Below, piece by piece: positions 1-64,000 of a stretch of DNA of 64,000 bases. Source of the stretch: Haliotis rubra (lineage: Eukaryota); the NCBI RefSeq assembly GCF_003918875.1, contig NW_025765292.1, forward strand, positions 744,001 through 808,000, given 5' to 3'. Position numbers and translations under genes: made by a program. The notes beneath the pieces are model-generated. The model searched no databases. It saw only the letters and a program-made list of their open reading frames with translations, and was not told where the DNA came from. Numbering within the stretch: the stretch's first letter is position 1; every line of letters starts with the position of its first letter.

Positions 1-11
1 ACCAAGACAAC

Positions 12-1260
12 ATAGAACCAGGTTTCTACTCCCCAGTTTTCCTAGTTCCCAAGAAAAACTCCAAGGAGAAATACAGACTCATCTACAACATGAGCTTTTT
101 CAGCAAGAACTATCTCGCCAAACCACGAGAGTTCATGATACATTTACCTCAGATTCACGGCGGTTGATTGGCCCCATGGACTACATGGGCAGCATCGATC
201 TACAGGGCCAGCTTACCTGCACATCCCGATACCGCCAAAGCCAGGAAATACCTACGGTTTACCTTAGGCGGGCAACATTACCAGTGGAAAGTGCTCCCAT
301 TGAATATCATCAGCCCCTGGCTTTTCCGCGAGGATAGCGAAACCGATTATCACCTATCTTCATCATCAAAGGGAGACTACGCGAGTCGCGTTTTACCTCG
401 ACGAGCCGGGATACAAGTAGATCAAGATCCACAGCATCTCAAACTACAGTTAAATTACATCATAAAGCTACTAACACAGCTAGGATGGTTAGTAAACTTA
501 CTCAAGTCAGACCTAGTACCGTCACAAGACCTACAGTTCCTAGGCATTAGATTTATCACAAATCTCAACCGTGTCGTCAGTACCAGAAGACCGTTGGATC
601 AAGATCCAACAGACCATTCCACCAGCTCTCGGCTCTCCGTTACCGCCGACAATGGCAGAGCCTCCTAGGTCTCCTCACATCAGCCCAAGACATGACAGTC
701 AGAGGCAGGTTACAGTTACTACGTCCCTTACAGGTCTTCATCAATGCACATCTCGACGATTTACAGCCATTCAGTCTACGAAACATCTCAGACCTCATCT
801 ACTATGGTGGACAAAGAAATCGAATGTCTGCGAAGGGATTTGTTTAGCAGAGCAGGAATTCAAAACCCATCTATATATGTGGGCCAGCGTCACTTCAAGG
901 TTGGGGAGCTCATCTAAGCCAACCAAACGACATCGGGAATATGGAATCAACAAGAAAGCAAACTCCACATAAACAACTTAGAGATGAAAGCTGTAATCAG
1001 CGCATTCTACATTGGAGCACATTTCTACAAAATCGCGCCCTGATGATTCATACAGACAATTCCACAGTGGAGTTCTCGTAAACAAGCAAGGCTCAGCGAG
1101 ATCACTGAACCTTTTGAAACTAAGCTTTCCAGCTGTTCGATCTAACCCACGATCTAAATCTACAGATCAGAGCAGTTCACATTCCCGGAGCCAAGAATGT
1201 ACTAGCAGACGCGCTATCTCGGCCTCATCTACCATCACCGACAGAGTGGATGCTCAATAC
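12..1260 (+). pseudogene. DIRS reverse transcriptase and RNase H, frameshifted
   Basis: IEPGFYSPVFLVPKK..YRLIYNM from position 12; RKYLRFTLGGQHYQWKVLP; LGWLVNLLKSDLVPSQDLQFLG. RNase H motifs HINNLEMKAV, IHTDNSTV, VNKQGS and RAVHIPGAKNVLADALSR (1169-1222). Confidence 0.93.
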
Positions 1261-1299
1261 GGAAATATTTGCTCAGATAATCAAGCCGTTAGCAGCCGC

Positions 1300-1660
1300 T
1301 AATAGATCTATTAAGCCACAAGATTCAACAATCAGTTACCGACATTACGTGTCACCAATCCCAGATCCACAAGCGGGAAGCGGATTCTAAGTATATCTTG
1401 GGAAGGCCTCAGCGCGTGCAGCGTTTCCATGCGCCAGCAATAATACCTCAAGTATTACAGAAAATCAAACAAACACAGAGTCTACAACTCACTTTGGTCA
1501 CGCCCTACTGGCCAGCCAGAGTATGGTTTCCCAGTCTAATTCAAGAAATCGGTCAACCAGTATTAGAGCTACCCAAAGCTCAAACCTGTTAATACATCCA
1601 CACACAAAACAAGTGCATCGGAAACCCAGAAGTTTACCAACTTCACGTATGGACTGTATA
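1300..1660 (+). pseudogene. DIRS DNA N6-adenine methyltransferase-like domain, frameshifted
   Basis: IDL..ATRFNNQLP..YVSPIPDPQA..DSLSISWEGL..AFP..IIPQVLQKIK..LTLVTPYWPARVWF, typical of the MT domain that follows RNase H in DIRS1. Confidence 0.8.
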
Positions 1661-1665
1661 CAAAT

Positions 1666-2713
1666 GTGTTTAAACAAAGAGGATATTCTGCCAGGGCGGC
1701 AAAGCGGTCAACGCGCTACGACACTCAACTCGTGGCTTGTGCGGCGACAAGTGGCACAGTTTTGAAAATTATGCAGCTAATAAAGGATTTACAGCGAGGG
1801 ATGCTTCACATCCTCAAGTGGCAGACTATTTGTGTTACCTGCGCGCAAAACAAACATTTAAGAGGTTCGACGATATCAACATATCTTGCAGCTTAGCTCT
1901 GTGATTACTATGAGAGCGGGTGTCAAGCTGACAAAATCTCCAGAGTTACTGGCCTTACTCACGTGCTTTCGATTGGAGGACCAAAGCGGAAGTTCCACGC
2001 CCCAGCTTGGGATCTGAATAAAGTGTTACAACACCTCACAAGTGAGGCTTATGAACCCTTGGAATCGACAAACTTTGAATTTCTCTCACAGAAAACACTA
2101 TTTCTGCTATCTCTAGCCACGGCAGCAAGAATATCTGAAATTCAGCTCTGGATTACGAAAGGATACAGTTTGATGACAATCAAAACATAAGCACCTCGGA
2201 TTAAGATGGGATTTCATCGGCTAAAATCAACTACCAGGTCAACCAGACAGGTTATTCCATGTACCAGCTATCCTCCATTCTCGGATCACAAGATACACAA
2301 GACTTGTCACTGTGTCCAGTCAGAGCTCTCAAAGTTTACCTCTGACGATCCAAAACAAGGCGAAGATTTCTCAAAGATTATTCATCCCCTTATCATGTAG
2401 CGAATCAAACAGAAGTCTACATACTACCATATCTATTTGGATAAGGACTGTCATACTTCACGCATACAAGGCAGCAGGCTTGGACCCACCAACAGCATCA
2501 AATCCGCGTAGAGATTAGGGCACTAGCTTCCACCCTAAGCCCTGCGGTAACTGTTCATTGAACACTATTATGGAAGGATGCTTTTGGAAATCGAACATGG
2601 TGTTTCGCGAATCACTACTTGAGAGATATCACCACAGAAGATGTCTCTGGCATTCACCATTTCGACCCTTTGGTCCTCGGCTCAACAGCTGACAGTCCCT
2701 CGTGAAGCGTTAA
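1666..2713 (+). pseudogene. DIRS tyrosine recombinase, frameshifted
   Basis: PAWDLNKVLQHL..YEPLE..KTLFLLSLATAARISEIQ; CPVRALKVYL; TISIWIRTVILHAY; EIRALASTL; WKSNMVF..NHYL. Confidence 0.9.
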
Positions 2714-3095
2714 AATATTACAATCACAAAGTTAATATGTATTATATACATAATTTAGTTAGCTTATAACTCTGAGGAGTTCTAGAGCTATGTATATATA
2801 TTCAGCTTAGGTCTTTCACCCCTAAGTATATATGGACATTATATTTAGTTGTACAGCGACTCTATCAGAGTCACTTATGTATATATAATTTATGTAATGG
2901 GGTTTTCAATATATATCAATGTAATACACAATTATGGCATTATAAAACCTATGGTTATATACAGGGAATATCCTAAGTCTATGCCTTCATGAAGTTCCCA
3001 TACCAGTTATTACAGTTTATTTATACAAAATCACTAATTATAAATCCAAAGTATTCTGTTACTCCCTCCTCCGTTCCGTTGGAGGATTCTACAAA

Positions 3096-3174
3096 CAAAA
3101 GAGCATGAGTCAGGATAAGGAAAATATGTAATTTTTAGAATAAAATTGATATTTTATACTTATCCTGACTCATG
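3096..3174. repeat. DIRS internal complementary region (ICR)
   Basis: 3122-3174 is the reverse complement of 3422-3474. 3096-3119 (caaaagagcatgagtcaggataag) is directly repeated at 3414-3437. Confidence 0.9.
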
Positions 3175-3471
3175 AATCAACCCTCCCATCCTCCCCACGC
3201 AACACTTTGGATTTCCCTGTAAATTCAAGTGTTGGGCTCAAAAATCAGGAGAGAGTGAAGCCACGAGGTATGAGGTGGCGGCACCTTTCCGCCAAAAGGG
3301 ATCAAAGGGGAGCAACTTCGTGGTGAGTACTGATTAGTGATTTTACATTGAAGGGAGCTTCAATTAAGGAGATACAAGTGTTTCCACTATGTTCGCAAGA
3401 AGAAGAAGACAAGCAAAAGAGCATGAGTCAGGATAAGTATAAAATATCAATTTTATTCTAAAAATTACATA

Positions 3472-4565
3472 TTTAACCCAAAGAAATATATCCTAGCATT
3501 GTGTAATTTTAGTTACAGTTTTTGCTCTATAAATTAATTAAGATTACGATGTGTTATTTGTCTCGTACACAAAGCTGGAAATAGCAATCAGCTGTGCACC
3601 GCGTTTCCCCATGAACAAGTTCAAACATGCACAATAATATAGCGGGATGAATTCTATTGATTGAATACTATTATTTAACCAAAGAAATATATCCTAGCAT
3701 TGTGTAATAGTTTATATGTAAAAAATATATAATCAACACTAAGGTTATCACGGACCATCATGAGCGTGGTAAGCACGTGACATGGAGCAGTGATAATCAG
3801 TTTGTGATTGTTGAATGGGAATTAAAATAAGCAAGCCAGTTTGTTGCTACAATAAATATGATATTTAGAGAGCAAAATATATTATGCATTTTCTGTCAAC
3901 TACACTTCGTTTAGATCCATTGAGTAGACACAATATATATGACAGTGAATTCTTTGAATAATGTGGACCAAAGTTATAATTATTGGTAACTGCCAGTTGT
4001 CTGTGGGATGAGTTTGTGCGTGTTTATTGTTAGTGGACTATTTTTCTTATTGTCATATATATATAGATGAAATATGGACACTTAAATAATATATTTTGAA
4101 ACAAAAGTTGACTTCAGTTTTATTTACCGATGGTACTTTTTCTCTTGGGTTCACATTTCCATACTCACCGATTTAACAAAATGGCGTCGTTGTTGATCCA
4201 AGCAGTGATCGCCGGGATATAAAAGGAACACAAACACATGTTGCCACAATACACGGTTATCTTTATTATGTAATATTCTCACCAACACTTACGCTGTATA
4301 TCCACTTTCCAAATGGCGTCTCGTTGTTGATGCAAGCAGTGATCGTTAAAAAGGTAAACAAACGCCCGTAATCTTTGTTATGTAATATTCTCGTAATGGT
4401 GTCTCTCGCCGTTGATGGAACATACTTACGGGTACTCTGGTCTCTGTTGGCGCGACCCATCGCTGGGGCGGCTATCCATGAGAGATATGATTTTGACACT
4501 AATTTTGGGGGTCAAGTTTGGGGTCGGCTTATCCATGGGGTCGGCTTATAGACGGTCATATACGG
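3472..4565. mobile_element. Right part of a Tc2/pogo-like non-autonomous DNA transposon interrupted by the DIRS
   Basis: Ends ggggtcggcttatagacggtcatatacgg|TA, a CCGTA..TATAAGCCG-type TIR with a subterminal ggggtcggctta repeat. Internal direct repeats at 3471-3507/3673-3708 and 4179-4211/4311-4345. The left TIR is not in the window. Confidence 0.6.
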
Positions 4566-5130
4566 TATACCATTTGAGTGTATGTTGTTCATTTAATGAG
4601 CCATACTTTCAGTTAGATTAAATTTGAAATGTGTCCCCAAAAATGAACACCAAAATGGAGTGGAATAGCATGCAGGGGTTTCCATTCTTACAATGTACAT
4701 CAGTTGGACATACGAAGAATAATCAGTTTATTTTTTCAATAACACCTTATGTGTCTACTGATTAAAGTAATCTGTTCATATAATGATATTCACCTCAAGT
4801 CCTCCTTTTACGTTCAATGGAATCTGTTTTGGCGGATCTTAGAAATTAGTCATTTTCTGACATTTTCATTGTATCCTTCCCTTCATTGTGGTCATGTTGC
4901 CAATCATTGTTACCATCGTACCTGTTACTGGCCAAACACAATGTGACTAATATGCCAGAATCATTCTCTAGGAGCACAGCATGCCCAGGCAATAGGCAGT
5001 TTCTGTGGACTCTTTTGGAAATAGATGCACAAAGTTGAAATGAAACTGACCAGCAAGATTAGTATTTTTTGTTTGCTGCTAGTATGTTTGATATGAAATG
5101 CATCTGAAACACCGTATGATTTCTTATTAA

Positions 5131-5818
5131 AGTACTGTCGGAAATAGAAAAAAAATGTTTTTAGGCTGTTACTCTGTATCCCTAAAATTTACACAACTGC
5201 AAATAGCATATGTCGAAATATCCCACATCGGCCTAACTGGGCATTGAGTGGGATGTGTGGTAGGATATCCAGAGAAGCATGTTCACTCGTAAAATCAGGC
5301 AAAACTTAGAAAAATATGAATAGTTGCTGAAAACAATAGATCAGACTATAGATGGCAGTTAGGTCGCTCAGCCAGGTATGATGACTCACCTGGCATGAAA
5401 TGCATGTGCTTCCTACCGGCACAAGAGGTCATCTCAAAGATATGTTATGCTTTTTCATGTGTGTTGAATATGTCTCATCTATTGATAAACATCTTATGTG
5501 TCTTTCTTTCATAAGGTTTATGTTAAGATATGTAAAAGAGTTGATACCCATAGAAAAGCTTAAATCATCGCATACTAATTTGCATAAAGCCATGGTCTAT
5601 TCCAAATAAGTCGCTTTCGGATTAGAAAAAAACCCAAATTGCTCATTTCTACACTAATGTCTTCTCAGTAAAGTCCTTTGTATACGTTTCCTACCTCCCT
5701 ACCACAGAGACTGTAGTTAGGCCGAACTTAGGTTAACAGATATTTCACACTTTCACATATTAACTACATAAATTGTAGATATAAATGTGAAAAGTTATTT
5801 TCTATTTCCGACAGCACT
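5131..5818. mobile_element. Kolobok-like MITE
   Basis: TTAA|AGTACTGTCGGAAATAGAAAA ... TTTTCTATTTCCGACAGCACT|TTAG: a 21-bp TIR with 1 mismatch, AG..CT termini and a TTAA-like TSD. Confidence 0.75.
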
Positions 5819-5891
5819 TTAGATATTTATACTTCTGTTCTCAAAGTCTGTGTTAGTGTTGAGTTGAGCCCTGAAATGTCGTATATTGTAG

Positions 5892-6023
5892 ATATGGGAG
5901 AAGGTGAAAGTTGACCGTCCCAATGCTCCAGTATGGGAGACCAGTCAGATCATCGGACAGATGTGGAGAGGTCTCAGTGATGAAGAGAAGCGAGTCTATG
6001 TTGCTGAGTATGAAGCTGATAGG
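5892..6023 (+). CDS. Coding exon: HMG box of SMARCE1/BAF57 type (IWEKVKVDRPNAPVWETSQIIGQMWRGLSDEEKRVYVAEYEADR)
   Basis: ttgtag acceptor and gtgagc donor, 132 bp, phase 0/0. The 44 aa align without gaps to the BAF57 HMG segment [44 protein letters not shown] (recalled). Not in the ORF track. Confidence 0.9.
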
Positions 6024-6082
6024 GTGAGCTAACGCTTTGTGCGTGACTATTGGATGTGTCTTGACATTCACTGAGAGCATGA

Positions 6083-6680
6083 AGGTGATGACTTAATGGG
6101 ACATGGTGTGATGACTTCATGTTATGTGGTGTGCTGACTTGATCTTATTTGGTGTGTTTTACATCTGTGAAGGTGGTGACTTGATGTGATATGGTGTGAT
6201 AACTTGATGTGATATGGTGTGATAACTTGATGTGATATGGTGTGATAACTTGACATGATTTGGTGTGATAACTTGATGTGACATGGTGTGATAACTTGAC
6301 ATGATGTGATAACTTGATGTGATAACTTGATGTGACATGGTGTGATAACTTGATGTGATATGGTGTGATAACTTGACATGATTTGGTGTGATAACTTGAC
6401 ATGATTTGGTGTGATAACTTGACATGATATGGTGTGATAACTTGATGTGACATGGTGTGATAACTTGATGTGATATGGTGTGATAACTTGATGTGATTTG
6501 GTGTGATAACTTGACATGATTTGGTGTGATAACTTGACATGATATGGTGTGATAACTTGATGTGACATGGTGTGATAACTTGATGTGACATGGTGTGATC
6601 ACTTGATGTGACATGGTGTGATCACTTGATGTGATATGGTGTGATGACTTGACGTGATATAGTGTGATGACATGTGATAC
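6083..6680. repeat. 23-bp minisatellite (ggtgtgataacttgatgtgatat), >20 copies
   Basis: Direct tandem periodicity of 23 bp with degenerate edges. Confidence 0.95.
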
Positions 6681-7161
6681 TGATTGTTTTACCTGTATGG
6701 AAGATGTGTGGTACACTTACACAAACTATGAATGACATTCGAGGGGTTACATGAGCATGGAAGTAATGTTTAGTGTTTTATGGTATTTTTATACATATGA
6801 GTTTGTGGTACATGTGTGTAAACTGTGAAGTGATTGTTTTAAACTTGTGTGTGCTGTGTGAGCTTGAAGGTTATGTCTGTGGTGACAAGTGTTGATGCTC
6901 AGACACAAACCAGTTGCACATGTAACGGTAGTTATGAAATCTCTTCTTCCAATCAGCAAGGAGATACAATGTACCACTGGGATTGCTTTCAGGTACCATT
7001 CCACAATATCGCCATGGTTTTCTGAAAATGACATCACTCAGTGATGGTGTGTCAGAACTTACAAACAAATCATGTTGGATGAAGTGTATCAACTTGAAAA
7101 TAATCTGTTGAATCCTTTGATGTTTTTATAGTTTATAAAAGTAATTTAGAAATAAATGTTG

Positions 7162-7255
7162 CCAGATTGTCTGGTCCAGACACAATTATTTACAAACCAC
7201 CATCATGTGCTTGGTTGTTTTTGAGTGTGGCATTAAACATCAAACAAAATAAATA
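7162..7255 (+). mobile_element. Degenerate 3' fragment of SINE family B
   Basis: gattgtctggtccagacacaattatttaca..gagtgtggcattaaac matches the 3' half of the copies at 29478 and 37827. Confidence 0.65.
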
Positions 7256-10200
7256 AGAATAGAGCCCATACAAAAAATAGGCCATCACGCAAACCCCTCG
7301 TGATATAAATAGCATTTAGATGTTCATAGGGTCATGTTTTACATTGAAGTGTGGTTTAATTTTGAACCTCATAGATTCATCCTGTCTATAGATTTTGATT
7401 GACTTTTACAAAGTCAAACAGAAAATTCTTATGCGAAAAAAGGTTTGGGACATGAAGAATAGTATAAATGATTTCAGACTACATGTGAACTTTGTGTGCT
7501 TCATTTATGAAAGCTTTCAAGTCATCTTATACATGTTCTATAACTCAGGCACTTTTGATGTATTTGTCTGTATGAATGATTCATGCTGAAAGAGTTGTTA
7601 CATCAATGACAGTTTCCTTTCATCTATTTCATTTAGCAAAATATATGACAGTCTAAATTAAAATTATGTCCCGAGAGACGATGTCCATTATGGCTGAAAC
7701 TAAGATGTTGATAAACCACATAAATGCATGTGTGTTTTTTTAAATTTGAGAATATAAAAATCACAATAATAGCATCTTCCCTCTTCCCTGCTTAAAAAAT
7801 TAAATATCCTTAACCATATTAACAGATAGGTCACAAAGATTAGTTTTGTTGGTAATTACTCAAAAGTTCAAAATACATTAAATGAAACAAGAGTAAAATA
7901 ATTCAGTACAATTATCAGTCAGTCAAAGTTTTGTTTCATCTGATAGTGAAACAAGAAATAATTGATGAAAGTTCGTTGTAGATTTTAGAACCTTTTAAAT
8001 GGCAGATAATGTGTAACGGGGGACTAATGAGATTGGTTAATGTGTCAAGTTTTGACAAATAAAATCTTTCTTGAAGATACTTTTAATTTATTTCCATACA
8101 TGAGCATAAGGGCTTCTTTGTATCCTCAGAAACATTTCTCTCCCTGAATAACATTTGCATAGTATTACAGACATTATACTGTCATAAGTTTGTTATGTAG
8201 AAATCCCATCTGAATATTCATTTCTTCTAATGCTTCTAATTTTACAAACATCTGGTATTTTCACCATTTGATAAAGGAAACCTGCAGAAGAAATAGCAGG
8301 AATCATAATGAACTAAAGCCAAGGAAAGAGTGTAATCGGAAAGGGTGTAATTGTTTAAATTTAAAAAGACAAGTAGAATGACAGCAATAACACAGCTGCT
8401 TTAAGTTCTTCCACATAGTCTTATTAAACTGAAGTTTTGGGTGTTTGTCACTGTTTGAAGTGCAGTTTTGTGTGAGGGAATGAGTATGTGGAGATGAATG
8501 AGAGAAAATTCAACAAAACTTTTTTGTTTCTAATATCAGTTAGCATAGCCCTTCCTTTGAAATTTCAAATCTGTAGAGCCAACACTAGAAGAACAGTGTT
8601 TTTTCTTCATGTTTTGTATGTGCATGTAAATATGTGATGTAAGACTCTACATATTAAAATTGGAATTCTTTCTTTGTATTTTGTAACCTATTGTGATTAT
8701 ATACAAATACTCTTTGTCATCTCTTTTCATCTGATTATTGATTATATATATACTAATGACTGACAGCATGGTTAGTGAGATATGTAATTCTAGTGGGATA
8801 GTGTAACACAGTAGTTCTACATATCTCTCCACAGTGCAGGGAACATTTAGCTGTGTAATTATATCTAAAACTAGTCTCCATATGACTAAGATGTCAATGT
8901 GGATTGGAAACTGACTCTGATAGTTCAACTTATGCAGTGTTCAGTTGAAAGTGGGGCATCTTTTTCAATAATGATGCAAGAAGGACCACCCACATGCAGC
9001 AATTTATACTTCACAGGAATCTGCCATTGATCAAAATGCATTAATTTATGGCATTAATGTTTGTTGTTATTGTTATAGGCATTGAGCAGTGTGCACTTTT
9101 ATAAGGCAACTCTATCACAAAATATGACACTTTCATTTCATGCTCATATTTCAGTATGAGGACAAACAGTTTGTTGCAGTATTTGATCATGGCAGGATGT
9201 TTGATTGGCTGTTGTCAGTTATATATAAGAATTATATGTCAGTGTCTAAAAGTATCTGAAGAAGCAATTGAGATTTTTGCTGAAACAAAGTATTCAATAC
9301 AAAGGCAAACTTTACAAAGTGACAATCAAAGACTCCAATGCTCATGAGCTTGGGGATCAGCCAATTACACCATGCTTTCACAGTGGATGAAACATTGTCA
9401 CAGACTTAGCTCTTTCTCCAAGTGTTTGCTTTAGGTTTTATTCTGTTTGACCAAAATGGAAAATTGATGGCAATTGAATCTGCATAAACATGAACATGCA
9501 CTCCGACATGTTACACTGAAATATTGTGTGGACATGAAACACAAACTAGTAAACACATCTTTCAGGTATGTCACAGGAAGCATAGTTAAGGACCCCATCT
9601 CAAGTCAAAAACATCATATTTGTCTGCTTGAATGAACACTGGGTTGAAGGTTAACTGCATGTTCAGCAAGCTGACCACAACATTGGATTTTTAGTAGCAT
9701 GGAGCTTACTTTATTTCAAGCTGAAGCCAATATGAACACATGGATTTATCCTGGCCATCTGGCACTGTCAACTGACTGGCAGTGATCATCGACTGGAATA
9801 CACTCATCAGAGTTCACTTTGTGAAATAAAGGATCAAGGATTTCACACCTTGATATTTGTTGTATGTTTTTTTAGAACAAAATGTCAGAGTGAAGGTCAA
9901 AGTGTTACCGCATATACTGTCAACGAAACCATCAGAAGCAATATGTTGTACCAAAGAATGGAACACTGTTGAAAAGCATGCATGTATGGCATGCATGATA
10001 TGTTGTTGTGTATTTATATAATGAAGTTTACACTAAAACTGCATACATGTGCCAATTGTTCAGTTGTCTTGTCTAACATGTCTGTTAGTACAGTGATGTT
10101 CAAGATGTTATGTTTTTGATAATCTGTTACATGACCTGTACATACTGACTTGCCATGCTTATACAGCTGTGTCTTCATATTCAATGACACATTTAGCATT

Positions 10201-10663
10201 GTGTTGTCTCTCTACTCTATATGTACTAACAGCATATTTGACGAGTGTTTGAGATTAAGAAGTTGCTGGGAGTTTTGCATTTGGAGTAATGAAATGTAAG
10301 GACTCATTAAATCTTTTCAGTGATGGGTTAGGAAAGGACCCTTTACTTGCTTAATTTCAAAACATGGTTTCATGAACAGATTTAACCCAACAACAGACTT
10401 TGACCATGCAGAGAAGAGAAGGTGTATGTTCATCATTAACACCAGAGCATGCAGCACCCATTGCATGTATCTGTGTGGTGCTCCTGTATCACAGAAGGGG
10501 ACAGATGAAGCTACCAGAAGATGCCAGATATTCCATTTGATATGATGAATATCAATATCATCACCTTGTTGCTGAATATGATAACGCTTCACTAATTCTC
10601 TGACGTATACATTTGTGAATGGGAGGTAACATATACATGTGAGTAACCACTCTTTCTTTGCAG

Positions 10664-10739
10664 GAGGAATATAAGAAAGCATTTGAAGCATACCGGGTTG
10701 CTTTAGCCGATTACCAGGAAGCTGTAGGGGCTGCCCAAC
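10664..10739 (+). CDS. Coding exon: HMG helix 3 and extension (EEYKKAFEAYRVALADYQEAVGAAQ)
   Basis: Strong tctttctttgcag acceptor and gtaagc donor. Phase 0 in, matching the 5892-6023 exon; phase 1 out. Completes the HMG box (EY..A..AY). Confidence 0.88.
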
Positions 10740-11959
10740 GTAAGCTCTATGTCTCCATGTTGGCTCTGCTATCATTTAGTTTCTTGCTGTTTGGCAGTTG
10801 CAAGTTATTTAGTTTTAGTCCCAGAACCAGCTCTGTGTATCAGACCAGTACTTTCTGTTCATGTTGTTGAAATTGCTGTTGTTCAGATTGCCATGTAGTG
10901 ATTGTACAGTATTTGTGTTATAATGGATGAATATACCAAGGTGATTGTCATCATTAATGTATATCTAACCTCTTGCTGAACAAAATATGTAAGCGGTTAA
11001 CAGTCAGAATATAAAACTACTGAACTGTTCAATTGGTTAAAGTTCTTATGCTCATTTAACCAGGATCTTGATGTTTGCTACTGTTAATGTCATGTTGACA
11101 TGAAGTTTGAAGGCTTGGTCAAAGTGGCATGGACTAGTTACACTTCTCCTTCTTGCCCAGAGTCTATGAGATATACTAGGAAATATGACATCCAACTGAC
11201 AAGAAACATTAAGCATTTCTTCTGCTACCATCATGAAGTTGACGTTTCTGATTCACAGACTTTGCCATGATGATGATACATCAGGATATTGAATCAGTAT
11301 TTTGTCAAGGAGAACTCATGATGGTGTATCTTCCTGATTTATGGTCATATGATATGACAACCAAACTGACAGCCTTTATCTGACACCCCTGCCAGCAGCA
11401 ATCATTTCTTTCCACCACTATCTGACATTGGCATTTATGACACAATAGTTGTTATAAACATTTCACTCTGCAGTAGTAAAGACTTTTATCTGTTTGTAAG
11501 AAATTGAGTCTTTATGATGCAATGAAACTGTAGTCACAGTATTCCATGAGTCATAACTAAACTGGGAGGTGACACAACTGATGTCACACAACTCACAATC
11601 ACTTCACTCAGTATAATACAAGCTGCAACAATATTTGTACTTGTTTGATATTTCTCATTATTTGCTTTTTGTCAATGATTCTATGCAGCTTTTGATCAGC
11701 CATGAACTGACCTTATCTATATCATACCAACAGAGGATATTTTGACTTTTGCTTTGATCACAAGAAACCACAAGCAGACATCCTCAAATAGACATCTTGG
11801 GTGATGGACTCCATGGTAATATAGTTGTCAGACTGAATAGCAATGAAGCCGTGTCATGTCTGGGCAGCTGACAAGCTTTTTATAGTTTTGATGCATTGCT
11901 CTGAACACAGAGCCAACCAGTATACTCAGAGTGACTGAATGGAGGTCCTTTTAGTCATT

Positions 11960-14065
11960 AAAGGCACTGTCATAGTAACCAACAGCGATGTATGGTGGTC
12001 CTTCTGGGCATTACCGACACTGCCATCTTCACTGATAGTGGCTGATTGGTTGTGCTTCTGTGCAGTAATGGCACTGTCACATTCATTGATAATGACTGGA
12101 TGGTTGTCCTTCTGTGCTGTAATGGCACTGTCATGTTCATTGATAATGACTCAATGGTTGTCCTGTGCTGTAATGGCACTGTCATGTTCATTGATAATGA
12201 CTGGATGGTTGTCCTTCTGTGCAGTAATGGCACTGTCACATTCATTGATAATGACTGGATGGTTGTCCTTCTGTGCTGTAATGGCACTGTCATGTTCATT
12301 GATAATGACTGGATGGTTGTCCTTCTGTGCTGTAATGGCACTGTCATGTTCATTGATAATGACTGGATGGTTGTCCTTCTGTGCTGTAATGGCACTGTCA
12401 TGTTCATTGATAATGACTGGATGGTTGTCCTTCTGTGTTGTCCTTCTGTGCAGTAATGGCACTGTCATGTTCATTGATAATGACTGGATGGTTGTCCTTC
12501 TGTGCAGTAGTGGCACTGTCATGTTCATTGATAATGACTGGATTGTTGTCCTTCTGTGCAGTAGTGGCACTGTCATGTTCATTGATAATGACTGGATGGT
12601 TATCCTTCTGTGCTGTAATGGCACTGTCATGTTCATTGATAATGACTGGATGGTTGTCCTTCTGTGCAGTAGTGGCACTGTCATGTTCATTGATAATGAC
12701 TGGATGGTTGTCCTTCTGTGCTGTAATGGCACTGTCATGTTCATTGATAATGACTGGATGGTTGTCCTTCTGTGCAGTAGTGGCACTGTCATGTTCATTG
12801 ATAATGACTGGATTGTTGTCCTTCTGTGCAGTAGTGGCACTGTCATGTTCATTGATAATGACTGGATGGTTGTCCTTCTGTGCAGTAGTGGCACTGTCAT
12901 GTTCATTGATAATGACTGGATGGTTGTCCTTCTGTGCTGTAATGGCACTGTCATGTTCATTGATAATGACTGGATGGTTGTCCTTCTGTGCAGTAATGGC
13001 ACTGTCATGTTCATTGATAATGACTGGATGGTTGTCCTTCTGTGCAGTAATGGCACTGTCATGTTCATTGATAATGACTGGATGGTTGTCCTTCTGTGCA
13101 GTAGTGGCACTGTCATGTTCATTGATAATGACTGGATTGTTGTCCTTCTGTGCATAGTATTGGCACTGTCATGTTCATTGATAATGACTGGATGGTTGTC
13201 CTTCTGTGCTGTAATGGCACTGTCATGTTCATTGATAATGACTGGATGGTTGTCCTTCTGTGCTGTAATGGCACTGTCATGTTCATTGATAATGACTGGA
13301 TGGTTGTCCTTCTGTGCAGTAGTGGCACTGTCATGTTCATTGATAATGACTGGATTGTTGTCCTTCTGTGCAGTAGTGGCACTGTCATGTTCATTGATAA
13401 TGACTGGATGGAGGTCCAAGATAGTATTGGCACTGTCATGTTCATTGATAATGACTGGATGGTGGTCCAGGGCATTAATGGCACTGCCATGTTCATTGAT
13501 AATGACTGGATCGAGGTCCAAGATAGTATTGGCACTGACATGTTCATTGATAATGACTGGATGGTGGTCCAAGGCATTAATGGCACTGTCATGTTCATTG
13601 ATAATGACTGGATGGTGGTCCAAAGCATTAATGGCACTGTCATGTTCATTGATAATGACTGGATGGTGGTCCAAGGCATTAATGGCACTGTCATGTTCAT
13701 TGATAATGACTGGATGGTGATCCAAGGCATTAATGGTACTTTCATGTTCATTGATAATGACTGGATGGTGGTCAAAGGCATTAATGGTGCTGCCATATTC
13801 ATTGATAATGACTGGATCGAGGTCCAAGGTAGTATTGCCACTGTCATGTTCATTGATAATGACTGGATGGTGGTCCAAGGCATTAATGGCACTGTCATGT
13901 TCATTGATAATGACTGGATGGTGGTCCAAGATAGTATTGGCACTGTCATGTTTATTGATAATGACTGGATGGTGGTCCAAGGCAGTATTGGCACTGTCAT
14001 GTTCATTCATAATTACTGGGTCCTCATCAGAGTAATGACCTGAACATGACTGGATGGTGGTCCTC
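11960..14065. repeat. Compound minisatellite: 54-bp units (to ~13410), then related 51-bp units
   Basis: The unit atggcactgtcatgttcattgataatgactggatggttgtccttctgtgcWgta is followed by a ...ggatggtggtccaaggcatta variant. The ORF translations repeat every 18 and 17 aa respectively. Confidence 0.97.
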
Positions 14066-16479
14066 CTGGTCAGTACAGACTCTGCCGTCTACACCAAGAC
14101 TATCTGGATGTTCTCCTGGGATGACACTATCATGTTAACTAACATTGATTTCACTGTGTCTTTCTTGTCATTAAAGGCACCATCATGTGATGGCACTGCC
14201 ATGTTCACCAAGGGTTCCTCATGGTCATCGTAAGATAATCTTGCAGTCAGTGGTTGCATAGTGATGCTTTAGAACAATTAGAGCCTATTTCACATTCACT
14301 AAGAGTGACTGCCATGTTCTTGAAAGACCAGTTATGATATGGGCAAGATCAGGAAGAGAATACTTCTGATAAAGTCCCTGATATTAACGAAGGATGGAGC
14401 AATTTTCTTGAACAGCTAACTAATATGTCAATAGGTATGGAAATGGTTGATTTGTCAATCTGAAAAGTAACTGATATTGATGAAACCTGTTAGGTTGTGA
14501 TTATCTAGAAATACACATCACACACTTGCTCTGAGTTGTTGAATACAGGTTTCAGTATTATGTTTTCACCATGAGGAATAGGATACATGAATACTCAGGA
14601 CATCCAGTTAATATATTTGAAGAATTTATTTTTTATATCTGTACTCTTGAGCACTGGAGCCATATGTTACACTGGTTTTTTTCAGGTGAATAATTCACAT
14701 GGCTTTGCATGTGTTTGGTGGGGAAAGACATGCTCACATTTTTTAACTAGTTGATAGTGATTCATAAACCCATTAAATTATTTAATGGACTCTGCTCTTA
14801 GCAGTGATTTTTTAAAAAGATTTTTTATGTATTTTGAAAAGTGGTTTTACTTTCAGCAATGTGAATGATTGTAAATGGTATCCTTCCAACCTTTATACAC
14901 AAGTGTACTACCATGAATATCTGCCAGCAGATGGTGCCATGAGTTATTTCTTGAGACAGCTGTGTTGTTGTTCATGTTATTGTTGTCTTGAGTATGTGTG
15001 CCATGCATCCTTGTTTCTTGTGTGCCTGGATATGATTTTGTGTGGAATATTTTCAGTGTTGTGTTTACTGCATAATGTCATCTTCTCCATTGTGGGCAAA
15101 AGCTAGATATGTACTGACAAAATATTTCTTTAATAATTATATATGTACAATACACTCATTATTATTATATATTATAATGTTCTAAACTAATATTTTAAGA
15201 TGTACAGATTAGTTTTGTGACTTTATTTACCTAATCATATTCGATGGTCACCTAGCTATCATCTTTTGACTGAAACTTTGTTAAGTGAAACTGACCAGGA
15301 CTTTCTGTAACAAATATAGTTGGGTGCTAATGTCTGGTTCAGAAAAACATTGTTTACACACAGACACATACTTGGCAACGAGTGAAATCATGAGCATTGA
15401 TGCCTGTCTAGTGATTCCCTGTTTCAGTGGTGAAGTGTGCTATAAAAGACAGTGTAAGAAAGTTCTGGCACGGAATCAATCCTCTCCATTTGCCATTTGT
15501 GAGGTGCATAGAATAGATGATGTTTCCAATGCTTTGATGTTGCCTAAGTATATCTGAGATTTGGTGTTATTTAAGTTGATAATTATGATTGTGTATTCTT
15601 ATTATTCTACACTTCACACCTGTTTGTAACGATACTGACACACATATAGTGAACAAGATGCCGTGGGAATTTGATGTGTTCTGAGTTTGCTGGCAGTAAA
15701 TCCTTACATGAAATTATTACAGATGATGACTGAGTGGTTGAGTATAACAGTATTGTGGTTATATCATGTGTCAGCTGGTTGTAGGAGCCAGGCCTGAAGT
15801 AATACAAGTATTGGATGTTTATCAGGAGCAAGTGTATGGTGCTGCCAAACATTCCAGAAACATCTGGGATTCAAACTAGCTTCTGGCATGCCCAAGGGAT
15901 GCAACTCTGCTCTGCAAGTTCCATCGCCATAGATGATGAGGTTACAGGTGACTTCTACAACAGGCATACAAAGGACAGTATTATAGTACTAGGCATAATT
16001 GTGTCTACAGCCAACCAAGCCAGTGTGTGGTGGACGATACAGCCCTCTATAGGTTGCCTTTCAAACAGGAGTTAAAAATATCTTCATACCATCACATACC
16101 AAATAAACAAATCTAGAGTAACGAAGCCATTGGTTAGTTATGAATGCAGTCATTAGAACTCATGAATATTTTTGGTTGTCATTTGTTTTGTCTCTTAGGC
16201 ATGACACTGGTTGGAGGGTTCATATTTGCTAGAGTATGTTTGTCAGCACCAAATCCATGCTTGTACTAAAAATCTGAAAGAACATCACTTAAGATATTCC
16301 TTTTACAAGCTGACTGTAAATTAGTCAGTGAAGAGGGTTTAGAGAGATATATTGTTTTTCTTTGGGAAGTTGGCAGTGTGTGACATGTATCTTTTATCTA
16401 CAAACCTGCAACCCTCTAAATTTAATTTCAAAATGTATTTTTATGCATTGTATTAGACATTATGCCTTATATCTTTCAG

Positions 16480-16544
16480 AAATTGCTGAGAACAATCGCC
16501 TACTGTTAGAAGCTGAACAGGCTGCCCATCTGTATGTCCATCAG
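16480..16544 (+). CDS. Coding exon ((Q)IAENNRLLLEAEQAAHLYVHQ)
   Basis: atctttcag acceptor and consensus CAG|gtaagt donor. 65 bp; phase 1 in, matching the 10664-10739 exon; phase 0 out. Confidence 0.8.
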
Positions 16545-17384
16545 GTAAGTGTCAGCTAATTCAGTAGCAGATTGAAAGATGTCATGTAGGCAGGGTTTGA
16601 AGTGCCTCAGCTCTCCAAGTGATGTAATGAAAGTCTGTGGACATGCTGCTCTTACATGCGATATATGCATAAAAAGAATCCTGAAGAAGATTTCAGTGTG
16701 AGTTCAGGTATTTTACCATAATAAATGCTTTAATGGGATTAATGAAGGCATAGACGATGTCTTCAGAGCCATGGAAACAAACAGGTGTTTGCTATACAGC
16801 ATCTGTGTTGAGTTTACGGCCTTGTCATATTACAACCTCTGCAGAATCACAGTAACAGGTCATGCAAATTATGCTGAAAACTATGACAACTGTCATAACC
16901 TTATAATTTTATTTGCTCACACTGGTGATGATTGTAACAAGTTCATCGCTGTGGTTTGTCTAACCTATGTAAAGGGGATCAAGAGTTTTGTCTGCAGTTA
17001 CTGGTTACCAATTCCTAAATTAGTCAATTGTGGTCAAAATGTACACTGTTTCACTGTTGAATGCCAGCACAATGCAATTGTGAAAGACACACTGAACATG
17101 ATTCACTTCTGAGTGTGGTTGATAAATAAATTTGTTATTTTTCTAAGAATGTTGGGAAAGTGTGTATGAACCAAGAATATTCTATAAGAATTATTGTTGT
17201 TAAATCAGAGGAATTTGAAATGTGAAATTGGGTGCCAATGATGACATAAAAATGCTGCAATATGATGTAGGGTGTCAAACTACATTCTAATGATATCACA
17301 TAGGAAGGCAACAATCAAATGGCATCATAACCAGCTATGATATCAAGCAGGAAAACTTCAGTTAATTACATCACAAAGTGCTGT

Positions 17385-18224
17385 GACATTACACGAGAAG
17401 GTTACAGTGCATTGATGACATTACACGAGAAGGTTACAGTGCATTGATGACATTACACGAGAAGGTTACAGTGCATTGATGACATTACACGAGAAGGTTA
17501 CAGTGCATTGATGACATTACACGAGAAGGTTACAGTGCATTGATTACATTACATGAGAAGGTTACAGTGCATTGATGACATTACACAGAAGGTTACAGTG
17601 CATTGATGAAATTACACGAGAAGGTTACAGTGCATTGATGACATTACATGAGAAGGTTACAGTGCATTGATGACATTACACGAGAAGGTTACAGTGCATT
17701 GATGACATTACATGAGAAGGTTACAGTGCATTGATGACATTACACAAGAAGGTTACAGTGCATTGATGACATTACACGGGCAGGTTACAGTGCATTGATG
17801 ACATTACACGAGAAGGTTACAGTGCATTGATGACATTACACAAAATGGTTACAGTGCATTGATGACATTACACGAGAAGGTTACAGTGCATTGATGACAT
17901 TACACAAGAAGGTTACAGTGCATTGATGACATTACACGAGAAGGTTACAGTGCATTGATGACATTACATGAGAAGGTTACAGTGCATTGATGACATTACA
18001 CAAGAAGGTTACAGTGCATTGATGACATTACATGAGAAGGTTACAGCGCATTGTGACATTACATGAGAAGGTTACAGTGCATTGATGACATTAAGGGCAA
18101 GTGCATTGATGATGTTACATTGCATTGATGACATTACACGAGAAGGTTACAGTGCATTGATGACATTACATGAGAAGGTTACAGTGCATTGATGACATTA
18201 CGCAAGAAGGTTACAGTGCATTGA
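17385..18224. repeat. 32-bp minisatellite (gacattacacgagaaggttacagtgcattgat), ~26 copies
   Basis: Direct tandem periodicity of 32 bp with high identity. Confidence 0.97.
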
Positions 18225-18339
18225 CACCATTTAGTGCTGTGGTATACAAAGGAAGCAAATGTGTAATGACACTATAAAGTGCTTTGATATCTTGGCGGAA
18301 GACAACAATTTCATGACATGAAAAGGTGCATTGCTATCA

Positions 18340-19390
18340 TACAGGGAGGCTACAATGTAATGACATCTTCTAGTGCAATGAGGCTAAAATGTAATGACAT
18401 CTTCTAGTGCTATTATATGCAAGAATGCTACAATTTGATGACATCATATAATGCATTGATATGCAAGGAGGCTACAATTTTAGGACATCATATAGTGCAG
18501 TGATATGCAAGGAGGCTACAATTTGAAGACATCATATAGTGCAATGATATGCAAGAATGCTACAATTTGATGACATCATATAATGCATTGATATGCAAGT
18601 AGGCTACAATTTGATGACATCATATAGTGCAGTGATATGCAAGGAGGCTACAATTTGATGACATCATATAGTGCAGTGATATGCAAGGAGGCTACAATTT
18701 GAGGACATCTTTAGTGCTATGATATGCAATGAGACTACAATGTAATGACATCTTGTAGAGAGACTACAATGTAATGACATCTTTAGTGCTATGATATGCA
18801 AAGAGACTACAATGTAATGACATCTTGTAGAGCTTTGATATGCAAGGAGACTGCAATTTGATGACATCATATAGCGCAGTGATTTGCCAGGAGGCTGCAA
18901 TTTGAGGACATCTTGTGCTATGATATGCAAAGAGACTACAATGTAATGACATCTTGCAGTGCTATGACATGCAAGGAGGCTACAATGTAATGACATCTTG
19001 TAGTGCTATGATATGCAAGGAGGCTGCAATGTAATGACATCTTGTAGAGCTATTACAGGCAAGGAGGCTACAATGTAATGACATCTTCTAGTGCTATGAT
19101 ATGCCAGGAGGCTACAATGTAATGACATCTTGTAGAGCTATGACATGCAAGGAGGCTACAATGTAATGACATCTTGTAGTGCTATGATATGCAAGGAGGC
19201 TACAATGTAATGACATCTTCTTGTGCTATGACATGCAAGGAGGCTACAATGTAATTACATCTTGTAGAGCTATGACATGCAAGGAGGCTACAATGTAATG
19301 ACATCTTGTAGAGCTATGACATGCAAGGAGGCTACAATGTAATGGCATCTTGTAGAGCTATGACATGCAAGGAGGCTACAATGTAATGAC
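18340..19390. repeat. ~44-bp minisatellite (ggaggctacaatgtaatgacatcttgtagagctatgacatgcaa)
   Basis: Direct tandem periodicity of 44 bp (for example 19151 and 19195), with two sequence variants. Confidence 0.95.
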
Positions 19391-20327
19391 GTTATGAAGT
19401 GTTTTCATATCACACATTGAAGGTTCAATGTAATACCTTAGTATTTGCATATTTTATTACTAAAATGCCTTCATGAAGACTGTCGTTCACCACAGTGAGC
19501 TAAGCAGTACAAAATATACTAGTAGATAGTTTTAACACAGAGTATGCTCCACTCAGACTAGTGTAACCCAAATGGTTTAGTGCTCACAGGTCTAAATGTC
19601 TAGATCATGTCCAACATTGGGCAGGAGTATTGGTTAGGTTGTGCTTCAACAAGCCTTTCAAGATTACTATCTTCAGCAGTAACCTGACCTTAGGAAGAAA
19701 TTCCTGTAGATAATTGTGTCCTGTAATATTTCCTTGTGAGTTGTCTGAGATGCCCCATTGTCAGACTTACAATGCTTCACTGGTATTTCTGCATGAATTC
19801 ACCTGAATAGCTTTTGTGTGTTTATGTACATCTTACAGTTTCCTACAGAAGTTATTTTGGCACATCTCAGTGTGTGGGATTACAGACCTATGTGTTTGTT
19901 TTGTATGACTGACTAGGATGCCTAAAGTGTGTTGAAGGGATATGACAATGACAATGTTTATGTGGCCTTGCATCCTCCCATATTCATTTACAAAATGTTT
20001 TAGGCCTAGGGGAAAAAAACGTCTAACCTTTGTGTGAGTGGATGATTTCCTGCCCATTTTACCTCTTTATTTAGGTTTATGGCTTGTTTTGTGCGTGTAT
20101 GTGTGTAAAAAAGCCTTGTTAATTGGTTGGGAAAACCGCAGAAATATTTCAGAATTAGATATGAAGTTATTTGTCAATGAAGATAGTCACCTCAACCATA
20201 CATATTGCATGTACAGTTTATTTGTGCTAGTCGTCATGATTATGTTATTTAGGAGTTGTGATAAAAAAATAAATGATAATATTTTATTAATTTTGTAAAA
20301 AAAAATAATCTATTTTCATCTTTTTAG

Positions 20328-20375
20328 GGTCATCAGGTGCTTACACTAATTAAGAAAAATGTATCACATAAGTAA
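20328..20375 (+). CDS. Possible terminal coding exon of the HMG gene (GHQVLTLIKKNVSHK*)
   Basis: Strong ttttcatctttttag acceptor, readable in phase 0 after 16544. An alternative acceptor at 20542 gives NRC*. No homology support. Confidence 0.25.
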   Translation, partial: GHQVLTLIKKNVSHK

Positions 20376-21259
20376 TGCTGGAAGTATTTAAAGATAAAGA
20401 GTGCAGTACTGTCATTTTCATTTATTTAATTGCTACAAGACCCATATATTTGCATCTGCAAATTTGTCAGATATATAGAAATAAATCTTTGTTTGATCCT
20501 AATCTCAAAATATCAAACAGTCCCCATGGTTTGTTATTCCAGAACAGATGTTGAATTTCATGGCAGAAGATACAAATGGAAACTGAAAATATTTTAAAAA
20601 ATGTAAAAGCCTTCTGTAAACTTTTGACAAAAGAACATGAAGATAGCAATCTAAGATTTATTGGAAAATAATGGACAAATTTGTAAAAGGACACCCTGAA
20701 AAAGTGGTTGGATAATGAAGCCCTCAAGATTGGAGTAAATACGGACGAAAGCATGGAAAGTCGTCATTCTGTTGGTGGAGATGTATGACAATGTTTACTC
20801 TGCTTTAACAGAAGATGCTATTAAAGGAGAAGATAAATAACAGCAGTCTACTGGTATTGGTGATGTTTGTTCAGCACAAACCAGGGACAGCTTACTGCCT
20901 TGTGTTGTTGAGTCACACCCGCCTGAAGTATTTAGGTGAACAAATTCTCATTCAGCTCTTCAACCAATATGGTTATCAATATAACTGACAATTCTGTTTA
21001 TGCATGTGTGAAAAACTTAAAAGATTGTTGGTGTACAGTTTTTAATCATTTTTTAATGACTAATTTTTTAAACTCATTATGAACTGATTTTTGTCCAGGT
21101 CCTAATGTTGCTGATAGTGTTGTTTGAGGTATTGTTATAAGAAAGTAACCAAGTTATTACATCAGTAATGTAGAGTCAATGTCAGTGTAGGTGAAAGTGA
21201 CAAAGCCTTTTTATACTTGTACGAAATCTCCACAAATAGTTCTGTTGTCTGTATGTTTC

Positions 21260-21406
21260 CAGGGGCGTAGCTACCATTATTAAAAAAAGCCCAGGCTTAC
21301 ACATGATTGATACTAAAAAGGTTGGACAAGCCCTCAATACTGTCTAAATATTAAGCTTTGCAACCTGTCGGGCTTACACGAAAAAAACTGGTTTGCTATG
21401 CGCCTG
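21260..21406. mobile_element. Small MITE with 5-bp TSD
   Basis: GTTTC|caggggcgtagc ... gctatgcgcctg|GTTTC; the TIR matches 10/12. Confidence 0.75.
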
Positions 21407-21559
21407 GTTTCTGGCTATATCATAAACATGTGAGTTACTATGATGTTCACAAAAAGTCCCAACAATGGCACCAAACACATGGACAGGCAAGTCATTTGTT
21501 CATCTGAAAAGAGATGGTATCATATGTTGAAAGTCAAAATAGGGAAATATGTGGGATAT

Positions 21560-21701
21560 CAGGGCAGATACAGCTTTTGACAGCTTTTTTGAGAAAGGGG
21601 GTGCACACTTCATTTTACCCGAAGTTTCAATGGTCATTTAACAAACTTTGAGGCAAGGGGGGCACCCTCACCCCTCCCCAACCCCTCTGGATCCACCTAT
21701 G
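21560..21701. mobile_element. Small MITE with 5-bp TSD
   Basis: GATAT|cagggcagatacag ... ctggatccacctatg|GATAT; imperfect CAGGG/CATAGG..GGATCCAG-type TIR. Confidence 0.7.
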
Positions 21702-22029
21702 GATATTATTTTTGTCACTGATGCATCAAATTTGGAAATGTTCTCCTTATGTTTACCATAAAACTATTAAAGGTTTTATCACAAATGCCTTGAATGTTGT
21801 CACCTTGAACAACTTTCGTCATTTTAAATTTGCAAATATTTGTTAGTGCAGGTCTTTGAAGTGGTTGCTATGTTGACTATGTTTTGTTCATGAAGCTTTG
21901 ACATGTTGATTTATTTTCTATTTCATTTGGGATCACACACTTAAAGCTAAGAGTAGGATATCTATTAAATCTTGGTTTATGTGTTTCCTTCACCTCCTAC
22001 AAATTTCCTACTGTTACTGTTGTTTGTGC

Positions 22030-22255
22030 TCAATATTTGGATTGTTTCATACTGCACCCAGGTACATGACAGCAGTCCATAAGTAACTGAGTCTGAACCC
22101 TTGACCGTCTAGTGATTGACATCATGAGCATCTATACAAATAGGATTACATGACATACATCAATCAACCATGTGACACTGTTAGTTGAGTTAGTTGTCAT
22201 CATAGTATAAGCATAGGTTGCTGCAGGTCAGTTCTACCCCTGGATCTTCAGGTGT
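22030..22255 (-). mobile_element. Old copy of SINE family B
   Basis: Reverse complement of the family B head (ttctacccctggatcttcag) and body (gtgattgacatcatgagcatc), strongly diverged. Confidence 0.65.
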
Positions 22256-23318
22256 TTCATGTCAGAACAGTTACTTGTGTATACCTACTGACTCCTGTGT
22301 TTGTGTGAAGACTACAAGTATCAAAAACCTGGTTTTCTTCAAACCTTACAATAGTTTGAGAATTCACTTAAAGTAGTACATTACTTAGGATGTTTTGACA
22401 TCTTTGAACAACCTGTTGAAAGAAAGTACTCTTTTGTCTTGTTTCATTGTGCCATTTTGTCCTCTTCAGTTTTATTGTGACCTTGAATGATGCATTGTAT
22501 GAAAAACTGATCAAATGAAAACAGTTGTTATTGGTTAGTTTACAATGTAACCAAGGTGTGTATCACAAACATAAAGCTGTAGATGTTTGTGTTTATCTAA
22601 CAACAGCAATGCTGTAGTATGAGTCTAATGTATGGTGGAGCAGTTGACTGTTGTCAGGTGAACTACAGAACGTCTCTCCTGTTGCTGTTTGGTTTGGAAA
22701 CTGGCAATATTACAGAAATACTTTGTTTACCAAAGGCTTTAAGAAATGTATCTTTAAAAGATAGGGTTTGTGTAATACAAAAATGCAATGCATTTACAAA
22801 GGCTGTTTTATTTGAAGAAGACTACTGCCATTGCTTAGCAACCAAGTATTGTGGAAACAGTCTGCATGAACTACGTATGAACACAGAGCGTTGTAAAAGC
22901 AATATTTATATTTGAATGTTTTACTGATTGAGATGTGTTGTGTGGATAATATTCAAATGTTTCAGGTTGGTTTATGTTTGTCAATCCAAACTTTTTTTCT
23001 GCCTTATTTAGTCAAGTTGAGCATATATGTTGTTTTAAATGTGTGACTATAAAGATAAGAATGAGATTTCAAGATTCTTGGATAACACACAACAACACGA
23101 ACTGAATGATTCTCATGTTTCGAAACTGTATAAGTAAATGTTATTTAGGTACATAATGTTGCTAATGAATGTAAATTTAGTTTTACACAAAAGAGATATA
23201 TATCTGCTCATGATCAAAATTTTTTTAGGTTTCTGCGATTATGTTTTATTGGTGATGAAATCACATTTTATTATAAAGGTAGAAGTACTCAATCTTTTTT
23301 TACAAACTGTAAGATAGC

Positions 23319-23324
23319 AATAAA
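23319..23324 (+). terminator. Candidate polyadenylation signal (end of the HMG gene or of a short isoform)
   Basis: AATAAA with an upstream TGTA (23308) and a downstream T/G-rich tract. The T/G skew weakens just after it. Confidence 0.35.
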
Positions 23325-24288
23325 ACTCCTGAAAATTATTGTCAAAATGTTTATTTGATGAGTTGAAATTCAGTCCCTTCTTTCACACAAACATGTCACC
23401 ACACGCTCTCCTATCTTCCCCTCCCTCAATTTTAGAGGTTTTTAGTCTAATCAAAGCAAAACTGAAAAGTAGATGATCTTTGTTAAAATGTTTGTGTCAC
23501 CTTCATTCTATGACAGACATGTGTGGCAGGCAAAACACATCAGACCCTTACAATTCCCTGACAACCAAACCATCTGAATAAATCTCGAGATTTTACTGCA
23601 GCTGACGACTTAAGCTATGAGCTCCCAACGCTGTGTGACAAATGAATGTTTTGCATTGGTGCTGAGACTCAGACCCCTATGGGATATATGGGAAAGGAAT
23701 CCGTCATATCTTGGTGTGTTTGAGTCTCCAGTATTTGTTTCATGGAACATGATTTTGTCAGTTATTTTTGTTGAGCACAGTCTTGACAGTACTGAAATGT
23801 AGGTTGTCTTTATTTACCTTTATGATGAAGGTAAGATTTATGAAAGGGAGGTAATTGTTTCTTTTCTTTTCCAATCTTTTGATTCACATCAGCTAGTGCA
23901 GAAACAAATTTATTCAGATTCATACATTGTTTCATAATGGACCCATTACATGTGAAATACATTGTAATATATTGTAAACATTTACATGAGTGTTCAAAGA
24001 CAAATGCTCAGTGTAAAAGTCTATACTGAATCTATAGATGCTTAACATCTGAGGTACCAGTACATTGTCTGACTAAGAGAAACATCAATTTTCCATGTAT
24101 TGATTTTTTGTTTCCACTTAAAACATACATTGTACATGCAATCTGAGTTTCAATTAACCTAAATCATAAAAGTGTTCAGTTCAATCTCATAAATATGTAT
24201 ATTCTGATTGTTAGTTTCATATGTTTTTACTTTGAACTGCTCAAGTGGTATTAATCTGGCCTGATTGGATTTTGCTAATAGTTGTGAA

Positions 24289-26095
24289 AATAGAGAATAC
24301 TACACGAGGTCTCATTACATACGAATTATACGAAACAAGTGTCCTTCCTATGGTATCTGACCGAGCGAAAGCAAGGTTAGAAACCATAGGAAGGTCGCGA
24401 GTTTCGTATAATTCATATGTAATTAGTCCAAGTGTGGTATTTTATTTATTACCCATGTCTTACATGCATAAAATAGACAAAATAGCGTATTTTTGTTAAT
24501 TTTATGGCTTCAAACCGAAACCAGTTTCATAAAGAGGTTGCGGAAGAATGTTGTTCTGTAGTACACTTTTTGCATGACGTCACTACGCCATTCTCGTCTG
24601 CCCCCTTGGTAACCGACGTCACGATGCATGTCAGTTGTCATCGCCGCGTACAGCCTCCTACAGTCCGTTTGAGACAAATTGATACCGATGAATTGCAATC
24701 TAACACAAAAACAAAAAGACATAAAAGAATCAAACCAACGCCGACTGCAATAAAAACAACAGACCAACTCTAGAAAGAATTGCAGAATTTGTGTCACAAA
24801 AATAAAGTTATTTAAGAAACTGTCATCATTTATTTGTGCATTTGCCCAGTTTGGGCACATTGGCAACTAAAGGAACAGCGCAAAAAGCGAGATGCACGTG
24901 CGTTAGTGACGTCAGAGACATGTGACTACTGCTGATTGACAAAGTGAGAGAAAATGAAAGTCTATTATTTACAAAGTCTATGATTTCTTCAAGGATGAAA
25001 ATGACAGGGGGTGACCCAAGTATGCAATTACTAAGTACATACAGCGCACTGCCTGTGCAGCTGGGAAACGTGTCATCTCGCCAGCTAAAAAATTGTTGAG
25101 AACCCGTTAACGCATGTGCATTTCGCTTTTCGCGCTGTTCATTTAGTTGCCAATGCACCCTTGTAACAAACTGGGTAAACATACAAATAAATGATGACAG
25201 TTTCTTAAACAACTTTTATATTTTTGTGATGCAAATTCTGCAAAAAAATTCTAGAGTTGGTCTATTGTTTTTATTGCAGTCCGCGTTGGTTTGATTCTTT
25301 TATGTCTATTTGTTTTTGTGTTAGATTGCAATTCATCGGTATCATTTTGTCTCAAACGGACTGTACAGTTAACTACTCCATAGCACCCGTTTCTTGGTTT
25401 GCAGTTGCTTCACTCGGCCAACATCACTGGTGGAAGCATTGCATGTGTTTTTCGACAGAAATAATGTCTCAGTTCGACTCACGGCAACGTTCGCAATGTT
25501 TACATTCCCATAATGCATCTATGGAATGTCGCATGACTAGTCAGCTTTATCTCCATGTACTGATCTAAACTTACGTTGATACGTAGTAGAAATTGGTGGT
25601 AGTTCATATTGCCCTATATTGTTTACGTTTATCATAGATGTAATTAAAATAATTAACCTGAACATCATCAGACTGTTTAAAATATATTTTGTTTTTCTGG
25701 TAACTTGCGCCTTAATGTGGTGGGTGTGGGGTGTAGGGGGTTGTAGACACGTCAATAGAACAGCGCATCAGTTAGCCGTTAAGTATTAAATTTGGCATCT
25801 TAGCAAAGAAATAGAGTTCGCTCTACCCCCATTTATAGTGTAATAAAGTACACTTTTGCCCTGAATTATTATAATGTGTATTACAAGTTGTAGAATGAAT
25901 GAATTCAAGTGTTTGTTATGAATGGGAAAGTAGTTTCGTCACAAAGTGACCTAACTGAGAGGTCATCGGTTATCCAATCAAATCGTTAGAATGTCAGGTC
26001 AAGTCGTTACGGCACAGGTCAATGCAATACAACACTCATGTGACGTACGAGATTAGTATGCAACTACCCATACGTTGACCACATGGGTAATAGAG
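24289..26095. mobile_element. Hairpin-capped non-autonomous element (Crypton-like?), composite
   Basis: 7-bp terminal direct repeat aatagag (24289, 26089). ~146-bp imperfect palindrome at 24296-24441. 12-bp inverted repeats tattacccatgt (24447) and acatgggtaata (26081). The interior is homologous, in reverse, to 48005-48650. Confidence 0.7.
24661..25363. mobile_element. Tc1/mariner-type MITE with ~190-bp TIRs
   Basis: TA|CAGTCCGTTTGAGACAAA ... TTTGTCTCAAACGGACTG|TA. Long inverted arms at ~24661-24852 and ~25168-25363. The empty site is visible in the paralogous element near 48597. Confidence 0.92.
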
Positions 26096-28590
26096 TTGCA
26101 TACTTAATTGTTGGGCCATTAGCATTCTAGTTTTAATTTAGTGTCAAAGACAAATTTACTATGAACATTAAAAAACATTGTTCAGTCACTACTGCGCTGG
26201 TTGATATCAGGGGACTTTTGTTAGCCAAATGCTAAAAATCGTCAGAAGCTGAGAAACATCGGGTGAACAGGAATAGCTACTCCAGCGGAACAGATTGAAT
26301 CAGACTTTGGATCTATGTTTTCATATATGGACTTCAATTTGAAACAAAATTGATATTAAAGTTGACAATCCACAAGTTTATTATTATTTTTGAGAACTAA
26401 GATTAAACAGAACTATTTGTATGTATATCATTTCGTTAGCCTTGTTCATAAGTCAAGAAAATTGTGGTAGGTAATATTTGATCTGATTCGTAAACTTTGA
26501 CTGAAATTTTGGTAACTTATTGTCTGGTTGTAGCTGACATAGTCTTGATATTGTATGAAATTGCCCAGTCAAATTTTATAATGGCTTATTTCCTTGTTGT
26601 TCTTCTTTAAAGTAGCCTATTGCAGAGTTGTTTGTTTTCCAAAACTGTAAGTTTATGATTTCTTGTACATGCTTTTGTTTGGCTGCAAAGTTTGAAAGAA
26701 AGAGTGAATGACATGCTGTGGGGTGTTAACTGAGTCTCGGTCATGTTATCTGACCTAATGGGATCAGATTTGTGTGCAAGCAAATGTGAGGTGAGCTAAA
26801 TTTGATGGTTTCCAGAGACAGAATGTGAGCTACTTAAATAAAGTAAAAAATTTGGGACTGAATGTGCCTCTTCCACTGCTTCGCAATACTACAAAACCTT
26901 GGCAAATTAAAAGTGAAAAGTGGATCTGGCAATGCTTCCTACCATTGACACAGGTACAGTAGCCAGGAGAACATACTTGATATTTTACATCATACAGTTG
27001 TACTGTCTACAGTTTGTTGCTGTAGATTGTAGTGTTATGTATTGACCGTGAACTTTAATCAGCTCTTAATACTAGACAAGCAGTGTTTCTAGATTTGTGC
27101 TTCGGACAACTAGCTGCAGCCACAGACTGCAGTTCTTTCTGTGTAGAGAACCTTCCAAATAGCTCAAATGAACTGAATTGCCACAGCAAGTCTTCCGTCT
27201 TGGCATAGTATGTCAACCTTCCCATCATTGTCATGCAATATTCCAAAAGTTCAAGCCTTTTGGGTATACATGTCACAACATTGAGGTACTGTTGAGCATG
27301 CTCTCTCCCTGAAGATTCAAAGAGAGCCATATCACTCTTGCTCAAAAGTTGTTTGATCAGGGTGGCAACATTCAAGGCTTTAGTACAACTTTCAGGGAGA
27401 GTTTATGGATGACATTTCCAAATTTGATGCATCAATGACAAAATGTATGTCAGATACAATTCCCTACTTTGACTTTTAGTACATGTTCCCATGCTTTTTA
27501 ACCTTTTCACAAGCATCTGGCATCGTCACTATTTGATAGCGATTAATGAACATATGCTCATGATGCAGTATGAATCATACAATCAGCTGCACTTTTGGCA
27601 GAGATATTGCTTGGCTATGGAAAGGGTTTTTGTTGATTGTATTATTAAGAATACAGAAAAATGATTTTATTTTTTTAAGTCCCTGAATACCACATTGATT
27701 TGCCATTGAACCTAGCAATGGTGTCTCTCAATTGTGCCCCCAGAAATCTGAAATAATTGGAAACAGCTGTGCCATGATAATAAGACTTAAAGTGCTTTAA
27801 GGAATTATTGTGGAATTTGGTGTGCAGTAAATATTTGGCATGGTATGCCTAGGGAATAATATTACCTCTGTTTTGAACCTATACTTTCTCTTTCTTGGTC
27901 TCCCATCAACGGATGTTAGCTTGTCCCACATGTGCCATATATTTGACAAATGGAATGCTGACATGCTTACACTTTTAATATTGATATACAGTTGGAAACA
28001 TGTTAGCGATAGTAAGTTGAATCAGAAAGTGTTTTGAAACGTGATACATCATTCGGCATCCATGGTCAAGATAGTGGTGTCTAAGACATCCAGGCTGTCA
28101 GGCTATGTACAGTGTGGTAGTTCACATGATGTACAGATATGTTGGTATGTTGTCGCCAGGTCAGTATATATCTGTGTCCCTCAACATTCTGAAAATTTCC
28201 TTGTCTCCCACTTTTGACTGTATAGAGAAAGGGTGGTATTCTCTGTATAACGCTTACATAATCTATCAACGTGAAAATATTTTGTGTTGCGTATAGCAAA
28301 TCACACAAAAAAAAAATCATTGAAATCAATACTACTTCATGTCCCTGTCTTGTTATAAAGCGTACAGAGGTTGCTTCTGTTCTTATGCTAATGCAAGTTT
28401 AAATGGGTTCGGCAGTGTACCAAAGACCAGTAAAGTGCATTATTGGCATGGAAGGAATCCTTTCATTGTGTCATTATCTCTGTTCATGTGTCAACTCCAA
28501 CTGAATAATGCCCGCCCATTTACACGGCCAGGCTCTTTTGTTGTGCTGGGGCTCCTGAACCCTGGCGGTTTCCGCTATTGATTATGGGCT

Positions 28591-28604
28591 GTTGCCATGG
28601 CAAC
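28591..28604. promoter_or_regulatory. Perfect palindromic RFX X-box
   Basis: GTTGCCATGGCAAC. A second imperfect site GTTGTCATTGGCAAC lies at 28839-28853, in a locally GC-richer, repeat-free segment. Confidence 0.55.
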
Positions 28605-29274
28605 TACTAATCAGGTTCACATGGTTTTTATTGCGCTCCCAGACTTCAAATATTTACTTATGACTATGTTGCTGTATTTGCATGTAAATGCCCAGTGATG
28701 GTGGGCTCCCCACTGAGCAAATTGCCATTGGCATTTAAAGTTTGTGATAACACCTTACTGGGATTGGCTGCAACCCAGCAACCTTTGGCAGCCTGCCAGC
28801 AGTGTGTCAGGTTACTTGTATCAACATGATTTATTGCCGTTGTCATTGGCAACCATCTCCTCACAAGGGCTATAATCTTTAGAACAGCCCGGTACTGTAA
28901 TTTGGGCTGTTTTTGTATGGTCGGCCTTGCCTTAAAGCGAAGGCAAGGCTGATCCAGGCCAAACTTAAGGTAAGATGTGCTTAGATTCACATGTAGGTGA
29001 ACCTAATACAGTTAATTTAGTTGTACTTGCAAGCACCCATCAATTTGCGCCAAGGCAGGCAAATGAAATATTTATTATTTAAAGCAATAGGGCTGAAATT
29101 TTGCATATATATTTTCATGACTTGAAATTTGTTTTATGAATATTCCATCAAATGATTTTTTGTGTGGAAAGTTTCATTTTTTCAATAATGCATGAATTTT
29201 TGTTTTCGTTTTGAAATATTGTCAACAATGAGCTGCATTTAAGCTGAGGATTTTGCCTCGTGCACTATAACAGG

Positions 29275-29475
29275 AAGTGGGGTAGCCTAGTGGTTTAAGT
29301 GTTTGTTCATCATTCCAAAAACCTGGACTTGATTTTCCACTTGGGTACAATATGTGAAGCCCATTTCTGCTGTCCCATGATATTCCTGGAATATTGAAAA
29401 GCAATATAAGACCTCACTCACTCACTCACTTAATCACTCACTCAACCACTCAACCACTTACTCACTCACTCGCTC
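29275..29475 (+). mobile_element. tRNA-derived SINE family A, diverged, with (ACTC)n tail
   Basis: ggggtagcctagtggtttaag..gtgaagcccatttctg..tggaatattg; homologous to 42970-43133. Confidence 0.85.
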
Positions 29476-29477
29476 AA

Positions 29478-29838
29478 CCCGTGAAGGTCCGGGTTAGAAT
29501 ATACTTTCAGCAACCCATGCTTGTTGTAAGAGGCGACTATCAGGATCGGGTGGTCAGGCGCGCTGGTTTGGTTGACACATGTCATCGGTTCCCAATTTCG
29601 CAGATCGATGCTCATGCTGTTGATCACTGGATTGTCTGGTCCAGACTTGATTATTTACGGACCGCCGCCGTTATAGCTGGAATATTGCTGAGTGCGGCGT
29701 AAAACTAAACTCGCTCACTCACTCACTCACTCACTCACTCACTCACTCACTCAATCAATCAATCACTTAATCAACCACTCAACCACTCACTCACTCACTC
29801 ATTCACACACTCACTCACTCACTCATTCACACTCACTC
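29478..29838 (+). mobile_element. SINE-like family B with long (ACTC)n tail
   Basis: cccgtgaaggtccgggttag..taagaggcgacta..gctggaatattgctgagtgcggcgtaaaactaaactc(actc)n; homologous to 31258 and 37827. Confidence 0.9.
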
Positions 29839-30867
29839 TTTAACTGCAGTAGTGACATTTAACATGTTTAACGCAACAGTAACTGGATGGAGTATTTAGT
29901 GATGTGTTTTACAGTTTGCTAAGGTCATAGATAGCAACCCAAGGATAACTCTTGAATTGTGCACTGCTGGTTATAGGTTTGAATCCCAGATTCCTTGACT
30001 TGTCAGGTCCATTGCTGTTCTCAAGTGTTTCACCAGTGGTAAAGGCTCCTGAGACCTCCGTGATTTCATGCCTTCCTCCCTAATCAAGGTGACATTCCTG
30101 ACTCCAGATGTTTCCTTAGTATTTGTGTCAACCTGTATCACATCTTTACTGACCTTGCTAGATGGCCATGGTGATTTCTTTGAAATAAGAACAAGCCTTG
30201 TAGTTAATAATATAGGTCATTCACACCAAACAGATCACCCGGATCCAGCGGACCTAGCCATTATTGTATCAGATGGCTACCATGATGAACTGATAGGTGT
30301 CATGTTGCAGTAAATCTGGTAGCAGTAGCTACAGTTTGGTTACAGCATCTGATAGTGATCACCACAGGAATGGTTTCATGTCTGAAGTAAACTTGGATCA
30401 AATGAGCCAATTTGATGGGAGATACCACTGTCTATATCATTAACTGTTTATCATGCGATAAATATTCAAAAGGGGATATGTTTCAGACTATACTATACCT
30501 GTTCTCACCACTGTGAAGAGCGGCAGGCCCAATCAGTGGCTTGGTGTGATGGCCATGAAGGTAACTAAACTTAATCCCTGGAGAGATAAACAATATATCT
30601 TAACAAATTGAATGATTTATTCTGTCCCTACCTCCCAGAAAACCTACATTAAAAATTATCTTGATTTCTTTTGAAGCACTGTAAATGTACCGTGCCAGGC
30701 TCTGAAATAGATGACCTCTCGTCAAAATGAAGCAGTAATATCAAGCAAAAATGGATAGGCTTCTACTAATACTGCTGAATAAATACCTAAATCAGATAAG
30801 TTTTTCATTTTCATTTTTGTTTTAAAAATGATTAGGACCCTAAATTACCTTGTTTATTTTACTTTTA

Positions 30868-31184
30868 GGCCAGACCAATTTTATTTCTTGTTTTACGGAT
30901 CTGCCAGTCATATTTTTTCAAGAATAAGAAAAAAAATAAAAATTAATTTTCCCCATTCAAAAAATATAATTTTCATGTTTTTATTGGCCAAAAATGTAAA
31001 CTTACAAAAATAATTTTTTTGGATTGTTTTTGCCCCATATACACTTCATAAATTGCCCAAAATAAAATACTTTTAGTATTTAAAAGGAATATTACTTTGA
31101 CTGGTGATTTTTTATTTTTTCCCACCTGCCTTTAGGTTTTCTGAAGAAAAAATCTGTAAAACAAGAAATAAAATTGGTCTGGCC
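30868..31184. mobile_element. PIF/Harbinger-type MITE, copy 1
   Basis: TTA|GGCCAGACCAATTTTATTTCTTGTTTTAC ... GTAAAACAAGAAATAAAATTGGTCTGGCC|TTA. Confidence 0.92.
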
Positions 31185-31257
31185 TTATATGATAAAATTG
31201 TTTGCTAGAAAGCAAGATAGTTCTACTTTCTCATTAAATGGCTGAGATTATGTGGGA

Positions 31258-31660
31258 TCCGTGAAGATCTGGGTTAGAATTGGTCTTCAGTAACCCATAC
31301 TTGTTGTAGAGGCTTACTAATGGGATCGGGTGGTCAGGCTCGCTGACTTGGTTGACGTATGTCATTTCCCAAATGCGTAGGATGATGCTCATAATGTTGA
31401 TCACTAGATTGTCTGGTCCAGGTTTGGTCATTTACAGACTGACGCCAAATGTTGATCACTAGATTGTCTGGTCCAGGTTTGGTCATTTACAGACTGACGC
31501 CAAATGTTGATCACTAGATTGTCTGGTCCAGGTTTGGTCATTTACAGACTGACGCCAAATGTTGATCACTAGATTGTCTGGTCCAGGTTTGGTCATTTAC
31601 AGACTGACGCCATATAGCTGGAATGTTGCTGAGTGCAGCGTTAAATAACAAACCAACCAG
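31258..31660 (+). mobile_element. SINE-like family B with an internal 55-bp unit repeated 4 times (31393-31612)
   Basis: Family B head and tail. aatgttgatcactagattgtctggtccaggtttggtcatttacagactgacgcca occurs 4 times, identical. Confidence 0.92.
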
Positions 31661-32128
31661 CCTACATTTCTTGTGAACCCTTGACTAAGATAAGGGGAAA
31701 ATATTGTTTTCATGTGGACTCTTAAATAAGTTTGAAGATAAGGGGGAGATCAGTGTATCATTTGGACCCCAATAAGATATGGACATAGATAGGGAGAAAT
31801 TACAATATGGACCCTTGAGATATAAGATAAGCAGGAGATGAGTGTATCTTGGCGACCACTATGCTGAGCGTATTATCAGACATTTATGGTGGTTTGCAAT
31901 ATTTGATGTATGAAATGTTTTGTCTTCAATATTCATTAAAAACATATTCATTACCTGTAAGTTTTCATAATGTAGGATGACTGAAAAGAGACATGTTGGT
32001 CAATATGTTTCATTTATTTTGTGTAAGTACTAATGAGATCACTGTACTTAAAACTTTAGGTCATTGGGATCTTGAAAATGCATATATCAAAATATTAGGC
32101 CAGTGTGCAGATGAGCAGTACTAGAATT

Positions 32129-33395
32129 GGAACTGTTCATTGACAGTTAATACATACTGCCTTGCAGAAAGTGGTCCTATGTAACTGGCACTGTTCATTG
32201 ACAGTTAATACATACTGCCTTGCAGAAAGTGGTCCTATGTAACTGGCACTGTTCATTGACAGTTAATACATACTGCCTTGCAGAAAGTGGTCCAATGTAA
32301 CTGGCACTGTTCATTGACAGTTAATACATACTGCCTTGCAGAAAGTGGTCCTATGTAACTGGCACTGTTCATTGACAGTTAATACATACTGCCTTGCAGA
32401 AAGTGGTCCTATGTAACTGGAACTGTTCATTGACAGTTAATACATACTGCCTTGCAGAAAGTGGTCCTATGTAACTGGCACTGTTCATTGACAGTTAATA
32501 CATACTGCCTTGCAGAAAGTGGTCCAATGTAACTGGCACTGTTCATTGACAGTTAATACATACTGCCTTGCAGAAAGTGGTCCTATGTAACTGGCACTGT
32601 TCATTGACAGTTAATACATACTGCCTTGCAGAAAGTGGTCCTATGTAACTGGCACTGTTCATTGACAGTTAATACATACTGCCTTGCAGAAAGTGGTCCT
32701 ATGTAACTGGAACTGTTCATTGACAGTTAATACATACTGCCTTGCAGAAAGTGGTCCTATGTAACTGGCACTGTTCATTGACAGTTAATACATACTGCCT
32801 TGCAGAAAGTGGTCCTATGTAACTGGAACTGTTCATTGACAGTTAATACATACTGCCTTGCAGAAAGTGGTCCTATGTAACTGGCACTGTTCATTGACAG
32901 TTAATACATACTGCCTTGCAGAAAGTGGTCCTATGTAACTGGAACTGTTCATTGACAGTTAATACATACTGCCTTGCAGAAAGTGGTCCTATGTAACTGG
33001 CACTGTTCATTGACAGTTAATACATACTGCCTTGCAGAAAGTGGTCCTATGTAACTGGCACTGTTCATTGACAGTTAATACATACTGCCTTGCAGAAAGT
33101 GGTCCTATGTAACTGGAACTGTTCATTGACAGTTAATACATACTGCCTTGCAGAAAGTGGTCCTATGTAACTGGAACTGTTCATTGACAGTTAATACATA
33201 CTGCCTTGCAGAAAGTGGTCCAATGTAACTGGCACTGTTCATTGACAGTTAATACATACTGCCTTGCAGAAAGTGGTCCTATGTAACTGGCACTGTTCAT
33301 TGACAGTTAATACATACTGCCTTGCAGAAAGTGGTCCTATGTAACTGGCACTGTTCATTGACAGTTAATACATACTGCCTTGCAGAAAGTGGTCC
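32129..33395. repeat. 58-bp minisatellite, ~22 near-identical copies
   Basis: ggMactgttcattgacagttaatacatactgccttgcagaaagtggtccWatgtaact; only two variable positions seen. Confidence 0.98.
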
Positions 33396-35019
33396 CTATT
33401 TTATAGGGACTACACTTTTTCAGTACAGATTGAAGTACTTTTATGGTTGAACCCAAAGGGATGGGAGTCAATCTCAAAAGTACATAAATCTGTACTTTAT
33501 TGAGTAAGTGTAATCCCAAACACACCACTTGTTACATTCAGTGACAGTACAACAATGTTATAACGCTACTTGCTGTAATTCCAGAATGGATATAATACAT
33601 TGTATCTTATTGACTTGCAAACTGTTAACTACCTTTTCATAATGACCTTATGTTAATACCTGTATCTTTCTGAAAGAGGTTTCCCAATGCCCTGCCCATA
33701 ATGCCAATCGGAAACAAACACTCTTCAACTTTTGGAACATAACTGAGACAGTGATTGACTATGACAATGATTTCCTCCAGTGTATCTTCCTGCTACAGTT
33801 TTGAATGCCAACCTCTCAATGTTTAACTTTAGATGTAATGAGCGGATGGTTTGGTTTGTCAAGGCAAAGGGTCTCTTGTGATAAGAGATTATCTTATTTG
33901 TATATTTCATAACTTATTTTATGCTTTGTTTGTTTCAAGTTTGGAAATGTTCAGGGACAGTTGGTCTGGGAGTGAAACTTGAACCTTCCTCAGAACAACT
34001 TTCTATGGCATCTCTGAATGAAACCAACTTGTACAAAATATGTTGAAATGTGGCACTGCATGTTTCCAGGTGTATACTTATGAGATAACAGTATCTATAA
34101 ACATACCCATGCAAATTCTATTCTGGAGCTCCCTCCCTATCTGATCTAGCTCCTATAGGTTTTGTCTCTATTTTGTTTGTTGGCTATTAAAGCCATGCCA
34201 TTAAATTTGACATGATTCTTGTGGTGTTGTGTACTGTACACATGTTGGATGACATAATAATTGCTTGAACATTTGGGGGTAAAATAAGGTTTCCCACTGA
34301 TGTTAGTGGGCCACAGGGGGGCTGCAACCCTGTTGGTGTACCAGGATCTAATGAGCTAATTTTCAGCCATACCCTTTCCAGTGGGTGTCACTGAAGTGAT
34401 GAAAACGCAAGGCTTGTGTCACTCTGGGCACACATTCTGCTGACAGACAGTGAAACTTTTGCAAAAATACTGAAGTCTGCTTTAAACATCCAAGTCGTCT
34501 GAAATGAATTGCATGCAATTACTCACGCTCATGAGTTTTAATGAATACCTTGTTGTTACAATTTTTTAAAAAGAAAGTGAACATTTCACAAGTACACATA
34601 CAATGATCATCAAGTATCTTGCTTGTCCATGTAATGATTATAATATCTTCAGTGTCTATTGTTCAGTGTCGCAGCGAGCAATATTTTAGCTATATCAATG
34701 TCAGCCTGTAGATATCTGAATCAAGAGAAACAAGGGCTTGATGTGTCATTGATGTACAGTAAAAATATCTTTGTGGCTGAAAGTGATGAAATGACCAAAT
34801 TAATAATGAAATCAAGGAGTTGATGAATTGATAATGTGGAAGTAAAGATAAGTGAAAATACGAGAATATAACAAATATCACGAGGCTGCTTAATAATGAT
34901 TAAGTACTAGTAGAATTTGGAGGGTATTCTTATGTCATGTCATCACTAGACATGTAAGAAGTCTCTCTCTAGCCCCTACCCTACTTGTGTATCCTGCTGG
35001 CATATTATGGGGATAGCAT

Positions 35020-35560
35020 TGTCTTCCATTGATTTACTCACCTGAACTTGAAATTAAGGATACAAGTGAGACCGCCTCAACTGTTTCATATTTAGATCTA
35101 TGCATAAAGATTCAGAGTGACAATAAACTCTCCACAAGGCTGTATGACCAAAGGGATGATTTCAACTTTCCAATAGTCAACTTCCCTTTCACGTTTAGCA
35201 ATATTCCAACAGCTCCAGCCTTTGGTACAATGGAGGTACAATCGAGCATGTTCTTTTTATCAGGATTTCAAAGAATGTCATACCACTCTTGCTCAGAAGT
35301 TGTTTGGTCAAGGTTACAACATTCAAGGCCTCAGTATATAGCTTCCAAGAGGTTTTATGGTAGACATGTGGACAAAATTTCCAAATTTGATGCGTCTGAC
35401 AAAAATTATGTCCGATGCAATTCCCTATTTTGACTTATACCATATGTTCCCGAATTATTTCAGGTGAACAAATGACTAGACTTAGCATATGTTTATGACA
35501 TGTGCCACCAGTAGGGCAGGATACGCAAACCTTTTTGTGAACACCTGGTATCATCTCTAT
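35020..35560 (+). mobile_element. Penelope-like retroelement fragment (RT C-terminal region), decayed
   Basis: ELEIKDTSETASTVSYLDL..LSTRLYDQRDDFNFPIVNFPF..SNIPTAPAFG..KRFYGRH resembles the invertebrate Penelope-like RT C-terminus. Confidence 0.8.
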
Positions 35561-37139
35561 TTCGTAGTGATTCATAAACACATACTATGTCAACGTATCG
35601 CATGGTGACAATCAATGGAATGTCTGGTTCAGATTGTTTACAAACAGCATCATACAGCTGTAATACTGCTGAAACAAATATCTGCTCATGATATAATCAG
35701 AATTGTACACTCGACTCTGCCTTTGGCAGAGATTTGTTATGAATGTAGAAAGCGTTTTGTCGCTTCTATTAACAAGTGTTGTAAAACTATACTCATTCAC
35801 ACACTCACTGCGAACACCTGTGTGGAAGTTGTTGTTTTACAAAGAAAAACATTGCAGATGTTTAAAAATATGCATTGATGGCGAGCAAATAAGATGTCAG
35901 CACATGGTACTGTTTAATAATGTAGAGAGGGTGGAGTGTTTTTATTGACAACAGCAGCAGCAAGCTGTATAGAGATGCACAGAAACTGTGATGGTAAAGA
36001 CACAATGCATGTTCACTAATTCACAAACATTGCAAATAAAAAAAATTGAATTCCTAAAACAGACTTGTGATGTTGAGGACGATGGCAAATTAAATATAAT
36101 CTCTCTGCATCAACACAATCAAACAGTCAGGTTTCATAATAATGATTTGTAAGATTGTTGGCTTCAAACTTATACCCATAGTTAGTTTTACTTGGCTTAT
36201 GCAGGCCTTTTGACAGAACAATTAACTGTATATGGAAAGTTACTTTCAAATAGCGCTAGAGGTAATTCACTGAAATATTTCAAATGAAACAATAATCCCT
36301 GCCATGTGTTTGTCATTTGGCAATGCTGGCATTGCAGGAAGTATATGTTTACCCTTGACTAAACGAAAGCCCCCTTGCTTTATTACAAGCAGTTCACATT
36401 TCAACCTTACACCGGTACTTGCTGTTTCATCTTAAGCAATAAGTTCCAGAACAGAAGAGTAAGAATATACACCACTACAAAAGAAATTTGTTTACAGTGA
36501 TAATTCTCTCATGGATATAAAGAACCTTTTCTTCATGGTAGTCTAATGAAATGTAATTCACAGAAACACATGTTGGTTCGATAAATTGTATTGAATAATT
36601 TTTCCAACACAGAGGAAAAAAGCTATATATTTATTTGAATAGGCGTTGCAGTTGACTGTTGGCAAACATCCAACCTCCCTCTTCACGCTGGCATATTTGA
36701 TTGTTGATGTTTCCCATGTGGCAAACACATTTGGGCAGATCAAGTTACAGGAAAATGCTAGCTTGCTGAAATAAACTATAGTCTAGTAAAGCCACAACTA
36801 ATCCTCATGGACTATGCTCTATTTCTATTTTTTGTCCTGGACCTATTTCAAATCTCAGGTCGGTAATAAAGGCCAAATATTCAGGTAAAATCTGTTCAGT
36901 CCATGGTGTTATAAGGATGAACTGAAGAATGATGACTGATGAGACAGCCATGCAGGGATGTAAGTATATTGATGTCCATTAAAATGTCTGTGGTTGTGAG
37001 GCCTTGATGTTGATCACCTGACCTTGACAACATTAACTGTTTTCATGGCATATTTTACACATAGAGCAAATGACAATGAATTTTTATCTGATTATGTAAT
37101 TGACTATGTTATATTTATTAGTATGTATTTAACAAGAGG

Positions 37140-37296
37140 TGCGATGGGGTAGTGGTTAAAGCGTTGGCTCATCATGCCAAAGACCCGGGTTCGATTCCCC
37201 ACATGGGTACAATGTGTGAAGCCCATTTCTGGTGTCCCCGGCCGATGATATTGCTGGAATATTGCTAAAAAGCGTAGTAAAACCATACTCACTCAC
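37140..37296 (+). mobile_element. tRNA-derived SINE family A, full length
   Basis: B box gggttcgattccc. TSD tatttaacaagagg at 37126-37139 and 37297-37310. Confidence 0.93.
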
Positions 37297-37680
37297 TATT
37301 TAACAAGAGGATATACTGAAGTAATGATACAAAGGTAAAGGTCATTAATGCATGACTCCAACTTTGTGGCTCTTTACATGCTGAGGATTTCCCGTGAGAA
37401 AATCAGCTTGTATTTCAACTTATTGTGACAGTAGACTTCTTTACAACAGTGAAGTTGTATGTGTTTTTAATCATCCAGTGAGCAAGACGAGGTATAGAAA
37501 GGTAGACAGAGTGACCGAGCAAGTCCTATCCAGCATGTTTATAGCTTGTTGTGTTCTGCAGCAGGCAACAATATGGAAGCTATTATGGGCTTTACTGACT
37601 CAGGGTGTGGCAAGCCAGTTTCTGAAAGCATTGACCTCATGGGATGCTGTCTGGTTACAGTGATACACAGTTAACAGTCA

Positions 37681-38257
37681 CAGGGCCTGAAACAGTATAC
37701 CGTGGTATTAGTAGAACCGCAGTATTTTGCCTACGGTTCGGTAAACCGTAATGCAATCCTACATTTCGGTTTTTGTACTGTCGTTTCTATCTAGTCATAA
37801 AATGCCAGTTTCGTTCATTCAAAACAGACCCGTGAATATCCGGGGTAGAATAGGTCTTCAGCAACCCATGCTTGCCACAAAGGCAACTATGCTTGTCGTA
37901 AGAGGCGACTAACGGGATCGGGTGGTCAGGCTCGCTGACTTGGTTGACACATGTTATTGGTTCCCAATTACGCAGATCGATGCTCATGCTGTTGATCACT
38001 GGATTGTCTGGTCCAGACTTGATTATTTACAGACCACCGCCATATAGCCGAGTGCGGCGTATAACTAAACTCACTCACTCACTCACTCACTCACTCATTC
38101 AAAACAATAAAGATTATGGTTGTTTTTTCTCCATGTTATTAAACAATGTAAGGTTTGGCTCTTATCAATTTTCTGCATTATGATCATATCTCATATACCG
38201 AACTGAAACAGACCAAACCGAAGGCCTTGTACTGCAATACATACCATTTCAGCCCTA
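37681..38257. mobile_element. hAT-like MITE containing a SINE B insertion
   Basis: cagggcctgaaacagtat ... ataccatttcagcccta imperfect TIR with ACCG/CGGT-rich subterminal repeats. A second 5' end lies at 38609. No clear TSD. Confidence 0.65.
37827..38094 (+). mobile_element. SINE-like family B, full length
   Basis: 12-bp TSD tcattcaaaaca (37815-37826 and 38095-38106); (ACTC)n tail. Confidence 0.93.
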
Positions 38258-38608
38258 CTGACCACCTGGGCCATTTGCCTCTCTCACCTGATGATGGTAT
38301 TTCCATGAACATTTCTGGATGACTATATTTTCACACAGAAACCAACATTTATAGTCCACTACTAAAGATAACGTACAGCAGAACCAATAGATGTGGCAAG
38401 TGTCTACAAGCTTATGATACCTTAGCACTGTACATTCATCACATCATTGCAAGGATTATGGGATTAATGCTAATTTCTATTAGTGCTGGATGCAAAAACA
38501 ACGCTCTAGAATCATACTAAGATATTTTGATTGACAGCTTTGGAATTCTAAAAAAAACACTTGTTAGAACATTTGTTAATGCAAATGGTTAAATGTCAAT
38601 TACTGAGA

Positions 38609-38716
38609 TAGGGGTGAAACGGTATACCACGGTATTAGTAGAACCACGGTATTTTGCCTTCAGTTCGGTATACCGTAATGCAATCAAAAAATTAGTTTTT
38701 CGGTTTTCGTACCGTC
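38609..38716. mobile_element. Truncated end of the same hAT-like MITE family as 37681
   Basis: taggggtgaaacggtataccacggtattagtagaaccacggtattttgcc is near-identical to 37681-37785. Confidence 0.8.
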
Positions 38717-38729
38717 ATTTTATTAATCA

Positions 38730-40041
38730 TTGTAAACCTTTTCTAAAATGTCTAGAAATCAATCATTTGGTCAAAATCTATGCATTTCTTTGCTTGACGG
38801 ACGCTATTTTCCTGAAAGTTAGTTCGAGATCACCTCAAGTTGTCTACTTACAAAGTCAGCAAAACAGCAACTGCAGATACCAAATTAATAGATGAGTTCT
38901 GTTTCTTTTTCAGTTATTTCAAATCAGACGAACAGAGAAACATCGAAATAACTGATTGAACTTAACTTTATCATAAATAAACGCCGTCAACCGAGTATAC
39001 TTACGCGGTCACGAATAGCGTCTGACCTCTGACAATGTTTGCTGTGATTTGACAACACACATGTGACACGCTATAATTTCAATGCCAATTATAAGAAATG
39101 TTAAATCTGAAATGTGTGTTTAAACACTGCCATCCATCTGAAGCGGACCCAATGATGTCAGAAAACTCATAATAAAACAATCTTCCTCGATTTCATTTTC
39201 TTTGATTAAATTTTATCCCATTTTCATTCATTAAAACTGTTCACAGTAACATAGGAGAAAACGTGTGTGAAATGACATCACCTCATTCTATACGCAATTA
39301 CCACTTCCTACCGCGATAGCACCAATTTCACATTATTCTCAGCAATCACGAACAGATTACTCCCTCGTCATCCATGGACCCCCAAGGTCCGCGTTACTGA
39401 CTCATTGAAGTTATATTTCACAATTAATTGCCAATATTGTGTTTTTACAGTCAAAGAGACAGGTACCGCGGGAAGTCAACGGTGACTTGTCAAACTGTCT
39501 CATACGTAAAATGTATCCATCCACTTAACCCAAAGTGCTGAACCTATGTTAATTATTATGTTAAATACGTTCGTAGAAAACATGCATAATACTAATACCA
39601 TAGCGATATATATTATCTCCGTTAAAATAACTGCTTGAGATATCAATTATTCTGGTAATGGAATAGAAATCCTTTGATGTTATATTTTCAGGTCGCTTTT
39701 AACTGAATCACCGGTAGATTGGAGCAAAACATGAGTACACAGCTGATTGTTATGTACGCCTTGGTAGCATACCAGGAAGGACAACCTGAATTATCGTGTT
39801 AAGTGATGTTTAAGTTTGATTGCAGGTTTCCTATACACATATTTATTTTCATTTACAAAGTTTGTTTTTTCACCTCCGATGATACGATATAGTACAATAC
39901 ACGAAATAGCAGTTCTGTTATGTCCATGGAAAATACATTTTTACTTGGCCTTTATTCCGGGTTATGTATAATCGCGGGTGTCTCATAACTCGGGGGATCA
40001 TCCATGGACCCAAAGACCGGCGTTATGGCGAGGGATAACTG
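38730..40041. mobile_element. Probable pogo/Tigger-like non-autonomous element; only one end recognisable
   Basis: CpG-richer interior. Ends ggcgttatggcgagggataactg (reverse complement CAGTTATCCCTCGCCATAACG). Internal repeat catccatggaccc..cgtta at ~39369 and ~39999. The left boundary is uncertain. Confidence 0.45.
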
Positions 40042-41067
40042 CAATTATAGGTATGGATCTGGTGGCTTTCCCATCACAGTTCTTATGCCTTTATGTTTGT
40101 TTGTTGTTGCTACCATCTCATTGCAAGCTATATCAGAGCAATGAAAATTAAACGACTGATAAAAAGAGAAAGCAGCTTTCTCAAGCTAAAACATTTTTGT
40201 TTCAGAAAGGTGAAATACATTTCTGCGTGAACTTTAAAAGATATTTTGAATGAATCTGAAAACTGATCAAAAACAAAATTCTGGAATGTGCCAAGATTGT
40301 GTAGCAGTACTTCCCAAGGACTGGAAAGTTTCGAAATGTTTAACCGACTGAAATGAGAGATAGGCAATGATTTAGAGCAAGGACAGTCATCTGTCACACA
40401 GACTTTAACTGTCTTGTGACAACTGTGTTGAGTTAATTAGTTTAATTTATTTATCTGTGATATGTCATCAACAGAGTCACATTCGACAAGATCTTGTTTG
40501 TGTATTGTTTTTAGTGTTTTTTAAGCATGAACATTTTCTGGGAGGCCTTGTACCACAATCACGTACTTGCTACCACACAGCTGTGAGTTCAAGGTTCCAG
40601 TGAAATTAGCCTTGCATGAAATGACAGTTTTGTTCACCCCAATGTAAGGTTTGCCTCTTGTAAATATACTGAGAATGACTTGATTTGTCTTTGGTACCAT
40701 TTAGGCCAAACTTACTGTTGTTTCCTGAGGGTTCTCACAATAACAAAATCACAGTTGCCTGCATTCAAGTCTATAATGTGAGATCTTCCCTGTTTAGGTA
40801 TGACAACATGCAACACACTGGGTCACAGCTGAGAGCTGGTCTGTTTCTGTTGTCACTTTTCAAGAATTATTCCTTCTCAGTGGCTCTGGCTAATAATAAT
40901 ACGGTTCAAACTTGCACAGGGCAGGTCAGCTCACCATCATCGTACAGTCTGTCATCATAGCTTGTATATCCTGAGAGAAACACATAAAAACAAGAGATGT
41001 TATATGATATGGATATTTCTTATTGCAGAGTTGTGTCCCTTGGAGTGTCAGGATTTGATGATAGTAA

Positions 41068-41392
41068 GGCCAGACAATTTTTATTTTTTTTTACGGATCC
41101 ACCTGTCGTATTTTTTCAAGAATACGAAAAAAAATAAAAATTAATTTTCCCCGCTCAAAAAATAAAATCCTAATGTTTTTATTGGCCAAAAAGGTATACT
41201 TACAAAGAAATGGGTTTTTTAGATTGTTTTTGGCCCTATATACACTTCATAAATTGTCAAAAGTAAAATACTTTGAGTATTTAGTAGGAATATTACTTTA
41301 ACTGGTGATTTTATTTTTATTTTTTTTCCCTCCTGCCTTTAGGTCTTCTGAGGACAAAAATCCATAAAACAAGAAATAAAATTAGTCTGGCC
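41068..41392. mobile_element. PIF/Harbinger-type MITE, copy 2
   Basis: TAA|GGCCAGAC ... GTCTGGCC|TAA; full-length homology to 30868-31184. Confidence 0.92.
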
Positions 41393-42969
41393 TAAGTGGA
41401 AATTGCAGCTTAAGCCTGATCCATAGTATGTCATTATCAAGACCTTACATAATTTGAGCTTCCTCCAGAGTTACATCGATATATCTGAAATGCTGTTCAA
41501 AGGGGGTTAAACACAACTCATCTACTTACTCTGTTGTTTTTCTTGAATATATTTGATCATTTTGTATTGATAAAGATCTGTTAGAATGAGACACAAATGA
41601 ATATAGAATATGAAGTTGATGTCCTGATTGGTCAGCTTAGACGAAGTGTTTGACCTTAACCTTCATTGCATACAATTAACCTCACAAGAGAAATTGAGTA
41701 ATATTTTTAACATATTTTTATGAATAGAAGGACTGAAGTTACAATTTCAATTACATTTGCTGAATGTAGACCTCAGTTTTTGGTTTGCTTGTGTAAGTTG
41801 AGTATTTTCGATCCATGCAAGATGAACATGGACAGTGATAATGAAAAGGACTTTATATTTCCTGAACGTGGCAGCAGTTTGTGGTGGTGCTACATATTGA
41901 TAGCATTATATCACTAACACCATGATGGTGCATGCCCCGTGGCTTAAGTTACGTTCTTCTGCCCTAAAATTAATTAGATTTTATGTTGAATTTCCATGTT
42001 ATTTTTTCAATGGTATTTTCGATTGATCAATATTCCATTACATTAATACTAAATTTTATCATCCAATGTCTAGATTTTTTTGTTGACTTGGCAAATTTAT
42101 AGCCATGAGCAATAAAATGGATGAAATGCCTGGAATGCAAATTGCTGGGAATACTTGTATGCTGTGCTGTAAAAAATATATTAGAATGAACTGATGTGAT
42201 ATGATTGTCAGTGGTCTTAAAACACTGCATGTTTACAATCTGTGTTAGCCAGTTGATGTTCTGCATGTGTGAGCTGGAAGAGAATTGTGGTGTTTACTTG
42301 GGAAAGAGTAAAAGTGATCATGCATAGGGATGTGACATACACAGTCAATCCACAATAAATGGAGTTCATAGAGGGTGTTTTGTCATTTTTTTCCATTTAG
42401 GGATTAAATAGATGGCAACATTTCCTATGTCAGCATTCTCGTGCCCTAAATAATATTATTTACGTTCAAATTCACAAAATATGGAGATGAATGAAACAAA
42501 AAACTTCATTGTGCATTAATGATTTTCATCTAATCGTGGGCTGGTGATAAATCTTCAATGAATAAGGAAAAAGGGTTAGCTCTATAACGATGATCCCAGA
42601 GGGGCTTCTGGCAGAAGAGTGTTCCCAGTTGATCCATTCTTGCTGTGAGGGGTGTTGACTTAGGATCCCTTGGTTACTGTGTGTGACATGCCTGAATTTG
42701 TGTTTATGTTCTCAACCATATATTGACTATGTTGACATCGTTGGTAGAGCTGAATGTCAATGAAAGTCAAAGAGGATCCTTAAAAACTAAACGTAAACTA
42801 TCTCTGGGCTACAACCAACATAAGTTGAGACTAGTACAGGCAGGCACACACACACATGCATGCATGTTACCATACAAATGATCATCTCACCATGTTATGT
42901 TTCATAACACTGCAAGACTAATAAGTGGTAGCACACTATGAACTCCATTTGTTGTTTACTGGCATACCA

Positions 42970-43133
42970 GGGCGGTGGGGTAGCCTAGTGGTTAAAGCGT
43001 CCGCTCGTCACGCCGAAGACCCGGGTTCGATTCCCCACATGGGCACAATGTGTTAAGCCCATTTCTGGTGTCTCCCGCCGTGATATTGCTGGAATATTGC
43101 TAAAAGCGTCGTAAACTAAACTCAGTCAATCAG
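42970..43133 (+). mobile_element. tRNA-derived SINE family A, full length, least diverged copy
   Basis: A box tagcctagtgg and B box gggttcgattccc. 13-bp TSD tactggcatacca (42957-42969 and 43134-43146). Confidence 0.95.
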
Positions 43134-43831
43134 TACTGGCATACCACAAACATGTTGTACAGTTAAACAAGTGCAGTGTACCATTGAGAGCTAAGTAATT
43201 TGTCATGCCTTTGTTAACATACAGTGTAAACAATATTGTCTATCTTAGGTTTCAAAAACAAAATTTTTTCAATTTTGGAATGAACTATTGCACTTTCTTG
43301 AATATTCTAATATTCTTCCATGTCTCAATTTAATGAAGTGAAACCTTCCTTCCCCTGGTGCAACCTCAGGTAAGAACCTTATTGCACCCAACAAAAACAT
43401 GATGCACCTGCTGCTCAATATCAAACAATATGTAATGCTTGAGTTTGGTGTTGATGATTTACAACATCATATTAACAACATTATTCTGGGTCTGATCAGA
43501 TCATTTTATGTTACTTCATAACATTTCATGATATGAACAGTAACAATCACACATGACTGTCAGAGTTGTCATCAAAGTCACTGCTCCAAGCCTGCTCCTA
43601 TTCATGCTGTTTTAAAGCTGAAGTCTGTGTTCTTAGAACAACAAAATATTAACAAGCACTGGCAGCAGGGTGGTATTAATGTATGGTTTTTACATTTTCA
43701 GGTTGCTCATTAACTCTGTCTTCTCTTGTAATAAATCTTTCATAAATTTCCATTTGAAGAGTACATGCAATTTGAGATGTCTTGCAAAGTAGGAAGTGAC
43801 ATCAGCTGAAGTGCAATGAAAGTTCAATCAT

Positions 43832-43938
43832 TGAGTGAGTGAGTGAGTGAGTGAGTTTAGTTTTACGCCACTTTTAGCAATATTCCAGCAGTATCACAAT
43901 GGGGGACACCAGAAATGGGCTTCACACATTGTGCCCAT
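43832..43938 (-). mobile_element. 5'-truncated SINE family A
   Basis: (GAGT)n followed by ttttacgccacttttagcaatattccagc..gacaccagaaatgggcttcacacattgtgccca. Confidence 0.9.
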
Positions 43939-45507
43939 TATGGGTACTGAGGATAGGGCTATGAATGACCGTCAAAGCTAAACCAATAATGTATGTGACA
44001 AATTTAGTCATGAAGACAACAATTATGTTAATATTGATATTAGTAATAACTCAAGTTCTACTTGATCTTTGATTCTCAGTCATGCATATTCACACAGACA
44101 GTGGCCATTGTACATAAGTTGTGGAAGGGACCTGTGTTTTATGTCCATTGGAATTTCTTACTGGATCTCCTTTGGCCCTGAAAGCGTATTTGTGAGACAT
44201 TTACTTTTTAGAACAAATAAAAGCAACAACACCTACAACAATACCATACTTCAAGAAGACTGAAGTTGATGTATTACTTTATTACACTTCACATGGGCAT
44301 GGAAGGCAGCAGAGCAAGTAATATTGTTGCAATGTTGTAGCTAAAAACAATCATAAATATCATCTGGTAATTTATCATATTGTTTTAAAAGAATCATATG
44401 TCTTAAGATTAATCATGGTATTAACTGTCTACATGTGACTATCTAATCTTGGAGGACATTTCCAAATTTGATGCATTAAACATAGATAGCATCTGATTGA
44501 TTGATTGCCTTTGCATGTGTTTGTGATCGAGCATCACCTTCAGCAAACAACTGGTATCATCATGATAATGATTCATAAACACATACTTATGAATTGCAAG
44601 GAACAGAGATAACAGGTGATTATTATGGTTTGTCACTTTCTTTCTATTAAAACTCTAAAGATTTCATCTTTCAATGGTTGCTTAGTTGGCAAACAGCCAG
44701 ATTGAAATACGTAATCACCTCACTTTGTTCAAGTAGATATGACATTCATTACACATTAAGCACCATTCTCTACTTTCTTCAGGGTTACATATGTGTTTCT
44801 TAGGAAACATTTAGTTCCCCGACTGAGCATGTAATGTGGAAATAAGTTGTAAAAAGAGACATATGACAGCTTTTCTATGGCCTGCTTATCAGTAGTTTTA
44901 TTGCTATCAGTGTTCTTGTTAACTGCTTGAAAACTGTCTCTTGATTTCATAATGGTTTGCCTCAAAGCACTGGTATCCCGTGTTGTCTGGATTGCAGATG
45001 TTTACAGTAGGCACTCTTTGTGATAATGTTTATCTTATAAACATTAAGAGTTAAAAACACCATTATAGAACTCAATAAGCTGGAAATGGAGAATGATGTT
45101 GAACTTAATGTTGTTTTGATGGTTTGTCAGTGCAGTTAGGGATGTGGTGATGCTGGTTTATCTGCATCAGATGTAAAGGGTGACTAGTCTTGTAGAATGC
45201 GGTGTTTATCCAAGTCAGATCAACACCACTTTGTTGGTCTGCTTACTCAAGGTTTATGGTCCAACAGTTGATCATCACCCTAATATGACAGAGATGGTGA
45301 CTCATTGGGGCATTAGTTAAACCTAGACTTTGAAAGAGTAGTGGATTGTGGCAACATTATGAACTACAGTGCGTGAAATTTACGCTGGTCCTGTGGTCCC
45401 TGACTGTAAAAATTCAACAGGACCACTAAATGATAAATTTGCAGTGGTCCTGGTGGTCAGTGAATTTTTACAAAATTTTAAAGATGTTAAAAGTTAATAT
45501 GAATATA

Positions 45508-46803
45508 CAGTACAACCAGATATTATTGAGAATTTAAGATTGTAATTTTTTATATTTGTTTCACTCATTACTCATGTATTAAATGTGAATATTAGCACAA
45601 CATAACTCCAGATTGAAAGACAGGTGAACAGTATTTTGTCAAGTCACCATGGGCAGCAATGCAGGCTTCAATGTGGCCGGGCATACTACTGATCAAAGTA
45701 GCTAGAAAGCCGTGGTCCATGCTGTCCTAATATCTGACCACCTCTTCTTTCATTTCAGCAATATTTGTCAGATTTTTCTTATTGACACTTTCCTTCATAA
45801 GTCCCCAAACATTTTCTATTGGATTTAGGTCAGGGCTATAGCTTGGCCAATCTAATAATGTCATATTTTGGGTCCGAAACCAGGCCTGTGAATGCTTTGA
45901 ACGATGTTTTGGGTCGTTGTCCTGCTTGAAAATCAAAATTTTTCCATAGAACACGTGAGCAGATGGAAGTAAATGTCCATCGAGAATATCTGTGTACCGC
46001 TCACTGTTCATATTCCCTTCAAATACACAGAAGGGGGGTTGCCCCTAACACAGATATGCCATCCCACACCTTAAATTTCGGACTGTACTTTGGGCGCTGA
46101 TACAAAGGTTTTTTAGTTTGTTTGGTCCAGAATTTCAGTGTATTAGGAAACAGCCACACAGAACTTTCATCTGAGAAAATCACATTGTCCCAGTTAAATT
46201 TCTATGCTGTAAGCACCAGTTCAACCTTCGCTCCTTTTGTTCAGGTTTCATGATCGCTGATGGAATTCCTCAACTTTTCTGCCAACCCATTGCATGCAGC
46301 TCAGTTCTGATTGTCTCCTTACAGACAGCCACAGATCCTCTATCAATTATATCCAGCCTTAAGTTTTCTAAACTCCTTCGTCTGTTTTTAGAAACAAGAA
46401 TACCAAGCCGCCTCCTGTCACCGAAAGTCAATTTTCAGGGCCTACCTTGCGCCTCCCTGGTGCTCAATGCCATATCCATTTGCAATATTTTTCAAAACAC
46501 GATAAACAGTGGACAAAGGGATGCCTGTTCTACTTGAAATCACTTTAGCTGATCTGATGTCCTTGTTATAATACTCTAAAATCAACTTCCTCTTCTCTAA
46601 ATCACCCATACTGAGGATCACTGAAAATGTTGTCTGCTAGCAAGTAAACAAAGGGAGATAACTCTTCACAAACTAATGAAAAAGGATTAACGGAGTTGTT
46701 TCTCTTGAATGAAACCAGGCACTTGATAGCTGGTCAAGCTTGTTTATACTAGAAATCAAATGAAACATATTTCTAAAATTCTCAATAATTTCTGGTCATA
46801 CTT
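45508..46803 (-). mobile_element. Tc1 (DD34E) transposon, full length
   Basis: TA|cagtacaaccagatattattgagaattt ... aaattctcaataatttctggtcatactt|TA imperfect TIRs enclosing a transposase. Confidence 0.93.
45600..46609 (-). pseudogene. Tc1 transposase, frameshifted
   Basis: Probable start MGDLEKRKLILEYY. Motifs IFSDES, FKQDNDPKH and WPSYSPDLNPIENVW, with 34 residues between D and E. Confidence 0.92.
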
Positions 46804-47758
46804 TATAGCTTTGATAGTTAAGTAAATCTACGAGTGTTATTTTGAACCAGTGAAGTACAGACAGGACCACTCATTATTGTCCAATCACTGGTCCTGTGGT
46901 CTTGTGGGAAATTTTGAAAGGTTTCTAACACTGGAACTAGGTCTAATTTTGTTGTCCAAACTGTTATTTTGGATCAGATTAGGTCTATGGCAATACTACT
47001 GCAACACAGACATCCCAGATATGTTGCATTATCTGAGATTTGCGAACAGATTATTATGTTACAGCTAACATCCATGTTTGGGGTTCTCACAGCAATGATT
47101 CAGCAAGTATAGCATCAAAAGTCTGGTGTAAAAAACATTGTTCCAGTTGATTGCCCTCGGCAGGTGTTTTTCCTTCAAAAAGAGAGGTCACTGAGTCTCC
47201 GGTCATGCATGGTGTACAGCTTTGTCTGGGTTGTGTTTGTAATAATAACCTGGCAGGTAGTAGGGATAGTCTTCTTGTGTTGGGATTTGTAACAGCCAAA
47301 ATGCAGGCTCTTTAGTCTGGCAGTTGTAAAGAACTTTCTTGTAAAATGTATTTGAATTACAATAATTACAATGAAAGTATGGAATTACCTTTGTTGATCA
47401 TGTATACAGACGAGTGAGCATGGACCAGTAACATATTTTGAAATTCTGTTCACTTAAGGTTTGAATTGAAGTTGTAGTGGTGTGAATTACAGTCAGCATA
47501 TCATACATGGTTAAGCAAAATGAAAGCACTCAGTAACATGAGATAAGCATGACTAGTTCACTGTGGAAATTCTTTTATAAGTCAATGTTTGTGACTGCCA
47601 GAACATAATGCTTGAAGGATTGTGACATGTAATGTTGATCTGTAAAGTGAAGTTGGAAGTGGCTTGACAGGTTGTGATGGTAACTCCATGTGCCCAATTA
47701 CTCTGATGTCATATTGGCTTGGTATGTTTACTTCCATGGTTTTTGGTTGGTCACATTC

Positions 47759-47878
47759 TATTTTCTATAGATTTGTGCATGTTCAGTTTTCTATAGAATG
47801 TGACATTTAGGCATATGAAACTTTCTGTATAATGTGAGATTTAGGCATGTGCAACTTTCTGTATAATGTGAGATTTGG
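47759..47878. repeat. Short ~34-bp tandem repeat, ~3 copies
   Basis: ctttctgtataatgtgagatttaggcatRtg repeated. Confidence 0.7.
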
Positions 47879-47894
47879 AATACTGATTCTATTT

Positions 47895-48805
47895 AAGAAA
47901 TACAGTTAGCTCTACCACCATGTATAGTGTAATAAAGCACACTTTTGCCCTGAACTATTATAGTTAAAGTACAAGGACGCTTGCGTCCGAGTGCTTTAAC
48001 GTTATAATAGTTCAGGGCAAAAGTGTGCTTTATTACACTTCATGGTGGTAGAGCGAACTGTATTTCTTTTCTAAGATGCCAAATTTAATACTTAATACTT
48101 TAATTTAAATTCAATAATTACGATTAATTTAAGGCAGAAAACAAACGACGGTGTCGGTGACCTAAATTAAGAATCCTCGCACAGGGTTAACTGGCGCGCT
48201 GTTCTATTGATATGTCTGTCCCCCTACGTTAAGACGAACGTTACCAGAAGAAAACAAATGATAACAGTTTGATGACGGTTTACGTTCGGATTATCTTCTC
48301 TGATTTATTTTAATTACATCTGTCGTTAACGTAAACCATATGGGGCAATATGAACATCGCATTTCTACTACCAACGTAAGTTTAGATCAGTACATCCAGA
48401 TGAAGCTCAGTAGTCAAGCGACATTCCACAATTGCATTGTGGGAATGTAAACATTGCGAACGTTTACATTAAAACTTGTGAGTCGAATTGACACATTTTA
48501 ACCATCATAAAACATAAACGTAATGTTTCCACCAGTGATGTTAGCTGCATGAAGCAACTGCAAACCAAGAAACGGGATGCAACGGAGTAGTTTACTGTAG
48601 GAGGCCGTATGAGGCGATGACAACTGACATGCATCGTGACATCGCTTACATTGTGACGTAAAGTAAAATGGTTTGATTACGAGGGGGCACACTAGAATGG
48701 CGCATTGACGGGATAATGTCATTCAGTTGTTACGTCATAAAAAAACTATACCTTTATTGTCTGATGTTTGTTTTTTTATTGTTCTAACCACTAGGCATCT
48801 TAGAA
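47895..48805. mobile_element. Hairpin-capped non-autonomous element (Crypton-like?)
   Basis: ~174-bp near-perfect palindrome at 47895-48068 centred on ggacgcttgcgtcc, then 12-bp inverted repeats ttctaagatgcc (48069) and ggcatcttagaa (48794). Confidence 0.75.
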
Positions 48806-49744
48806 TAGTACACAATGAATTAGAATTGGTACATGTAGTTTGGCCTTGTGGTTTGTGAATCAGTTTGATTCTGCCTTCGCTGTAAGACATCCATCATTTG
48901 TCAGTTTTAAATGTTAAATTTATACTTTTGCTTCCACTTTTGTTAACACTACAGCATAAGCTTCAGTCCTATCAAAAGACCTCATATGAGTCATTTAAAA
49001 ATGTAACATTATTCTGACCATTGTGTTGGTGCAAAGTGACATTGTCATACCCATGCCAGTCACTTTGCATTAATGATTAGTGAGTTTTGTGTGCTGTTTT
49101 TATCACTGTTTTCCTTATTACACCCAGTGACATCTGTTGCGAAAGATAATCAGCTTCTATTATAATCCAGGATTGATGTGTGGAATTTACTAACAATACT
49201 CTTAAGTTTCATTTTATGCAATATGAAGTCAATCTATAAATCATCCTTGGAAATTGGAATTATTTTTCTCAGTTTGCCAGTACACAGGCAATAATCTGTA
49301 AGTCCAAGTACCCTGTTGGCCATTGTGTAAATGTATGACAAGTGTGAGCCTGTCAATAGTATTACAAATTCCAGTATTGTGGCCTCATAGAGGCCTTGGA
49401 ATAATTCCAGCATTAATCTTTACCTCAACTAAACCAAGCACGCAGCATTGCAGTATTGTACCATGGATACAAAGCTTCTGAGCTTGTAAGGTTTTTTTGT
49501 GCTGCAAGCCTGTACTGAGGTTATGCTGCCATGACTCAACATTCATTGCAAGTATTGTAGCGTATGGATAAATATGTATCCTGTTTCTAGTGCATCATAA
49601 AACTTAAAATGTAATGCAGGGGTGTTGAAGGGGATATTAATGGATATCCGTGTTTGGCAAGCGTTGTACCTAAAAGTCTCTTTCCTACAGCGCACTGCTT
49701 CACATCTAACATCTGGCGTCTCCTAAGGAAGAGATTTTGTTCAA

Positions 49745-49900
49745 AATATGCCTCCATTCAATCAGCATTGAATGGATACCCAGTAGGATGACATGGAAAT
49801 GTGACAGATGGATGGCTGCCAGGGATTTATACTCCCCAGGGAGAAGTGAATGAAATTTGAGTGCACACTGATTATTGACTCTGGTAATAATTTATTGCAT
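49745..49900 (+). mobile_element. Possible old Nin/Deu-domain SINE remnant
   Basis: tgaatggatacccagtagga..ggctgccagggatttatactccccagggag resembles the CTCCCCAGGGAG core I recall from Nin/Deu SINEs. Single copy here. Confidence 0.4.
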
Positions 49901-52473
49901 TGATCATAGGTATTGATTTGTTGCATTATGACTGCACATAGTATTGAATAGTGCTGGAGTGATTGCTTGAATAATCAGTCAATCGATCGATCTTGCTTTT
50001 GTCAGTGATGGGCTTGGGTTACTAATCGATGTTCATAAAAAATGAAACATTTAGAAAGTATATTTCTTATTGGTATGTTTGTTAAATCAAGACATAAAAG
50101 AACTGATAGTGTAAACAACATACTCACGTTTGTGTCTCAACAGGAAGTATCCTTGATCATCTTGATCACAGTATTATTGGTGGCTGTTTCATTTGCTCAA
50201 TGTTAGGATTGTGTCTCGTTATTGCTCACATGAGTCTTATGGTGTGATTTACCAATATCTAGATATTGTGAGGAATAACTAGCTCTATTATCGAATAAAA
50301 AATATTTCCGACTAAAATAATTCCAATTCTAAATGTTGAACAATACGCATGTTTCAGATGTTCATTTCTTTTCAAAAAGTTCTTCCTGTTCTTCAACCTC
50401 TGACACATGTGTCCTCATGATAATTACCATGCTCTCCGATGACATATTGTCAAATGTCAACTCTTTTGTGACCTTGACCTTCATTCACAGTTGTAGCTAC
50501 TGGGACACGTGGACAGGACACCACATGTCTTACTTTTACAGGGATTCACAATTTTAGTTACTTCACAATTCAGAACTCAAATGTATTTCTTTACACTCAG
50601 AGCAATTAGTTACTGATCATATTCTGAAGGGACCTGTATTCTATGCCGAATATTGTAACTTTAGTTGTAGAGTGTTAGATGTGACATAAATAATGTATGT
50701 AGCCATTTTTCAATGACCTATATGCAGTGTTGAATATTTGTCAAATATTTAACTACAGACAGGCAAATGTTAAAAGCATGCTAAAGCAAGATCAATGGTG
50801 TATGACAGACTTACAGTCTCCACTCTTAAAAGTGAATGTTTTGAACCTTTGTTGCTTTGAAAAACTCTGTAAACAGATGATACTGCATCAAGGCTGCACA
50901 AGCCTTTCAGTCAATTCTACTAAACTGTTTTCAGTCAGGAATAAAAATTTGTGAAAGTTTGGTTCCCATGTATTGTGTTTATCATGTTAGTATTTCTGGT
51001 ATTGATGATATTTTCTTATTGATGTTATTGAGGCATGAAGTCATGCTTCAGATGAATTCTCTTGATTTTATGACTGTGAATGCTTTTTTAGTGTGTCTAA
51101 GTCTTCAGAAGGTTCATTAAAGACTTTATTGTGAAGTGTGTGTCCTCAATCGATCTCCACTTTTGTGCCCTTAAAGAGACTACTTGATAAAGTGAAACTC
51201 CCTGGGGACCAAAGGTCTCAGATACAATGTGATGTAGCCTGGGATACTGTTCCGTGTAGTTGATGCTACCTGGCAGGCAACACATATCGTTGTATGTGAG
51301 CGCTACTAGAAGGGCAGGACAGTCTTGCCCTTTTTGCATAACTGAGAATCTGTTTTGTTGGAAAGTCGAGACCTGTCATTCTGTAGCACTGACATTCATA
51401 TTTCTTTATCCCACAAGCAGAAACATGTGAATGTGCTCTTTGTTGACCTACTTGGGCTGATATGGCAACAAATGTACATGTCACAAAGTCCGTATTCTCC
51501 ATACACCACAAGGCCTAAACCCAGGAACTGCTACTTAAGACACTATATTATACAACCGATACTTCCGCCTTCTTCGCTCCAGATACAAATCATTGTTATT
51601 TTAGAATTAGGTGCTTCACACTCACAGTCAAGACAAAGCTCTTGTGATTTGATGGAGTGCTTTCTGACAATTATAGAATTACTTGTACTAATGTGGCAGG
51701 GCTGAAGTCCATGCAGTGACATTGCACAGCTAAAAGCAATTATCCATTTGTCAATATTATTTGCATTAGGTAATAAAATAATTTAGTTTTTTTTAAGATC
51801 AAGAATTTAAGTGTTAGTATAACAAAGAATGTTCTAATTACACAAATTTTGTTTTTATACCAACTTTAACTCTGTTTTCAAGATTACACATGAACTTTTA
51901 AGATAATTACATGTTTGTAAAGACAAATCATCTGTTTATAATTTCTTTTTATATTTTTCGATTCTCTCTGGCTGTAAATATGAAAAGAACTTTAATCTTT
52001 GTGAAAAATGTAGCAACCCATAATGATGTAGATACGTGTAAGTTTATTCGTAATTTTAAATTTTCAGTTTGAAACAGTTTAGATGTGTTCAAACATGTTT
52101 TCCATAAGAGGCCAGTTGTAGTCATGGTAGTATTGATTGAGGGTTTATGATCTTACAGCAGTCAACAACCTTATCAGCTAAGGTACTTGTGGGACCCTTG
52201 CTTGACAACTGTCAATTGAATTTTCTAATCCTGCAATGTTAAAGGGTGTATTCACACATTTTCATTGGATAGTAGGTTATATCTTGAAGTACTGTATGAG
52301 TGTTCAAAATGTGAATAGTTTAGAACAAGCCAGCGGCCCAGACATGAACTATTTCAAATTAGTTAGGAAAAAGGTAAATATTTTAATGCTTACCTTACAG
52401 TTTTATTAAAAAATATCATATCTTAAAAACTAAGTGTGTATTCTTTGTGACATGACTCTTCAAACCATACCTG

Positions 52474-52580
52474 GGCCCTGTTCAACAAAGCAATCGTAGC
52501 GCTATGGTGATCGTAACTCCCATACTTTAACATAGACTTACGACTGTCATAGTGCTACAATTGCTTTGTGGAATGGGGCC
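52474..52580. mobile_element. Small PIF/Harbinger-like MITE (CWG TSD)
   Basis: CTG|ggccctgttcaacaaagcaatcgtagcgctatg ... catagtgctacaattgctttgtggaatggggcc|CTG. A decayed inverted relative lies at ~58470-58550. Confidence 0.8.
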
Positions 52581-52720
52581 CTGGACTGAAACATCTGTTT
52601 TGTATTGTGTATGTTTTTAGCCTTTACACAGATAGCAAATGACATATGTATGACAATGCTGTCTTAGTTTATAGTTTAAGGTGAGTGCAAACATATTTTG
52701 ATGATATTCCTTTCTTTTAG

Positions 52721-55286
52721 GTTCCATTCCTCAACATGCCAGTAAGAATGAAGCCGGAACCAGTGGATCCTAACCCGCCCCAGATTCCCTATGTTCAGCA
52801 GCTGGAACATGTTCTTACTAGTCCTCCAATGCTGCGTCCACCAGGACCTGGCCCTTTGTATGTTCCACATAATGTCCAAGTTCTCAACTACAATCCAGAG
52901 CCACCTCCACAACCACATCCACAACCACAAGCACCACAAGCACCACAATCTTCAGCACTAGAGAAGGAGCAGTCACAACAACCTCCGTCACTGGAACCTT
53001 CTGACAAGAATGAAGATGACAATATTGAGGATAGAATTGATGTTGATAGTATCAAAGGAATATTTGGGTGGGCAACTATAGACACTGTCAATGTTCCATA
53101 TATTGTGAGGAAACATAAGAAGTATGTGGCTGTTCGGATTGTAGAGAAGAAACTTTTGAGCAGGTACCCAAACTCTTTTCCTGATGAACTGGGAAAGAAG
53201 GAACCTCTGGTTAGTTATTTTGTGACTGAGAATGAAGCCAAACTACTTGATGAAATTAACCAGGTCCATTGTAGCTGTGAGTATGGACAGCAGGCATTTA
53301 CCTGCAAGGACCTTATAGTTGATATGGCTGAATTTGAGGATTTCTATAATCTTGTTAAAAAGACTTTTCCTGATGACTATTTAGCAAAACTAAGAGGAGA
53401 GATTCCACAACAGCAAGTTCAACAGCCAGTTGAAAATGAAGGAAAGCCAGTTGAACATGTCAAATCAGAATTGGCTAAGGTGTGTGGTTGGGTCCAAATC
53501 AACAATACAGTGTCCCCATATATCAGACGCTACTCTGGAAAGTTTGTTCCCCTATCAGTGATTAAATATGCTGCTGGTTTATTGACTGAGTTGCAGATTG
53601 AAGGAACACTGCCAACCTTAGCTGAGTGCAATTTGCTCAATGAAACTTGTAAAGCTGCTGGATTTGATTTCACATTTGGCCAGAACACAAAAGTTATCCA
53701 CTTATCAGAAGTAACACAACGATGCCAAGTTAGCATTCTTGAGCTTCCATTTGATGATCCACTGAAACATGCTCAGTACATAGACCTTCCTTCACCTACA
53801 AAAGCCCAACAGACAGCACCAAACCAAGTGCCAATAGGACAGAGACCTCCAGGCAGTGTGCAATCCCCCAATGTCAATCCATTTGCAGGATACCCTAGTG
53901 CTCCACCAAATCCTTTCTTCAACATGATGCCAATGATGCCGCAACGGTATCCCCAACAACCTATGGGCCAGTATCCCTTGCCACCTCAAGGACAACGATT
54001 TCCCTTCATGCCTCCACAAAACATGCCTAACCCGAGGTCTAACATGGGCTCTCCACCTAGACAAAGCCTTCCAAGTCCTGGTCAGATGCCCTCACAGCAT
54101 GGTCAATTCCAACCTTCTGGCCGCCCATCACCAAGTCATCCCCAGAGCAGTCCTCTGAGCATGATGTCTCACATGGCTCAAAATGGACAGATGCATCCAA
54201 TGCAGGGGGCATTCCCAGGGCAGATACATCCAGGAAGCATAGGACCCATGAATCCAATGATTCGCCCCGGTCAAACTACACCCATCAGTCAAGGTCCTGG
54301 TATGTCTCCACTGGGGTTAGGTCAAGGCATGAGAATGCCTATGACTGCCCCCACTGAGATGATGCCAAGAGGCCCAATGCTGCACACTGCTCAGATGCCA
54401 CAGTTGTCACCATCTCAAAGTGCTATCTCTCGTTTTCCTAATCCTCATAGCATGCTCCCTGGTCAGCAGATGAATAATCAAAATGGAAAACTGGCAAGCA
54501 CTCCTAATTCTACATATGCAGCAACATCTCCAGCTGCTTCCTCTATATCCAGTAGTCCAAAGACTGTTCCAATCTCTGCACCTGCTCCTGCCAGTATCCC
54601 TACAATGAATGGTGATGCTCCTCAACGTCCACCATCCAATCAGAGCTCGGGCCAAAGCAGGTCTAGTTCGCGGTCATCCTTAGTTGACAAAATCAGTGGA
54701 GTAGTGCTGAATGGAAAGAGCATATCATGCATGCATTTGGATCATGCAGAGAAACCAGGCAAATTCTGCTTAGTGGAAGCTGTGTGTAAATTATATTTTT
54801 CACAAAGTAGTATGAATGAATTTCTCTATGCCCTACAGAATGTGTTGAAGATTCCTTTACATTCATGTAATGAAGATGAAGAAAAGGCTTTCATTCAGTA
54901 TTACAACCTGCCAGTGAGCGTTTTAAAATGTAACAAGATGATCAGTCTGACAGACCTTGAGAAGTACTTCCCACAAATGTCCTACATGTTCAGTCAATGT
55001 GATACACCCACAGAAGGTTCTGAGGACCAGAATGGCACTGCAGGTGATAAGCCTACCACTGATTCTCCTGTACTAGCTTCAGATACCACTTTATCTGCCC
55101 CACCAGCAGAAACTCCAGCAGATGCCAGTCAAAGTTCAACAAGCCTCAAACGGCCTAGTCTTACTTCCCTTTCATCTCCCCCACCTCCAAAACAGCCATG
55201 TCGAAGGCTTGAGGAAATGGTCCAAAAACTCAAGCAATCTCAGAACACAAATGATGGGTCTGAGAAGCCCACAGAGGAACAACAAG
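52721..55286 (+). CDS. Large coding exon: uncharacterised nuclear protein with three Ski/Sno/Dac-like domains and a P/Q-rich region
   Basis: ttcctttcttttag acceptor at 52720, open frame of 855 codons and AAG|gtaagt donor at 55286. ATG at 52736 lies in caacATG context. Domain 3 (LNGKSISCM..KFCL..LKIPLHSCNEDE..LPVSVLKCNKMISLTDLEK) parallels the Ski/Dac domain. The last 23 aa of the ORF-track entry are intron read-through. Confidence 0.95.
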
Positions 55287-56032
55287 GTAAGTTACTGTCA
55301 TTACGTCTGGATAATTACTATGAAAATGACTTACTTCAATTAGGTTTCAACTCTTAAATCTTGCAATTCATGCATAGGTTTTCTCCACAAGTACAGTTGA
55401 CCCAGTTTAACTGGTATTTAGGGGACCATTCGAAAAGCAATTATATTACCGGTAATGCCATTTCTTTCATCACAGTGTATGATAACACAGGCATGATATA
55501 AAATGCTAAAAGAATTTTTTTCATAATTTCACATGATAATAAAGACCATCAACGATGTATTATATGCCACATAGATTTGACATACAGAATAACTATCAAT
55601 CTGTGGCAATGTGTACTTACTGAAATGAAATGTAAGTGTCATTAGTTGTAGCGAGGAATGGTACTTACCAATTAGTGTGTGTCTGTGTGGGGGGTGTTGA
55701 TGCTTTTTCAACACTCAATTCATCATAGGATTCTTCCCTCATCAATTTTCCAGGACGGTCCAAGAATTTGGCTCCATTAATCAACTATATGTAGTTCAGA
55801 TGTGAGGCAATGGAAGAAATTGTTTCATTGATATTCCGGGAAACACACTTAAAATTATAAGTAACTGGGGAGGATTTTGTGGCTGTATTATTTTGAAGTA
55901 CAATTCAAAATCTTAATCTCCAAATTTTGAAACTGATTAAAAATGGGTCAGAGGCCATTTACAAGCATAAAATCAGACTTGTTCAAGTCTTTTGTCCATG
56001 TTATTGGTTCCTCATCAATGTCCATGTTGCAG

Positions 56033-56127
56033 AGGAAGACCAGAAGCCTGTCACTCTTCCTTCCCCTCCAGTAGCAACTGATGAGGGGGAAACTGGTAGG
56101 AAAGAAGAAGTCATTGTGCTAGACTGA
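56033..56127 (+). CDS. Terminal coding exon ((E)EDQKPVTLPSPPVATDEGETGRKEEVIVLD*)
   Basis: tgttgcag acceptor; phase 1 matches the 55286 donor. Ends in a SIM-like EEVIVLD and TGA. Confidence 0.88.
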
Positions 56128-56171
56128 GCCAGCTAAAGAAGAGAAGAGTTTTACTTAAACAGTTTGGAGAG

Positions 56172-56255
56172 GTGCTGATCTATGTGTTGCTGAAGGACTG
56201 GCGTGTGTATGATGTGCTGATCTATGTGTTGCTGAAGGACTGGCGTGTGTATGAT
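56172..56255. repeat. Exact 42-bp tandem duplication
   Basis: gtgctgatctatgtgttgctgaaggactggcgtgtgtatgat occurs twice. Confidence 0.95.
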
Positions 56256-59200
56256 CTCCAAGAACACTGTGCATGGAGTTTCTTCCAGACTGATTTGAAA
56301 AATGGACCACCAGTATTCTTGTGAAAGTCAGTCATTTATTGTGGTCAGTTGAATGATGTGTACAAATTACATTTTTGAGAACTTAAGTCACACTCTGTTG
56401 GTCAGTGATTAATGTTTATTTTGTGAGAACTGTTTTCATAAACTTACACAGAAGACACAACACTGGGCAAAGGACATGAAGCACTCTCACAAACTTGAGG
56501 ATGAATATTGGAGAAGACAGTGTAAAGTCTTGTTTGAAACCCTGAGGTAATTGTTGTGACCCATAACTGAAGATATTTTGTCTTCTTTTGTGATCAAGAA
56601 CAAGAAATTCATTTTGTTTTTGGACTCTGAAGCATTTTGTGACATAGTATACAATGCTGTCACATTATTTATTTTGCAGTGTACTGTTCTTTCTTTGGAG
56701 AATTCAGGGTATCAAGTGTAATGGTGCAACACACTTTACAACTGCATTTATTGCTTATATGTGATGAAAAACTACTAAATGTATCTTGAGGCAAAATGTT
56801 TATGCACGATTATTTTATGAGAATGAGCATCAGAAACAGAGAAGCTGTTCTGTGAATGCAGCTGTTTGTTTTTGTGTGTGACATGGCTTCCTGAATCAAA
56901 GGACCATCCTTGGTGATGACCACAGTTGGCGCATGTTAAGTATGCATGTGGTAAAGATTTCTTTGAATCTCTGTTATTCGTGTCAGAGAGAAAGGAAGAG
57001 GGTACAGCCAGAACCACAAGGAAGAGCTGTATGTGGGGTTTCTCTTGAAAGAGTGACCATCTTCAAGCTGGAAATGAGAGTGAATAATTGGCTACCGTAC
57101 GTGATCGGATCATTCAACACAAGGCTGCTATTGACAGTTACTGATAAAAGAGTTTCCACTGCCAAGTCAGAATGGTGACCTGAGCTTATGCAGGGGTTTG
57201 ATCACAAAGGAGTTCCATGACAGTATATCATTGACAGTGTGAGGAGTCCTGCCAAGGGAACAGTTGTTTCCTTTTTTTGTAGTTGTCTTTGCACTAGCCT
57301 TCATTTATTTTTGTTTAGGCCACTGCTACTTCCATGACACCTTTTGCATCAAGGCTAAAATAATTCTTTGATTCTCAGGCACCACTTGCATCTAGACAAC
57401 TGTGCTTGTGAGCTTCAAGTATATATGTTACCATTTTGACCAAAAAATACAGCACACACTTGCACCATTTTGTCAGAGTCCATCTGAGAATTCATTTTGT
57501 TTTGTTGCCTGTATATGTTATCCATGATAATCCATATAATTTGTGAGGAATATTACTGAAGATGAACTTGAACTAAAACTCTATGAAGATAATCATGATC
57601 AAAGATGTGTGAAATGTTTACATGCTGAGTTACCATTTTTGAGAATGGTCCATATGCAGAGGTATGCAGTATTTGTTTATTAATTTTTTTGTTGCTGTGT
57701 TTGTTTTTTCACTGAAATGAAATCCATGTACATTGTTTAAGACTAGTTACAAATGTTTAGTGTACTTGTGTGTCTTTGACTTGTAACATATACTACACAT
57801 AGTGCTGTGTGAATATTGAAATGTAATTCAACTGGAAATACCTGATGGCAATCTGTAATATCTTTTGTTGTTTTTCACATTTAGGAATGCACTGGAGCAT
57901 TAACTGAAAACACAATCCCATTTGAGAACAATGTCTGCCAGAGTGTAAGGACTGCTGTGTTTAATGATAACGTCACACAATGTACAGTGGATATCAAGAC
58001 AGACATGTTCTAATGTGCACTTATTACCTTAGAATAAGAACAACAAAGCTATCGTTAAATTCACGCAAGAGTTAGAAAACCTTTTACTGGTTGTGATGTG
58101 AAGTAACACTACATATTAGTAATTTTGTCAGCTATTTCCAGGAGAATACTATGTCCGCTTTTGTGACCTGATTCATGCAAGAATCTGCTCGGAATTGTTA
58201 ATAGATGAAGTGTTAGATATGTCAGCACACAGAATTTTAACTTTCATACAAATTAAGGCATAACATTTTACCATATTGCAAATATTTTGTTAAGAAATGA
58301 GATCATACAAAACTTTGCAGTATTTTACTGATCTGTTTAACAATAAGACTGAATGCGTGTAGGTGAGAACATTTGATTGTCCCAAACAACCTGATCAAAT
58401 AGCCCTACTTCCTAATTCATACTGGATGAAACACAAGCCACCTTAAGGATCAGGGTCCACTTAAACAATACAATCTTAGTTCTACGACTATCATAAGTCT
58501 GTGTGAAAGTCTGGGCGTTATAACTGTTGTGGCACTAAGATCACTTTGTGCTTGTAGACCGATGAAGTCATGTCCTTCTTAAAATTCACAAGTTTGTTCT
58601 CTTGTGTTGAATTGTTAGTCATTCAATAATCTGTTAATACCATGCCATTACTTAGACCAACTTAGATTCTATTTAACCATGTATGTTTTTGTATACATAT
58701 CCTGTACAGAGCTTCCACTTCACAGTGCTATATGTGTTGTGATCATGTGTCACTACTTATCATAGTCAGTTTCTATATTGGCTGTTGTATGTCTTGTTTT
58801 TAGCAGGTTATTATTGAGTGTATGTGTTTGACATTCATTGGCATCATTTTGCCTGAGATTCTCACTAGTGGTCTGTTGTATGGAACCGAGCAAACCTTTG
58901 AATCTTTGTAACAAGGTTTTCTTCCTGATTTAACATTCATTGAATTTTCAAATAATGCCAAAATATATCATTTAATGCATATTGTAGAAAGGCATGGTTG
59001 TCGTATAAATATTTTTTCTAATTGTTGGAACTGATTTTAAGTTGTATGTGATCAAAACCTTTTCACCTGTAAATCATAAGATAAAACATGTTCTCATTGA
59101 CTGTATCAATTATGTTTTTTGTTTTCCAGCATTGACCTTTGAGTAAAATATGAGCAGCGGCACTACAATGTTATTTTGCAGATAAAATGCAGTACATTGC

Positions 59201-62200
59201 TCGATGAAGGTATGTTGGTAGAGTTGGTACCTTCATATTTGATGCAGAACGTCTTGTGTATTGGTAATAGAAGAAGAATCGGACAGACATCATTCAACAC
59301 ATTATCTTGATTGTCATTATATAAGGCAAGCATGATCATGATTGTGATCTGACAAGGATTGGGGATTAATTATTTCAGTATGTAATTGGTAAGGTAAAGC
59401 AAAAGGTTAATTTGGACCTATTGGAAGATTGTTCTTTAACACAGGATAAGGATAAATGTTATTCTTTGTGTTGACATCATTTCGTGAGGTGTTAAGGCAG
59501 GTTTAACAATCAGAATTGAATATAAGTCTTAAAATTTGATTTGTTGTCCATTATTCAAACTTATGTAAACAAGATTTATAATGTTCCCGAATTAAGTAGT
59601 AAAGTTATTCATAGATTTAACTACGATGGCCAAACTGATTATGTTAATGTCATAGCTGATAATTACCTAACCATTAAGTTTACTCATGCATAAGTTTATT
59701 ATGTTGTTTGAAGTGAGCATTATATGTATGCAGTGTTTTTGGCATTGATATTTAGGCAAATCTTTTCAACTATGAGCTTGTTTCATGGTCCTGGAAAGTG
59801 TAAACAACATCTGTTGTCAGATTAAGCAGTTCTAAAATTATTCCAGTCTTTTAAATAGGGCTAAAATGGCACTGCTCTGAACAGATCTGATATTAATTTG
59901 TCATTGTTTAATGGTCCTTTACACTGTAGGTGAGCTACAGAGTCTCATGGCTCTGTTTCAAAAAGACCCTGGTGTGAATCTCCCTACTCATTGTCATGGT
60001 ACCCAAACCATTCAGATACCATTCATATCAACATAGTGTACAGTTAGTTAACTTTGTATAGTGATTATTTCTTACATGTGCACTTTGGTTTTGTGTCCAT
60101 GTTGTACATTGTCAACACGTTAAGTTTGTATACATGTTGTACAGATTTTGAGGCTTCTGAACCAGAGGTGCAGGTCAATAGTCATCGTGGTACATTGTCT
60201 GTTTGACATCTTTCCTGCAGGCCCTTTTTTTAAAGTCAGGAAAGCATGTTTATGGCATTTGTAAGGTATGTGAGTTAGTTATCCTACAAACAAGTGAATG
60301 CTGTAACTTGAAATCTGGATATTATCAACCTAAAGCGCTGAAGTATGAACCTCTTCTTCATGCTGAATACAAGAATGCTAAGGTAATTCACTGGACTTGC
60401 AGAAATGGCAGTTTTAAGAGTTCCACAATTTCTCAGACAAATCAGATTTGCAGCCACTCTCAATGCCCCTTTGTTTTAAAAGTATTTCGGTGTGCATAGA
60501 TCAATGTGCATACATGTCCACGCTGTATGTGGTGTGTGCTGAAACATGTCAAACCGTTTCTCTGTGTTGTCAACTTTGTTGGTAAGGTCTGTAACAGACA
60601 ATGATATCAAGTGACACAAAATTCTGATCAATCTTTAGCCTAATTTTAAAAATGTCATCAGTTATGTGAGTGTTGTATAATATGATGTCAATGCTACTTT
60701 ATATGCCAGTTTTATGACCTCATGTTACAAATATTTTTTGAAGTCCTTGTTCCATGATGCTGAAACAAAAAGTGAAATGCCCAACCAAGGCTTTCAGTAA
60801 AAAGTAGATGATAACATGTTAACACTATAGATTTGTTTTGCAGTATTGCAGATAGATTAAAATTGTCATGAGCAACAACCATTATGGCTTAAACTGCCAT
60901 GGACTTTCTTTGACTAGTTCTGAAGATACACATTTAACAGAAACTGCTAGAAAGTAATAGCACTTAATCTCTGGACCAGTGCTCCTCCTTATTGCCACAA
61001 AATGGTCACAGTGATGGATTTGTTGCTTTGTGAGAGTATCCTTGGCTGCCATCACAAACTGTAATCCATTTACAAAGTTATATTACACAATGTCTTCTTG
61101 CTACTGTGATACAGAAATCATTCTAGGTCATTAAGTTCCAATTAATGAGTACTAATTCTGCTCATGCTTCATGGAATCCTAAAAATATTCAAAAAGTATT
61201 TTGAATAGTATAATGTATGATAGACTATCATTTCATTAATTTGGTAACGTAGCATTAAGCTCAGCACCCTTGCAGGACAGTGAGGACAAACCAATATGTT
61301 GGTAAAGTTTTCTACTTAAGTGTTTATTCTAAAGAGAACTGTTATAAAGGCAGTGAAATGGGAATCAGCATTTATTGTTTCTTTTGAAAATGATATACAA
61401 AATGCCTATAAAAATTGGGACTTTGCATTTCACACTACAACTAAAGGGTGTCATTGCCATGTAACAGGGAGAAAGATGGTAAAGAGCAGGGTGAAAATGA
61501 CAAAATGACCTGGAAATGAAAAACAATATTTTGTCTTTTGTGTCAGAAGTTAGAACGTGAAGTGAGTAAAATGTAAACTTTTTAGATGTTATTTTGTAAC
61601 ACGCATCAGTCTTTCATTTGTTGCTTTAGTGAATATATATTATAATGAGAAAACGTTATGTCCACATAACTCACTTTATTGGTTTGTTGGAACAATATGA
61701 AGCAGAGACGTTTTTACCTGAAGAGTGTGTACATGAACTAGATGCATTGGAAGTATAGTCGACTCCAGAACAGGCATATGCATACTCAGACTATGGAGGA
61801 GTTGTTTTCTTAATATAAGGAAGCAGAAACATTAAGATTTCTTCCAGGCATTATGTTCATGAAATGAATGGAAAATTTTAAATGGCATTACTTATTTTTG
61901 ATAAAACATTCATTTATGATGAGTGGCATATTTAATCATATCAAAACCATTATGAAAGCAGTGTTTTATTTCTAGTCCTTTACATTACAATTATTTGAAA
62001 GGTCAGTATTTCCTTTTCCATGTATAGTTATATAGTTTCATTCTGCCATTTTGATTTTGCAAGGGCATTATCTAAGATAGAAATCTACATTTCTATGATA
62101 TGTGAGCAGTGTGTACAATGTATGTAACAATACAATTATCTTGCTAAAAGCTCTATGCTTATTAAATGGTTTGCAGTCAGCATTGTTGTAAATAGCTTTA

Positions 62201-63247
62201 TAGAAATATGAAGTGTATGTATGTTTGTAACACAACAGCTTTTTTCCATCCCTAGTTTTACTAATACTTAGAGCTGATTTATCAGTGGAGAATACCAGTA
62301 CCTCTGATGAAGTTTACCAGACTCTAAATATCACATGCAATAAAACTTTCCAGACTGTTTTATTTTTAGTAATTTGTTCCATTTTCAATTGTATTATGAG
62401 CATGTAGTAACTTTGCAGCGTTTGTTTAATTTTTTAGGTATTGATCTTAGTATATGTGTGTAGGGTAAGATAAATATTATCATGTCTTTGATTGCAATGA
62501 ATACTGGATAATTCAAGTATCTTGGTAATATTCATACTCATGTCAGTTCATGTGTTGAATGAGCGAATATTTTAATGACCTCGGCATTAAAGAAGTTTAC
62601 AAAAAGTAGTGTTGAAAAATCTTACATTTAGTGTGATTGTATGAAATCACAAACACCACTGTTATTACCACTGCTGGTAAGATGTTTATGTTTCCGAAGT
62701 CAAGTTCTTTGTGAACAAAAGTAATTGTTTATTGCTTTGAAAGGTTTGAATACCATTTGACTAGAAAGGTGAATATTTTTATTCCTTTGTTTTTGTAGAA
62801 GCACTGTATGTTGAAGAAGTAAACACATAGCTGTACTCACCTCCATTGTATTGGTTTTGTGTCAACAGCAACAGAAAATGAATGTCTTTGGGTGTCAAAG
62901 TCAATGACATTAAAGATTTTATCAGATTCATACTATGGGATTTCAGATTTTGATGAAGGTAGTTCCTCATGCACTTCAGATGTCCACTCAGTTGAGGATG
63001 GTTTACTGAATTCTGACTCTTTCGTCTTGCTTGTGGTATTCAAACCTTTGTGTTGATACTTAACATTTTCCAAAGAGCTTAAGTTTGTAAGTCTGTATAG
63101 TCCTTGTCCACCTTCATGCTCTACGTTCCTGTGTGGTTGAGATAGAGCAATAATGGTACTTATTACTGTCCTGTACGGTTTAGTAGACCAAAGCAATCAT
63201 GGCTGTTATACTTTTTGTACAGTTTTCTAGTGACTATTTGTTTCATG

Positions 63248-63253
63248 AATAAA
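63248..63253 (+). terminator. Candidate distal polyadenylation signal
   Basis: AATAAA with an upstream TGTA (~63216) and a downstream GT-rich tract tttgtatgttgttctttg. Base skew changes after it. Confidence 0.55.
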
Positions 63254-64000
63254 GAATTATGATACTGCATTTGTATGTTGTTCTTTGAAGAGGGTAAATG
63301 AACAGGACAGCCCATGTTACCTATGGATGTATTCTCTGGGTAGAATTAAAGTCTCTGGAACAACTCTTTGGAAATAATATAATATTCAACCTGCTTCTCT
63401 CAGGAAGATCTCCAGGTCTCTTGCACAAGACCATGTCTCATGTTCATGATCAGCAGACATCAATAAATATGTTCATTTCAGCTGTACCTGCTGCATATAC
63501 TAGTGTTTATACAATGCTTTCTCTCCATTCTTCCTGGACATCAAGAGATTGAAAGAGGCTTAAGAGGCAAGAAGATCTGTTCCATAATGTGTCCTCACAT
63601 CACACCTGAAGGTCACTATCAAGACTATTAAAAGGTTTACAGACCCAAAGTATGTGACAGGACACATTGGATATCTATTGTAAATTACAGAAACATTAAT
63701 AACGCTTGAGGGAGTTCTGTTAAGTTGTATGATAAACTAAGCTGATTATCTTCATATATCTGAGAAGAGGCTCTCTTCAATATACTGCCAGATCACAGCA
63801 TGTAATAGGATGGGATAATAGCTTAAGGTCGCACAGATCGTAGGCAACTTTGAACAAAGTAAATACCACATCAGTGAGTGAACTTACGTTTCCCAAGTCC
63901 GATGACCACTCCACTCCAGGTACTTAACAAAAGATGCATTTTCTGCTTGAACAGTTGACGTCCCACATATACTGTGACAAACACAATAGTTATCGCAAAG

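What the first reader, a model, noticed from the sequence alone, without database searches (positions are those of the whole stretch)
53051..54991. Protein with three Ski/Sno/Dachshund-like domains
Seen: three ~95-105-aa globular blocks (D1 ~53051-53371, D2 ~53480-53753, D3 ~54689-54991) separated by Q/P-rich linkers. D1 and D2 are clear internal repeats (GWATIDTVNVPYIVRKHKKYVAV vs GWVQINNTVSPYIRRYSGKFVPL; TENEAKLLDE vs TLAECNLLNE). Known: the Ski/Sno/Dac domain runs LEGETISCF..EKRLCL..LHIYCSRCTADQ..LPFSAPSCGLITKTDAER, which D3 follows motif by motif, and canonical Ski, SnoN, Dach and SKOR proteins carry only one such domain. Inference: D1 and D2 are more divergent copies of the same winged-helix-like fold (D1 ends LIVDMAEFEDFY, compare Dach KLISRKDFETLY). 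That would define a multi-Ski/Dac-domain regulator family I cannot name.
Basis: partly seen in the sequence, partly recalled or inferred. Interest (0 to 1): 0.85.

Follow-up and report, generated by a model that had tools for sequence, protein, structure and literature searches.

The report
Unnamed protostome protein with three Ski/Dachshund-type domains
This abalone gene encodes an uncharacterised nuclear-type protein built from three copies of the fold found once in the Ski, SnoN and Dachshund regulators; it is conserved from molluscs to insects (fly CG43736), so it is a real, unnamed branch of a known domain superfamily, not a new kind of system.

Summary
The stretch lies in the main coding exon (52721-55285, +) of Haliotis rubra LOC124268062, which is transcribed and spliced. 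D3 is a divergent Dachshund-homology domain (DHD). Its Pfam Ski_Sno_DHD match has E 1.4e-4 and 22 bits, just under the 24.5-bit cut-off. Its only good Foldseek hits are the SnoN, DACH1 and SKI DHDs (TM 0.70-0.80).

D2 is a true internal repeat of D1 (hhalign 98%, E 2e-13), but shorter. On its own it did not retrieve DHD structures, so it is a derived copy whose fold is inferred.

The D1-D2-linker-D3 layout is conserved in molluscs, annelids and arthropods (693 cluster representatives); a rotifer protein shows D1 and D2. None of the checked members has a significant Pfam domain hit, apart from the abalone HMG box. The fly orthologue CG43736 is uncharacterised and is listed as an HP1a co-purifying protein.

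Abalone long isoforms add a SMARCE1/BAF57-type HMG box. The scan had noted those exons separately. The likely role is a chromatin or transcription co-regulator scaffold, which is an inference. Verdict: a new variant of a known kind, of moderate interest.

The parts
5892..6023 (+). Upstream exon encoding the middle of a SMARCE1/BAF57-type HMG box (aa 58-101 of H. rubra isoform X1); used only by the long isoforms
   Evidence: tblastn 100%; Pfam HMG_box E 3.6e-15; best PDB sequence match SMARCE1, E 3.7e-22
10664..10741 (+). Exon encoding the end of the HMG box and the following helix
   Evidence: tblastn
16480..16544 (+). Short exon (ending ...LYVHQ), donor GT at 16545; spliced to the main exon
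   Evidence: Sequence. The 30-letter loose end of RNA-like contig X1 before 52719 is identical to 16513-16542
52721..55285 (+). Main coding exon (acceptor AG at 52719-52720, donor GT at 55286); holds D1, D2, the linker and D3
   Evidence: RNA-like contigs cover exactly this span and skip 746 nt (GT..AG) to 56031, while the DNA run covers the introns too; sequence
52736..52738 (+). ATG used by the short isoforms (X6, 881 aa). A similar N-terminus (M-P-V/I-R...) begins the Owenia protein and another homologue
53051..53371 (+). D1: Dachshund-homology-domain fold, the most conserved block of the family
53480..53755 (+). D2: shortened internal repeat of D1 (derived DHD; fold assignment inferred)
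   Evidence: hhalign D1 vs D2 98%, E 2.3e-13; similar start and order of secondary structure elements in the model; alone it finds only its own family, then Bro-N/P22_AR_N at TM below 0.5
53756..54688 (+). About 310-aa disordered linker rich in P, S, Q, M and G
   Evidence: Composition; length and sequence vary between species
54689..55015 (+). D3: divergent Ski/Sno/Dac DHD
   Evidence: Pfam PF02437 E 1.4e-4, 22.0 bits against cut-off 24.5, profile positions 16-104 of 109; Foldseek E 5e-4, TM 0.70-0.80, rmsd 2.1-2.9 to 3eq5, 1l8r and 1sbx; Atlas TM 0.63 to c-SKI and DACH2 clusters
55190..55231 (+). Conserved short motif KQPCRRLEE-x-VQ-+-L in the tail after D3 (lophotrochozoans)
   Evidence: Seen in the C-terminal tails of molluscs and others
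56032..56127 (+). Last coding exon with stop. It ends in EEVIVLD, a SUMO-interaction-motif-like hydrophobic core beside acidic residues (56104-56124)
   Evidence: Joint 55284>56031 in contigs X1 and X3; tblastn; the V/I-I-V/I-L/I-D end is conserved in molluscs and Owenia; the SIM reading is inference from the known consensus

Best explanation
The stretch is the main exon of Haliotis rubra LOC124268062, a member of an unnamed, protostome-wide protein family whose fly member is CG43736. The protein has an N-terminal tandem pair of domains: D1, and its shortened duplicate D2. A long disordered P/S/Q-rich linker follows, then a C-terminal domain D3. D1 and D3 adopt the Dachshund-homology-domain (winged-helix-like) fold of Ski, SnoN, Dachshund and SKIDA1. 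D2 derives from the same unit. The most likely role is a nuclear scaffold or co-regulator. Its near-neutral DHD modules would dock partner proteins, as the SKI DHD does with co-repressors. The disordered linker, and in lophotrochozoans a C-terminal SIM-like motif, would add multivalent contacts. In abalone, long isoforms from upstream exons add a SMARCE1/BAF57-type HMG box that would give non-specific, DNA-bending chromatin contact. Shown here: the gene structure, its transcription and splicing, the D1/D2 repeat, the DHD fold of D1 and D3, the conservation of the architecture, and the HMG-box type. Inferred: the DHD fold of D2, nuclear localisation, the co-regulator function, and SUMO binding.
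For: Gene and isoforms. Transcription and splicing, including the link from the 16480-16544 exon to the main exon. D3 is a DHD. D1 is a DHD. D1 and D2 are homologous: plus cross-hits of the D2 profile on D1. D1 and D3 are related: hhalign E 2.7e-5, 91 colinear columns. The architecture is conserved in 198 of 307 fetched relatives, fly included. The family has 693 representatives at E up to 1e-3, from molluscs, annelids, a rotifer, chelicerates, myriapods and insects. The HMG box is nearest SMARCE1. CG43736 is listed among HP1a BioTAP co-purifying proteins (PMC7465937). Domain net charge is about 0.
Against: No Pfam model reaches its curated threshold on any of the three domains. Only 5 of 27 D3 sequences touch Ski_Sno_DHD at E below 1. 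D2 alone did not retrieve DHD structures; its nearest foreign folds were Bro-N/P22_AR_N at TM below 0.5. D2 vs D3 hhalign is not significant (E 0.047). Sequence identity of D1 to solved DHDs is only about 8%. There is no functional data for any family member beyond a mass-spectrometry list. The HMG box was seen only in Haliotis models among 312 fetched proteins. The contig evidence shown reaches only the last upstream exon, not the HMG-box exons themselves.
Confidence: 0.78

Rival explanations
1. Only D3 is a Ski/Dac-type domain. D1 and D2 belong to a different winged-helix-like or KilA-N/Bro-N/APSES-like family that merely resembles the DHD.
For: No Pfam hit for D1 or D2. About 8% identity to solved DHDs. 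D2 alone lands nearest Bro-N/P22_AR_N. APSES (Mbp1, PCG2), Bqt4 and granulovirus Orf22 N-terminal domains appear in the lower ranks for D1 and D3.
Confidence: 0.1
2. The family is the protostome orthologue of a known vertebrate DHD gene, most plausibly SKIDA1, which also has an N-terminal DHD, a long low-complexity middle and a C-terminal module. On that reading it is not a separate family.
For: The SKIDA1 clusters are the nearest named structural neighbours of D1 (TM 0.70-0.71). A SKIDA1/EPOP cluster aligned 131 residues across model residues 8-224. The overall layouts are similar.
Against: No EPOP domain (PF15223) hit at E up to 0.1-1 in any scanned member. The margins over c-SKI are small (0.71 vs 0.68). 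No sequence-level link was obtained. SKIDA1 is not known to carry a second or third DHD (my own knowledge, not tested here).
Confidence: 0.1
3. The three-domain picture is an artefact of structure prediction on a shallow alignment of close relatives.
For: The alignments used had 27-33 sequences, all from the family. pTM of the two-domain model is only 0.51.
Against: Per-domain pLDDT is 90-97. An independent method (ESMFold in the Atlas) gives the same D1 result on another species. Pfam gives a sequence-only hit for D3. The low pTM reflects the flexible linker between D1 and D2.
Confidence: 0.02

Closest known systems
SKI / SnoN (SKIL) Dachshund-homology domain (PDB 1SBX, 3EQ5; Pfam PF02437)
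   Different: One DHD per protein in Ski/Sno against three here. There is no SAND-like SMAD4-binding domain (PF08782) and no C-terminal coiled coil. The Pfam score is below the gathering threshold.
Dachshund / DACH1 DHD (PDB 1L8R)
   Different: No sequence-level match. The second Dachshund box was not looked for by name and has no Pfam hit. The fly genome has dac as a separate gene from CG43736 (my own knowledge).
SKIDA1 (SKI/DACH domain containing 1)
   Same: Nearest named structural neighbour of D1 in the ESM Atlas (TM 0.70-0.71). N-terminal DHD followed by a long low-complexity region. Poorly characterised and chromatin-linked.
   Different: SKIDA1 carries a C-terminal EPOP domain, absent here. 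A tandem D2 and a C-terminal DHD are not known in SKIDA1. The SKIDA1 clusters are chordate and cnidarian, while this family was seen only in protostomes.
Drosophila melanogaster CG43736
   Same: Orthologue: D1 147-251, D2 264-347, D3 1241-1337 in the near-identical D. mauritiana protein (P0174), with a long Q/H-rich middle.
   Different: No HMG box. The C-terminus ends in a basic KR-rich motif rather than the VIVLD-type end. Uncharacterised apart from its listing as an HP1a co-purifying protein.
SMARCE1 / BAF57 HMG box
   Same: The N-terminal HMG box of the abalone long isoforms is closest to it (E 3.7e-22, against 3.5e-14 for TFAM, the next family).
   Different: Only the HMG box and a short following helix are shared. 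The rest of SMARCE1 (the coiled coil that docks into BAF) is absent and is replaced by the three-DHD body.

Membership tests
Pfam Ski_Sno_DHD (PF02437) | Score at or above the curated gathering threshold (24.5 bits) | tested here: not met
   D3 scores 22.0 bits, E 1.4e-4. 5 of 27 D3 orthologues match at E below 1. D1 and D2 have no hit. Full-length orthologues have no hit.
DHD structural superfamily (Ski/SnoN/Dach fold) | D3 superposes on solved DHDs over the whole domain, well above other folds | tested here: met
   Ranks 1-12 are all DHD chains, TM 0.63-0.80, rmsd 2.1-3.1. The next hit has TM 0.43. Atlas neighbours carry PF02437.
DHD structural superfamily (Ski/SnoN/Dach fold) | D1 superposes on solved DHDs over the whole domain, well above other folds | tested here: met
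DHD structural superfamily (Ski/SnoN/Dach fold) | D2 superposes on solved DHDs | tested here: inconclusive
The Atlas model of the Lottia D2 found no DHD cluster. Homology to D1 is strong (98%, E 2.3e-13). The element order is similar but lacks one helix and has a shorter last helix.
Ski/Sno/SKOR proteins | SAND-like SMAD4-binding domain (PF08782) after the DHD | tested here: not met
   No PF08782 hit at E up to 1 (window protein) or 0.1 (relatives).
SKIDA1 | C-terminal EPOP domain (PF15223) | tested here: not met
   No PF15223 hit.
Dachshund | Second conserved box (DD2/EYA-interacting region) and orthology to dac | not tested
   No Dachshund sequence was on hand. The nearest fly protein retrieved was CG43736; that dac is a separate fly gene is my own knowledge.
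HMG-box proteins, SMARCE1 type (long isoforms only) | HMG_box Pfam match above threshold, with the best match to SMARCE1 | tested here: met
   PF00505 56.6 bits against cut-off 25.4. SMARCE1 E 3.7e-22. The rest of SMARCE1 is not present.

The most novel reading that the evidence does not exclude
This is an ancient, protostome-wide and so far undescribed branch of the Ski/Dac superfamily. It would be the only one with several DHDs in one chain. It would act as a heterochromatin- or HP1-associated scaffold, and in abalone it has captured a BAF57-type HMG box. It might be the missing protostome counterpart of SKIDA1.
Probability: 0.3. Interest if true: 0.6.

Novelty: new variant of a known kind. 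Interest (0 to 1): 0.5.

Why it matters
DHD proteins (Ski, SnoN, Dachshund, SKOR, SKIDA1) are central co-regulators of TGF-beta signalling, organ determination and Polycomb function, and each is described with a single DHD. A conserved family with two clear DHD folds and a third derived copy, present in Drosophila as an unstudied gene (CG43736), gives a tractable entry point. The fly gene can be knocked out, tagged and tested for HP1a or co-repressor binding. The finding also shows that about two thirds of the ordered part of this protein family is invisible to Pfam, so a new Pfam or InterPro entry could be built from the alignments made here. The abalone HMG-box isoforms are an example of exon capture that joins a DNA-bending module to a docking scaffold.

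Tried and rejected
- **PDB sequence searches.** Sequence and profile searches with the whole protein and with the A1 and A2 alignments gave only chance hits: thermonuclease and designed TPR repeats.
- **Pfam on orthologues.** Scans of ten full-length orthologues twice over gave nothing but the abalone HMG box.
- **Protein-language-model search.** A feature search with D2 against named Atlas clusters gave no usable hit.
- **D2 against DHDs.** In the D1-D2 model, D1 took all the DHD rows.
- **Literature.** Searches for tandem or multiple DHDs and for SKIDA1 together with DHD found nothing.
- **Bacterial promoter/terminator scan.** One search is irrelevant to this eukaryotic gene and is disregarded.
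- **PxVxL motifs.** I considered reading HP1-type PxVxL motifs into the sequence and dropped it, because no conserved match was evident.
- **Canonical DHD profile.** I did not type Ski, Dach or SKIDA1 sequences from memory to build a comparison profile.

Full report
**What is there**

Frame +2 of the window holds an 873-codon ORF at 52736-55357. The window is abalone DNA. The ORF product is 100% identical over 850 residues to all six predicted isoforms of Haliotis rubra LOC124268062. It is 97% identical to H. asinina and 94% to H. rufescens and H. cracherodii.

The ORF is really an exon, 52721-55285. It has an AG acceptor at 52719-52720. A final exon lies at 56032-56127.

Contigs from three small runs behave as transcript assemblies. 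They cover only 52719-55284 and 56031-56366 and join the two through a GT..AG skip of 746 nt. A large DNA run covers the introns as well. The gene is therefore expressed and spliced as modelled.

**Upstream exons and the HMG box**

The long NCBI isoforms (1004-1034 aa) begin with exons at 5892-6023, 10664-10741 and 16480-16544. An earlier part lies beyond the window's 5' end.

These exons encode an HMG box (Pfam PF00505, 56.6 bits). Its best solved relative is SMARCE1/BAF57 at E 3.7e-22, eight orders of magnitude better than TFAM, the next family.

One transcript-like contig carries 52 extra letters before 52719. The last 30 of them are identical to 16513-16542. So the last upstream exon is spliced to the main exon. 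The contigs that reach further upstream were not printed, so the link to the HMG-box exons themselves rests on the gene models of four Haliotis species.

Short isoforms start at the ATG at 52736. The Owenia protein and one other homologue begin with a similar N-terminus. Among 312 fetched relatives, only Haliotis proteins carry the HMG box.

**D3**

Pfam Ski_Sno_DHD matches D3 at E 1.4e-4 and 22.0 bits over profile positions 16-104 of 109. This is below the 24.5-bit gathering score. Only 5 of 27 orthologous D3 sequences reach E below 1.

An AlphaFold2 model built from 27 orthologues has pLDDT 88.7 and pTM 0.79. In Foldseek against the PDB, its first twelve hits are all chains of the SnoN, DACH1 and SKI DHDs (E from 5e-4, TM 0.63-0.80, rmsd 2.1-3.1, 16-22% identity). 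The next hit falls to TM 0.43. In the ESM Atlas, the nearest named neighbours are c-SKI, DACH2 and SKIDA1-type clusters. D3 is a divergent but genuine DHD.

**D1**

D1 has no Pfam or PDB sequence match. The D1-D2 model has pLDDT 87, with 90-97 inside the domains and a disordered 127-142 linker.

A second, independent check used the ESM Atlas's own model of the Lottia orthologue. Its D1 gives TM 0.71 and 0.70 to SKIDA1 clusters, 0.68 to c-SKI and 0.67 to a PF25867 'DHD' cluster.

With family-wide profiles, D1 aligns to D3 colinearly over 91 columns (hhalign E 2.7e-5, probability 74%).

**D2**

D2 is a true repeat of D1. Pairwise BLASTP gives E 5e-5. hhalign gives 97-98% probability with E 1e-10 to 2.3e-13. 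The D2 profile also cross-hits D1 in many relatives.

D2 is shorter. About 10-14 residues around the second helix are missing, and the last helix is shorter and followed by an extra strand.

The Atlas model of the Lottia D2 retrieves only its own family (TM 0.66-0.71). After that come Bro-N/P22_AR_N domains below TM 0.5, with no DHD cluster. D2 vs D3 is not significant (E 0.047). So D2 is best described as a derived copy of a DHD, with the fold inferred from homology to D1.

**The family**

A profile of D1-D2 finds 693 representatives (50% identity clusters) at E up to 1e-3, and 187 at E up to 1e-30.

Named members come from:
- gastropods, bivalves and cephalopods;
- annelids (Owenia, Capitella, Paralvinella);
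- a rotifer;
- a scorpion and a millipede;
- many insects.

No deuterostome appeared among the names seen, but only the best 150 hits were listed. The order D1, D2, variable low-complexity linker, D3 is kept in 198 of 307 fetched relatives; most of the rest look like fragments. The near-identical D. mauritiana protein P0174 has D1 at 147-251, D2 at 264-347 and D3 at 1241-1337. The D1/D2 duplication therefore predates the split of lophotrochozoans and arthropods.

The D. melanogaster member is CG43736, annotated as uncharacterised. The paper library holds it in two papers only. One is a review table that lists it among proteins co-purifying with HP1a in the BioTAP study of Alekseyenko et al. 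2014 (PMC7465937). Ten diverse full-length members have no significant Pfam hit at all.

**Other conserved features**

Lophotrochozoan proteins share a KQPCRRLEE-type motif after D3. They end in an acidic-flanked V/I-I-V/I-L/I-D string (EEVIVLD in abalone). This fits the textbook consensus of a SUMO-interaction motif, which is my inference. Arthropod proteins instead end soon after D3 in a basic KR-rich string.

All three domains are close to neutral across the family, with median net charge 0 and pI about 7. That speaks more for protein docking, as in SKI, than for a strongly basic DNA-binding surface.

**Mechanism proposed**

The protein is most likely a nuclear co-regulator scaffold. In this model, up to three DHD-type modules, separated by a long disordered region, recruit partner proteins. 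Chromatin contact would come through partners (HP1a is a candidate from the fly data) and, in abalone long isoforms, directly through the BAF57-type HMG box.

This reading is inferred from the known roles of DHDs and HMG boxes. No family member has been studied functionally.

**Comparison and novelty**

The fold is known, and the proteins that carry it are described with one DHD each. This family fails the defining extras of Ski/Sno/SKOR (no SMAD4-binding domain) and of SKIDA1 (no EPOP domain). It also scores below the Pfam threshold. So it is not a member of those families, although two of its domains work from the same fold.

I found no paper describing a multi-DHD protein. It remains possible, at about 10%, that the family is the protostome counterpart of SKIDA1.

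I rate it a new variant of a known kind, of moderate interest.

Noticed in passing
An RNA-like contig joins the last of them (16480-16544) to 52721. Only the HMG box and a short helix resemble SMARCE1.
   Followed up: partly
window 52485-52567: A short stretch in the intron just upstream of the main exon has an enormous summed contig depth (about 5e5 in the DNA run, against about 57 around it). Many contigs break there, in the RNA-like runs too. It looks like a very high-copy dispersed repeat.
   Followed up: no
window 52923: One transcript-like contig (run X2) carries an in-frame 9-nt insertion (ACCACAAGC) in the P/Q-rich N-terminal region. The same region differs in length between H. rubra and H. 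asinina, so it is a length-polymorphic low-complexity tract.
   Followed up: no
window 56104-56124: The C-terminal EEVIVLD is conserved as V/I-I-V/I-L/I-D(D) at the very end of mollusc and Owenia orthologues. It resembles a SUMO-interaction motif. Arthropod orthologues lack it and end in a basic KR-rich string.
   Followed up: partly
window 55286-55357: The last 24 codons of the mechanical ORF (after ...EEQQ) are intron read-through. RNA-like contigs leave the ORF at 55284/5.
   Followed up: yes
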